A stretch of 61,756 nt of DNA, the filler included, from Basidiobolus ranarum (taxonomy: Eukaryota), in assembly GCA_040143965.1 (NCBI GenBank). It is 13 parts of 13 records of this genome, joined end to end, with 100 filler letters (N's around TTAATTAATTAA, not from the genome) between each part and the next. Parts side by side here need not be neighbours in the genome. Positions count along the whole stretch, not along the records: positions 14,314 to 18,979 come from JASJQH010008748.1; 12 more parts are not named here. One strand, given 5' to 3'. Positions 1 to 61,756 of this stretch are shown here, piece by piece (the first letter of the stretch is position 1; the number at the start of each line of letters is the position of its first letter). A program made the position numbers and the translations under genes. The notes below the pieces were generated by a model. It searched no databases. It was not told the DNA's origin and saw only the letters and a program-made list of their open reading frames with translations.

Positions 1-1314
1 CCTCTTGAACCATGGTAGAAGCTTCTTCTCTTTGACTTGCCACTATGACCTCTGTTGCCTGGTGAAACACATTGGAGCATATTATTTACCTTGAGGTATG
101 TGTTTGACTGTTGTGGCTTCTTCAAGCTCAGTAAGAGCATCACTATCTCTCTCAAACACCCATTGTCTTGGCCCTGTGGGGATACCCATTGTAATGGATT
201 GCTGTCTTAGTAGATTGCTCTCAGATGTCAGATCTTCATCCAACAAAGTGGAAGGTTCAATAATTCTTGTGGTTGGCCTTAGTTGCTGTCACACAGTAGT
301 ACATGTTAAGCCCGTATGTCTTTCTGGTGGCTTGCTCCTTGGTGCTGACTCTTCTCTGGATGTAAAAAACTCACTGGTTGGTTTGGTTGAATCAGGAAAA
401 TTGCATGCTATGATGCGTGAGGATGTGGGCTGTCCTCTTTCTGGTTCTTCATTGACTGCTTGCTCTTCTTCAAAATGGGAGAAGCATCAAGGACTCTTCC
501 AAGCTGGCATTTCTGTCAATGTGTACTACTAGCTGATGAATCAACTCATTGAGCTCTTGCCCTTGTAGAAGATGTTACCTCAATTCTAGTGCTGAGTTAT
601 GTAGATTCTTCTTGTGAAATAGATACCTTGTCAGGAGTCTCTTCAATTTGGAGTGATCTAGTGTGTCTCTGCAATGATTAGACTGCTTCAATTTGCCTGT
701 GGGAATATCTTCTGATTCAATAAACCGTCATGCTTTTCTCTTTACACCACTGTTGATTACTCTTACTATAGTGTCCTGAAGTGTTGTTTTGAACTCTGCA
801 ACCTCCATCAACAGTTGCTGCAAAGTCTCATTGAGTAGTGGTAGATATCTGTTTAGAACATCTTTTGTCTCTAAAGTTGAGGCTGCAATGGTTGGTTCTG
901 GTCCATAAAAGCAAAAAGGTGATTGGAATCATCTCTTTGTGGACCCAAAATTGATATTTTATTTCTCAATTCACGCTTTCTTTCCTCATAAGTCTTCTTG
1001 TATATTTTCTTGCAGACTTCTGAAGTCAAGAAGATATAGTATTCTCTCCAAAGCAGAGTTGAAAGTTGCTTCCACTGTTGTCTTATGCCCCCTTCCCCAG
1101 CTTCTCTCAAGTTTACTGAAAACTCCCATATATCCAAGCATAAATTCATAGCAGATACCAGGGCATTGGTAAAATCATTAGGTATGTGCTGCTTTGCTTC
1201 ACCCACACCTTCATTTGACTGTGTGCACAAAATTTTGTAAGTGATGGTTTCCTGTACCAAAGAAGGTTGTGAATCAGGAGGAATCTGTTTTGACATGATA
1301 TATAACACTACCAT
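1..1314 (-). mobile_element. Degenerate repeat-borne ORF ('ORF-X'), 5' part, with a Myb/SANT(trihelix)-like N-terminus
   Basis: ORF 871-1314 contains FTNALVS..GIRQQWKQLSTLLWREY.IFLTSEVCKKIY. The frame continues through stops and frameshifts. Bases 1-1225 align in reverse with 28606-29835. CpG-depleted. Confidence 0.6.
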
Positions 1315-1682
1315 ATATATCTATGATGTTAGACTTTATTGGTTTCAATCTGAATTAAGGATCTTTTTATATTATTGGTTAAAAAGTCAAAGTTAATTTC
1401 CTATAGTGTGATCAAGCATAATGCATTCCACTCTGAGCCATTTCAATATGTAAGCTAAATAAATTGATTTGGATCAAACAATGATTGACTTTGCCAATGC
1501 AGTTTATTATACAATTTACATGCAATTACACATAATTGAAATAATTAAGATAATAATGGCAAACAGAAATTTTATTATACAGAATGTAGGGAAATTTACC
1601 ATGATAATCAAAATTCTTAGATAAATAACTTATGCACACCAGATCAATCAGTATTGTTCCAGCTCAGTACAAGATCAATATC

Positions 1683-2520
1683 ATGCTCTCCATCTACTCT
1701 AAATGATCATTCCACATTAATCCAAAAGCAACTACTGGCTTTCCTATCACCACCCTAGAAGCTCTATTTGAGAGATACTGTGGCTCATGTACTCCACCAC
1801 CTACCAGAAAGCAGCTAGTCAGTGTGTGTTGTTACTACAAAACCTATTGTCCAATTGGATTTCAGTGCACTATTAATGGTAGCAAAAGTAGGAGAAGCTT
1901 CCATACCAAGCTTCAAGGAAGTTAGAATTATCTAGCTTCAGTGACAAATGATGTTGAAGGTGCCTTGAACAAAAGTTTCAGAGAATCTAATTTCCTTCCA
2001 TTTCCTGGAGTATTTCCCAATAGAGTTCATATCAGAAGTATTCTTGACACATTTCCAGTCAGAATTAACAGGCCCAAAAGCAACCAAAAGCTATTTTATT
2101 CTGGCAAGTACAAAGCCCACTATGTAAAGTTCCAGACTTTGACAGATTTGGAAGAAAACATCATTTAGTTTGGTGGGCCACATTCAGGGAGACATGATGA
2201 CAAAAGGCTTTGGGTTGAGATGCATGCACCATTTGTAAGATATGAGAGAACTACGCCTGATTTGGCATATGTTGGGGAAGAATGCAGAAGGCTAGGATGT
2301 GTCACAGCTAAAAAGAGGCCCAGAGGGGGGATACTCACACAGAGGCCAAAGCTTTATAATGACATTTTTTCCCTTTTTAGAGCAAAAGTAGGACATAGCT
2401 TTGGTTTCCTAAAGAGATATAACATTGTAGCAGGAAAGTATAGAGGAAAATCTTTTTGTTGGCCTCAATCATAGTTAGGCAAAGTAGTCAAAATCTTCAT
2501 TAAATCACAATACATTCATA
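1683..2520 (+). mobile_element. Decayed DDE transposase of PIF/Harbinger-ISL2 (DDE_Tnp_4) type
   Basis: Across stops it reads TTGFP..., ILDTFPVRINRPKSNQKLFYSGKYKAHYVKFQ, GPHSGRHDD, DLAYVG, KKRPRGGILT..KLYN..FRAKVGHSFGFLK. This matches the IS5/ISL2/Harbinger motif series. Confidence 0.75.
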
Positions 2521-2852
2521 CTCAAAGATATCCATTAAGAGTTCTAGACTTAAGACACTATGAATGAAGATTTCATCATCTTTGGAATGTGCAGTAAGGT
2601 CTAAAAGTACTCTTCCTAAATATACCTCATAAGTAAAATAAACTGCTTCCAAAATGCTAAATAGCATTGTGCTGGAGAGTGTCCAATCATGCCACTTTGT
2701 GCTGGCACACTTTTTAGCTGGCCTCATCTGGCTCAATCAAATGGAACAAGTCTATGAAGAAACTCTGCACCATATTGTTGATAAATCAGCTAATACCTTA
2801 CTGCCTTTATTCCAACCAAGTGGACCTAGTACATAAGCTACAGAATGGCTTT

Positions 2853-3648
2853 GGATGGTTGGTTGCTTCTTACTATTCTAAGTTTTGGCTCCATTATCAT
2901 AGATAAAAATTTACCCAGTTATTGATCTTCTTTCATCAAGGTTTCCTCCCCAGTCTGCATCACTGTAGCCTTCAGAATCTCTGCATCAGGAGTGGCAGAG
3001 TATTGCGGAACTAGATCTACAGTTCCTCTCAAATACCAGAATATTTGTTTTGTTGCAGTTTTGTGCTCAGATCCTGGATTTTTGAGATAATGGCTGATAG
3101 TTGCCACTGCCACATCAATGTCTGGTTGTGTTCTAACCACTGTATACATTAAACTACACACTGTGGATTGATAAGGGAACTCCTGGCTTTGATTTGAGTC
3201 ATTTTTGGCTAAATTGGATGAAATTTTGATTAGTTTCACAATGGGATCCATGGGTGTTGATACAGGCTTGCCATTCTCCATGTTGAAGCATTTAAGGATG
3301 TCTAGGATGAATCTCAATTGATTCAGCATAATTTTCTGATTGGGTTTATCACTCTTGGTTTGATTCCAAGAAAATAACTCAATTTACCAATATCCATCAT
3401 CTGATATTGGTTTGAGAAGCTGCTTTTCATCTGATTAAGTGCTTCTAGAGCATTTGCTGCCAAGATCAAGGCATCCACTTATAGTGCCAAGATAAGGATC
3501 CTATTTCCGGTTGTTTTGATGTCAATAATGTGATCTGCTGTGTATTTGGAACTTTAGTGATTCCAAATAGGTATCTATCTTATTGTACCATGCGCTGAGT
3601 GCTTGCTTGAGTCCGGGCAGCATTTTATGCGGCTTACCGACCATATCC
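2853..3648 (-). mobile_element. Ty1/copia reverse transcriptase to RNase H fragment (decayed)
   Basis: GLKQA, KPVSTPMD, YQSTVCSLMY..TQPDI, HKTATKQIFWYLRGT, SKKQPTI. Confidence 0.92.
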
Positions 3649-4190
3649 AGATCAGATTGTGCCACTCAATCTGGCCTGCTAGCATACCATCTGGCATGAT
3701 CTGTCAATTACCATGGCTGGGTCATATAACAATATATTGGACATTATAAGCAAGAACATGGCACTATCCCACCACAATTGGACCCAGTGATTTTATTGGA
3801 GATATTGTGCCAGCCTGTACCAAGTTACCCCAGTTAGTGTTGCCAAATTAAGATTTTTAGTAACTGTCAAAGTAAGTTCATCCCCTAGTTTGTAACTTAC
3901 AAATTACTTAATGTGTAACAATAAACAATTTATACTGTAACTTACCCAATCAAATGTATAACCAAGAGATTCACATGCTTTTAGGCCAATCATTTGTCCC
4001 TCATAACACAGTATCCTGATTTTTAATTGGGCCCAACAGCTCCTGAATTATGAAACAGCAGTAGTTTTGGCACACCAGTGACAACTCACAGCACTTGATG
4101 ATGGATCTATCTGCAGTATGAGGGTAGTGATCAGGATTGCTTGATTCATCATTTTTAGATTAGCAAATTATTCATTCAATCATGTAAGCT
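3647..4190. repeat. Long terminal-inverted-repeat arm of an unclassified DNA element
   Basis: Aligns with 32390-32915 (direct) and 32912-33264 (inverted). Confidence 0.85.
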
Positions 4191-4484
4191 TCTAATTGGG
4201 TGAGAATGTGAATGGATTGAGCCATATTGAGCCAATATGGTTGTGCAGGCTTTTTATTGACAGACATTTTTCATTTAATTGTAGTGAAATTGCTTGTAAT
4301 AATAGGCTATCATTGATTTTTTTGATATATGACAATTTCATGCTATTGGTGTTTCATAAAAACATAAGCAACCATGATCCAATTAAAGTGAGTGATGCTA
4401 TATTTAACTGCAATCCATATTAATTTTGCATGATGCAGTAAACAGTAAAGACAGGATAATGTAGGTATTAACAAGAGTATTCAG

Positions 4485-4672
4485 CAATTGCCTAGGTTTG
4501 AAGCAGTACATGCTAATTTGCTTCAGTTACTTTTGTTGTCTCCCTGATATTTCACAGAAGGAACTTAGCATCAACCTCTACACTGAGTTGGTTGGTTTGA
4601 TCCTGATGAAGTTCCTCTACCTCAGCCAGCATGAGTTGTGGCTTGAGGTCAATGTGCTGTGATATGCATTGG
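4485..4672 (-). mobile_element. 3' end of another ORF-X copy, pointing toward the long TIR
   Basis: The reverse complement aligns with 30103-30290 (e.g. ggtagaggaacttcatcaggatcaaaccaaccaactcagtg vs ggtagaggagcttccgcaggatcaaaccaatcaactcagtg). Confidence 0.75.
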
Positions 4673-4772
4673 NNNNNNNNNNNNNNNNNNNNNNNNNNNN
4701 NNNNNNNNNNNNNNNNTTAATTAATTAANNNNNNNNNNNNNNNNNNNNNNNNNNNNNNNNNNNNNNNNNNNN
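4673..4772. other. Artificial contig-joining spacer (N44-TTAATTAATTAA-N44), first of 12
   Basis: Identical 100-nt spacers with a six-frame stop cassette at 4673, 9444, 14214, 18980, 23745, 28506, 33265, 38023, 42776, 47524, 52271 and 57015. Intervening contig lengths fall monotonically: 4672, 4671, 4670, 4666, 4665, 4661, 4659, 4658, 4653, 4648, 4647, 4644, 4642. Confidence 0.99.
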
Positions 4773-6063
4773 TAACTCTTTCCGCCTCATAGGGTTGTTC
4801 CGACATAATTCTACTGTCTCTAGCTTGCAGATTACCACTCAACCCTTGACCTTCAAGGGAAACACGTCGCGGGCCCCTCTCCGGAATTATTCCCCTGCCA
4901 TTGGACATTTGCGATCCATTCCTCTCTGAAGATTTACGGATAGAGTCGGATCCCTGTCGGCCAGTCATACCTGAACCCTGACGAGTAGCGCTGTAGGCTT
5001 TTGAGCGATCCATACCTGAAGTCTTGCTGTTTCTGCTGTACGATGTTCCAGACATGGATTTGGATTTGCTTGTTCTAATCAACTCCTCACTGAGGGTTTT
5101 CGCTCCGTCAACTTCGGATAAGACGGACCATTTAGGGTTTGAAGTGTTCATTACTCTGGTGACATATAGCTTCCGTTTGTTGTTTGAACGAACTAAACGG
5201 TTTAATGTTCGTAAGATGCTCTTTATCGTGCGATCTCTACGTCTAAAACTGTTTGCTAAAACTCGCTGATATGTTTTGAAGCTTCTGCTCAATCCTGTCA
5301 TTCTGTTGAACAGCAATATCAAGGATTTCGAGAGGGTTCGAACTTTGCGATTCAAGGTTATACTACCAGCTCCACCTCCTCTTGAGTAATGTGTGATACG
5401 AGAGAACTTATTTGGTGCTTGAACATATCGTACAATATTCCCGCCAGTTCTACGATAAAATGTTCTACCGCCACCATTGAGCGTGCCTTGATCATTTTCA
5501 TACATCACTCTAGATCTTTCCCTTCCAGAGTATACTGACGTAGTAGAGGGTGGACGGATATACCTAATACGCTGAGAGGCTGATCTTGAAGATGAGGTTC
5601 TACGGGTCAAGAATCGCTGCGTACCAGATCTAATGTATCGAATGGTGCGCCCATTTACTGTTCTAATAATGCTAGGCTCATTACCACGATTAGGTATGAA
5701 AGTGTAGCTAGTATTCTCCCTGAATCGTGACCTATCAATAGTGCCTATTTTGCTGGTTCCCAACGATTGACGAGTTTGTGAACCAAACTGAGGAAAGGTT
5801 CCTCTACTTCTATTGATAAATGTCGATGTTCTCCTGTTTGTACCATCCCTAACCATTGGTTTAGAAGCGGAATTAACCAGATTTCCTTTGTGCTCGAGAG
5901 AACTATCCATCGGTTTGAAGTCGGAGTTTGAACCTTTTGAGCTCCAAGTACCAACATCAGCCATTTTTGCTTCTTTGGCTACACCACCTGCGGTAGCTGA
6001 CCCTAAAGCAATCAACATCACACCTACAGCACCTAATCGTGGTTTATTAATGTTACTAATCAT
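4773..6063 (-). CDS. Putative secreted, highly basic Arg/Ser/Gly/Thr-rich orphan protein (3' end truncated by contig end)
   Basis: About 430 codons open with no stop. Signal-peptide-like N-terminus (KPRLGAVGVMLIALGSATA-G), repeated RxIRYIR-like motifs, an amphipathic helical block, normal CpG content. Confidence 0.75.
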
Positions 6064-6750
6064 CTTGATTCAACTGTGATGAATGTAAGATTGGTTCAAT
6101 TAAGCCAAAAAGTGGAGTTGTCAAAGAACCAAGTGGATGATGAGGTTGGGAATAAGCTAAAGCACTATGACCAAGTGCAACTATTTACTTGAAACCTTCT
6201 CTTTTATGTTCTCCTGAATGATGACAGATGATTTGTTTCGAAGCATGGGTGTGTTAACTTCTTACATCGTAAGGAAACGCTATCGTTAGATATATAATCT
6301 CCTACTTGTGGGTATCATCAAACATGAATGTGTTTGACACGATCTTGAAGATCCTTTTGACTGATTTGAACGGCTTATAGCCAAGCCTTTCTTCATAGAC
6401 ACACACGTGGATGTTCTTTTGATTAAGCAAAAATTCTCAGTACATACGATGACGTTCTTTGAGGGTGAGGTTCACTTTCTGTGTAGCAGCTATGGCTAAC
6501 CATTGGTAGTTCATATAACCACATGCAATTAGCAAGATACGGCAGGCGTATACCTTTATTTGCAGCTCTTTTCACTGGTAATTGCTCCAATTTTAGGCAT
6601 AACGACCATACCATACACATTGTTAGAACAGATAAACAGAAGCAAGCATAAAAGATGTTTTAAAGGGAAAGGAATTCTCAGTAAAACTGGTTTCTCTCTC
6701 TAATTTATTGTAATAATTGAGCTTCATCAAGCATCACCACATTAAAATTT

Positions 6751-7020
6751 TCAATATTCGACGTTCCCTCTGGTACGCTCGAACTCGGACATCTTCTCTG
6801 CGGTTGCCGGTAGATCAACTTCGGAAACACACTTGACTATCCCTTTACCAACTTTGACGCAATTAGGATGCTTCAATGAATGCGTAGTCTGATAGCTACG
6901 GACGTGATGGCACACCAGTTCACCATCCTTGGTGTATGAGCAATCACTATCTGAGGGCAAACCTTGGATGGTAGCAACAAGAGCAAGAGAAAGACCGAAG
7001 AAAAAATTTAGATGATGCAT
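6751..7020 (-). CDS. Small secreted cysteine-containing protein, 89 aa
   Basis: ATG start, signal peptide MHHLNFFFGLSLALVATIQG-LP, two C-x9-C units, TATAAA-like element about 60 nt upstream. Confidence 0.75.
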   Translation of the reverse strand: MHHLNFFFGLSLALVATIQGLPSDSDCSYTKDGELVCHHVRSYQTTHSLKHPNCVKVGKGIVKCVSEVDLPATAEKMSEFERTRGNVEY

Positions 7021-9543
7021 GACTGATTACAAGACTAGAGTAGAGTAGAGCGGCCATCCTGCATGACGTCTAGATCCTTATAAACTTATTTTTTTAGACG
7101 AAACGCCCCTGAAACCAATCTAGAAAGGGATTCATCTGCATTGCAACTATGTCAGAGTTATTTAGCAACTTAATGCAGTGCACTCGCTGCTACACCTTAT
7201 TAGCAAATGGGAGTTAATTATGCAGCAAAGTGCACTTTGCAACATATGATCTACACAGAAAAGTTTGAGCTCTGCTACCTGTACGATCACCTGGATACTT
7301 TTAATCACCTAATTGAAATTTATCCACATGAGAATCACTTTCATGGTTTCATAGTTCAACACGAAACGATTCCATATCAGCCAAAACTCAGTGTAGAGCA
7401 AATTTCCCCTCATTTCTAATATGCCGCAATGGTATAACGTGATGTATTGATGTGAATATCAGAATAACTATATCTGAATTCAAAGAGAACTGAAGCAATC
7501 AAGACTAGGGTTGGGTACATTAATTTCCACATTCTCTGAGGTTATGTTGCAACAGGCCATTTTAATCGATTATATATGTATGATGAGACTCAGTGTAGCC
7601 AAGTAACCTTCTCATTATACAAGTTCGCGTGTGAAAAAGAAAACATGACAGTTCTACAGTTCGAACTTTTCAAGTATTTCATACACAGCTGCATCCTAAG
7701 CCAATTAACCCCCCCCCCCTCCTTGCCATACAGGGGCCATTCTGGATAGTAGGCATAAGTATCATGATTGCTCAAGAGAAGAGTATCTTTTTTAGCCACT
7801 TGCTTTGATAACCAGCCATTCGTTTGGAAAGCAATGTGGCTTTTCAAGTATTAATCACGGCTCTGTGCTGAGTTCATACCTGGAGATTTAGTTTCTTGGC
7901 ACTAGAGATTAGGCCTGTTTGGCAACATTAGATGCATGGAGTTTCTGCTTTCATATTACACCTACATTCAATATTTGTGTTGTTATAAAGATAAATTATG
8001 GAGTCAAAATCAGGAGTGGGCACATTATCACTACATACTCTTTGCACTTCGTACCGTAGCACCCTTACATGTTGGCCTTTCTCAATCAGCTTAGGATGTC
8101 AATGTCAAGATCTCTTAATTCACAATGTTGAATGAAATAAGTCCCGTTGTACCAGATACATAGAAAATATGGAATATATCCACTCAATGCTCACCATCAC
8201 TACTTATTAGTATCTATTCTTCTAGAAATACCTCCGCACTCCACTTAAAAGTATATATAATACATACCATGAAAGTGAGCACTAAGCTTCAATAGTTATG
8301 TATTCTAAACAACTCAAGCACTTTGTTAAGCATCCATTGCTTTCAAATGATCATGAATATCAGTCAAGAACCAAATCAAGTTCTGATCTAACTGTGCAAA
8401 TGTATACTAGCTAAATGCATAAGTAAGGTCTTCTTGAGTTTTAGGGACTTTGCAAGCCTGTCTCATGCTGACTCTAAGCCTATTCTCTTTCTGACTATTA
8501 TCTCTGGAAAAACACATCCAAGCATCCTATGCAGTCACCCACCATTCGAAGTAAAAACAGTATCGTTTCACTACGCCAAAACATATATGCCAGGTAGGAA
8601 GCACTACACAAAAACGTCTAGGGAGCAGAATCATGACTTGTAATTTACTAAGTGTGTGTTATATAGGGGTTATAATAAATTTAAGCCCAAGAAGGCAGAT
8701 ACCATGCACCTAACCATTTAAAATTATGTTTACAGAGTAAGCTATTCAGGATACGGAAATTTCATCAGGGGAATATTGAGGAGCAATATGTGAATCCAAT
8801 GTTTTATAGCTCAAGTGATGGAGTAACTAAACAATTAGCCGTGGTTTGTGAAACGGCTCTGACAAATGAGATGCTGTGAGTAACAACTTGGCCCTAAATG
8901 AAAATACGTACTCTGTAACTCTCGCCACAAGCCAGACGTATTTGACAGATGCGTAGTGTGACTAGTAATCTAATCAATTTTACTCGGCCTCCCCTTCCCC
9001 CAGAATCAATACTACCCACCCCAATGTTATTCATTTAAAACCACGATACATGAGTTACCGATGCCCACGTAATTTCTGGGTAGGCACTCATACGAGATGA
9101 CGCGTATGGCTTTCCAATGCCACTTTTCTCTTTCCCAGGTTATTGTTTCTCCTAGATCAGCCCGCAAATCTAAATGCATGAGATACCAACTGCATCCCCA
9201 ACACCCTATTAGAAAATTATTAGTAAGAACCCATGACTGGTGTCAGAATTGTGGACACCATTTACGTAGTATACCACACACTCCTAAAAAACCAGAGTAT
9301 TCTCATTATCAGCAAGTACTCCTCGCCAGAGTGTACAATCCAACGTAAACAAATGCCCCTGTCAAATGAAAAATAGGAGCTGGGAGTATATCATATTAGT
9401 TTCATAGGTCTTATCCAAGCCTTGGCTCAATCTCGTGCCACATNNNNNNNNNNNNNNNNNNNNNNNNNNNNNNNNNNNNNNNNNNNNTTAATTAATTAAN
9501 NNNNNNNNNNNNNNNNNNNNNNNNNNNNNNNNNNNNNNNNNNN

Positions 9544-9687
9544 GAAAATTCCAGTATCTGAGAACTTTTAAGTAGGACAAAATATTCCAGCTAAATTCCA
9601 GTTGAGGATAATGGTAAAATTGCAGCAAAAGTGTAACATAACTGAATGCTTTGCTATTTATGACTATATAGTATGTAGGCAATAACA
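9544..9687 (-). repeat. Partial copia LTR (family B-related)
   Basis: Similar to 53445-53593 and to the reverse complement of 54117-54270; ends in ...AACA. Confidence 0.7.
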
Positions 9688-11332
9688 GATTCAGTGGATT
9701 TTTATTGAAGAGATATAGCTCAATTTACACTTTACTGAAGCTTGAGTGGATTACTAATCAGAGTTTCTGTATATCCCAGAGAAGTCTATTGATGAGGATC
9801 TGGGGATAGGATGTCACTATTGGTCATAGGAGTAGTAATTCATAATATGTTCCCAAAAGTTGTAGAATAGTACAGAAAGTAATGGAAGATTTGAGTAGAA
9901 TTTTGCTTACATTGGTTATTATCAAATAACTTTTTAATTATTGTGTATATAGTGTGGAAAGCACTGGACAATTATTTGATTTCCAGACAATTAGAGGGCA
10001 GGTATATGTTAACACTAGTAAATATCATATATTAGGGGATAGTACCAATAGTGTGAGTTGCATGGCTAAAAAACAAGACTAAATCTATTAAAGATAACAA
10101 AATAGAGATAGTCAGGTATCAATGATGTGAACTAGATGCACAAATAAGTTAACCTGCCAGTGGGTAGCAACACTGCCTTACTACAGTAGCCTGGTACAGA
10201 TTTTATGATTGAATGCAAGAAGCTCCATCACAGATTGACTAAATATATGCCAGTATTTCATATATACCCTTTGACATCTTTCACAATATTTGGAGATCAT
10301 TGGCCCTTACTAAAAATTCTAGCAGATCCCTATGGATTGTTCATATGGTAAGATGATGATTGAAGTGAAATCATTGGTTGTACCATATGCTAATCTCAAT
10401 GACTTTGTAATGGCACAATTAGTCATGGATATAATGTGATACTTTAATAAAACTCCATTTGATAGTTACCATCCAACCTAGTGCTATTATCATTGGGATC
10501 ATTGATTTTTGCATTTTTTGAGTAGTAAAATAGCAATAAAAGCAAATCAGTGGACAGTTAGGAAGTATATATCTGATCAAACTGCTTCATTATAGCCATA
10601 ATCTGAAAATATTCCTAGGAAAGCTGCAAAAGAGACATCTTAGTAAGCTAGATCCAGACCTACAATATTTTGCTTTATTCATGTAGTAATATATTCAAGC
10701 AGCAACACTTTTATGTGTGGTATTTGTTGCTGTAACTCTGGGATATTTTAGCTGAATTCTCTTCAAGAATTTGTACAAGTTGAGAAGCTTATTTTTGTAG
10801 TGAGCAGCATAGTGGGACAGCATTGCTACCCAGCAACAGGTTGGCATATTTCCATTCTCAGGTCATATCATAACTACTCTACTATTTCTATTTTATAATT
10901 CCTATTGAAATTAGCCATATATCTTAGCTAATCATATTGCACTACTGGTACTGTTGCCTATTTTTTGAGATTTATCAGTATTAACCCACATTTGCTCTGC
11001 TATTTTCTAGAAATTTCTACAATCTACTGGATCATTCCACAAGATTCATGGAATATTTGATGACTAATTAGAACCTGACCAATCAAGACTCAAGTATACC
11101 TGAATATCCCATGACTTATATGAATATTCTACAACCTTCCACAACTTGGCATAGAGTACTACTCTTATGATTCATGGTAATATCATATCCTCTGATCCCT
11201 GCTGATAGAATTCCTTGGAACTTTGCAGAAATTTTCATTAATAATTAATTCTATCATTTGAAAAGTATGAACAGGAGCTATATCTTTTCAACAAAAATCA
11301 TCCTGGTTTTGAATCAATAGTAACTATTTGTG
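9688..11332. mobile_element. Non-autonomous element: two diverged ~500-bp inverted arms around a CACTA transposase fragment
   Basis: 9688-10190 is an imperfect inverted copy of 10803-11315. The interior 10195-10750 (+) translates to HLSQYLEIIGPY..F..PM..SYGKMM..VKS..PYANL and aligns with 58200-58730. The right end reads 5'-CACAAATAG on the minus strand. Confidence 0.65.
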
Positions 11333-11609
11333 GTCTCATCTTAATTTCATAATAGCTTACAAGACCTTCAAAAAGGAAGCTAAGAAAGACTACTAAAGAC
11401 AGTTATCAGCTACAATGTGACTAGAAAGGCTTGAATGGCACATAGAAGGTACTGACAGGTAGGTGCTATGCTTATGATTCTTTGTAGAATTTTCCTCGGC
11501 TTTGTCTGCATAGGCAATGAACTCTTTCATATCCTTGAGTTTACAGTTGCTTTTGATTTGAGTTATTCTTTTTATCTGATCATTCTCAAAGGACACTGAA
11601 CCCAGTAGA

Positions 11610-11959
11610 TGTTGAAATTAGGAATATAGTAACTATTATTTAGTAGTTAGTTTTTTCATATTCTGATTATTTAGCACATAATTCTGTCATTGAAAGATGT
11701 GTGTTTGTTGCTCTAATTGATAGAAATATCAATTTGAACACTTTTACCAACTTTCACTATTTCTCAGAACTTCTTGAAATCACCTCTAATATTTGCCCAT
11801 GCTTAACAGGCATGCTTGTGATGATCTAAGCACATCCAATAGACCTATTTCATAGAAAACTATTAATAGGACATATTGAATTCAATAAAACCTAAGTGTC
11901 TAATTTACAATTCCAAATCTTATCCAAAACACTGCCAAATTCTCTGAATACTGTTATCA
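11610..11959 (+). repeat. Solo copia LTR, family A (350 bp)
   Basis: TGTTGAAATTAGG...TTATCA; reverse-complement homolog of 19512-19861 and 30982-31332. Confidence 0.88.
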
Positions 11960-13419
11960 GAGATACTGTTCTTTGAAATGGTGCAAAGAATTTGGTAAGT
12001 GGGACAGCAGAGCCTCAACTCACTGGCTCCATTACTTTTCCATGGGCTTACTAACTTCCTGCTCCTTGAGTACTTCATTTGCTGCTTTTCTTTCTTTTCC
12101 AAGTCAATAATTGCATACATTTATGAGATGTCTCATGAATAGGCCTATGCTAGCCCAATTGACATTTGCTTGCAAAACCCAGGATAAGCCACATGAAATA
12201 AGTTGAGAACCTTCAGAGTAATGCCTGGTTTTTGGTTTTTCTGCAATTGGCTCAAATTGAATTGATTTTAGGCTACATTCTACACAGTTTCCAAAATGAT
12301 AAACTACTAATTATCAGAGCAAGTGACAGCAGCGCTGACATTCATAGTCAGTTGGTTTGGCAGTTTTCCTATGATATTTCAATACTCAAGTACCCAAGCA
12401 ATTTTTGGTTGTTGTGTAGGCTTAATGGTCCAACACATATTCTGCTCTGCAAGATTGTAATGGTGACATTCATATGTATAGTGTGGGATTGATTGAAATC
12501 TCATATGAGAATTGATGGAGAGAGCATAATGTGCCATAGCACAAGTACAGCATTCTGAAGGTCTTGTATAAATGTTCAGTGACTTGCTAACTAATGCCTA
12601 GTTGCTTCTGAATGCTGTATCAATTGCAACATTGCAGCATTATTGCTTGTCATGGCCTGTATAGCAACATCATAGCTTTTGCATATGATTGCCTACAAAT
12701 CTTAATGGTGTCCTGCCAGCAACTCCCTTTTTTTTGGTGTAATACATCTATCCAAACTTTCTATGGAGGATTGTTCAATGGTTGGCAAAGTAGCCATTTT
12801 GGAAGTTCATGGTCTTGATGGTGTTTCTGTTCAACACCTGTAAACTATTCATTTACTACTTATTTGGGGATTACAATCTTTTAACTTGCACTTTTGCTGG
12901 AAAGTAAAACATCTGGTGTATTGATCAATACTTCATCATTTCCTGAGTTAGCTTCTAGCATGTTAATACCTTCCAGAGTGGACAAAGCCACCAGCTGAAC
13001 AAAACCAGGTGAATATCAACAGTAATACGTGCCCAAAATTGACTTTATTTTGGCTCACTGCGTCCACTGGCTGTTCTTTGCCTCAAAGTTTTGGTAACAC
13101 TGCCAAAAGTCTAGATACCATGGAGTTACCACCGTTACATGAGCAGAATGCTGCAGGTAGAAATGTAACTTTAGGAAGACCAGTAAGTCCAGACTACTTC
13201 GAGGACATGCTGCTAAATGTTGTCCTTGGTTATTCCAGTACTGATGGTAGTATATCAGAAGTTGAAGAAGGAAACAACAGTTTTGTTATAGACTCTTTGT
13301 TATTGGCCAGCATTAGTCCACTCATAATACTTATAGTAAAGGAGGCTGCTTTGGTAATTGAGGAGTGGAGAGTTCAATCCAATCTAGCACCATGTGTGTA
13401 TTGATTTTCTTACACTTTT

Positions 13420-14213
13420 ACCACAGTTAATTGGCAACTATCACTTACCACCAACCAGGTACAAGTGGAAAACATTTGTCACTTGTATGACCTAATATTC
13501 TTTGGTAATTAAACTGCCTTCATGTCCAAATGGTTGTATGGCTTTCACTAGTGATTTGAAAAACCTGTAGTCATGTAGTGTTTGCACACAATTGGCAATC
13601 ACTGAATCAGGTAACTAGTGTTCATATTTGGCCTACTTACTGTAGATTCCCTGTCTTAAAGTTATGATGAAATCACCCAAACATAGGTCATTGATCCAAT
13701 ACCAAAGAGCTCACCATAAAGCTGATGATATTACCAATATACTTGATGGATATCACTACCAGTGTTTGAAAAGTCAAGGTTTCTTTGAGAACACATATGA
13801 TCATGCATTTGCATTGGCTCTGGATGGGTTCTCACTAAACAAATATACTATTGGAAAGGCTTGCTGGCCAATACTTTATTTAACTTATATCTTCCTTCTT
13901 CCAATCTTTATATGAGTTACAATATTTGGATGCTATCCATCATGTCTAGACCTAAATCACCAGTGCTTATATATAACTTCTTGAGGCCTTTGATTGTTGA
14001 ATCTAAATGGTTATCTAATGGAGGTCAGATAGGTGAATAATTTATTAAAGCTAATATCATTGTGTGTATTGGTGACACTCTGGCCATCAGTAAACTGGGA
14101 GGTTATCATGGCCACAATGCACTATCTTGCTGTAGATAATGTCAAATCAATGGAGTCTATTGTAACAGGCATACCTATTACTACTATTCAAATACAACTC
14201 TAAAATCCATGAT
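13420..14213 (+). mobile_element. CACTA/EnSpm transposase (Transposase_21/Tnp2-like), decayed
   Basis: CPNGCMAFT..C.VC, ITNILDGYHY, ALALDGFS, CWPI, PKSP..FLRPLI.E, GDTLAISKLGGYHGHNA..CR.C; homologous to 57115-57700. Confidence 0.88.
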
Positions 14214-14330
14214 NNNNNNNNNNNNNNNNNNNNNNNNNNNNNNNNNNNNNNNNNNNNTTAATTAATTAANNNNNNNNNNNNNNNNNNNNNNNNNNNNNNN
14301 NNNNNNNNNNNNNCGGGGAACTTAGTATAG

Positions 14331-15400
14331 TAGTGGCCAATAGAAAAATCAATCTTGCAGCAAAGCAGTCCACGATAATTACTCCAACGCCCCTTCAAAC
14401 CAAATCCACCGGTGTGTTGGTTCCCAAAAAACGTGCGTCCCAAGCGGTGGAAGCCTCACTTCCTTCGCTAGAGAATCCCCTCAAAAAGGTTGCTGGCAAC
14501 CAAAGGTTAAATGTAGAGGCGGAGTCGGATTGCTCACCAATGGTTATTGATACACCAGATGCGGTGCAGGACTGGGATAACTTGGATGCCGAGGACGAGT
14601 TTGATCCATTAATGGTGTCTGAGTATGTGGTAGAAATCTTCGAGTACTTGAGAGAGCTTGAGCCTCAGTATCAACCAAATCCAGAGTATATAGATAATCA
14701 GAAAGGGCTCTCGTGGAAAATGCGGTCCATCTTGGTGGACTGGTTGATTGAAGTTCATCAGAAATTCCGCCTTTTGCCCGAAACACTTTTCTTTGCCATT
14801 AATATCATTGATCGGTTCCTGTCGCAGCGCGTTGTGTCTTTAGTCAAGCTTCAATTAGTTGGACTTACGGCCATGCTGATTGGAGCCAAGGTGGAAGAGA
14901 TCATGTGTCCTTCAATCGAGAACTTCATCTACATGGCTGATGGAGGGTATACTGAGGAAGAGGTTAAGAAGGCCGAGAGATACATTCTCCAGGTGTTAGG
15001 GTGGAACATGAGTTACCCTAATCCCCTCAACTTCTTGCGACGAGTCTCCAAGGCCGACTCTTACGATGTCCAAACCAGGACTATCGCCAAGTACTTGATG
15101 GAGGTCTCGTTGCTTGATCATCGTTTCCTACCATATCCACCATCTCAAATGGCAGCATCTGGGCTCTATCTAGCCCGTAGCATACTCAATCGTGGCTCGT
15201 GGGACGCCAACCTCATTCATTATTCCGGGTATTCCGAGGAGGAGCTCCTTCCAGTTGTAAATATTTTGATTGATTCTTTAGCCAAGCCTGTCAAGTATGA
15301 AGCTGTCTTCAAAAAGTATTCCATCAAAAAATTGATGAGAATCAGCATTTTCGTCAAGGAATGGGTGGACAAGCGTATGCCATCCACACAACTTGCATAA
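14331..15400 (+). CDS. G2/mitotic B-type cyclin (5' exons missing at contig start)
   Basis: DPLMVSEYVVEIFEYL, cyclin box MRSILVDWLIEVH..FRLLPETLF, KLQLVG..AKVEE, PNPLNFLRRVSKAD; acceptor tatag at 14326-14330; stop at 15398-15400. Confidence 0.96.
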
Positions 15401-15976
15401 CTTGGCCATCCACGTCAGTTACTCGTTCGTCCATGCCATGGATCACTAGACCACTTCATTTGTATATAGAGTAGTCACCGTCCTTCATCTTGAATAGAAT
15501 CTCTTTTTTTCTGCCCAAAAAGATCCCAATCCATCTGAAATAAATAATCTCGTTAATATCGCAGTACATAGTTATGCCTTGTCTCCTGCTGATCCTAAGG
15601 AAGCCACACTATAAGTCTATGCGAAAATCCGGGATGGCATGCTCGGTTGATCCTTAGATAGCAATTCTAACTCTTTTATACGCAGTGATCATATACCGTC
15701 GCTGTTTGATTGGCAGGCTCGTAGTGTGGGGAGATAACGAATCTTCCAAAAATTTCGAATAGGTCGGATGATCCAACTCAGTGTGACCGTTACCAATTAT
15801 TCCAAAAATTCCTGATTACTTCGTTTAATTGGAATTTCTTGGGAGGATCGATTCACCATTTAACTCTAAGAATTGACTCCCTAGGTTCGACATTTGGTTT
15901 CTGTTTGTCCTTTACATTGACATCGTGGTCTGCTAAAAATATCCCACCTGTTTCGATGGTTCTTCTTGCACAGATT

Positions 15977-17782
15977 ATGGAAGCTAATCAAGATATCGAA
16001 TTTGTTAGCCCTCCTTCACTGTCACTCCAATGTCCTATGTAGGCTTTAAGCGAATTTTTTAATATTTGAATTTTCTAATAATAACCCTTACTTCTTAAAG
16101 CTGTCACGACGTTTGTAAAGATCCTCTCATAACCTCAGTGTGCAACCATTCGTATTGCGCTGCATGTATTTATCAGTCGCTTGACCTAGAACCTTTTTGC
16201 CCCTTATGTAGAACTCGAATTCAACATGATAGTAGGCCTGCCTTCACAATTGAATGTGCATGAAATATTACGTTACTAATACTTTGTCTTGACAGTGCTT
16301 CATTCGAATCTTGCTTTGAATAGTGTTATAGGTGAGCTACCAGTATATTGCCCAAACAAAAAATATGGATGTCTCTCTGTTATACGCCATGACACGCACA
16401 AACATCACGTAGCGTACTGTCTCTATACCCCCGGGGTTTGTGAGCATAGTTCATTGGGATGCAATTTCAAAGGTATTTGATTGAAGTTTTAATTTTGGAT
16501 GGTTTTACTGTTTCGAATACTTACATACTTATTTATCCGTGGAACAATAGGACCAAGAAAAGATATTGAGAAACACATGAAGGAATGCGTTTTCGAAAAG
16601 TTCAAAGCTTTTATTGAAAAGAGCAATTCCCGCATTCAACAACTTGAGGAAAAAGTCACAGTAAGTGAAAGTTAATTGAGTTGAATTTTTGTTTCTAGCT
16701 GAACTGAGTTTTTTACTCCATTTATCAGGAACAAGGTGCAGAGCTAAAACGCTTGAATTGGGTTATTGAGCATTCACAACTCTCAACAAAAGAGATAGGC
16801 GAGGAATCTCCCCAATCCCCTCATGCACTCTTAGATGATTCTTTGAAAACTGACTTGGACTGGATTCATGGTGATATTGTTTGCCAACGAACCATCTCAC
16901 ACCATGCCTGTGGTGTTACCTCTTTGGCTTATAGCTCTGGTAAATTGTACGCTGGTGCCCATGATGGTTCAACAAAAATCTTTGAACCTGAGACAGGAGA
17001 CTTGATCGAAGACCTTCATGGCCACAGTATGTCAGTATGGGCACTTGCTGTTCATCAAGAAAGTAACCGATTCTTTAGCGCTGGATCTGACGGGACTATC
17101 AAGGCTTGGGAGTCTTTCGAAGACGGAAGTGAATGTATAGGCGTATTGAATAGTCATACTCATAAGGTCTATGGACTATTGGTTTCCAACAATCGGGTCT
17201 TTTCAGCATCTTCTGATAAAACGATTAAGGTTTGGAATCCGTTAACTTTAGAAAACGTAGCTACTTTCAGTGGCCACACGAATCATGTGAATGCTATAAT
17301 TGATCTATATGATGGTCGTATTGCTAGTGCTGGTAGTGACCATACAGTAAGAATCTGGGACGTTTCTAGCGGCCAGTGCTTGCAAACCATTAATATTGGA
17401 AACTCTGAGGTGTTGGACTGCTCCGCTGGTGATGGACTACTCTTTGCCTCTACCTACGATTCGTTGATTCACGTGTACGATCTCAATGACTTCAATGGCG
17501 TTAAAACACTCTCTGGTCATAACTGGGAAGTCTGGCAGCTCTCATACGCACGCAACGCCCTGTTTAGTGCCAGCTTTGATCATACAGTGAAAAGATGGGA
17601 CACTAGGAATTGGTCTTGTGATGCTACACTGAAAGGCCACAAAGCGTTTGTTCATGCCATGACTCTTGGTGACAATAATCTTATCACCGGATGTGCTGAT
17701 CGCACCATCAAGGTATTTAACTCTTACGGTATCTTTCCTAGATTTTGTACTAACATTTATGGTGGTTTAGATTTGGAAGTAA
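15977..17782 (+). CDS. TRAF7: TRAF7-like E3 ubiquitin ligase: RING + TRAF-type zinc finger + coiled coil + 7 WD40 (491 aa, 6 exons)
   Basis: Exons 15977-16038, 16101-16231, 16296-16472, 16551-16660, 16729-17712, 17771-17782; all GT-AG and in frame. C3HC4 RING CPIC..CNHSYCAAC..CPLC; CPNKKYGC..H..C and CEHSSLGC..H..C zinc fingers; seven GH..WD-type repeats ending IKIWK*. Confidence 0.85.
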
Positions 17783-19149
17783 GCCTGTAGTCTGCACTAT
17801 TAGCACAACACTTGCTTTCTGCTTAAAAGACCCATTAAACAGAACGTGTCTTACGGTGGGTCAGCAAATTTCTATATCTATCATCTCGTCAAAGCCATGA
17901 TATGTATAATTTCATCATTTCAATATTTATTTTCTGTGTACAAAAGAGTTTACTATCGCATTTAGAGCTTCTCTCGTTCCAGTTGAGATATCTTAGCGCA
18001 CCATTGTTGCAACCATATTTTCAAGCCACCCCAATTCAATCAGTAGCGGGATAATATTTGTATTCTTTGAATAATCATCATTTAATAAACACAAGCCATA
18101 TTCAGCACACAGTAGGTTAGAATGAGTGAGCCTTTCCTCCTCAGCTCTCCCTCTACTTTCCGCTTGATGAGTTGTGGATTCTATATGCTAGATTCGGCAC
18201 CTCTGGTCAGTTACAAAGAATAAAGAGACATCTTGAGCTAGGTACCACTGTTTATTCATCGTGTTAATTATAGCCATCATAAAATAAGAAAGTGTTGGGC
18301 TATCCTGTGGATTCCGTTAGAGTCGCACATCGTATCTCCGTCTTGTGACATAGCAAATCTATACAAATCAATTCTACAAACGACATAAAGCCTAGGAAAT
18401 ACCAACCGAATGGCTAGAGAATACGGGCGCTTCGGAAGAAACACTGGAGTTTGATGCAGCTCAATAACGGGCAAATTCAAATCTACACATTCCAACTTTG
18501 GCGATTAGGGTGCTGATAGTCATCCCACGAATCGATGGTCAATTCGTGTGGGACTTCTTTCCATATGGACCCAAGAAATTGAACCTCTTCCAGTGTGATA
18601 TTGCGCATGTTAGTGTCTATCAGCTCTACATTAGCCTAATATAGATATTAATATTGTTATTGTTAATAAGGTGGTGTAGGTGGTCTTGGCTTCTAATGGC
18701 AATGCTATCTCGGGTCTGGTTTGATTGACAGCAATTGTATAAATATACCAACTGACCATCGAATTATAGTCATCATCATCATCATCAACGTTGCAATCTT
18801 GGGCCTGGTTCTCGGAAATCCGCCCGCTACCTCTGCTTCTGCCTCGTCCTCGTCCTCTGCCTCTGCCGGTCCGGGGGCCGCGGGGCCGCGCCGCCCGCGC
18901 CGCGCGCCCCCGCCGGCGGGGGGCCGCGGCGGGGTCGGGGTGGGGGGCGGCGGGCGAGGGATGTGTGTGGGGTCGGTGGNNNNNNNNNNNNNNNNNNNNN
19001 NNNNNNNNNNNNNNNNNNNNNNNTTAATTAATTAANNNNNNNNNNNNNNNNNNNNNNNNNNNNNNNNNNNNNNNNNNNNGTAGAATGTTTGCAAAGCATA
19101 AGTCAATTTGGCTAATTTTCCATTGCCATCACACGTTGTCATTGAAAAT

Positions 19150-19480
19150 GATAAATTATGACAATAAGAGATAATTCACGATGACAAAGATAGTCCTTCA
19201 AGTGTTTCCCAAGCATTTTGGATGTTTTTGGCTGATTGTATGTGCCTCAATTGAGAATCTCTGAGATGTAGGCAAAGTGTACAGAGTGCTTTCCTCTGCT
19301 TCTTGTGAAAGGCAAGGATAACTTCTGTGGTCCCTTTGGCTCTATTTCCTCTCCTGTAACAAATCCCAAAAGGTCCTTGTCTTGTAGCACCATTTGCATC
19401 TTGAACTTTCAAAGGTGAAAGTCTTCACCATCAAACTTCTCTGTGAATGTGAAAACGTTGGTAATAGTACTGGTAGACAT
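19150..19480 (-). mobile_element. Copia gag 5' fragment
   Basis: MSTST..EKFDGEDFHL*KFKMQMVLQDKDL directly after the LTR and PBS. Confidence 0.85.
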
Positions 19481-19497
19481 TCCTTTAACAGCTAGCT

Positions 19498-19511
19498 TGG
19501 GGCTCATAACC
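19498..19511 (-). promoter_or_regulatory. Copia primer-binding site GGTTATGAGCCC (internal tRNA-iMet type)
   Basis: Immediately 3' of the LTR; complementary to the initiator-tRNA anticodon arm GGGCUCAUAACC. Confidence 0.8.
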
Positions 19512-19861
19512 TGATAAAAGTGTTTAGGGGATATGGAAGTGTTTTGGACCAGATTTGAATTTGTGAATTGGACACTTAAGTTTTATTGAATTGAATATGT
19601 CCTATTTGTAGTTTACTATGAAATAGGACTGTTGGATGTGCTTAGATCATAACAAACATGCCTGTTTGGCATTGGTCAAAATTTGAGGTGATTTGGAGAA
19701 GTTTTGAGAAAATAGTGAAAATTGGTAAAGTGATCTAATTGATATATCTATCAATTAGAGCAATAAATGCACGTTTTTGAATAACAGAATTGAGTGCTAA
19801 ATAGTCAGAATATGAATAAACTAGCTACTAAATAATAGTTGCTATTTACCTAATTTCAACA
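19512..19861 (-). repeat. Copia 5' LTR, family A (350 bp)
   Basis: TG..CA ends, followed by PBS and gag; homologous to 11610-11959. Confidence 0.9.
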
Positions 19862-19869
19862 GTCTGGAT

Positions 19870-20435
19870 ATTTTGGCTGAGTGTACATACCTCAATTGAG
19901 AGTCTTGGAGATGTAGACCAGATGTAGAGAGGGCTTTCCTCTGCTTGTTGTTAAAGGCAAGAATAGCTTCTGGTCATCCCTTTGGCTCAATTTCTTCTCC
20001 TGTAATAAATCTCTAAAGGCTATTGTCTTGTAGCACCTTTTCCATCTTAAAGTTCCAAAGATGAAAGTGTTCACCATCAAACTTCTCTGTAGTTGCAAAG
20101 AAATTGATAATAAAGCTGTTAAGTATTCCATTAACAGTTAGCATGGGGCTCAAAACTTGATGAAAGTGTTTACTGGATGTGGAAGTGTTTTGAACAAGAT
20201 TTTGATTTGCAATTTGGACAATGAAGTTTTATTGAATTGAATATATCCTAATTGTATTATACTATGAAATTGGACTATTGGATGTGCTTAGATCATAACA
20301 AACATGCTTGTCATTACAACCATGGCTTTATGCATAGGTGAAAATATGGAGTCATTTGAAGGAGTTTTGAGACAATAGTGAAAATTGGCAAAAGTAATCT
20401 ATTTGATATATCTATCAATCAGAGCAATCAACAGA
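19870..20435 (-). mobile_element. Second copia LTR-A (from 20158), degenerate PBS and gag start
   Basis: Diverged repeat of 19240-19770. Confidence 0.85.
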
Positions 20436-20559
20436 TTAATGAGTTGCTTTTTAACTAAACTGTACAGACAATTCCTACTGCCACAGCAGTGTCTGGAAGT
20501 GTACCAACTTTTGCATACATCAAAATACACATCTTTGATTGAGAAAGGAACTTTTGGCT

Positions 20560-23500
20560 TTGGTTTGAGTAATTATGGCCAAATGGGATGAAATTTTGAT
20601 TGATTTCACATAAGGATCCATTGGTATTGAAACAGGCTTGCTGTTCTCCATATTGAAGTGTTTTAGGATGTTTGGGATGTATTTTGACTGATTCAGCATG
20701 TTTTTGCAATTGGCTTGATCTCACTTAATGTGGATTTTAAGAAAACAATGTAACTCACAAGGCTGGGAACCACCTTTGGCAAGGAATCTCTCCTTATACT
20801 TGTCTATGATTCTATCAACTTGGTTTTTGACTTTGCAGACCCATTTGCCCCAATAGGCTTTCTCCCAGTTTGTGAAGAAATTAAAACCCTCATTTTATAG
20901 TCATGAAGTGATGGAAACTCATCAGTTATTGCTTTTTCCCAAAAGGTTGATTCTGGACACTTGAGAGCTTGATCTAAAGTCTGTGGCTTGTCACAGTGAA
21001 AAGCAACTATTGGCTGTGCTTGCATTATAACAAACATGCATGTTAAGCCTGTATGAATATTTGAGATGATTTGGGGAAGTTTTGAGAAAATGGTGAAGAT
21101 TGATAAAAGTTATCTAATTAAGTTTTCTATCAATTAGGGCAATAAACACATGTTCTTGAATGGCAGAATTGAGTGCTAAATAATCACAATATGTGTAAGC
21201 TAACGACTAAATTATGAGTTGTTATTCATCTAATTTCAACACCTTTGTGAAGTTAACAAATGATGCCAAGAATAAGTCTGAACCTCTTTAGACAAGACCT
21301 TTTGAAGTTTTTCAAGACTACCATTACATGACATAGCATTCTTGTCTGATTGGGTATATTGCTGTTGATTTGGATTCTAAGAAAATAAGTTAGTTCACCC
21401 ATATCAGTCATCTGATATTGGTTTGGTAAGCTTTTTTTTGTCTGAATAAATACTTCAGGATCATATGTAGCCATGATCAAGTGAGCCACATATGGTTCTA
21501 AGATATGAATCCTACTCCTGGTTGTTTAAGTGTCAATACTGCAATCTGCTGGGCATTTTGGAGTTCCTGTGATTCAAAATATATATGTATCTGTTTATTC
21601 CACACCATGGGTACTAACTTCAGGCCATATAGCAATTCTTGCAGCTTACACACCATATCATAGAGTTTTTGGTCAACAAATTCATCTCTTCTTCTAGATT
21701 GCAATTCAAAAAGGCTTCTTTACTTCCATTTAATATAAATCAAGGGCATAAATGGCTGAGGGTGCCGGGATTGAGCAAATTGAGCTAAACCAAGCTACTG
21801 GAGCAAAGGTTGCATTAAGATCAACACCTGGAGTCTGGGAATAACTTTTTGCAACTAATCTTGCTTTGTACCATTTCTATAGTTCCATTGGCTTGGCTTT
21901 TGACTATGTAGACCTCTTTGCAAACAATTAGCTTTCTCCCTGGTCATTATGGGCTTCAGATGTACTTCTTTTGTCCTGAAGTGAAGAAAACTCATCAAAG
22001 ATTGCTTTATCCAATAGCTGAGCTTCTGGACACTCCAGAACATAATCTAGAGTCTGTGTGACCAAATGTTCCCCCAGTTCCTTGGCTTAATTCTCCTTGT
22101 AGATGATCTTTGGGTTTCAGTCATCCTCTGTTGTAATTGGGGCTGGAATATTTGTTGATTTGGAGTCATGTACAGCTGGAAATTTGTTAGATACTTCCCA
22201 AATAGTGCCAATGGTGATTTTAGGAATAAGTACTATGATTTGAGGTGAAAAATTTAATTTTCATCACAAATTACATGTCTGCACTTAATTAACTTCTAAT
22301 TTTTTGTATTAAACAGTTATTAGGCCTTAGATCCATGACAGTAACCAAGAAATATGCATTTGTTGCTTTTAGGTTCCCATTTATAGCATTTTTGGGCTGG
22401 CATGAGGCAATGCCACCAAATATCCTGCAATGATCCACACTATGTGTTAATCCATATAGTGCTTCAAATGGAGTAAAACTTTGTATCAATCTTTTGGGCA
22501 TTGGTTTTGATGTAGGCTGCAGTGCAGACAGATTCAGCTCACCATTGGTGATCTCACTTTTAATCATGAAAGTTTGACTTGCTATCTCCACAATGGTCCT
22601 ATTAGCACATTCCTCAACTCCATTTTGCTTTGGGGTATAAGGTACAAAAGTTTGTCACTTATTTCCATGTTTAGAACAAAAACTAATAAAGTCTTTAGAA
22701 CAGTCTTGTCCACCATTTTAACTTCTTAGTACCTAAAATATTTGTGTAGATTCTTTCCCTACCATTGCTTTGTAGTGCTTGAACATAGCTATGGCTTCAG
22801 ATTTTTATTTCAGAAAGAATCCCCTAGTATATGTTGTTTGTCATCAATAATGGTCATAGGGTACCATTTCCCACCTAATAAGATGTTTTTCACAGGCCCA
22901 CACAAGCCAGAATGAATCAGGGCAAGGTTCTGAGTTGATGTGATCTCTCCAGAGCTTGAAAATGGCTGTCTGTGATGTTTTCTGTATATGCAACCTTCAC
23001 AGAGATCTAATTTAGTGATATTTTCATTTTCTAAGCCTGAATCAAACTGATTTTGGATCCTTTGGGACAGGTTTTATTGCCCAATGTTGCTTAATCTTCT
23101 ATTTCTTGTTTGACAGCTTTTTCACTGGTTTTGGTCACTTTTGCATGCTCAGAATGCATTTCTTGATTTCTAACTTGTAGAAGTTTTATATTTTGATCTC
23201 GGTATCTAATTTGGTACTATTCTGATCTGTGATAGTGCATCCAGCTAGGTTGAGCCTGAATTTAGTCCTTGAGTTGTTGCTTGGCCTGCTGAGAGTAAAT
23301 TTGTGGCTGTATCAAAGCATTTAGTACATAATCCAATTTTGCAGATGGCATACCTCAATTTCAGTCTCAATTGAGCGCAACTGTCCCCTTACCAACTGCA
23401 TCTAGTGCATAGGCATAATCTAAGGAAACTTTCCTTGTTTGAATGGTTTCCCACTGGAAAACCAATCTTTCTTCTTTGACATATGCTGGGAAGCTCCTGA

Positions 23501-23744
23501 GCAATGTGCCACATTTCTGAATCTTTGTTAGTGGTTACTGATTGGGCAGCTGAAAATAGATGATTGCTCTCAGTGTATACTTGATTTCTTGTTCTGATCT
23601 TGGCTTGTTGGCAAAAATCCTTTTTGGCAATCTTTGATTAAATGGTCTGGTTTCTTGTAATACTAGCAGATGATTGATTACCTATTAGGGGCACCATTAT
23701 TGAAGCATGTTGGATGTCTTATGGCTCCAAAAAATGCCTAATCT
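20560..23744 (-). mobile_element. Nested decayed copia pol (zinc knuckle/protease, integrase, RT), interrupted by a partial LTR-A at about 21028-21241
   Basis: Integrase CGPV..IIDD..KSEA..PYTPKQNGV.E.ANRTIVE; RT VCKLQELLYGLK, MTDMGELTYFL; PQTLDQALKCPE..WEKAI.DEF.SL. Confidence 0.9.
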
Positions 23745-25710
23745 NNNNNNNNNNNNNNNNNNNNNNNNNNNNNNNNNNNNNNNNNNNNTTAATTAATTAA
23801 NNNNNNNNNNNNNNNNNNNNNNNNNNNNNNNNNNNNNNNNNNNNGAGACTGATGGAACCTGGCGTAATCCATTAACTGTGCATGCCGAACCATGTTCCTA
23901 GCTCTAATAGTTAAATTTAGCTTTTGTTGTTCTTCAAATAGTAACTCCCCTACGCTGTCAACATGTGTTTTAGCAACAGTCCTACCGTATTAGGCACATG
24001 AGAATCCTTTGTTTGTAGAAAAGGGTTTAGTAGGTGGTACCTCTTCTGGCTTGAAAATCTTGGACTAGTACCATGGGAATTGTTAAGACAAGTGATGTGC
24101 CGCTGATGATAGAGCATTATTAGGCAAGCATCCTTGGCTACACTACTCTTGGACTTCAAATATATTTAGACAGAACTTTATGCGAGAAAGATTCATGTGG
24201 AATATGCCAATGCGGAATCCGAGTAAGATGCACAAAAGAAGAATGCGCGTATCCTCAAGTTCGATATTTTCATAGCCCTTGCAACCCATCCTAGCTCGCT
24301 AAAGTGCTTCTTTCGGTCCGTTGCGCCAGAGGTACCCGAGTCAAGGAGCAGGTGCCAACTACTTAGGGTCAAAAAACTTGTTGTATGTCTTATTCCTAAC
24401 AGGTTCAATAAGGATTGACAATATGGAGTTAGTACTTCATTCCAAGGTCTCGATTCATCCATCAAAAGCAAATCAAATCAATCTTAATTGTGCATTAAAT
24501 ATCGGAAACTCTTTAAACTATGATTGCATGTCACTTAGATATATAGAACCACAATTTTAGCAGTTCTACTGGCTTTCCCAAGCTATATGAAACAATATGT
24601 GTTCAACTGTTGATCAGATCACAGTTTGGCTGGACTTGATGATGCCATCAAGTCTATCAATTCATATTTGATTTCATGATAGCTGCAGAGATTCTTCAAC
24701 AGTAATAATGACTATGGATGCTATTTGAAGCTTTCGGTTAGTAATACTTGCAACTAATTTTAATTCTCAAGTATTGGTTATTGCTGGACAGTTAATACTC
24801 AATCAGAGAAACAACAGTAAAGGCACTGTAATGGGCACATTTAGTGAGTTAAAGCAGGCAGAGGAATTTAGAACTCAAAAGTATTTGGTTCTCAGGAGTT
24901 ACAGAGTATTATATGTCCATTTAGAAGAGTCTAAAATTTATATGAGTATACCAACTGAGAGTTCATAAACACACTGCTCAAGTATTATGATACTTGCTCC
25001 ATTTTATTGGGCCAGACATATACATATATGATACAAGTAGTAAGAAATTAGCGAGACCATTTGGGTTGATTGATTTCAGTCAACTTTGTTTTATTGAGCA
25101 AGGTCTAACCATTAGCTTCAAGGAACAAGTGCCATTATTAACCTGGAATCAATATTAATATGTTTAAGACTCAGATATGGACTTTATATTCTCTATTTTA
25201 CTATAAAACTTGAATACTGAAAGAACAATGATTAACCACTGCTGATATGATACAGTCTTACACAAGATACCCAAGGTTATTATCTTCAACAAGGAGACGG
25301 GTAATCGATTATTCCACTAGATAACCGGATATTGGGTAAACTACTGTTGAAAGCAAAATAACCAAGCTGCATATCTAATAATAAGCTACTGCGCTTAAAG
25401 CTGAGAGTTGTATTAAGAATCAATATGAGTTATCTATAGAGTGATCGCAATTAGGAACCTGAAAATTGATACGTTTAGACCCTAACTTATGTACTTGCGC
25501 AGATCTTTTCTTGACTCATTATGTGTTAACAGTCTCCTATATGTGACATAATCATGGTCATGCGCATTCAACAGCATGGTGAGCGGTTTTATATTTTTTC
25601 CAGGATTCCCGCTGCGGTTTGACAGATCTCGATATAAGATAACTTCAGCTTTGGATAAAACTGAGCTTGTTTCTCAAGCTGGTCATTTAATTTTTCTTGA
25701 GTGAATAGAA

Positions 25711-27585
25711 ATGTCGTCCACAAAACACTCTACACCTGGGCCCAATTCAACAGCCAGTACGCCACTCCCCAAACGCCAACTGTTCATCATATGTGTAGCT
25801 AGAATTGGTGAACCAGTTTCAATGACAATACTATTTCCATTTATTTATTATGTAAGCCTATTTACATGGTTTTCTAAAGAATAGCCAAATACTCATTTTT
25901 ACTCTTATATGTATGCTACGAATTTCTGCTTTTCTATTCTTGTATAGATGGTATGTAGTTAAATGAGCTTCCTTCTCTTAATTTCTTAACTTATTTCTTT
26001 TTTATATAGGTGAGAGATTTCGACTTCGTAAGAGATGAAAGCGAAATTGGATATTACGCCGGATACATAGCTTCCAGTTTTGCGTTGGCCCAAGTTCTTA
26101 CCAGTACGTTACTACACTAAGTCTTGAGCAACCAATAATCGTTATCTCATGATTCAATATTAGGTATCCCATGGGGAATGTTGTCTGATCGGATAGGGCG
26201 ACGGCCTGTACTTTTAATGGGGTTTTTCGGGACTTTCCTAGGAACTTTTTTATTCGGTTTTAGCAAAAGTTTAACTTGGGCGATGGTAACTCGCTCCATC
26301 TGCGGCCTGTTAAATGGAAATGTTGGTGTGATCAAATGTATGATTGCTGAAATAACTGATGTCACCAATCAAAGTAAGTGCCCCACATATGCCTAGGTAT
26401 AATATAATTGAAGTGCGTACTGATAGCTCGTTAGGTGTAGCTTTTAGCTTACTACCTCTGATGTGGGGTGTAGGAAGTATAAGTAAGTTAGTGTACCAAG
26501 TGATTGAACTCATCCACAAACTTATGGTAAATTTTCGTCAGTTGGTCCAACTTTAGGAGGCTTGCTATCACAACCTGCTGACCAATATCCTAGCTTATTT
26601 GGTCAATGGGAGTTCTTTCATACCTACCCATACTTTCTACCGTGCTTCGTATCTTCTCTATTAAGTCTATTTGGTCTCATTGTAGCATACTTTTACTTGG
26701 AGGAGACATTAGAAACCAAGATCAAAAAAGATAGTCCTACAGAAACAACTCCTTTATTGATAGAAGCCAGTGTACCTCTGCTGACTAAAAATTCCGAGCC
26801 AAGTTCTACTAATATAGGGATACTTGATGCATTTACATCTAGCACAATACCTGTAATCATCGGGTATATGTTACTGGCACTTCAAAGTATCACTGCTGAT
26901 GAGGTCATTCCTATCTGGGCGGCCACAAGTATCGCTAAGGGTGGCCTACACTTCACTACAAAGCAAACCGGATTGTTTTTGTCATTCTGTGGCTTTATGA
27001 TACCACCACTTCAGTGGTTCTTATATCCTAGATTGCACAGTATTTTTGGACCACAAAGACTTTTCCGGCTTTCGATGCTGATTATTGCCCCAGTATATTT
27101 ATTGATACCGTTTATATCATATATCGCACGTACCTCCGAGGACGAAGACAATACTAACCAGATTGTATGGGTATCTTTACTAACTCTCCTTAGCTTACGA
27201 ATTTCTTGCAATATATTTTCCTTCACAAACTGTAACATCTTGGTAAGTGACACGATCACTTTCGACGCAATTGTAATTATTAAACCTTTGGAATTCCTTT
27301 TTGATTTCACAGGTTGCCAATTCTGCTCCATCAAAACAGGTTCTTGGTTCCCTGAATGGCATTACCCAGGTTGGCCTGTCCTTAGTACGAGCTATTGGAC
27401 CAACACTTGGCGGTTCTCTCTGGAGTTGGTCACTTAGCCATAATTACTCATTCCCCTTCAATTTTCACCTCATATTCAATTTTCTTGCACTGTTGGCGTT
27501 AATTACAGCGATAGCAACTTTGGCACAAAAGGATCGTAGAGACATCACTCAGGATGTTGAGGTGGCAACATCAGAAGATATTTAA
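25711..27585 (+). CDS. MFS transporter, ZIFL/YCR023C-like (489 aa, 7 exons including a 3-nt micro-exon)
   Basis: Exons 25711-25851, 25948-25950, 26010-26103, 26164-26373, 26435-26482, 26542-27242, 27313-27585. Motifs TPLPKRQ..EP..LFPFIYYMVRDF, WGMLSDRIGRRPVLL, RSICGLLNGNVGV..EITD, GPTLGG, YPYFLPC, LEETL, RAIGP. Confidence 0.93.
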
Positions 27586-28605
27586 AAATATCCGTTATTG
27601 CTAGATAATCCCGTTATTATACTATTATAGCTTTATCATGTACAAAATATCCCTCCCCATACAATATTGCTAATAAACATTATCAAGTTCTATTTAACTA
27701 GCTACTGGCAACAAAATACCACCATCGCGATATATCCATTATAAAAATCCACCACATTTAACAATGGCTACTTTATAGAGGTGAGTGAAATTATATAAGG
27801 GATGTCTGCAAATACCATTGAAATGATTAGTGGGCTTATTATTGAATGAACCGTATTGTTATGCTAGGAAAGTGATCTCCTTAATTGAACGCGTAGTATT
27901 ACTACCAAGTCAACAGTCAGACATGGGGATGGAGTATATGATTATGGATAATACAATCAGGTTTGCAGTGCGACTTCTGCACCAATATCAGTTCAGCTTG
28001 TCAGATGCTGTATCAAACATTGTAAATGATAAAGTACGAAGACATCATTGCAAGATGCAAGATTCCAGTATATTGGATCACTCATTTACCTCTAAATCCG
28101 GACTGGTACCAGCATATCTCACATCAACATTAATAAAATAGTACAGTAATGGCCTCAAGGGTATTACAGCTCCAAGAATACAAAATTGATACCTTCTCCT
28201 ACTAGCTACCTTCCATGTTTGACTAAAGGTACCATCATGAATGGTATTTATCGTCAATCCTAAATGAGAGTGCCTATAATGTTGAAGTGAGAGTCATTCA
28301 ACATCATGTATACATTAGGGCAGCAGGTATCGCTTAGAATTAGCAAGAGAATCACCTCATATTTCATTTGTACAGTCGATGCTATCATGTATTCTTAAGA
28401 TAGCAGTTTTCTGTGTTTCATAAATATAGTAGACATGTAAAGGGGATGTGTAAGAATGATCACCCGGCAATCCATTTTTATACGTTGACACAAAACTAAC
28501 GAGGANNNNNNNNNNNNNNNNNNNNNNNNNNNNNNNNNNNNNNNNNNNNTTAATTAATTAANNNNNNNNNNNNNNNNNNNNNNNNNNNNNNNNNNNNNNN
28601 NNNNN

Positions 28606-30290
28606 GTATGCGCAGTCAAATGAAGGTGTGGGTGGCATGAAGCAGCACAAGCCTAATGCTTTTACAGATGCCCAGGTATCCACTATGAATTTTTGCTTGG
28701 CTATATGGGAGTTAGTGATAAACATGATAGAAGCTGGGGAAGGGGATATAAGACAAAAATAGAAGCAACTTTCAACTCTGCTTTGGACAGAATATGGTAT
28801 CTTCATGCGTTCAGAAGTCTGCAAGAAAATATATCATAAAACACATGAGGATAGAAATAGCAAATTGAATAGTACAAATTTTGATTTTGAGCCCACAAAG
28901 TCACAATTCCAATTGTATTTTTGCTTGTATGTCCAGAAAGCATCCATTGTGGCCTCAACCTTACAGATAAAAGATGCTCCAAATAGATATCTACTGCTAC
29001 TAAATAAGAATTTGCAGCAACTATTGAAGGAGGTTGCAAAGCTCAAAACAATATTTCAGGACACTAAGGCAAGAGTAATCAACAGAGGTGTGAAGGGAAA
29101 TGCAAGAAAATTTATTGAATCAGAAGATTTTCCCAGAGGCAAACTGGAGCAGTTCAGACAATTGTAAAAATGTACCAGATCACTCCTAGCTGAAGAGACT
29201 TGTGACAAGGTATCTATTTCTCAAGATGATTATACACATCTCACCACTGGAATTGCGGTAACATCTCCAACAAGGGAAAGTGCCCAATGAGTTGGTCTAT
29301 CAGCTAGTAGTACACATTGACAGCAATGCTAACTTGGAAGAGCTTTTGATGTTTCTCCTGTCTTTGATGAAAAGAGAGCAGTTGACAAAGAACCACAAAG
29401 AGGATGGCCTGCATTCTTACTCATGATTGTGTGCAATATATCTAATTTAACTGAACAAGCCAGTGAGCTTTTTATGTTGGGAGAAGAGTCAGCTCCAAGC
29501 AGCATGCCACCAGATAGACATACCAGCTTGATGCATACTACCACGTGAAAGCAACAAAGGCCAACTGTAATAATTGTTGAACCTTCCACTTTGTTGTAAG
29601 AAGATTGGACACCTGTGAGAAAACCAGTACATCAGCCATCCATTACAACATGTATCCCCACAAGACCAAGACAATGGGTGTTTGACAGAGATAGTAAAGC
29701 TCTTACCTAGCTTGAAGAAGCCAAAACAGTTGAACACAAACCTCAAGGTAGACAATATGATTGATTTATTCCACCATGCAACAGAAGTCATGGCCAGTTG
29801 AAAAAGATAAAGCTTCTACTGGGGTAGAAGAGGCATGGACTGCTAGACTCACACTTCAAGATTGATGACTTGTTCCAACATGTACTGTGTCACAACCATG
29901 GCCATGGTCAGTCAAAAGAGAAGAAGCTTTTGCCATGGTTGAACAATTCATAACTGTCAAGCACAAACTGCAAGTAAAACATTCCAGGTTGAGGCAAAGA
30001 ACTGGGAACCAGCAGCAATGGCTGCTTGAATCATTAAGGAAAGGCTCCACCTTTAAAGAAGATACTCAAGATACAAATAAACCCCAAAACAGACCAGACA
30101 AGCCATCACATATCACATTGCATTGCTCTCAAGCCAGAACACATGCTTGCCAAGGTAGAGGAGCTTCCGCAGGATCAAACCAATCAACTCAGTGCCAAGG
30201 TTCAAGCAAGGTACATGACAAGATAATAATAAGAAGACACTAAAAATAACAGAAGAAAATCAGCATGTATTGCTTTAAACCTGGGCAGCT
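28606..30290 (+). mobile_element. Degenerate ORF-X copy (repeat shared with contig 1)
   Basis: Aligns with the reverse complements of 1-1225 and 4485-4672; multiple stops and frameshifts. Confidence 0.75.
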
Positions 30291-30294
30291 GCAG

Positions 30295-30975
30295 AGAGGT
30301 AGATCTACTCTGGCATCTCCTTAGCCCATCACATTAATTCCAATGCTGATTTTGCAGATACAGTGTTAATTAAATTAGCATATGGCAATATTGATGATTT
30401 CAAAGGGAGCATCATTTCACTGCATGTGTGCTCCATTGGGAACTCCCAGAATGTGTAGCAAGGGCCTATAATCTCTAAGCATTGTGAAAAATGCAGCAGG
30501 GAATGTATTGAATACAGGCATGGAATCAGTCCATATTTTATAGACCTGTAATACAGTTTGTGATATCCAATTACAAATCTTCATACAACCACTGTATTTG
30601 CCAGAGATCTGCCAATGTGACTTGATGCTGTAGGAATATATAAACAATATCCACAAACAACTCCCAATGTTGTCAATTCTTGTCAGGCAGAAATTTTGTG
30701 AAGATTTCACTTGACTATATACAAATACAATACTTCCAGTCTTTATATCTGAATAATCGCCTAGATGAGTAGATATTGATGGGCATCCTGGTAAAATATG
30801 ATGGCATCTTCTCACTTTCAAGCAGTTTCACAATTAATTCAAACTTTGATCACATATCATATGTTGCATTCATATTGAATCTTCAATTATATAGCTGAGT
30901 AAGTAAAGCTGGATTGTTGTTAAATACTAAATGCATAATGCCTGATGGGAAGCTCTGGCTCCAACTTATCCTCTT
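30295..30975 (-). mobile_element. CACTA transposase C-terminal fragment
   Basis: The reverse complement aligns with 57830-58490 (SQCLEIIGPCYTFWEFPMEHTCSEM motif). Confidence 0.82.
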
Positions 30976-30981
30976 TAGCAA

Positions 30982-32375
30982 TATTATAGTGCTTAGGGGA
31001 TTTGGAAGTGTTTTGGACAAGATTTGGACTGGTGAAGTAGACACTTAAGTTTTATTCAATTGAAAAAGTTCTATTTACAGCTTACCATGAAATAGAACTA
31101 TTAGATGTGCTTCAATCATAACAAACATGTCTGTTAAGTATGGATGAAAGTTTGAGGTGATTTGGGGAAGTTTTGAGAAAATAGTGAAAATTGGTTAAAG
31201 TGATTAAGTTGATATTTCTATCAATCAAAGCAATAAACACATGTTTTTGAATGTGAAAATCAAGTGTCAAATAACCCAAATATGAATAAACTAAGTACTA
31301 AAAAATGAGCTGCTATTTACCTAATTTAAACATTCCTACTCAATTAATTATTATGTATTTCTTTTGAACCTGACTTATTTCTTAAAAATTTATTTTATGC
31401 TTTAGCCAATATTTTGGCTAATATAACCAATCATTTCTATATAAGGGACATAGACTGATTAAAATATTTCATTCTCTATTTCTTCTCTAACAAAATGATG
31501 CCAAATTACTAAATATCTTGTTCTATCATGAAATATAGGATTTTGGGCTAATGAAATACAACTTGGATTATCTTCTAATATAGTAAAAGCAAATTTTTGC
31601 ATGTATCCTAAGGCATTAAATAACTTCCTTAACCATGTAGCTTCTTGTGTAGTAGCAGAGGCAGCTATATACTCTGCTTCTGTAGAAGAAAGTGCTCTGG
31701 TTGGTCACTTCTAACTACTCTAAGTTATAGCCCCATTATCATAGAGAGAAGTATACCCCTTTGTTGATCATCTATCATGAAGGTTGCTTCCCCAGTTTGG
31801 ATCACTATAGCCTTCACAATTTGGTACATCAGGAGTGCCAGAGTATTCCAAAACTGGTTCTACAATTTCTCTCAAGTACCTGAGTATTTGTTTCACTCCA
31901 GTTTTGTGCTCAGTTCCTGGATTTTTGAGATGTTGGCTGACAGTTTGCACTGCCACAGCAATCTATGGGCCTATACCAACCATTGTATAGATTAAACTAC
32001 CCACTAAGGATTGTAAAGGGAACTTCTGGGTTTGATTTTAGTCATTTTTAGCCAAACCAGACAAACTTTTGATTATTTTCACATTAGGTTCCAATGAAGT
32101 TGATACAGTCTTGCTATTCTCCTTGTTGAAGCATATTTGGATGTCTAGGATGTGTCTAGGCTGAATCATAATGATTATTTGATTGGGTTAATCTATGCTG
32201 ATTTAGAATCCACAGATTTAACTTAACTCAACCATATTAGTCATCTCAATCTGGTTTAATAAGCTTTTATTCATCCGATTAAGTGCTTCTAGATCATTTC
32301 TTGTTATGGTCAAGTCATCCACATATAGCACCATTATAAGGGTCCTATTCATGGTTGTTTTGATGTGAATACTGT
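30982..32375 (-). mobile_element. 3' end of a copia element: RT/RNase H, polypurine tract (31333-31345) and 3' LTR-A (30982-31332)
   Basis: YVDDL, HKTGVKQILRYL, GYSDPNWG, ALSSTEAEYIAAS.TTQEATWLR; TTGAGTAGGAA just before TGTTTAAATTAGG. Confidence 0.92.
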
Positions 32376-33264
32376 AGACTTGTTCCATCAGACCAGGTCA
32401 GATTGTGCTGCTTGATCCAGCCTGCTAGTACACCATCTGGCGCAATCTGTCAATTACCATAGCTGGGTCCTATAACACTTGATCAGACACTATAAGGAAC
32501 AATATGGCACTATCCCACCACAATTGGACACGATGATTTTTTTGGAGATATTGTGCCAGCCCATACCAAGTTACCCAAATTGGTATTGCCAAATTAAGAT
32601 TTTGGGTAACTGACAAAGCAAGTTCATGCCTAGTTTTTAACTTACAAATTACTGAATGTGTAACAATAAATAATTTATACTGTAACTTACCCAATTAAAT
32701 GTAGAACCAAGACATTCACATGTTTATATGCCAATCATTTGTCCCTCACTAACACAGTGTCCTGATTTTCAATTGGGCCCAATGGCTGCTGCATTATGAA
32801 ACACCAGTAGTTTTGGCATGCCAGTGACAAATCACAGCACTTGATGATGGATTGATCTGCAGAATGATAGTAAACATCAGGATCACTTGATTCATTGTTT
32901 TTAGATCTGCAAATTTACATGATTGAATAAATAACTAGCTGATCTAAAAATGATGAATCAAGCAATCCTGATCACTACTATCATACTGCAGATTGATCCA
33001 TCATTGGGTGCTGTGATTTGTCACTGGTGTGCCAAAACTACTGGTGTTTTGTAATGCAGGAGCTGTTGTGCCCAATTGAAAATCAGGATACTGTGTTAGT
33101 GAGGGACAAATGATTGGCCTAAAAACATGTGAATGTCTCGGTTATAGATTTGTTTGGGTAAGTTACAGTATAAATTGTTTATTGTTACACATTCAGTAAT
33201 TTGTAAGTTACAAACTAGGGGATGAACTTACTTTGTCAGTTACCCAAAATTGTAATTTGGCAAT
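32374..33264. repeat. Long foldback/palindrome made of two TIR arms joined head-to-head
   Basis: 32585-32910 is the imperfect inverse complement of 32938-33264. The right arm is cut by the contig end. Both arms match 3647-4190. Confidence 0.92.
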
Positions 33265-33364
33265 NNNNNNNNNNNNNNNNNNNNNNNNNNNNNNNNNNNN
33301 NNNNNNNNTTAATTAATTAANNNNNNNNNNNNNNNNNNNNNNNNNNNNNNNNNNNNNNNNNNNN

Positions 33365-33472
33365 ATTAAGAATGACTGGGAGCTAAACCCTTACAACAGA
33401 GATACCTTCTACACTTCAGGGCCTGGTGGGTATACCGACTATCCGTTCTATACAGATAAAGTGCACTGCTAA
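33365..33472 (+). CDS. OYE: C-terminus of an upstream tandem Old Yellow Enzyme paralog (partial)
   Basis: IKNDWELNPYNRDTFYTSGPGGYTDYPFYTDKVHC*; the first 86 nt are identical to 35581-35666. Confidence 0.9.
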   Translation: MKNDWELNPYNRDTFYTSGPGGYTDYPFYTDKVHC

Positions 33473-34538
33473 CGCTTTGGTTAGTTTGAGGTATCTATAG
33501 CAATTCTCAAGTATTTATCTGTATTCTGGATCTTTGAACATGTATTCTAATTCGACTCAGAATATATGGAGTTGGCAAATTAGAATCCTCTCAGATAGTA
33601 TCTACAAAATATATTTGTATCCCTCAAATTTGTCGAAACTTCAATAAAGTGGTATCATGTAGGTGTTCGACTGCAGTATTTTGACTAAAATTAAAACCGA
33701 AACGCTCATTTGTTTGAAAATACCTTCTGCTCCGCCCTATAAAGGTTTACTCATGAAGCAGACCCTATTACAAGTATATGCTAATCTATCTCAAGTTTAG
33801 TTTGATAGAGGAGCTAGAGAGTAAGCGTTACCATTCGGGATATTATTTATGATGATATTATGTACATCAAACCAGAATTTGGTGCCATAAAGTTTTGGTA
33901 AAAATATAACCAACTGAACCTCCCAAACTCCACTTTCTTACTTTGGTTTTCATGTACCTATTTTAAAATCTAGGTAGAAGTCTAAATGTCTTCTAATTAA
34001 GGTGTCGAACCCCTTTTTGCTTCTTTTTTGTCTACATTGAGCTTAATTCATTTGACATTATAAGGAGGTCCTTTAAAAAATATAGCTCATGTTACATCTG
34101 GCAATACACATCAGTAATCGTTTGTGATCAGGACCAACGTGAAAAGAGACCATTATAGATATGTATGGACGTAGTACTATGAAGAACATATACCATTTTG
34201 AAAGCCAATTTTATCAAACTTATTGGTACGGGTGAAAATATAACGAAACCTCAAAAGTTAGAGTTTTATAAATGTGAACATCGCTGTTTGGTAGTAAATC
34301 ACGTAATCAGTAGCAAGACTTGAGTTATTGTTATCAAGACCTGATGAAGTAACTGATCGATAGGTTGTTTCTAATTTGTCAAAATTAGTTACACAATGTT
34401 AGTAAATGTTGTATATATATATTAACCAAGCATTTCAAGTGGCGCACTAGAATTCAGAATCTTCAACCTATTAAGATAGAGTATTACAAAATAGTAGCTT
34501 CTACAATAAAACAGTAAGCTATTAGTAATCAACTGGAG

Positions 34539-34548
34539 TATATATAAG
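34539..34548 (+). promoter_or_regulatory. TATA box of the OYE gene
   Basis: TATATATAAG about 50 nt upstream of the ATG at 34591. Confidence 0.6.
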
Positions 34549-34590
34549 GCGAAGCTCAGTACTTTTCACAGCAATCTACATTCATTCACT

Positions 34591-35688
34591 ATGTCATATA
34601 AACTCTTTGAACCCATTCAGCTAGGACAAAATAAATTGGAGCACCGCGTTGTGCTCGCTCCATTGACACGTTTCCGTGCCAACGACGAAGGAGTACCTCA
34701 AGATATCGCTGCATCCTACTATGAGCAGCGTGCTAGCAAAGGTGGGCTTTTGATAACAGAAGCAACATTCATTTCTCCTGATGGTGGTGGATACCCTAAT
34801 GTCCCTGGAATCTATTCCTCAGCCCAAATTGAAGGTTGGAGAAAAGTGACTGATCGGGTACATAGAAAGGGAGGAGTCATTTATTTACAACTCTGGTACT
34901 TGGGTAGAGCAGCCGTACGTGCATGCTTACCAGATCAGCAGCAGCCCGTTTCCGCTTCAGCTATAGCTATTAATGGTGAAGTTAGACCTGGGATGCCGTA
35001 TTCGATACCAAGGGCATTGGAAATAGATGAGATACCTAGTATTGTTGATTCTTACAAGCAAGCAGCCTTAAATGCTATAGAGGCAGGTTTCGACGGTGTC
35101 GAGATCCATGGTGCCAATGGATATTTGATTGATCAGTTCATCAACTCTAATAGCAACAAGCGTACTGACAAGTATGGTGGTTCAATTGAGAATCGATCCA
35201 GATTTGCTCTTGAGGTCATTGACGCTGTGACAAAAGCCATTGGTGAAGATAAGACTGGCATTCGGTTCTCACCCTACAGCCCCTTCCAAGACATGAAGGA
35301 AGAAACTCCTGTAGAAACATTCTCTTACTTGACTACACAGATTCAGAATCAGCATCCAAATATGGCATACCTTCATTTCGTAGAAGCGCGTATTGCTGGA
35401 AATGCGGATGTTGATGCCAAGGAGTCTCTGTCATTAGAACCATTCCAGAATATCTGGAAAGGTCCATTCATCTCGGCGGGTGGATACACCTCACAATCTG
35501 CAATTGAGACTGCACAGAAAACTGGAGCGTTGATTGCCTTTGGTCGCAAGTTTATTGCCAATCCTGACTTACCTGAGCGTATTAAGAATGACTGGGAGCT
35601 AAACCCTTACAACAGAGATACCTTCTACACTTCAGGGCCTGGTGGGTATACCGACTATCCGTTCTACACAAATAAAGTACGCAGTTAA
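34591..35688 (+). CDS. OYE: Old Yellow Enzyme family NADH:flavin oxidoreductase (ene-reductase), intronless, 365 aa
   Basis: LFEPI.LG..LEHRVVLAPLTRFRA, GGLLITEAT, AGFDGVEIHGANGYLIDQF (catalytic H/N/Y), RTDKYGGSIENR, FGRKFIANPDLP. Confidence 0.97.
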   Translation: MSYKLFEPIQLGQNKLEHRVVLAPLTRFRANDEGVPQDIAASYYEQRASKGGLLITEATFISPDGGGYPNVPGIYSSAQIEGWRKVTDRVHRKGGVIYLQLWYLGRAAVRACLPDQQQPVSASAIAINGEVRPGMPYSIPRALEIDEIPSIVDSYKQAALNAIEAGFDGVEIHGANGYLIDQFINSNSNKRTDKYGGSIENRSRFALEVIDAVTKAIGEDKTGIRFSPYSPFQDMKEETPVETFSYLTTQIQNQHPNMAYLHFVEARIAGNADVDAKESLSLEPFQNIWKGPFISAGGYTSQSAIETAQKTGALIAFGRKFIANPDLPERIKNDWELNPYNRDTFYTSGPGGYTDYPFYTNKVRS

Positions 35689-36279
35689 AACTTCAGTATT
35701 GTAGAGTTTTGGGATGTTGTGTTGCGATACTCATTTAATCGAGTCTAATTGTTTTAATGTATTACAGTGTTTTACTCTAAAATGAAACGATTGGAAATCC
35801 AATTCTCGATGATCTGAAGATCTTTTTTTGAGACGTTTGCAACAGCCAAATTAGCCTTTATTTTTGAGACAAATTCGGTTCTTTTTCAGACATTATTGTT
35901 GGCATTAATTTACAACTTTATTAACTGCATATACTAGTGATGTCACTTATATGGTGAATCAAAATTTTATAAGATGCACATGAATATAGGTGATCTGTAA
36001 AAATTAGCTGAATTCGAGATAACGGTATTTGAACCAGTAGATTTTGATACAATCTATAAATAAGAGGTAAACCCAAATGTTTTCAAATAAATTCTTTGTC
36101 TTTTGGGGATAAATATTATTAAATAGTTTCTTGTGTTGCTACTTCCTTTTAGTATTGTGCGTTAATATTATCTTTTTTTATATCTGTTATGATTGTAAAA
36201 ATAAACTATTACTGTAAAATCAATTTTTCGTATTTAGTTCATATACGTTTTACCGGCATTATCAAGAGGGTACATAATC

Positions 36280-36620
36280 ACCTTACCTTGTTATCACCAG
36301 TCTTATTACATTTATTACAGTTTGACCAGAGTTCTCCATTCTTATTCGATTGGCTTCAATATTTGTCAGTTCAGATGCTGTCGCCCAACGATCTCATGCA
36401 TCTTTTGACTTCGCTTTCAGATATCCATATTTTTGGACAATATATCTTGAATACATTTTTTGGATATTAATATCATTGAGTTGAAGTTCTTCAATTGCTT
36501 CTTCCCAAATCATACCATTCTACATAATGGTATCTATATCGTTGATAATCTCTTCTTTTAGGATATAGGCTTTCTTCATAATATATTTGAACTCGACTTT
36601 GTCTTTCAAACATGACAAGC
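36280..36620 (-). pseudogene. Protein-like frame with two internal stops, family unknown
   Basis: CLSCLKDKVEFKYIMKKAYILKEEIINDIDTIM*NGMIWEEAIEELQLND..KYGYLKAKSKDA*DRWATASELTNIEANRIRMEN; intron-like GT-AG segments upstream. Confidence 0.35.
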
Positions 36621-38277
36621 ACTATCTATCATCGATTATAGTAAACAGCTTAGAGCTGTATGTTTTATTAGAGGCCAAATCTAATGTGTGGTATGTGAAT
36701 TTGCTCAGAAAAATGCATACCTGCAAATAGAGGTCTAGAGTTAAACCAAGCAGGTATATGATATATTTTCTTATACAAAAGCATTCAAGTGACACAAGAT
36801 CTACCACAGAATAGACGCCTGTAGAAAATTGTATTTCAGATGCCAAAAACGATAGCCTGGGTACTTATCTTCGCAAAACCTCAGTGTGCAATCTGTAGGA
36901 ACGTCAAAAATTTAAATGCTGTGAAATAATGCCACTCCTTACCAATTGGAGTAAATGTGATGCCATCCGGTTAGGTAATATACCGCGACACTAGCATTGA
37001 AGGTGTGCGTATAGTTTTGACACTCTTCGATAGTGAACTAGTAAACTACAAGTTGTATCGAATGTAGAAATCAGTAATGGAGATGTGTTGATTGGGCAAA
37101 TTTATTTAATTCACGCAGTATCTTACTATGTTTTCATATCAAAACGGGTTATACTGTTGGTCAGATTATATTAATATTAAAGATTGCTCGGCGATTTTTC
37201 CTTGTATGTGGTGGATAATTAGTAGTGATTGGTGAACTCAATACGCTAACGGCGGTTTGATAAACTTCATCTCGGAGCTAATTTACCCATTCCGACTTGA
37301 AGCTGTGTGATGTTCGCACCACTCCTATCTAGGAAGCTGTACTGTAGATCAAGAAATCAATATCTAATTTACGATATCACTGATTAGCTTAGACTAGGTC
37401 CATTAGAGGCTGAGATAAAATTAGTTACCAATACAGTTCTAGTGCATGCTCGAGGTCAACCATTTATTTCTAATAGCATTGGTGAGCATTTCTTTTTATA
37501 TTTCGAAGCACTATTGGTTGATCCTTTAAATGAAAATGGTCAGCATCCAATCTCAGACCTTGAGTAGAGCTTCATGTGCGATTTAATATCCACGATTGAC
37601 TAGTAATGTTCGAATAAGCTACACCTCTTATCTTCAAGTAGCAAGTGATGGAATCATTTATTGTGACGATACCTAATATTAAATTCAACCGAACTCTCGG
37701 GTTCCCTCCAATGGTAAGAAATACCATGCACATGTGTGATCTCTGGGGAGTTTGGTACCAGAAACCATTACAATTCTCTCTTGGGAACCATTCCGCTTCC
37801 TATTATCCTAATGGCTTATCCTTACCGAGGCGAGATCCCATGTATCATTGCTAACGAAGGCTATTCCCGCGAGGAAATGATCATACGTTAAATAAATACC
37901 GCCAAAGGATTATAATTCATTAATCAATTCATCTAGAGTTGGATTGTTGATTGGCCTCCTCAATAGTCCACATTCGATCCATATTGAAATATGAAAAAGC
38001 GATCATTCGTTCTAAGGTATAGNNNNNNNNNNNNNNNNNNNNNNNNNNNNNNNNNNNNNNNNNNNNTTAATTAATTAANNNNNNNNNNNNNNNNNNNNNN
38101 NNNNNNNNNNNNNNNNNNNNNNCACTACAGATAGATGTTGACAAAATTTCTTTACTCTCGTTCAAGTATTCTTATTTCCAACTAGTGAAAAAGGTGTAGT
38201 AGCTCATACGATACACATAGTCCACGTTATACAGTCCTCAATAGAAGAGAGGTTGAAATATTCTAAAATTAAACCAC

Positions 38278-41200
38278 ATGCCGGTCTTTGAGCAAGTTCT
38301 GGTAAATGCTGCAAAGGACTTTGCCACAGGGGATTTAAAGGTAACCAGTCATTTCTCTGAACAGAAGAACGTTTGTGTTGAACTAAAGTCGGGCACTTCT
38401 GAACTTATTTGTTAGAGCGGTTATGGGAATTACCTAAAAGCTGCTGTTACTTTGATTCATCAACTTTCCGAGGAAGTAGTATTTGAGGCTAAAGGTATGT
38501 ACACCATTTTCTAGTATTTAAACTCAAATGAGTGAAAGGATTATTTGTATTATGCTACCATTGCCAAATAGCTAAACTAAGCCTATGCTATTACCAGACA
38601 GAGTTACTCCGCTATCAGACCATGTTTACAATCTTTTTACACTATCCCACAAATGTCTTCAAACTGCCGAAGAGATCATTCGAAGTCAAACTATTATCTC
38701 ACCAGATACATTTTTGTCAACTTCTTTTGAAAGTGAACTTGTAGTTTCTCGTTCTGATGAGGAAAATGCTATCCTTATTGAAACTACCCTTCCCCTCATC
38801 CCACTATCCCCACTAATTCAGATGTCAATCATTTATTCCAATTCACTCGCTTCTTCTAGTCACAAATTAGCACTGATTAACCATTCAAAGCAGTCCAGAA
38901 CTTCAGAGAGCTTGCACCGACTCACCGAAGATGTGGATATTCATCGGAGTAATCTTGATACTGTCAATACCCAAATACAATCGGTAACTGATGTATTGAT
39001 AACTATGTGGAGCCCAGATGCTATTGCGAAGCAATTGACCATTATTGAAACTCAATTGTTTGGCCAAGTAGTTATCCCAGACGATCTGATTCCTTCAGAA
39101 GTTACATCCCCGAGTGTACAAGGGTGTCTGGATTTCCACAGATATATTGAATCTAGTTTTACGCATCAAATCATTGCAGGTTCTGAGGTGAGCACTAGCA
39201 TATCCGACACTCCCGACACCCCCGACACTCATCGTTCAAATATCATCATTCATATTATCCATACCGCCTATCAATTACTTCATACATACCGAAATTTCAA
39301 CAGTTTTGCTGGTGTTGTAAAAGCACTGACCAACATAGAAGTTCTCCGATTGAGTAAATCTTGGAAACTAGTTCCGCATAAAATGAAGCAAATGTTAAAT
39401 GATTTGATAATGCTTACAAAGTCAAAAGAGAATTATACTGAATATCAATTATGGTTAGAAACAATACTGAATCAATTGGATCCTGGAGTTCCTTGGATGG
39501 AGCGACATGTGCATAGCATCGTTCACTCGATCAATAGGAATAACGAACATGATCCTTTGGAATCTATGAAAATATTATCTCGACTTCAAAAAATTCCACC
39601 CTCATCAATCAAGACACAACAAGGACGCAAGAGCTTACAAAATGATCTTTCTCTAGACTTACAACATAATGGCAACGATCTTGGATTGCACCATTGGCTA
39701 CTCTCTAGAGTATTTATGAATCGTTATCAATTGTGGGAGGAAAGTGTGGAGTATGAAAGATTGCGTAAAGATGAGATAATTCCGAAATTTATGAAAGATG
39801 GACAAGTGGTTGAAGTGGAAGTAAGCGGACTGATTGAAAGCGAAGATACACAAGAGTTCACTAACATTGAAGATTTGACTCGATTTTTCCCCAACGAAGG
39901 AGAAGCATCTGTCATGAGTTTTGAGCAAATAGAATCTGTGGACGATATTCTTACTTATTTAGACCAGGAAGTGGTTGAGCCAATCCCAGCGAAAATCGAA
40001 GAGGAGACTGAGATATCAACTCCAAATGTTAACGCGTTTCCTTCTTCTCCTCTATCTCCGTTGCCCAGCTCCTTGAGAATTCAAAATATGACGCAAAATC
40101 CTACACAGGAAATAGAAGATATTGAAGATGCGTGGGACAATATTTCTATCCCTTCAATAGACGAATGTGATAGCAAGAAGCCTGAAATCGCCTCGCCATA
40201 TCTTTCCGAAACTTCACTTACTGATGAGCATAGCCTTCCTCAGAGTTCGCCGTTCACTTACGGTGACATCTCTGAGGAAAAGTTAATGCCATTAGAGAAA
40301 CAAGTGCCGACATCCTCTGATTTCATTACCAGTGTTGATGTGGAGTCCTCATTTCCCTTTCAACCTATGAATTTTTCGGATAATCCATGGGACAGTTTCT
40401 TGGAAGGAGAGAGTTCTTTAGGGATTCATTTACCTAGTGTTGCCACCAATCCTCACGAATCTTCACCACATAAAGAGCCAGAGAATATTCATTCTACTCC
40501 CAAATTCTCATTCATTGCCAGATCATTCGATGATGATGATCTGCTAGATAGTACTTGGATGAGATTAGAATTACCTACTTCAAGTTACTTGCCATATAGC
40601 TTCAGTCCCTCTTCTGTGGTTTCAGAAATCGATGACCAAGCACAACATGAGAATTTGATTGAATTTGACCAACACAATATTGACTTGAATAAGCCCACTT
40701 CCGCTATTCCTCAAGTGCATGAACTGTCCGAAGAAACGTATGACTTAAATTACCAAGAGGAATGTGAGGAACAATCAGCCAACACAATTAGTTTCAAAGC
40801 AGAAGGTGATGAAGAAATAATCGAGGATCAAGAGAAACTTACAAGAATAGAATCGAAGGTTGACGTCGCTGAGATAGCCGATGATGCTTGCTCAGAAAGT
40901 CTTGAAGTCATATCTGAAGACGGGGATTTTGTAGAGATATCTAGTTTAAAAAGTCACCAAGGTCCTTTAGTGCCTAGTATATCGAATGAACTCGATGAAG
41001 CAGCATCTTTATCTTCTGATGGCTTACCCACTGAAGTTGTTATCGCTCAGTCAGAGAAGCATATTGAATCATTAGAGAGGACTTCTCTTGTTCAAGTTGC
41101 CGAAGAAAAAAATCGCCACCCGGAACACAGTACAAACCAAGAGATGCTAGTTACCAGCGATATAGAAATGGAGAGAAAACCTAACCAAGAATGTAATATA

Positions 41201-42775
41201 GATACTCCAATAGGAAATGCGAACATAAAGACTCTTTTCTTTGACAATAAGCCAGAGTTACCGGCATTTGATTTTGAAGGCTTACCTGGAGAAGATTTGA
41301 TTCACGAAGACCTTGGCCCTTTCAGTGATTCGCATGCTGTGGAAGAGCTGTTGACATTTGACATTGAGAATTATAACCCCTCTACCGCTATCGTCACTCA
41401 AGATGAGGAATCTTGCATCTCAGAAATAAGTATTAAGGACAGTGAACATCTACCCGAAGTTAACACTGAAATCAATCAAGGAAATCTAGATTCTGAAGAA
41501 AATCGTACTGGAGAGCAATCGGAGTATGCTTCAAACACCTCAATTTCAGGATATCATGAAGTAAATCAATCTGTCGAATCCGAATCCGAGTCCAATCCAG
41601 TCTTGGTAGAGATACCAGCCATCGAGTATAATATCGTGGATACTTCCAAAGCAGCCACCAATTCTGAGTTGGATTGTAGCACGCCATTAGATGTAGAGAT
41701 GCCAACCGCTGAAATCCTTCAGACGCTAGATGAAGATGATACAGACATTCCATCTAATGATGTTCAGATTGTCGATTTGCTTGAGTTTAATGATTCCAAA
41801 GAGCCAATGATCATGAACTCAGTACTAGACATGGAATCTGAGCCAACTAAAGGTTTGGAATCTTTCAGTGAGAGCAAACTGATTCCTGAGTGCATAGAGG
41901 AGACATCGAGCAAGGAAATGGAGCATCTGTTTAAGAGAGAACTTTCCAGCAATGATTTCGATGTAAGGAAAAGCCTATTTGATATTCAGTATGGCGAATT
42001 AGCGCAAGCATCATTGACCTTAGTTGATACTTCACCGCCACTAGAGAAACTTATAGGTATTTCGGATGACATAGTTGGTAAAGCATGGTCAATTCATCAG
42101 ATAGATGCCGAAATGTCCTCTTCCCTAGATCAAGCTCATCATAACGCTTATATTTTATCTTCGAAAATCCTTGAAAATTCCAATATTGAAACAAATAAGA
42201 TATCGATGCAGGAGATCAGTCAAAATACTCTCTCTGAAGACGTTCTTGATCCTATCATACTAGATGATTGCGACTCTAATTCGGATTCCAAGGAAATATC
42301 TCCGTTTGACGATTCTTTTATGATCACTGGAGAGGACCTCCTGGATGATCCAGAATCAATAGTGCAACATGAAATGTTAGTTGCTGATACTTCCAGTAGA
42401 GTAAATCTAATTCCAGGCTCAGTGATCCCTCAATTAATGGAAATGTTGCACCAAGATGTGATAGAAAATTCGAAAGACGAATCCTATGCGTACCTCATTA
42501 GTGATTCGGAAGATGAAGCAACTGATGGTGAGCCTTTGATGGAGGGGCCGTTAGGAGAAAGAGAACATTTAATTGACTTGGATAATCATTGCGACCCAGT
42601 ATGCGACTCAGTATGCGATCTGGTGTCGGCTAGTGAGGTTCCATTAATCATGGCTACAACAGCTAATGATGATGACATCCCCAGAGACATCGATGAACAG
42701 GCAATATCAGACGCTAGTACTCAAGCTACTGCTGATGACTTGGAGAAATCAGACTTTAAGCTTTTCTTCCCAGAG
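38278..42775 (+). CDS. RasGEF (CDC25-type) domain protein with MIT-like N-terminus and >1000-aa acidic disordered tail (3' truncated, at least 1440 aa)
   Basis: Exons 38278-38340, 38416-38494 and 38598 to contig end. RasGEF motifs WSPDAIAKQLTIIETQLF, RSNII..I.TA..L..YRNFNSFAGVVKAL..VLRLSKSW, NYTEY, PGVPWM. Confidence 0.85.
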
Positions 42776-42875
42776 NNNNNNNNNNNNNNNNNNNNNNNNN
42801 NNNNNNNNNNNNNNNNNNNTTAATTAATTAANNNNNNNNNNNNNNNNNNNNNNNNNNNNNNNNNNNNNNNNNNNN

Positions 42876-45162
42876 AACCTTGTTAGCAAAGTCCCCTAAT
42901 CCGCGTCAAAAAAAACAAAACCCCATCTCTTTCAAAGATGGAGCTTTTGAATAGGTTGTGAATGCGCTACCTGATGGTTCAACAGCTTCCTCATCAGTAA
43001 TATGACTCATTTCCAATATTGGTGAGAGCTCACCAGTCTTGACACCTACATCTGGATCATTCCAAAATATCTCACGTTCTTCTACACTCGTTTCAGAGCT
43101 CAAGAGTTCGGGTTTATCTGATGATGCGCTTACATCTTTTTCATTTGACAGTGCATTATCAGGAGCATTGACTTTGACGGAAGTATTGTTAGATGTTTGG
43201 GACTACGAATATGAATTAGGCAAATGGATTTATGTAAACAAAGTTAGTAAGTTGGCATACCTCGCTTAGATTATCACCAGATTGGATACTTTGAGTATCT
43301 GAGGTATCTGTACAAGAGTCGTTTGCGACCGATAATGTATCTCCCAATCCGTTATCTCCTTCAGAACCCAAATTCCTATTTTTTCTTCTTTCTCGTCTTT
43401 TGTTCTGGACGTATTTTTCTAACTCTCCGAACATAGTATTGCCTATAGCAAGGGATCCTTCAGGTGTGGTAGGTACAGTTAATGGTCTTCCCGCTTTCTC
43501 CTGAATCTGGCCCCAGCATGGTGCTGTCAATGGTGCAGAGCTACAATAGACCTCAAGGCCATCTTGTTGAGAATACCCATAATCTGGGTGCTCCAAATTT
43601 GCTTGATGGAAAGAGTCCGTTAATCCAGAGTAGTTTTCATCTAGACTCGCATACATATTGTTTAGTGAATCAAAGGATAGGTGTCCAAAGTGTAAATCTT
43701 CCAATTTGGCTCTTAACATCGAAGATTCATTACGAGTCTCCGTTAAAAGTTCGCAACATTCGGCAACTTCGGATTTTAGTTTAATATTTTCTTCAGTAAG
43801 CTCTCTTAGTATCGACACTATCGCATCGTTCTCTTCGCCTTCATCGTATGGTTGATCTAGCATTCTAGATTCCAACTTTACAACTCAAGGAGTCAGCAAG
43901 ATAATAGTGTGATAGCGAAATGTGTTATGAAAATAGATTACATATGATACATGTTCACGAAGTTTTTCATTAGAGTCTCGCAGCCATGAAAGTGCTTCAT
44001 ATTTTTCACGCTCATAGGTTAGATCTTGATGTTCAATCAAAAGATGCTCATGTACCTCTTCCAGCTCATCTATCAAGAATAACGCATATTAGGTCAAAAG
44101 TCAATTAAACTATTCAATAAATACATATATTTACTGTAAGATTCCTTTAAGGTTCGAATTTTTGTTAGACTAGCTGCCTCTGACTCACGTGATCGATCCA
44201 GTTCTTGTTGTAAGTTGACAGCCTTATATTGACAAAAGTTACAAATTCATATATATTCGTGTCCAAAATAGCCAATGTATAATTACCTTTTCTTTCCACT
44301 CCTCCACTTTTACCGTTGATTGACGTACTCTGACCATCTCAGAACGTAATTTTTCATTGATTTGAGCCTTTTCCTCTACATCTAGACATAATTCCCTAGC
44401 ACGCTGATTAGCCTCTTCTAAATCATTAGAGACAGCCAATAGAGTCTAAAATAGTTAGATTATATGAAAGAAGTCGATGAGTAAAGTTTTAATAGAAAGT
44501 ATAGAATTCCATTAGTAAGTGGGTACCTTTTCCATTTTCAAGTTGGTTACATAGAGATTATCTCGTGATTCTTCTAGAGTGTCTAGATCACTCTTCAGTT
44601 GCTGCATCATCAGAAGCACTTCTTGAACCTCAATATCTTTCTTGTTGCACTAAAAAGAAAAGAAAATCCGACAACTGTTTAGAATCGCCAACTGATGAGT
44701 AGAGACACTGTAAAAGGGGTAACCTCTTGAAGGGTGACTTCTAAAGTGAAGTTCAAGTTTTGAAGTTGTATTTCATGCTTCAAGAGAATCGCATTACTTA
44801 TATCTGAACAATAGAAGATACAATTAGTTCGGCTACGACTCTTTTATATATAAAAATTATCTACCTGCTAAAAGTTTAAGTTGGGAGTCTTTATCGTGGA
44901 TGGACTGGCTCCACTCACGAAAATTGCCACACCCTACTACACCACAACAACAATAATATTTTCTTGACTGTGATACTGAGTGCTCTTGAGTCAACTTTGA
45001 TTTTTCTAATATTGGGGACGTAATGGCCCCTATAAATATGAACAGGAGTAGAGTTCAGTGAAAACCTTACTTAGTTTGATTCCTTGATATACACTACTCA
45101 CGGAACTTCTCAACCAGTTGCTGGTCGTCTAACTCCAGCAAATTTGGCAAAGAGTCCGTCAT
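42876..45162 (-). CDS. Multi-exon coiled-coil protein with CCCG..C motif, CC1-box-like and Spindly-motif-like segments (3' end uncertain)
   Basis: Exons 45162-45102, 45029-44865, 44803-44724, 44649-44527, 44445-44287, 44222-44135, 44069-43951, 43875-43261 and 43202 onward; all GT-AG and phase-consistent; long heptad pattern. Confidence 0.8.
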
Positions 45163-47303
45163 TTTCGGATATCAGACTCTGCTCGAATTTGAATATTAAG
45201 TTTAATGTATGAAGCAAGAACAGTTAGATAAAAGGCAAGTGTAATAAGAAAATGGAGTCAAGGTGGAGCAAATGAATATTTACGGATAGAAATATCTTAA
45301 AAAGAAAGGATATAATGAATATCGGAGTCAGTTAAGGAGGAGGGATGAAAAAGTGAAAGACAAGGGTTAAAATACTCTCGAGTTTAGCCAGGAAAGGGGC
45401 GAGGATGTTTGGAGTGGAACATTCAAATTACTTCGAGTTCAAAATATAAGAATAAAGCTCAATAGAAAAATCCAATTGATGCATCATTCTGTTCAATGCT
45501 CAGTTTGCTTGAGTTTCGGAGATAATCTTACTTAAATTCAATGGAAAGGAATAGGTCTGGTCGAGTGAGTTGATCATGAATTGCAACATTGGTCAGGTTG
45601 TATTGCACATTGACTTGAGCAATCAGAACATGTGCAGTCTATGTTTTCGAAATAACAGCGTGGAATGGAGAGTCTGCAGGCAAATACACTAGTCGAATTA
45701 TGCTATGGTCAGATTCCACGATCAAGTGCCCATATTATTTTAGTACAGGAAGAGTGAATATTTTCTGAGTTTTTTGAATGATAGCATCCTCAGAATAGAA
45801 CTTCCGTGTAATCCTTCGACTCATTAGAAGTTATCATAATTTCATGTGAATACGAAAAGATCCAAATTGTACTCATCTCTTACCTGATGAAGTGAAACGG
45901 ACCCATGCATTCATTGAGTATAGTGACATACATGGGTGAGTGAGGGATCCTAACTGGATTAACAAGGCTTGGATAGATGGTTCAAGTGTGGCATTACTGA
46001 AATGAAATAGGTACTAATCTACTTGGTGCAGGTACTACTCAAGTAACCTAACTTCCTACATATCGACCTACTTCAATTGGCTGTTGGTCTACAGGTTGTA
46101 ATTCGTTGAGGGACCAATACATTATTGAAGTCAAGTACCCTTTAGGATCTGTGAGGCGACTACTTCTATGGACATGTCAATATATGTATACAATTAAGCT
46201 ACCATGATACTGTGCGTGTTACCGACTTTTCATCCATTCTGTTTCACTTCTCAATTTCTGTTGATAGCACGTCATTGAACCATATGCCAATCTACTAGGT
46301 AAACTCTTGCTAACACCAGTCTAGAGCGAAGGTGTAATAACCTGTAACTTCAACACCTGCTAAGAATAACCGGTCACATCGACATCTACGAAGCGATCAT
46401 TGATTTAATGTACCCAACGAGGGCTAAAAAAATCGAATATCTTACGCCAAATGAAGTGTCTGAAGCAGCGAAGGTACTGCGAATAGCCAGTTCTATTTTC
46501 GTAGATACATCAAGACAATGACTGCTTATGTTGAATTATCGACAGTTCTAGATCCCTCAAACTCACAGACATCCTGAAGTTATAGACACTTGTGCCCTCA
46601 ATGGGGCTGTAAAATATAGTTCACACGATGTAGATATTTCGCTCTCAACAGGTAAACCTGGCTCAACAATACCACCATCCACACGCTGGCATATGCTACA
46701 AACAAATGCACCGTACATTATATTCGAAACAAATACGAGTTGAAGCAATATTCCGGGCAAGTATTTTACTAAATGACAATCATTGGATCTTCACATGATT
46801 GATTGTCTCTTACATCTTGGAATTGGACATGGCCATTTTACAGGCTGCACTGTTGATTTGTATTGATGATTACCAAGATGCGCCCACTAGCTACACCTCA
46901 TTCTTCTGGTAAAATAGACTAATTATGTAACAGGATTTCTCCTGCAGCGGAGACAGGAGCCCTCTTACCTAACAGTGTTTCAATAGTCTACCGAAAAGAT
47001 CCTTACCCCATTCTCAAAATGTAGGCTCTGAGCACGCGAAATTCCATTCTCACAATTGTGATCTGAACCTTGAGTCGCATCTTTGAACACAGGTTTGCAT
47101 AAGTCCCATCCAATATAAATGAAGGAAATCCTTCTAGATTACAAGTTCAAAATAATCAATTCGGCTCGGAAAGAATCTTTCATCAACCAAGCATCAAGTA
47201 GATATACCTTGTATCATTACCATACTTAGGAGAAAGCATCTTCCCTTCCTTTCAAGTGCACTGATATTTCTCCTAGTGGTAATTACTGGTTTGCTGTAGC
47301 AAA

Positions 47304-47523
47304 ATGGAGTTCAAAAGTCTTGACGTACTAGCTGCCAGAAGAAATTCATCCCCATCTTTCATGAACAATATTGAGAAGTCAAAATGTAAGCGACTTTTTC
47401 GACTATCTAGTCTTCATTTTGGTGAGAAGCGACCTGATGGTTTAGATGGTCCGGAGAAGTTACCAACCTCAATAAGCTTTGATACCAAGTCCGATCTTGA
47501 AAGAATGAAATCCAGCAAGATGG
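47304..47523 (+). CDS. Possible 5' fragment of an unknown gene
   Basis: ATG in aaaATG context, open to the contig end; no family motif recognised. Confidence 0.35.
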
Positions 47524-48235
47524 NNNNNNNNNNNNNNNNNNNNNNNNNNNNNNNNNNNNNNNNNNNNTTAATTAATTAANNNNNNNNNNNNNNNNNNNNN
47601 NNNNNNNNNNNNNNNNNNNNNNNGTGTTCCTTGAATGTTTTTCTTTCATCTACCTTAGAGTCGTGTAGCAATGGCAAATGACTTGCCACCAGAAGACTTG
47701 GTGGATGAACCTACCTAGTCCTCTTCCCGTCGAGTACGTGTCTGACAATAAGAAATCTTCTAGAGGGAGTTCAACTTTGTGAATGCCAATAAATGTGCAG
47801 TAACATTTTAGCGCGTTTCAGGTATATTGTCTACTTGGTGCTTCTACGATCCATTCAATCTCAGCCATGTATTACGCAAAGCTGCTCACGATTGAATTTA
47901 GCCTAAAGCCAAAACAAAATCTCCTCATCTGTATGAATAATGCGTGGGGTTTCACCTTGCATGATTCTTTGATTATCCAACAAGAAGACCACTTGATCCG
48001 AATACCCTGGAGACGATTTTCGTATGCTAACTGGTTCAAGAACAGGCTCTATATTAGTGAATTTTTATGGCTGCGAGTAAATTCATATGTATTCAATCTT
48101 GTTTGAGATACTTCCTGATAGCTTAAATAGCCGAGTCCCACACAGTGAAGAACTTAAATTTTTGGGTTGAAGCTGCTTCCCTGTACTATTCTTCTCCTAT
48201 TCCTTTTAGATTTAGAGTAGACTTCCTTTACCTCG

Positions 48236-49295
48236 ATGCCTTTGAATATTCTCAAGGTGAAAATCCATGTTCCTCAAGAAACAATCAATCTCTTTGGAAG
48301 TCCGGAAGAATCGAATGGGAGTGTTCTGAGGGGCACAGTTCTCATCAAAGCTTACAAGAACATAAAGATCCACTTGCTAACCATAAAGTTTGACGGTTGG
48401 ACCGTATCCAACGGGCCATTAGGTAAACCTCAACAATCTTTTTGCATCATTCCCCACCCACTTTTGCTCACATCACCCCTTTTATCGATTCGTAGGCATC
48501 CAAACTTTCAGGAAGTCCAAGAAATCCTTGACCAGTAGTCAGATGAATCTTCTTGAGCCAGAAAGAGTCCCACTGCATGTAAAGAAAGGGATCCATTCTT
48601 TTCCTTTCGAATTTGCGATAGATGGAATGTCACTAGAGACGGTGCGTACTCGTTACTTTAAGACCAAATATTTCTTGACAGCACAAGTGAAGCGGACAGT
48701 ATTCCCCACCATCACCTCAACCTACGAGGTGCCAATAAACCGGTTACCCCTAGAGATCCCACTAGGAGAACCGGGATTCATATCGATTCAGGAAAATTGG
48801 GAAAGTTACATCAAGTACAAGATTCAATCTAACAAGAACACCTATCATGTGGATGATTTCATAACGTTGAATTATACATTCCGCCCACTATTGGATACTC
48901 TGGAAGTGAGTACTATCTATCATTACTTGGTAGAGTATGTCACCTATTACAAGCACAAAACTGGCCCTTCAACTACTAAAGAGCGTACCATACTACTGAG
49001 GACATGCCAACTCAATCGTCGTTTAGAAGGTGAATCCTTTGTTCTGACCCGGCCAGAGTACATACCAAGCCCGCAACCAGATGTTGACAACGAGCATATT
49101 CAAGTCAAACATAAATTACACATGGTATTTGTCTTGAAATGTGGCGATGTTCAAAACTCAATTACTGTTACCACACCGATCCACTTGATTAATGGAAACG
49201 AGTCACCATGTCATCTGCCAACGTACCAAGAATCGCAAATATCGGGTGCGGTTTATGTTCCACCACCCTCCTATAACACCCTTGTTTGTAACTAA
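48236..49295 (+). CDS. Alpha-arrestin (Rsp5/Nedd4 adaptor), 328 aa, 1 intron
   Basis: Exons 48236-48422 and 48496-49295. LFGSPEESNGSVLRGTV, GIHSFPFEF..G..ETV..Y.LTA.V.R, I.VKHKL; C-terminal PY motifs LPTY and PPSY. Confidence 0.9.
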
Positions 49296-51615
49296 AAAGC
49301 TAAAGAAAGACCGATCTCTATCCTTTTTGAATACTCTATTAGTTAGTTGCTTGTTCCGCACGTGTTTTGTATTGGATCTTACAACTTAATTCTTTGTAGA
49401 TTCCAACCTGTATCTAATTACCTAATTACTCATGTCTTTTTGGGACTACTCGCATATACTACTTTATATCTTTTATGAATATCTTATTTATCTAAATAAT
49501 TTACTAGTGAAAGAAACACAAGCATAATCAGCCTGACACTTATCTCCCTTCACAACCCCACTTAAACCTGCCAAACATTTACAACAGAGATCACTAAGCC
49601 GGAGAATAGAACCCCTACCTTGATCTACATCTTTTCTTAAGCGCGGTAGGTACAACTACTCTGCTGGTGAAAATACACGCGGTTCTCCAGCTGATGCCAA
49701 GGAATATCACGCCAAGTATTCTCTCTGTTGTGTCAGTTTTCTTGGCATCGATCTTTTGAAATGCAACCATCCCTCTAATAAACTTAACTCTTGGAATCTT
49801 TGCCATTTTGCTAGCTTATATTGGCGCATCCTTAGCTGCAGCTGTCCATATGATCACAACAATACTGCATCTATATGTATATTTCAAGATATTGCATATC
49901 CAACCTGTGCTAATAGCGGTAATAAAGCTGTATATTATCGGTACGTTTTCTGTTTCTTTGGAGATAAAACCATGAAGCAAATGTGAGAGTATTTATTAGC
50001 ATAACAGTGTAGTGTCCCATATCTTGAAAAGAGTAGGTGGAGTATCTTCTAACAGTGATTTCAGGGGGAGTGTCAATTTTGGAACTTTATTAAATCACGG
50101 AAATTCGAAGGAACTGAGACCTCCAGCAGTTGGCGAATCGATCGAGCGGAATGAACCTGTCAACGATTTAAGCAGCTACACGCTGAGGTGTGGAATTTTT
50201 TGTTAGTGACTGTAAGTGTTTGAATGGCAGCTGGGGAAGCTCCAAAATGTGGTTTCTTCTAGATTACCTCACACAAAATCATCAATAAAATCAACCAATC
50301 ACTGCTTACTATAAACACATACGGTAAACAAGTTTATTACCGCTCCTCAAGTGTCAATGAAAATATAGAATCTTGACGCTCTTACCGACCTTGAATCACT
50401 TGGCAGAGCTGTGGAGCAGCCTAGATTGTCGATACCTGATAATCCCATCCGGTCAAACAATTTAAAGGGTTATAAACTGTTTCTTGTACTCCAGAAACCG
50501 GTTTTTGATGACTGCACCGTAAACAGGTATATATCAACTTATAGGCGGATTACTAGAGTAGCAGCCCATCTATTTTATACTTAGCCTATTGACATTCTTC
50601 TAGCTTCAGCTTGAGACTGTCGTATCAATTTCTTGATCCCTGAATAGTACACGAAAACTTGATTTAATAAGGAAATTGAACCCATCCTGAATTGGCTATA
50701 ATCTTTTAGCCTGCATATAGGTTTGTTTAGATTAAGAATTTATCCGGACTCTAAGCCGGAGTAAAGCAAGAATGTCATGATATTTCAAGCTAGACCATGG
50801 ACATCCTGGTGGAGGCATTGCTAGCACATCATTAAGATAAGACATAGCATCTGCCTTGGATCTTTTAACTCTCAGGAAGTAGGAATCTTGGCAATGCTAT
50901 GCTGTTGATAACATACCGTTTTCAGAGCAGTTCCAGTAACTATATGTCTTCCGCTTCAAATCTTTAGAATCTATGGCTCAACTTTCCCTACGATATTAGC
51001 ATGAATTTGATCATTTAAGCCCGTATCGATCTTCAAACATATATCAACTTTACAGTCTTTGTGTTTACTCACGTAAGAGGAGGAACCTTCCAGCGTACGC
51101 ATCTAAATTAACAGGAATAGTGCAGCATTCTAGAACAATCAAACAATTAAAAGAGGATCTTGAACTTTAGCCTCCTCTAATAATAAGTAAAAGGCAACGT
51201 TGAATGAATTTACAAGTCAATCAGCAACCAGCGTAAGGACACGCACTAATCACGCTTCCACTGTGGAATATCTCAACTATATGGAGACAATTAGAATTTG
51301 TTAAGCGAAATGAATCAAATCTTCATTTTAACCATGTATAATTGGAAAGATATGTATCACAGTACAGTAAATGTATATTTCAGTTAAGCTTAAACTGTAT
51401 ATCGACACACCAAGAACAGACTTAAAACAAATCCATTATCATATTTACCCTTCTGCTTCTGATATTAGTTTAATGGATCTTTAGAAATCACTTGAAATAT
51501 CTTCCAATATAAAAAGGTGTGCTTAGGGTCGTGTTAAATTCATTTTGCTGGGCTCGTTTATCTTTAGCCCTCGCGTTCTTAATTCTGCATATTATTTAAC
51601 GTTTACTGAGTTGGC

Positions 51616-52270
51616 ATGCCCGATTCTACTACTATTCCCGAGGTATGTACGCCATATCATACCTACGACATTGAATATGTAGCCAAGGTGCTAAGCACTG
51701 ATATAGAGAAAGGTCTCAATTCGCAACAAGTTATTGAGCGTTTCCAAGAGTACGGTTCTAATCAAATCTCTGGTAATGGAGGAGTTAGTCCCTGGAAAGT
51801 TCTTTTCAGGCAAATTGCCAATGCCCTAACTATTGTTCTTGTGGCTGCAATGGCAATTGCCTTCTCTGCGAAGGACTGGGTAGAAGGCGCTGTCATTGGT
51901 GTTGTTATTGTTACCAATGCCTCTATTGGATTTTTTCAAGAATACCGTGCTGAAAAGACCATGGACTCTCTTCGTAAAATGTCATCTCCTACATCACGCG
52001 TCATACGAGATGGGAACTTGGTTCACATCCCCACTACAAATCTTGTCCCTGGCGACCTGCTTCTATTTGAGAATGGAGATGTTGTTGGTGGTGATGCTCG
52101 ACTCATAGAGCAGTTCAACCTGGAGGTGGATGAAGCCTTACTGACTGGCGAATCCCTCCCTGTTCCAAAAGTTCTTGAGACATTAAAGAATCCCAATGAA
52201 CCAATTGGGGATCGTATCAATTTGATCTACTCCAGTACCACTGTCACTAAAGGTCGGGGTCGTGGTATTG
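51616..52270 (+). CDS. ENA1: ENA-type (P2D) Na+/K+-exporting P-type ATPase, 5' part
   Basis: GVSPWKVLFRQIANA, GFFQEYRAEKTMDSLRKMSSP, LVPGD, VDEALLTGESLPV, IGDRINL.YSST.VTKGRGRGI. Confidence 0.88.
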
Positions 52271-52589
52271 NNNNNNNNNNNNNNNNNNNNNNNNNNNNNN
52301 NNNNNNNNNNNNNNTTAATTAATTAANNNNNNNNNNNNNNNNNNNNNNNNNNNNNNNNNNNNNNNNNNNNAAGTAAATTCCGATTGAGAATAATTGATAA
52401 TATCTTAGTGAATTATAAGATAACTAAGTACTAAGCTATATATGACTATATAGGTGTTTAGGCAATGCTAATTTCAACAAATACCTGGCAGAATGCAAGC
52501 CAATGATATTATGATGGTTCTCTGATGGCTTTGCAATCCCAAAGGATGGATCCAATCCAGATCAAATTGGTTTTATTTTTGTTAGAGTA

Positions 52590-54465
52590 ATTCTCCAAAC
52601 CACTTCTAACAGGCTCTCAAATACTTTAACAGGTTATATGCCGCAAGCTTGCACACTTTGTAATGTCTACTTCTTAAATTTATGGAACTTTTCCCTCTTC
52701 TGAAAAATATGGATGGAATCAATTATCAAGTTTGGAGATTTCAAATGAAAATGCTGCTCCAAGAAAAAGAACTTCGGGACACATTGTAGGAGAAGAAAAC
52801 AATGCAAAATGGCTTAATGTTAAAGACAAATTGCTAATTCAATATTCAAGAGCCAAAACTGCCAAGAAGGTATGGAAAGCCTTGGGAGATACCTACCAAA
52901 CAAGTTCTGCTGCCAACAAGATGCTTCTAAGAAGACAATGCTTTAGCTTACAGATGAAGCCAGGAGAAAACATTGAATCACTAATTACTAGAGTCACTAC
53001 TTTATTGGATAAAATGGAATGCATTGGAATACCTACCACTGTTCAAGAATCATGAACTGAAAATTTGACCTTAAATAATGTATATGGCAGACTTCTGGAT
53101 GAAGATTTATGCAAGTCAGGATCCAAACAAAAGAATGAAGACAATGCAATAATTGGCTATGGGAAACCTTCCTATTAAGGTCAAAAGCACTTTAAGAAGA
53201 AAAGTAATTCATTCTGTAATTACTGTAAAAGAACTGGCCATTTAAGCAAAGATTGCATTAAAAGAATTGCAAAAGAAGAAAAATGTACTGAATCTGCAAA
53301 TGTGGTAACAACAGAAGATCACTTGTTCATATCTGCTCTATCTATGACTACCAGCAAGGATTCTCAGATGTGGTATATTGATTCTGGAGCCTCTCAACAA
53401 TTCACAAATGAAAAACATTGGTTTGTGGATTATGAAGAAGATCTATGTATCTGAGAACTGCTAAGTTGGTAAAAATATTGCAAGTAAAATCCAAAAGAAT
53501 TAAGAATAATGGATAATATCTTAGTGAATTATAAGATAACTGAGTACTAAGCTATATGACTCTATAGGTGTTTAGGCAATGCTAATTTCAACAGGATCTG
53601 TGCTTAAAATGCACATATTCGGGATCAAAGTTTGATCTGATGTGATATTCAGATGCAAATTGGGGAGGAGATATTGAAGAGATCTACAACAGGATACTTA
53701 ATTCTGTGTTATAATGGAGCTATTTCTTGGAATTCAAAGAAGCAGCCTACCATAGCACTTTCAAAAATGGAAGCAGAATACATGGCTGCCTGTGAAGCAA
53801 CAAAACAAGCAATATGGTTAAGAAAATTCTTAATAGATTTAGGTTATTCACAAAACCCACCAACTACAATTTTTCAAGATAATCAAAGTTGCTTCAAATT
53901 AGCTAAAAGTCCCATGCTTCATGATAGAAGCAAAGATATATATATTACGCTTCACTTCATTAGAGAGACTTGAGAGAATAAGTTTATTGACCTGACTTAT
54001 TATTGTACAGAAGACATGATTCCTGATGAATTAACCAAACCATTAGCTAGACAGAAATTTGAGAAATTTAGACCTTTATTAGGATTAGTTTATATGACTA
54101 TTTAGTTGAGGTAGAATATTGAAATTGGCATTGCCTAAACATGTATATAGTCATATATAGCTTAATACTTAGTTATCTTATAACTCACTAAGATAATACC
54201 CATTATTCTCAATTGGAATTTACTTGGAATATTTTTACCAACTTAGAAGTTCTCAGATATATAGATTTTTGCAAGCTTGTACTAGAAGCCCCAAACTTTG
54301 CACACATGTTCCTGGGACCTTCTTTGACACATTCTACACGTTGGTTTGTTTACATCCTGACAAGACTATAGTTGTCAACTTTCTACCCAATAAATGAATA
54401 AGTGAAAGCCACCAATTCCTCTGATTCTCCAAACCAATTCTAACAGGCTCCCAAATACTTTGACA
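52590..54465 (+). mobile_element. Internally deleted copia element (family B): LTR end, PBS, gag/protease, RNase H, PPT and 3' LTR 54117-54465; inverted partial LTR inserted at 53445-53593
   Basis: ..TTTAACA-GGTTATATGCC; AANKMLLRRQCFSLQM; CNYCKRTGHLSKDC; WYIDSGASQ; ISWNSKKQPTIALSKMEAEY; TTGAGGTAGAA before the LTR. Confidence 0.92.
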
Positions 54466-54599
54466 ATTAGACATCTTTTTATTAGAGAGACTATAGAGAT
54501 TAAGCTTATTGACTAAACTTACTGCTCTACAGAAGATACAATTGCTGATATGTTAACCAAGCCAATAGCTAGACAGAAATTCAAGAAATTTAGACCTTC

Positions 54600-55465
54600 C
54601 TAGTTATCTTATATTTCATTAAGATATTACCCATTGATCTCCAATGGAATTTACTTGGAATATTTTTACCAACTTAGAGGTTCTCAGATATATAGGTTTT
54701 TCAACCTTGTGCTAGAAGCCCCAAACTTTGAACACATGTTTCTGGGACCTCCCTAAGCACATTCTACATGTTAGTCTGCTTACATTGAGACACAACTATA
54801 AGTGTCAACTTTCAACTGAATATATCAATAAGTGAATACCATCTACTTCTTTGATTCTCCAAGCCACTGCCTACAGGCTCTCAAATACTTTAACAGTTTA
54901 GGCTATGCTAATTTCAACTGAAACTTACCACTTGTTCAAAGTAATCTCAGGAAGGCACCTTATGCTCCCTCATGTGTTTACAAATACATTTCCATTTTTG
55001 ACTTCCTAGAATCTTACTGGAATGTATACATACCATATTTCTGGTCTCTTGCTAAATATTGGTTAAACTTGCTGTAACATTATTTTTTCAAACTCTTTTG
55101 AGTACCTCCAATTCTCAAAAGGTTTACTATACTTCTGACGATTTGTTGGGACTTTCAACCGTGAGAAACTTCTTGGTCAATTATTGACATAAGCATTGGG
55201 TTTACAATGTTGATTACAGCCAATTGTCTAAGCTTTTACCTTGTTGGCTTTGACACTGAATTTTATCTACTTCAGGGAATTAAAGTTTCTTTCGGCGGTA
55301 TATTTGTTGCAATTAGCATGTCCTAAGCATCTATATAGTCATACAACTTAGTATTTAGTTATGACTTTCCTTAACAAATTCTACATATTTGTTTGTTTAC
55401 CTCTTGACAAAACTATGAATGTCAGCTTTCTACTCAATAAAGCAACAAGTGAAAACCCCCAATTC
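54600..55465 (+). repeat. Additional LTR-B remnants (about 54600-54895 and 55304-55465; also minus-strand at 52371-52479)
   Basis: Direct similarity to 54117-54465. Confidence 0.8.
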
Positions 55466-55999
55466 TAGCTCTAAAATATTGAGTAGATCGGTATAAGCAA
55501 ATAGAAGCAATTGGCATCTTGTATAGAAAGTCACTTGGGACAACACCAGATTGAATCACTCATATTTCACCATGAGGATCTGTACACGCAGACTACCAAA
55601 TCGTGTAGGCCTTGATTATTGTCTGATCAAAAATATTTTAGTGCTTTTTTGGTATAATTTGAGTTAGTGCGAAAGCTACGCCACCAGCTATGTCTTACTG
55701 AGTATCCATAAGATTCAGCTTACCGCACTAGAGAGATTTATTATAGGTGTAGTAAGAGAGCAAGTTTGAGGGAAATTCTTAGATTCCCCTCTCGATATAG
55801 ATTGATAGAACGGGCACCACTTGCCTCCTACAGTCAAACATGATTGCGATGTCTTTGTGTCTCCTCAAGAGAAACAACATATTTCTTGATGCGTTCGGTT
55901 CCCTCCTGCCCTATTATCACGCCTCAAAGAGAGCTATCTGTCAGCAGAATCGGCACCTATAAAGGGGAGCTACACAATCAAATACTGAAGCAATGAAAG

Positions 56000-56940
56000 T
56001 GATCAACGAAACTTAAATCTCAAATTGGCCAAATCAATGATAATTGAAGCACCCACCGTACTACGTAATTGGGATTCTAAGCGATTCACTTCAGATTCCA
56101 GATCAAATGAGTAGCAGCATAGCCATCGCCATCGTGTGGTCCTTTTTAGTACCTGTCACAGCTGGTCTTTGTTGAAAGCGGATGGGGAGAGATCTCTGGG
56201 CGGAATACGAAGTGAGCGCCATTAGGCCTTAAAGCAGGTACAAACCAGATTGTTTGAATACACTTAGATGCCGCCAATACGATTGCTAGAGTTTTGGATG
56301 ACCATGGCATCTATAATGCCCTCTTCACTCAACACCCAATGCAAGAGCCGATGCTACAACTTGCCAAATAAATAGTGCACAGACATCTGCTTAACTGCTC
56401 TATTCTTAGTGCTCCAATAGGGCCAAGCTTCAGGCCCATCCAATCACGAGAACGCTTGGTGCGTATAAACCAGATTATTCCGGAGTAGATCCTCTTGTTG
56501 TGAGAACCCGTGAGTCAATGTGGCGCAGACTTCATCCATGAAACTGAATCGAAAGAAAGCTGGCATTAATCATCTGAAAGGTGCAGAGTAGAGTCCCCAT
56601 TCTCCAATGAAAAGGATTTGCCCTACAGCGAGCTTGAGTCCAGCAAAGCCACTTTGTGGAATGTTTTGTTTCCAACTAGCTTTTTGTTAGGAAACCGCCA
56701 TTGTGAGCATCCACAGCAGCATCTAGCCTTAGTAGCCTTGGTCGTTGAAAGATACCATACCCGTTCTGAAGTGCAGAAATAAATAATCTGAATTGACGTA
56801 AGGGATCCAGTACTAGTTTGATATCTGATATCAATTCCTATTGTAACTGAATAGTCCACGATCCACAGAATCACGACCACTGGACTTTATATGCTGTCAT
56901 TTGACCTGCCTTGAGAACATCAAGATACCTTCATATTATA
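56000..56940 (+). mobile_element. Highly degenerate Ty3/gypsy pol relic (RT-RNase H linker, integrase, GPY/F-like end)
   Basis: Fragments LKLAKSMIIEAPTVLRNWDSKRF, WAEY..RYKPD.LN, RINQII.E..SPF and DVRDPVLV..YML.FDLP occur in gypsy order; many stops. Confidence 0.45.
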
Positions 56941-56952
56941 CCAGGACTCCCA

Positions 56953-57013
56953 TCAATATCCACCGATAGCACAAATCGGCGGGCTCGTTTGGCACCTCGA
57001 TGTCGACTCATCA
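56953..57013 (+). rRNA. Short fragment of mitochondrial/bacterial-type LSU rRNA peptidyl-transferase region (NUMT or chimeric contig end)
   Basis: GTTTGGCACCTCGATGTCG at 56987-57005 is the conserved 23S-type motif (E. coli about 2490-2508). The flanks gatagcacaaatcggcggg and actcatc also align. Confidence 0.7.
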
Positions 57014-57114
57014 GNNNNNNNNNNNNNNNNNNNNNNNNNNNNNNNNNNNNNNNNNNNNTTAATTAATTAANNNNNNNNNNNNNNNNNNNNNNNNNNNNNN
57101 NNNNNNNNNNNNNN

Positions 57115-59050
57115 CATAATTGGCTTACACACTGTTGATTCCCCATCTTAAATTTTTGATGAAATCACTCAAATATAGATCATGGATCCAATACCAAAGT
57201 ACTCACCATAAAGCTGACAGTATTACCAATATACTTGATGGATATCACTATCAGAATGTGAAAAGTCAAGATTTCTTTGAGAACATATATGCTCATGCAT
57301 TTGCGTTGCCTCTGGAAAGTTTCTCACTAAACAAATATATCATTGGAAAGGCTTACTAGCTAATAATTTTAATTAACATATATCTTTCTCTTTTGGTATG
57401 GTATAAGAATCATAATATTTTGAAACTATCCATCATATCTGGACCAAAATCACCACTGCATGTAGAAAGCTTCTTGGGGCTTTGATTGTGGAATTGAATA
57501 GTTATCTATTGGGGTTCAGATTGGTGAATATTTTTTAAAACCAACTTCATTGCATGTAATGGTGACACTCCTGTCATCAGTAAACCTGCAGGTTCTTTCA
57601 GGCACCATGCACTATATTGGTGTAGATGCTATCACATATATGCAGTTTACTCTACCAGGCATACATATTGCTATCTTCTAAATACAGCACTAAGCTCCAT
57701 GATATTACCATCAAGAGCCTAGTCTGGTTTGACGTGCTCACCAATATGTTTTTACCACATAGTCAGTCAAACATCAAACTAGGGATTAGCCATAAGCCCA
57801 AGATTACTTTGCTAAAGGTTATCACCTCAAGCCAGAGCTTCCCATCAGGCACCATGCACTTACAATTCAATAACAAACCAATACTAATTACTCAGCCAGA
57901 TAGTGGAAAGTTCAATATGAATACACCATTTAAGAAAGGATACAAGGTTGAATTGAGTGGGAAAATGTTTGAAAACATCAAGATGCCATCATATTTTACC
58001 ATGACTCTCATGGATATCCACTCAACTATATGTTTGTTTAAATGCTAAGACTGGAAGTATGGGATTTGTATAAATTCAAGTGGAATCTTGAAAAGATTTC
58101 TGCCTGATAAGTACTGGCAACACTTGCAGCTGTTTGTGGATACTGTAAATATATACTCATGGCTTCAATTCACTTTGATAGATCTCAGAGAGATCTGGCC
58201 ACTGTGTGGAGATTTTGTAATTGGATATGAAAAACTAGATTACAGGTTTAAACAAGTTGGCAGAATTGATGCTGGTATTTAATACACTCCCTGTGGCTTC
58301 TTTCACAATGCTTAGAGATTATGGGCCCTTGTTATACATTCTGGGAATTTCTCATGTGGCACACCTGCAGTGAAATGATGCTCTGAGTGAAATCAACAGT
58401 TTTATCTTTTGCTAATTGGATTAAAAACATATCAGTAAAATTGGTGATGAGTGTAATGCAATAGGTTAGGGAGACTGCCAAGTATATCAACCTTCCAACA
58501 AAGGCTTCTTTTCAATGTGCTCATGGGTTTTCACATTGTTTTCACAATAATAGCAACAAAACCCAATCTATGGCCTGAGAGTAAGTGCATCTATAACCCA
58601 GACTAATTTGTTTGTATGCTAATCTGATGATATTTCTTGGAAATCTGCAAGAGAGTCTTCTTGGTGAGATAGATGGAGATATGCAGCATTATTGTTTTAG
58701 CCATGAAGCAATCTATTCAAATAAAGACACATCTACTTGTGGCAGAACATGTGTTGACTGCAAGCTGGGGATATATTGGCTGAATTCTTAGTGGAAATTT
58801 TCCAAAATCCAGGAGTGTTTTCATATTGTAAACAGAACAAGAGTCAGCTATTTGCCAAGTATCAGTGCAATACAAAATTTCTGATGTTTAGCAATTCTTC
58901 CACCATTACTTTGCTAGTAAAGTATACTGAAGTTGTTTGGTAATGTATGATCTGTCAGGTATGTGCATATGTAGAGACTAAGTGCAACAAGATTTTTGTA
59001 TGTTTTGATTCTCTTCATGGCTAATATACAGAGCATTAAATATCTAAATA
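57115..59050 (+). mobile_element. CACTA/EnSpm transposase, decayed
   Basis: ITNILDGYHY, ISGPKSP, GDTPVISK, DWKYGICI.SSGILKRFLPDKYWQHL, GPCYTFWEF; homologous to 13620-14213 and 30295-30975. Confidence 0.88.
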
Positions 59051-59349
59051 AAGGCATGCAAATTAATACAAATTCCTACAGCAGTAAATGCAGTAATTTG
59101 CCATTTAAAAATTAGTTTTGTTCAAGAATTATTGGAAATTGAACAACATATGCCTAATATAGGGATCACTATTTTGCCATGTTTTTATACCATCAAAATA
59201 CTCTCAAGAAGCTGCCATCTCACCATTTAAATCCCTGGCAGAATGCAAGCTACTGGTGTTGTAATTGTTCTCTGACAGTTTTGTAATCTAGAAGGGAGGA
59301 TTTGATCTGGGTCAAAGTGATTTTATTTTTGTTAGGGTAAAAATAAATT

Positions 59350-61030
59350 ACTAAATCAATGTTCAAGAGCTAAAACTGTTACAAAGGTATGGGAAGCCTT
59401 GGAAGATGCTGCCAAACAAGTTCTGCTGCCAACAAGATGTTTCTAAGTAGACAATTCCTTAACTTAAAGATGTAGTCAGGAGAAGTCATTACATCACTAA
59501 TTCATAGAGTCACTATTTTAGTGGATAAATAGAATTCATTGGAGTACCTAACACTGATCAAGATATCATAGTTACAGTCTTGAATAGCCTGCCACACAAG
59601 GTTTGGCATCTAATAATGGCTGTAGAATCAAGAACTAAAAATTTGATCATTAATTATATATTTGGCAAACTTCTGAATGAGGATTTATGCTCATTAAGAT
59701 ATAACCATCATAATGAAGAAAATGTTTCAATAGGCTATAGGAAACCTTTCTATAAAGGTAAAATACAATCTAAGAAGAAAAGTAACACATTCTGTGACTA
59801 CTGTAAAAAAATGGGCCATTTAAGAAAAGATGGCAATAAAAGAATTGCAAAAGAAGAAGAATGTAATAAATCAGGAAATGTTGTTACAACAGAAGATCAT
59901 TTGTTCACATCTGCTCTTTCTATGACTATCAACAAGGACTCTCAGATGTGGTATAATGATTCAGGAGTCTCCCAACTTTTCAAAAATGCAAAAATTGGTT
60001 AGTGGATTATGAAGAGATCCTGGTTAGAAAGGTTTTTGTGAGGGATGACTACACATTGGATGCTATTAGAATTGATACAATTCAAGTCAATATAACTGGA
60101 GCTTCTAATAAAAATTGTCTACTTTTAAGGATGTACTACAACTTCAATATATTCCAAAAATTTAATATCTGTATTCAAGGCCACCACACAAGGGCTAAAT
60201 TTCAATTCTGATTAGTCATGGCTGGAACACAGCCAGATATTGCACATTCTGTGGGAGTAATGTGCCAATATCTTCAAAATTAAGGACCTGATCAAATCAT
60301 AGCATTTAAGTGTATTTTCAGATATTTGACAGGTACTGTGGATCTGTGCATAAAATACACATATTCTGGATCAAACTTTGATATAATGGGATATTTATCT
60401 GCAAAAGAGGGCAGAGATATTGAAGACAGGAGATATGCAACAGGATACTTTTTCTTGCTGTAATGGAGCTATATCTTGGAATTCAAAGAAACAGCCTACC
60501 ATGGCACTTTCAACAACAGAAGTTGAATACATGGCTGCTGGTGAAGAAACAAGAAAAGTAATAAGATGCAAGAAACTCTTAACAAATTGGTATTATTCTC
60601 AAAATTCACCAACTACAATATCTGAAGATAATCAAAGTTGAATTAAATCAGCTAAAAATCCCATATTTCATGATAGTAGCAAACACACAGATGTTTGACA
60701 TCATTTTATTTAAGAAACTATTGAGAATACATTAATTGGCTCTACTTATTGTTCTGACCAGTTATAATTACTGATATATTAGCAAAACTACTAATGAATT
60801 TTTACCAACTTAGGAGTTCTCACATGTATAGATTTTTAAAACTTGTGCTAGAAAGCCAAAACTTTCAACACATGCTCCTAGGACCTACATTAAGATGTTC
60901 TACAAGTTAATTTGTTTATATGCTGACAAAACTATAAATGTCAACTTTCTACTCAATAAATCAATAAGTGATAAACACAAATTCCTCCAATTCTCCATAC
61001 TACTTTCCACAGGCTCCCAAGTACTTTAAC
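59350..61030 (+). mobile_element. Deleted copia element (gag, protease, RT/RNase H pieces, LTR-B at about 60797-61030)
   Basis: LNSLP, CDYCKKMGH, WYNDSGVSQ, ISWNSKKQPTMALSTTEVEY; homologous to 52850-54465. Confidence 0.9.
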
Positions 61031-61034
61031 CTTA

Positions 61035-61756
61035 AGTTCTGGGAGTTGCCAATGGTGTGCACCCGCAGTCAAACAAAGTATCTTGTAAGATAGTTAGTAT
61101 TACAATATTCTGATGAGATTGACAGTGTATCAGCAGACTTGGTGATGCATATATTGAAAGAGGTTGAGGAGACTACAGATTATATTTACCTTCCAACAAA
61201 GGGCTCTTTTCAATGTGCTCACAGGTCTTTGCATTGTTTGAGCACAATAACAGCAACAAAGCCCAATCCGTGGACATGGAGTAAGTACCTCCATAATCCA
61301 GACTGATTTGTTTGTGTCATAATCTGATGGTATTTCTAGGATAGCCGCAAGACAAACTTCCTGGTGAGATGGATCAACATACTGAGTATCATTGCTGTAG
61401 CCTTGGGATAATCTATTTAAGCTAAGACATATCTACTTGTGGCAGGGTATTGGTTGACTGCAAGTTGGGGATATTTTGGCTGTATTCTTTATGGCAATTT
61501 GCCAAAATCCATGAGCTTATTCTCATTATGAGCTGTAACAAGAGTTGGCTATTGCCAAGTGTCAGTGTTATCAGAATTCAGATCTTTAGCACTTTTTCTG
61601 CCCTTAGTTTGCTGGTAAAGCACATTGATGTTGTTGAGCTATGTCTGATTGGTCAAGTATGTGCATATGTAGAGACTAAACACCATGAGATTGTTGCATT
61701 TTTTAATTATCATTATGGCTGGAATACAAATCCTAAAATATGCAAATCAACACATG
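61035..61756 (+). mobile_element. Second CACTA 3' fragment
   Basis: Diverged direct repeat of about 58338-59050. Confidence 0.8.

Follow-up and report, generated by a model that had tools for sequence, protein, structure and literature searches.

The locus at positions 15977–17782 of the window (the whole 61,756-nucleotide stretch of DNA analyzed here) raises the question of whether a fungus, Basidiobolus ranarum, encodes a TRAF7 and, if so, how old the family is. In the published work drawn on here, TRAF7 is treated as belonging to vertebrate or mammalian signalling, as a protein that is mutated in meningiomas and a developmental syndrome and whose substrates are still being worked out (PMC11216086, PMC10424150, PMC13614401, PMC11218536). 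The B. ranarum protein is, with good confidence, a TRAF7-type RING–zinc finger–coiled coil–WD40 predicted ubiquitin ligase, and the comparisons described below support its reading as the putative TRAF7 of an early-diverging fungus. The traf7 identity itself is not new, as KAK9686908.1 was deposited under that name (“E3 ubiquitin-protein ligase traf7 [Basidiobolus ranarum]”). The discovery is therefore a modest one, because automatic annotation has already applied traf7 to this protein and to 12 further fungal clusters.

The gene is real and correctly spliced. The first-pass annotation had joined scattered reading frames through five GT-AG introns into a single protein of 491 aa, and this model stands: six exons on the + strand run from an ATG at 15977 to a TAA stop at 17780–17782, and all five introns (62, 64, 78, 68, and 58 nt) begin with GT and end with AG. 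When read from an ATG seven codons upstream (15956), the spliced coding sequence is identical to the 498 aa of KAK9686908.1. Both start codons, that of the deposited model and that of the first-pass model, are in frame, and homology favors neither. The GC content of the introns is 24–37%, compared with 42.6% for the exons. The retention of any one of the first four introns results in an early stop: at residue 29 for intron 1 (16039..16100, GTAGGC...AG), residue 82 for intron 2 (16232..16295, GTAGGC...AG, with TACTAAT 19 nt before the 3' splice site), residue 133 for intron 3 (16473..16550, GTATTT...AG), despite a length that is a multiple of three, and residue 172 for intron 4 (16661..16728, GTAAGT...AG). 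Intron 5 (17713..17770, GTATTT...AG, with TACTAAC 20 nt before the 3' splice site) is supported by homology, as the conserved C-terminal ‘TIKIW’ motif of the family closes the protein only when this intron is removed, with exon 6 (17771..17782, +) contributing the three last codons (I-W-K) and the stop. As had also been pointed out, an inspection of open reading frames reveals just a WD40 protein, for the longest single frame (16708–17790) covers that part alone.

The order of the encoded parts is that of TRAF7, in agreement with the initial description: a RING, TRAF-type zinc fingers, a coiled coil, and seven WD40 repeats. The TRAF-type C3HC4 RING lies at the N-terminus and TRAF-type zinc fingers follow directly behind it, as is characteristic of the family. 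Exon 1 (15956..16038, or from 15977 in the first-pass model, +) carries the start codon and the N-terminal residues leading to the first Cys-x2-Cys pair of the RING, while exon 2 (16101..16231, +) encodes the remainder, including invariant zinc ligands, and by itself matches zf-C3HC4_2 (E 9.9e-9). For the complete protein, a Pfam scan assigned the RING to zf-C3HC4_2 at E 4e-10 (39.8 bits vs a cut-off of 27), none of the eight zinc ligands varies across 20 of 20 relatives in the alignment, and the RING is intact, with the conserved Pro and also the Arg that follows the last ligand. Two Cys2-His-Cys fingers come next, and both ligand sets are invariant in the alignment of relatives. Exon 3 (16296..16472, +) encodes a linker helix, the first TRAF/SIAH-type finger, and the first half of the second, with the invariant zinc-finger residues C90, C97, H109, C113, C120, and C127; searched alone, it matches zf-TRAF (E 9.4e-5) and Sina_ZnF (E 9.8e-4), and its top PDB match is the zinc fingers of TRAF5. 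The fingers of the query fall below the curated Pfam cut-offs (zf-TRAF, E 3e-4, 21.9 bits vs 27; Sina_ZnF, E 5e-6, 27.2 bits vs 32), and among eight scanned relatives zf-TRAF and zf-TRAF_2 were each matched in seven and Sina_ZnF in all eight. The C3HC4 RING and TRAF-type fingers of the first-pass annotation are thus borne out by Pfam matches, below curated cut-offs in the case of the fingers, and by invariant ligands.

Between the zinc fingers and the WD40 repeats is a coiled coil, and it is here that a specific match to human TRAF7 occurs. The helix spans residues 149–182 (~34 residues, about five heptads), with an a/d heptad pattern, conserved hydrophobic a/d positions, and a block-mean pLDDT of 88–93 in the structure model, in keeping with the coiled coil originally proposed. 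Exon 4 (16551..16660, +) completes zinc finger 2 with its final His and Cys and opens this helix with its heptad pattern, and it is the part alignable to human TRAF7; with the exon alone as query, the human chain 8ims_B was the second of four PDB matches (E 0.13). A profile of the zinc fingers and coiled coil, built from eight relatives with the query protein left out and searched against the whole PDB, placed 8ims_B (PDB 8IMS) first of 88 matches at E 9.8e-9, followed by TRAF5 (5e-6), SIAH1 (7e-6), TRAF6 (1.6e-3), and the TRAF3 coiled coil (8e-3). One of the five human TRAF7 alignments put forward in the first-pass annotation, covering the last residues of zinc finger 2 and the first of the coiled coil, was thereby reproduced, and the coiled coil appears homologous to that of TRAF7. 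It is shorter than its human counterpart, which comprises 87 residues (288–374) and forms a parallel trimer, an assembly known for the human protein only (PMC11216086).

The C-terminal part of the protein consists of seven WD40 repeats in place of a MATH/TRAF-C domain, as in TRAF7. Exon 5 (16729..17712, +) finishes the coiled coil, continues through a disordered linker (residues 184–209), and encodes nearly the whole seven-bladed propeller (WD40 E 1.1e-37). The count of exactly seven repeats in the first-pass annotation agrees with both the structure model, in which 28 strands form seven blades at pLDDT >90, and the periodicity of the sequence (7 x 42 residues), and the signature of blades 6 and 7 is invariant in 20 of 20 relatives. 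The MATH family was absent from the best 25 of 49 Pfam matches for the whole protein and from the 14 matches for residues 1–219. The fold of the propeller is generic: structure comparison gave Z ~40 to seven-bladed propellers, searches of the whole model using Foldseek and VIA-align recovered generic seven-bladed propellers while hardly probing the N-terminal half, and such searches do not separate the B. ranarum propeller from those of other WD40 families. Likewise, the 60 PDB matches listed for a sequence search with the whole protein contained generic WD40 chains and not the TRAF7 propeller.

Relatives with the same collinear organization are present across many early-diverging fungi, in aphelids and Amoebozoa, and in the ichthyosporean Chromosphaera, a holozoan. 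The full architecture is present in 20 of 20 aligned relatives, three of which (Cavostelium, Protostelium, and Paraphelidium) are derived from transcriptomes, and thus in these three organisms the RING and WD40 parts reside on one transcript. The protein of Chromosphaera perkinsii aligns end to end at 35% identity (348 bits, E 1e-118). In a gene tree of 46 rows, the query adjoins B. meristosporus (support 100) within a zygomycete clade (support 97), and the positions of the Amoebozoa, Chromosphaera, aphelids, and Blastocladiomycota follow the species tree. Relatives in amoebae and in a single-celled relative of animals show that the family is older than animals.

The relationship of this family to the TRAF7 of animals is supported by likeness and qualified by several differences. 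The part order is shared, the human chain can be aligned from the last part of zinc finger 2 into the coiled coil, and animal TRAF7 is the closest family by features in the ESM Atlas, where the whole protein falls closest to two Chordata clusters (668 and 734 aa) and one from Mollusca (595 aa), all at 0.97 with 221–225 of 256 features, alongside a fungal ‘traf7’ cluster (0.97, 228 of 256 features). Conversely, the fungal protein has 498 aa compared with 595–734 aa in the animal clusters, its helix is far shorter than the human one, and in the exhaustive and profile searches animal sequences score below those of protists. An exhaustive search with the whole protein returned no sequence of animal-TRAF7 length (595–734 aa) among its best 150 rows (at least 287 bits), a list filled by multi-WD40 proteins in which 130 rows were at least 887 aa long, while an amoebozoan relative scored 295 bits. 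In a profile search, neither TRAF7 nor any other protein from an animal was among the best 120 of 1325 matches (at least 349 bits), where Chromosphaera reached 568 bits and ‘E3 ubiquitin-protein ligase traf7’ named 13 of the 120. A search with the N-terminal part found eight proteins, none from animals, and the homologue search with exon 5 was restricted to proteins of 180–574 aa. With animal TRAF7 below the listing cut-offs and the protists above them, animal TRAF7, if it is the orthologue, would have diverged further than the protist members.

That pattern gives some weight to a second reading, in which the proteins described here form an old Amorphea-wide RING–zinc finger–coiled coil–WD40 family related to animal TRAF7 as a sister or a paralogue and not as a one-to-one orthologue, with a shared general ligase mechanism and possibly other substrates. 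The recovery of amoebozoan and ichthyosporean members above cut-offs that animal TRAF7 did not reach, and a coiled coil much shorter than that of human TRAF7 (PMC11216086), would both fit such a history. It is nonetheless unlikely: the zinc-finger/coiled-coil profile ranked human TRAF7 ahead of TRAF5 and TRAF6 as its top PDB match, the animal TRAF7 clusters equal the fungal cluster in the ESM Atlas, the holozoan member is positioned as the species tree predicts, and a second, closer animal family appeared in none of the searches among the matches listed. A putative TRAF7 orthologue remains the preferred reading.

Convergence, by which a TRAF-type RING–zinc finger module would have been fused to a generic WD40 propeller independently in fungi and protists on the one hand and in animals on the other, has to be considered for domains as promiscuous as the RING, TRAF zinc fingers, and WD40. 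In addition to the generic propeller fold, the N-terminal half matches many RING-TRAF proteins about equally; taken alone in the ESM Atlas it is not TRAF7-specific, with RNF151, TRAF4, and NRDP1-type clusters first, at no more than 0.90. We regard independent fusion as highly improbable, as the specific match to human TRAF7 falls where zinc finger 2 meets the coiled coil, outside both the RING and the WD40 repeats, and the whole-protein comparison in the ESM Atlas splits TRAF7 (0.97) from other RING/U-box WD40 ligases (0.85–0.86).

Least credible of all is that the protein belongs to another RING/U-box-WD40 family (COP1, RFWD3, or PRP19) or that a small RING–zinc finger gene and a WD40 gene were wrongly joined, for although the COP1 RING matches the query (E ~3e-7) and one Mortierella relative bears the record name ‘Pre-mRNA-processing factor 19’, the COP1 match is confined to the RING (residues 21–84) and COP1 lacks the TRAF-type zinc fingers of the query, WD40_Prp19 scores 116 bits vs a cut-off of 320 and the PRP19 clusters just 0.85–0.86 in the ESM Atlas vs 0.97 for TRAF7, RFWD3 was absent from all search lists among the matches listed, and the frame is continuous through five introns to a product identical to the deposited model and collinear in all 20 aligned relatives, transcriptome-derived proteins included.

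Viewed as a TRAF7, the B. ranarum protein nevertheless shares elements with several ligase families. The RING and zinc finger 1 align over ~105 residues with TRAF6 in a PDB sequence search (7l3l_B, E 1.3e-8; 3hcs_A; PDB 7L3L and 3HCS) and the zinc fingers with TRAF5 in the profile search, but the fungal protein is without the MATH/TRAF-C domain and ends in a WD40 propeller. The two Cys/His fingers also resemble those of SIAH1/Sina, as seen in the Sina_ZnF matches of every scanned relative and in the SIAH1 chains at ~7e-6; SIAH, however, runs on into a MATH-like substrate-binding domain, whereas the fungal protein runs on into a coiled coil and propeller. With COP1, RFWD3, and PRP19 it has a general design in common, in which an E2-binding finger is combined with a coiled coil and with a seven-bladed propeller that receives the substrate, but those families lack TRAF-type zinc fingers, and the TRAF7 RING is described as distinct from the RINGs of COP1 and RFWD3 (PMC10424150). 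FBXW7 and beta-TrCP score best by sequence among the natural solved propellers (FBXW7, 152 bits, among the matches listed) and are among the top structural matches; they dock, in contrast, to SKP1-cullin by an F-box instead of using a RING of their own, and a branch with support of 99 splits them off from the family in the gene tree.

By extension from published mammalian TRAF7, the mechanism can be outlined. The RING would recruit a ubiquitin-charged E2, the zinc fingers would act as a rigid spacer, the helix may join several chains, as in the human parallel trimer, and the top face of the propeller would hold the substrate for ubiquitination, with the disordered residues 184–209 predicted to be a flexible linker separating the helix and the seven-bladed propeller in one collinear protein. 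To our knowledge, a TNF-receptor or NF-κB context is not to be expected in a fungus. In mammals, the partners reported for TRAF7 are two MAP3Ks, MEKK2 and MEKK3, and two GTPases, KRAS and NRAS, and both E3 activity and the capacity of the WD40 repeats to bind MEKK2/3 or RAS are known for mammalian TRAF7 only (PMC13614401, PMC11218536). By analogy, the fungal protein would most likely regulate how much of a MAP-kinase-cascade or Ras-type signalling protein is present or how active it is.

The presence of family members in fungi, aphelids, Amoebozoa, and an ichthyosporean implies that the core job of TRAF7 would predate animal immunity and development, and should therefore concern something basic, such as the control of a Ras or MAP-kinase-cascade protein. 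Taken together, the results allow a tentative scenario, to which we give slightly less than even credence. TRAF7 would not be an animal invention; a RING–zinc finger–coiled coil–WD40 ligase would go back to the ancestor shared by Amoebozoa, fungi, and animals, well before the appearance of TNF receptors and NF-κB signalling, and would have been lost in the Dikarya. Its conserved propeller would recognize an equally old substrate (e.g., a Ras-type GTPase or MEKK-type MAP3K), and the dictyostelids would have re-wired the propeller to SCF via an F-box. A search of the literature outside subscription journals found no discussion of TRAF7 outside animals or of a pre-animal origin, and the terms evolution, ortholog, invertebrate, yeast, Drosophila, and phylogen are all absent from the text of a 2025 TRAF7 review. 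Should the scenario hold, early-diverging fungi and amoebae would provide simple systems in which to find the ancestral TRAF7 substrate, of relevance to human meningioma and CAFDADD syndrome. Residues that are invariant from amoebae to fungi point to where on the propeller the ancestral substrate would most likely be bound.

Among the matches listed in the homologue, exhaustive, and profile searches, none belonged to the Dikarya. Retention by early-diverging fungi and loss by Dikarya is a common pattern.

The TRAF7-type gene of Basidiobolus ranarum (15956..17782, +) is composed of six exons and five short introns of 62, 64, 78, 68, and 58 nt, all five of which start with GT and end with AG. 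Introns 2 and 5 contain yeast-like branch-point motifs (TACTAAT and TACTAAC, respectively), and GC content is lower in the introns (24–37%) than in the exons (42.6%). With a start at ATG 15977, the spliced product is the 491-residue protein proposed in the first-pass annotation, and a start at ATG 15956 yields 498 residues identical letter for letter to the deposited protein, P0001 (NCBI KAK9686908.1; UniRef100_A0ABR2VNR2), whose record is titled "E3 ubiquitin-protein ligase traf7 [Basidiobolus ranarum]". Because the exon join from 15956 reproduces P0001 exactly, the five-intron model read from the sequence agrees with the deposited model in all but the start codon. The two ATGs are in frame and 21 nt apart, the upstream one being the deposited start and the downstream one that of the first-pass annotation; the reading frame upstream of 15956 stays open back to 15725, and the alignment of relatives favors neither start. 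Retention of any single one of introns 1–4 produces an early stop, and intron 5 (17713..17770, +) is backed by homology, as the conserved C-terminal motif of the family ends the spliced form only. The finding is already known, since gene, splicing, and name alike stand in the public record.

All of the architectural elements named from the sequence alone (RING, TRAF-type fingers, helix, and seven WD40 blades) were recovered. Residues are numbered here as in P0001, with the earlier numbering 7 lower. The RING (residues 25–64) matches zf-C3HC4_2 over the Pfam cut-off (E 4e-10), and its eight zinc ligands (C26, C29, C42, H44, C47, C50, C61, and C64), as well as P62 and R65, are unchanged in 20 of 20 aligned relatives. 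It is followed by two invariant Cys2-His-Cys sets, C90/C97/H109/C113 and C120/C127/H139/C143, for which the query has significant matches to Sina_ZnF (E 5e-6) and to zf-TRAF (E 3e-4), though both fall short of the Pfam curated bit cut-offs; among relatives, Sina_ZnF was matched in 8/8, zf-TRAF in 7/8, and zf-TRAF_2 in 7/8. A PDB sequence search aligned residues 12–117 with the RING and first zinc finger of TRAF6 (E 1.3e-8). The AlphaFold2 model, built with the 20-sequence alignment as input (mean pLDDT 90.2), contains the RING, two small fingers, a helix (149–182), a disordered stretch (184–209), and 28 strands forming seven four-stranded blades, and the sequence of the WD40 region wraps into seven 42-residue units. 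Hydrophobic residues with a/d spacing occur along the helix at 145, 148, 152, 159, 162, 166, 173, 176, and 180, and Gln 169 (about 16735–16737), at an expected core position of the heptad helix, is kept in 17 of the 20 sequences; in coiled coils, the number of chains that assemble is often determined by polar residues in the core.

Parts of the protein are broadly shared, with the N-terminal half alone about equally similar to many RING-TRAF proteins and the propeller fold generic in both sequence and structure comparisons. A profile of the RING-to-propeller region from eight relatives, excluding the query, was searched against all PDB sequences, and its best match was 8ims_B, a chain of the human TRAF7 coiled coil (E 9.8e-9, 38.8 bits), ahead of TRAF5 (5e-6), SIAH1 (~7e-6), TRAF6 (1.6e-3), and the TRAF3 coiled coil (8e-3). 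Exon 4 alone (16551..16660, +; 36 residues) returned 8ims_B as the second of four PDB matches (E 0.13), in an alignment that runs from the final two ligands of zinc finger 2 (His and Cys) into the first heptads; this reproduces one of the human TRAF7 alignments given in the first-pass annotation, the one at the finger 2/coiled-coil junction. By language-model features, the closest ESM Atlas clusters were three of animal TRAF7 and one of fungal 'traf7', all at 0.97 with 221–228 of 256 features in common, followed by a foraminiferal WD-repeat cluster (0.93) and by PRP19 and U-box WD40 ligases (0.85–0.86). Of the 120 profile-search matches listed, 13 were named traf7 by annotation pipelines. The PDB profile, the exon 4 match, and the ESM Atlas are three independent kinds of evidence that point the same way, toward animal TRAF7. 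It is unlikely that the family is instead a sister paralogue of animal TRAF7, a reading that would fit the exhaustive search with the whole query, where no protein of animal-TRAF7 length was among the 150 matches listed (at least 287 bits) and amoebozoan Cavostelium was present at 295 bits, and the profile search, where no animal protein was among the 120 matches listed (at least 349 bits) and Chromosphaera was present at 568 bits. An orthologous animal TRAF7 would therefore be more diverged than these protist proteins. The modeled helix of the query is also shorter, at ~34 residues, than the 87 residues described for the human TRAF7 coiled coil (PMC11216086).

A search with exon 5 (16729..17712, +) recovered the identical B. 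ranarum protein, then a partial B. meristosporus protein (77% identity), and, at 40–65% identity, members from Glomeromycotina, Mortierellomycotina, Endogonales, Zoopagomycota, Entomophthoromycotina, Chytridiomycota, and Blastocladiomycota. Other searches added aphelids (Paraphelidium and Amoeboaphelidium), amoebozoans (Cavostelium, Protostelium, and Planoprotostelium), and Chromosphaera perkinsii, an ichthyosporean and thus a unicellular holozoan (PMC6981761), whose protein (P0282) aligns with query residues 8–497 at 35% identity (348 bits, E 1e-118). None of the searches listed a family member from Ascomycota or Basidiomycota, and the closest Ascomycota cluster in the ESM Atlas was PRP19 (0.85). 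A quick maximum likelihood tree of 46 rows (41 family members and 5 outgroups), picked from 334 proteins by organism name or full length with most partial and most unnamed proteins omitted, placed the query beside B. meristosporus (support 100) inside a zygomycete clade (97). Its branching follows the species tree (Amoebozoa, Chromosphaera, aphelids, Blastocladiomycota, and remaining fungi), which argues for vertical descent and against the non-fungal contamination raised earlier as a possibility. With members in Amoebozoa, early-diverging fungi, and a holozoan protist, and with an apparent loss in Dikarya, the family makes a neat evolutionary case, moderately interesting to TRAF7 researchers and no surprise of kind. 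In the openly accessible papers searched, no statement that TRAF7 occurs beyond animals was found, and a 2025 TRAF7 review does not mention evolution.

The RING, two TRAF-type fingers, heptad helix, and propeller occur together on one conserved chain. Ras proteins and MEKK-type kinases are present in fungi. Control of a Ras- or MEKK-type signaling protein is tentatively put forward as the most likely role of the fungal protein, because mammalian TRAF7 binds MEKK proteins and ubiquitinates RAS proteins and fungi possess proteins of these types. The RING would bind a charged E2 and the helix would gather several chains; the human TRAF7 coiled coil is described as a parallel trimer, and a zinc finger-coiled coil fragment as a trimer in solution (PMC11216086). 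The propeller would hold the substrate. In mammals, the TRAF7 propeller is reported to bind MEKK2 and MEKK3 (PMC11218536), the MEKK3-MEK5-ERK5 pathway to include TRAF7 (PMC10424150), and KRAS and NRAS to be ubiquitinated by TRAF7 for degradation (PMC13614401).

In the dictyostelid Acytostelium subglobosum (P0057, XP_012753288.1), an F-box-like domain (PF12937, precomputed list) replaces the RING and zinc fingers, and the propeller shows 36% identity to that of the query (16729–17712) and the family blade 6–7 signature. On a long branch, it falls on the family side of a support-99 branch, apart from FBXW7 and Notchless, and may represent the same substrate receptor after a switch from a built-in RING to SCF. 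P0282 carries a ~56-residue insertion in the RING between zinc ligands six and seven (query residues 55–61), which is either a genuine loop or an intron left unspliced in the gene model. The partial B. meristosporus protein (P0002, ORX93349.1) lacks the RING and the conserved C-terminal motif, and its 34-residue C-terminal tail resembles read-through of the intron corresponding to intron 5; both ends of this gene model are probably wrong. In Planoprotostelium fungivorum P0291 (PRP81779.1), very little separates the RING from the last part of zinc finger 2 and the coiled coil, and most of both fingers is thus missing, through either true loss or a gene-model gap; a second protein from the same genome (PRP84197.1, 477 aa) belongs to the same 90%-identity cluster. 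One locus of Entomophthora muscae has four 'traf7' entries on deposit, of 386–507 aa (P0295, P0335, P0336, and P0338), which suggest alternative splicing or alternative models.

Other long frames with Pfam matches in the window are ordinary eukaryotic gene content. By Pfam, long open frames on the plus strand match an Old-Yellow-Enzyme-type flavin oxidoreductase (34510–35685), a RasGEF domain (38576–42820, 1415 codons), an arrestin C-terminal domain (48423–49292), and the start of a P-type cation ATPase (51610–52323), and three further frames of 222–450 codons had no Pfam match at E ≤ 1e-5. Directly upstream of the TRAF7-type gene, on the same strand, lies an open frame of 376 codons (14270–15397, +) with Cyclin_N (E 2e-47) and Cyclin_C (E 3e-36) domains.
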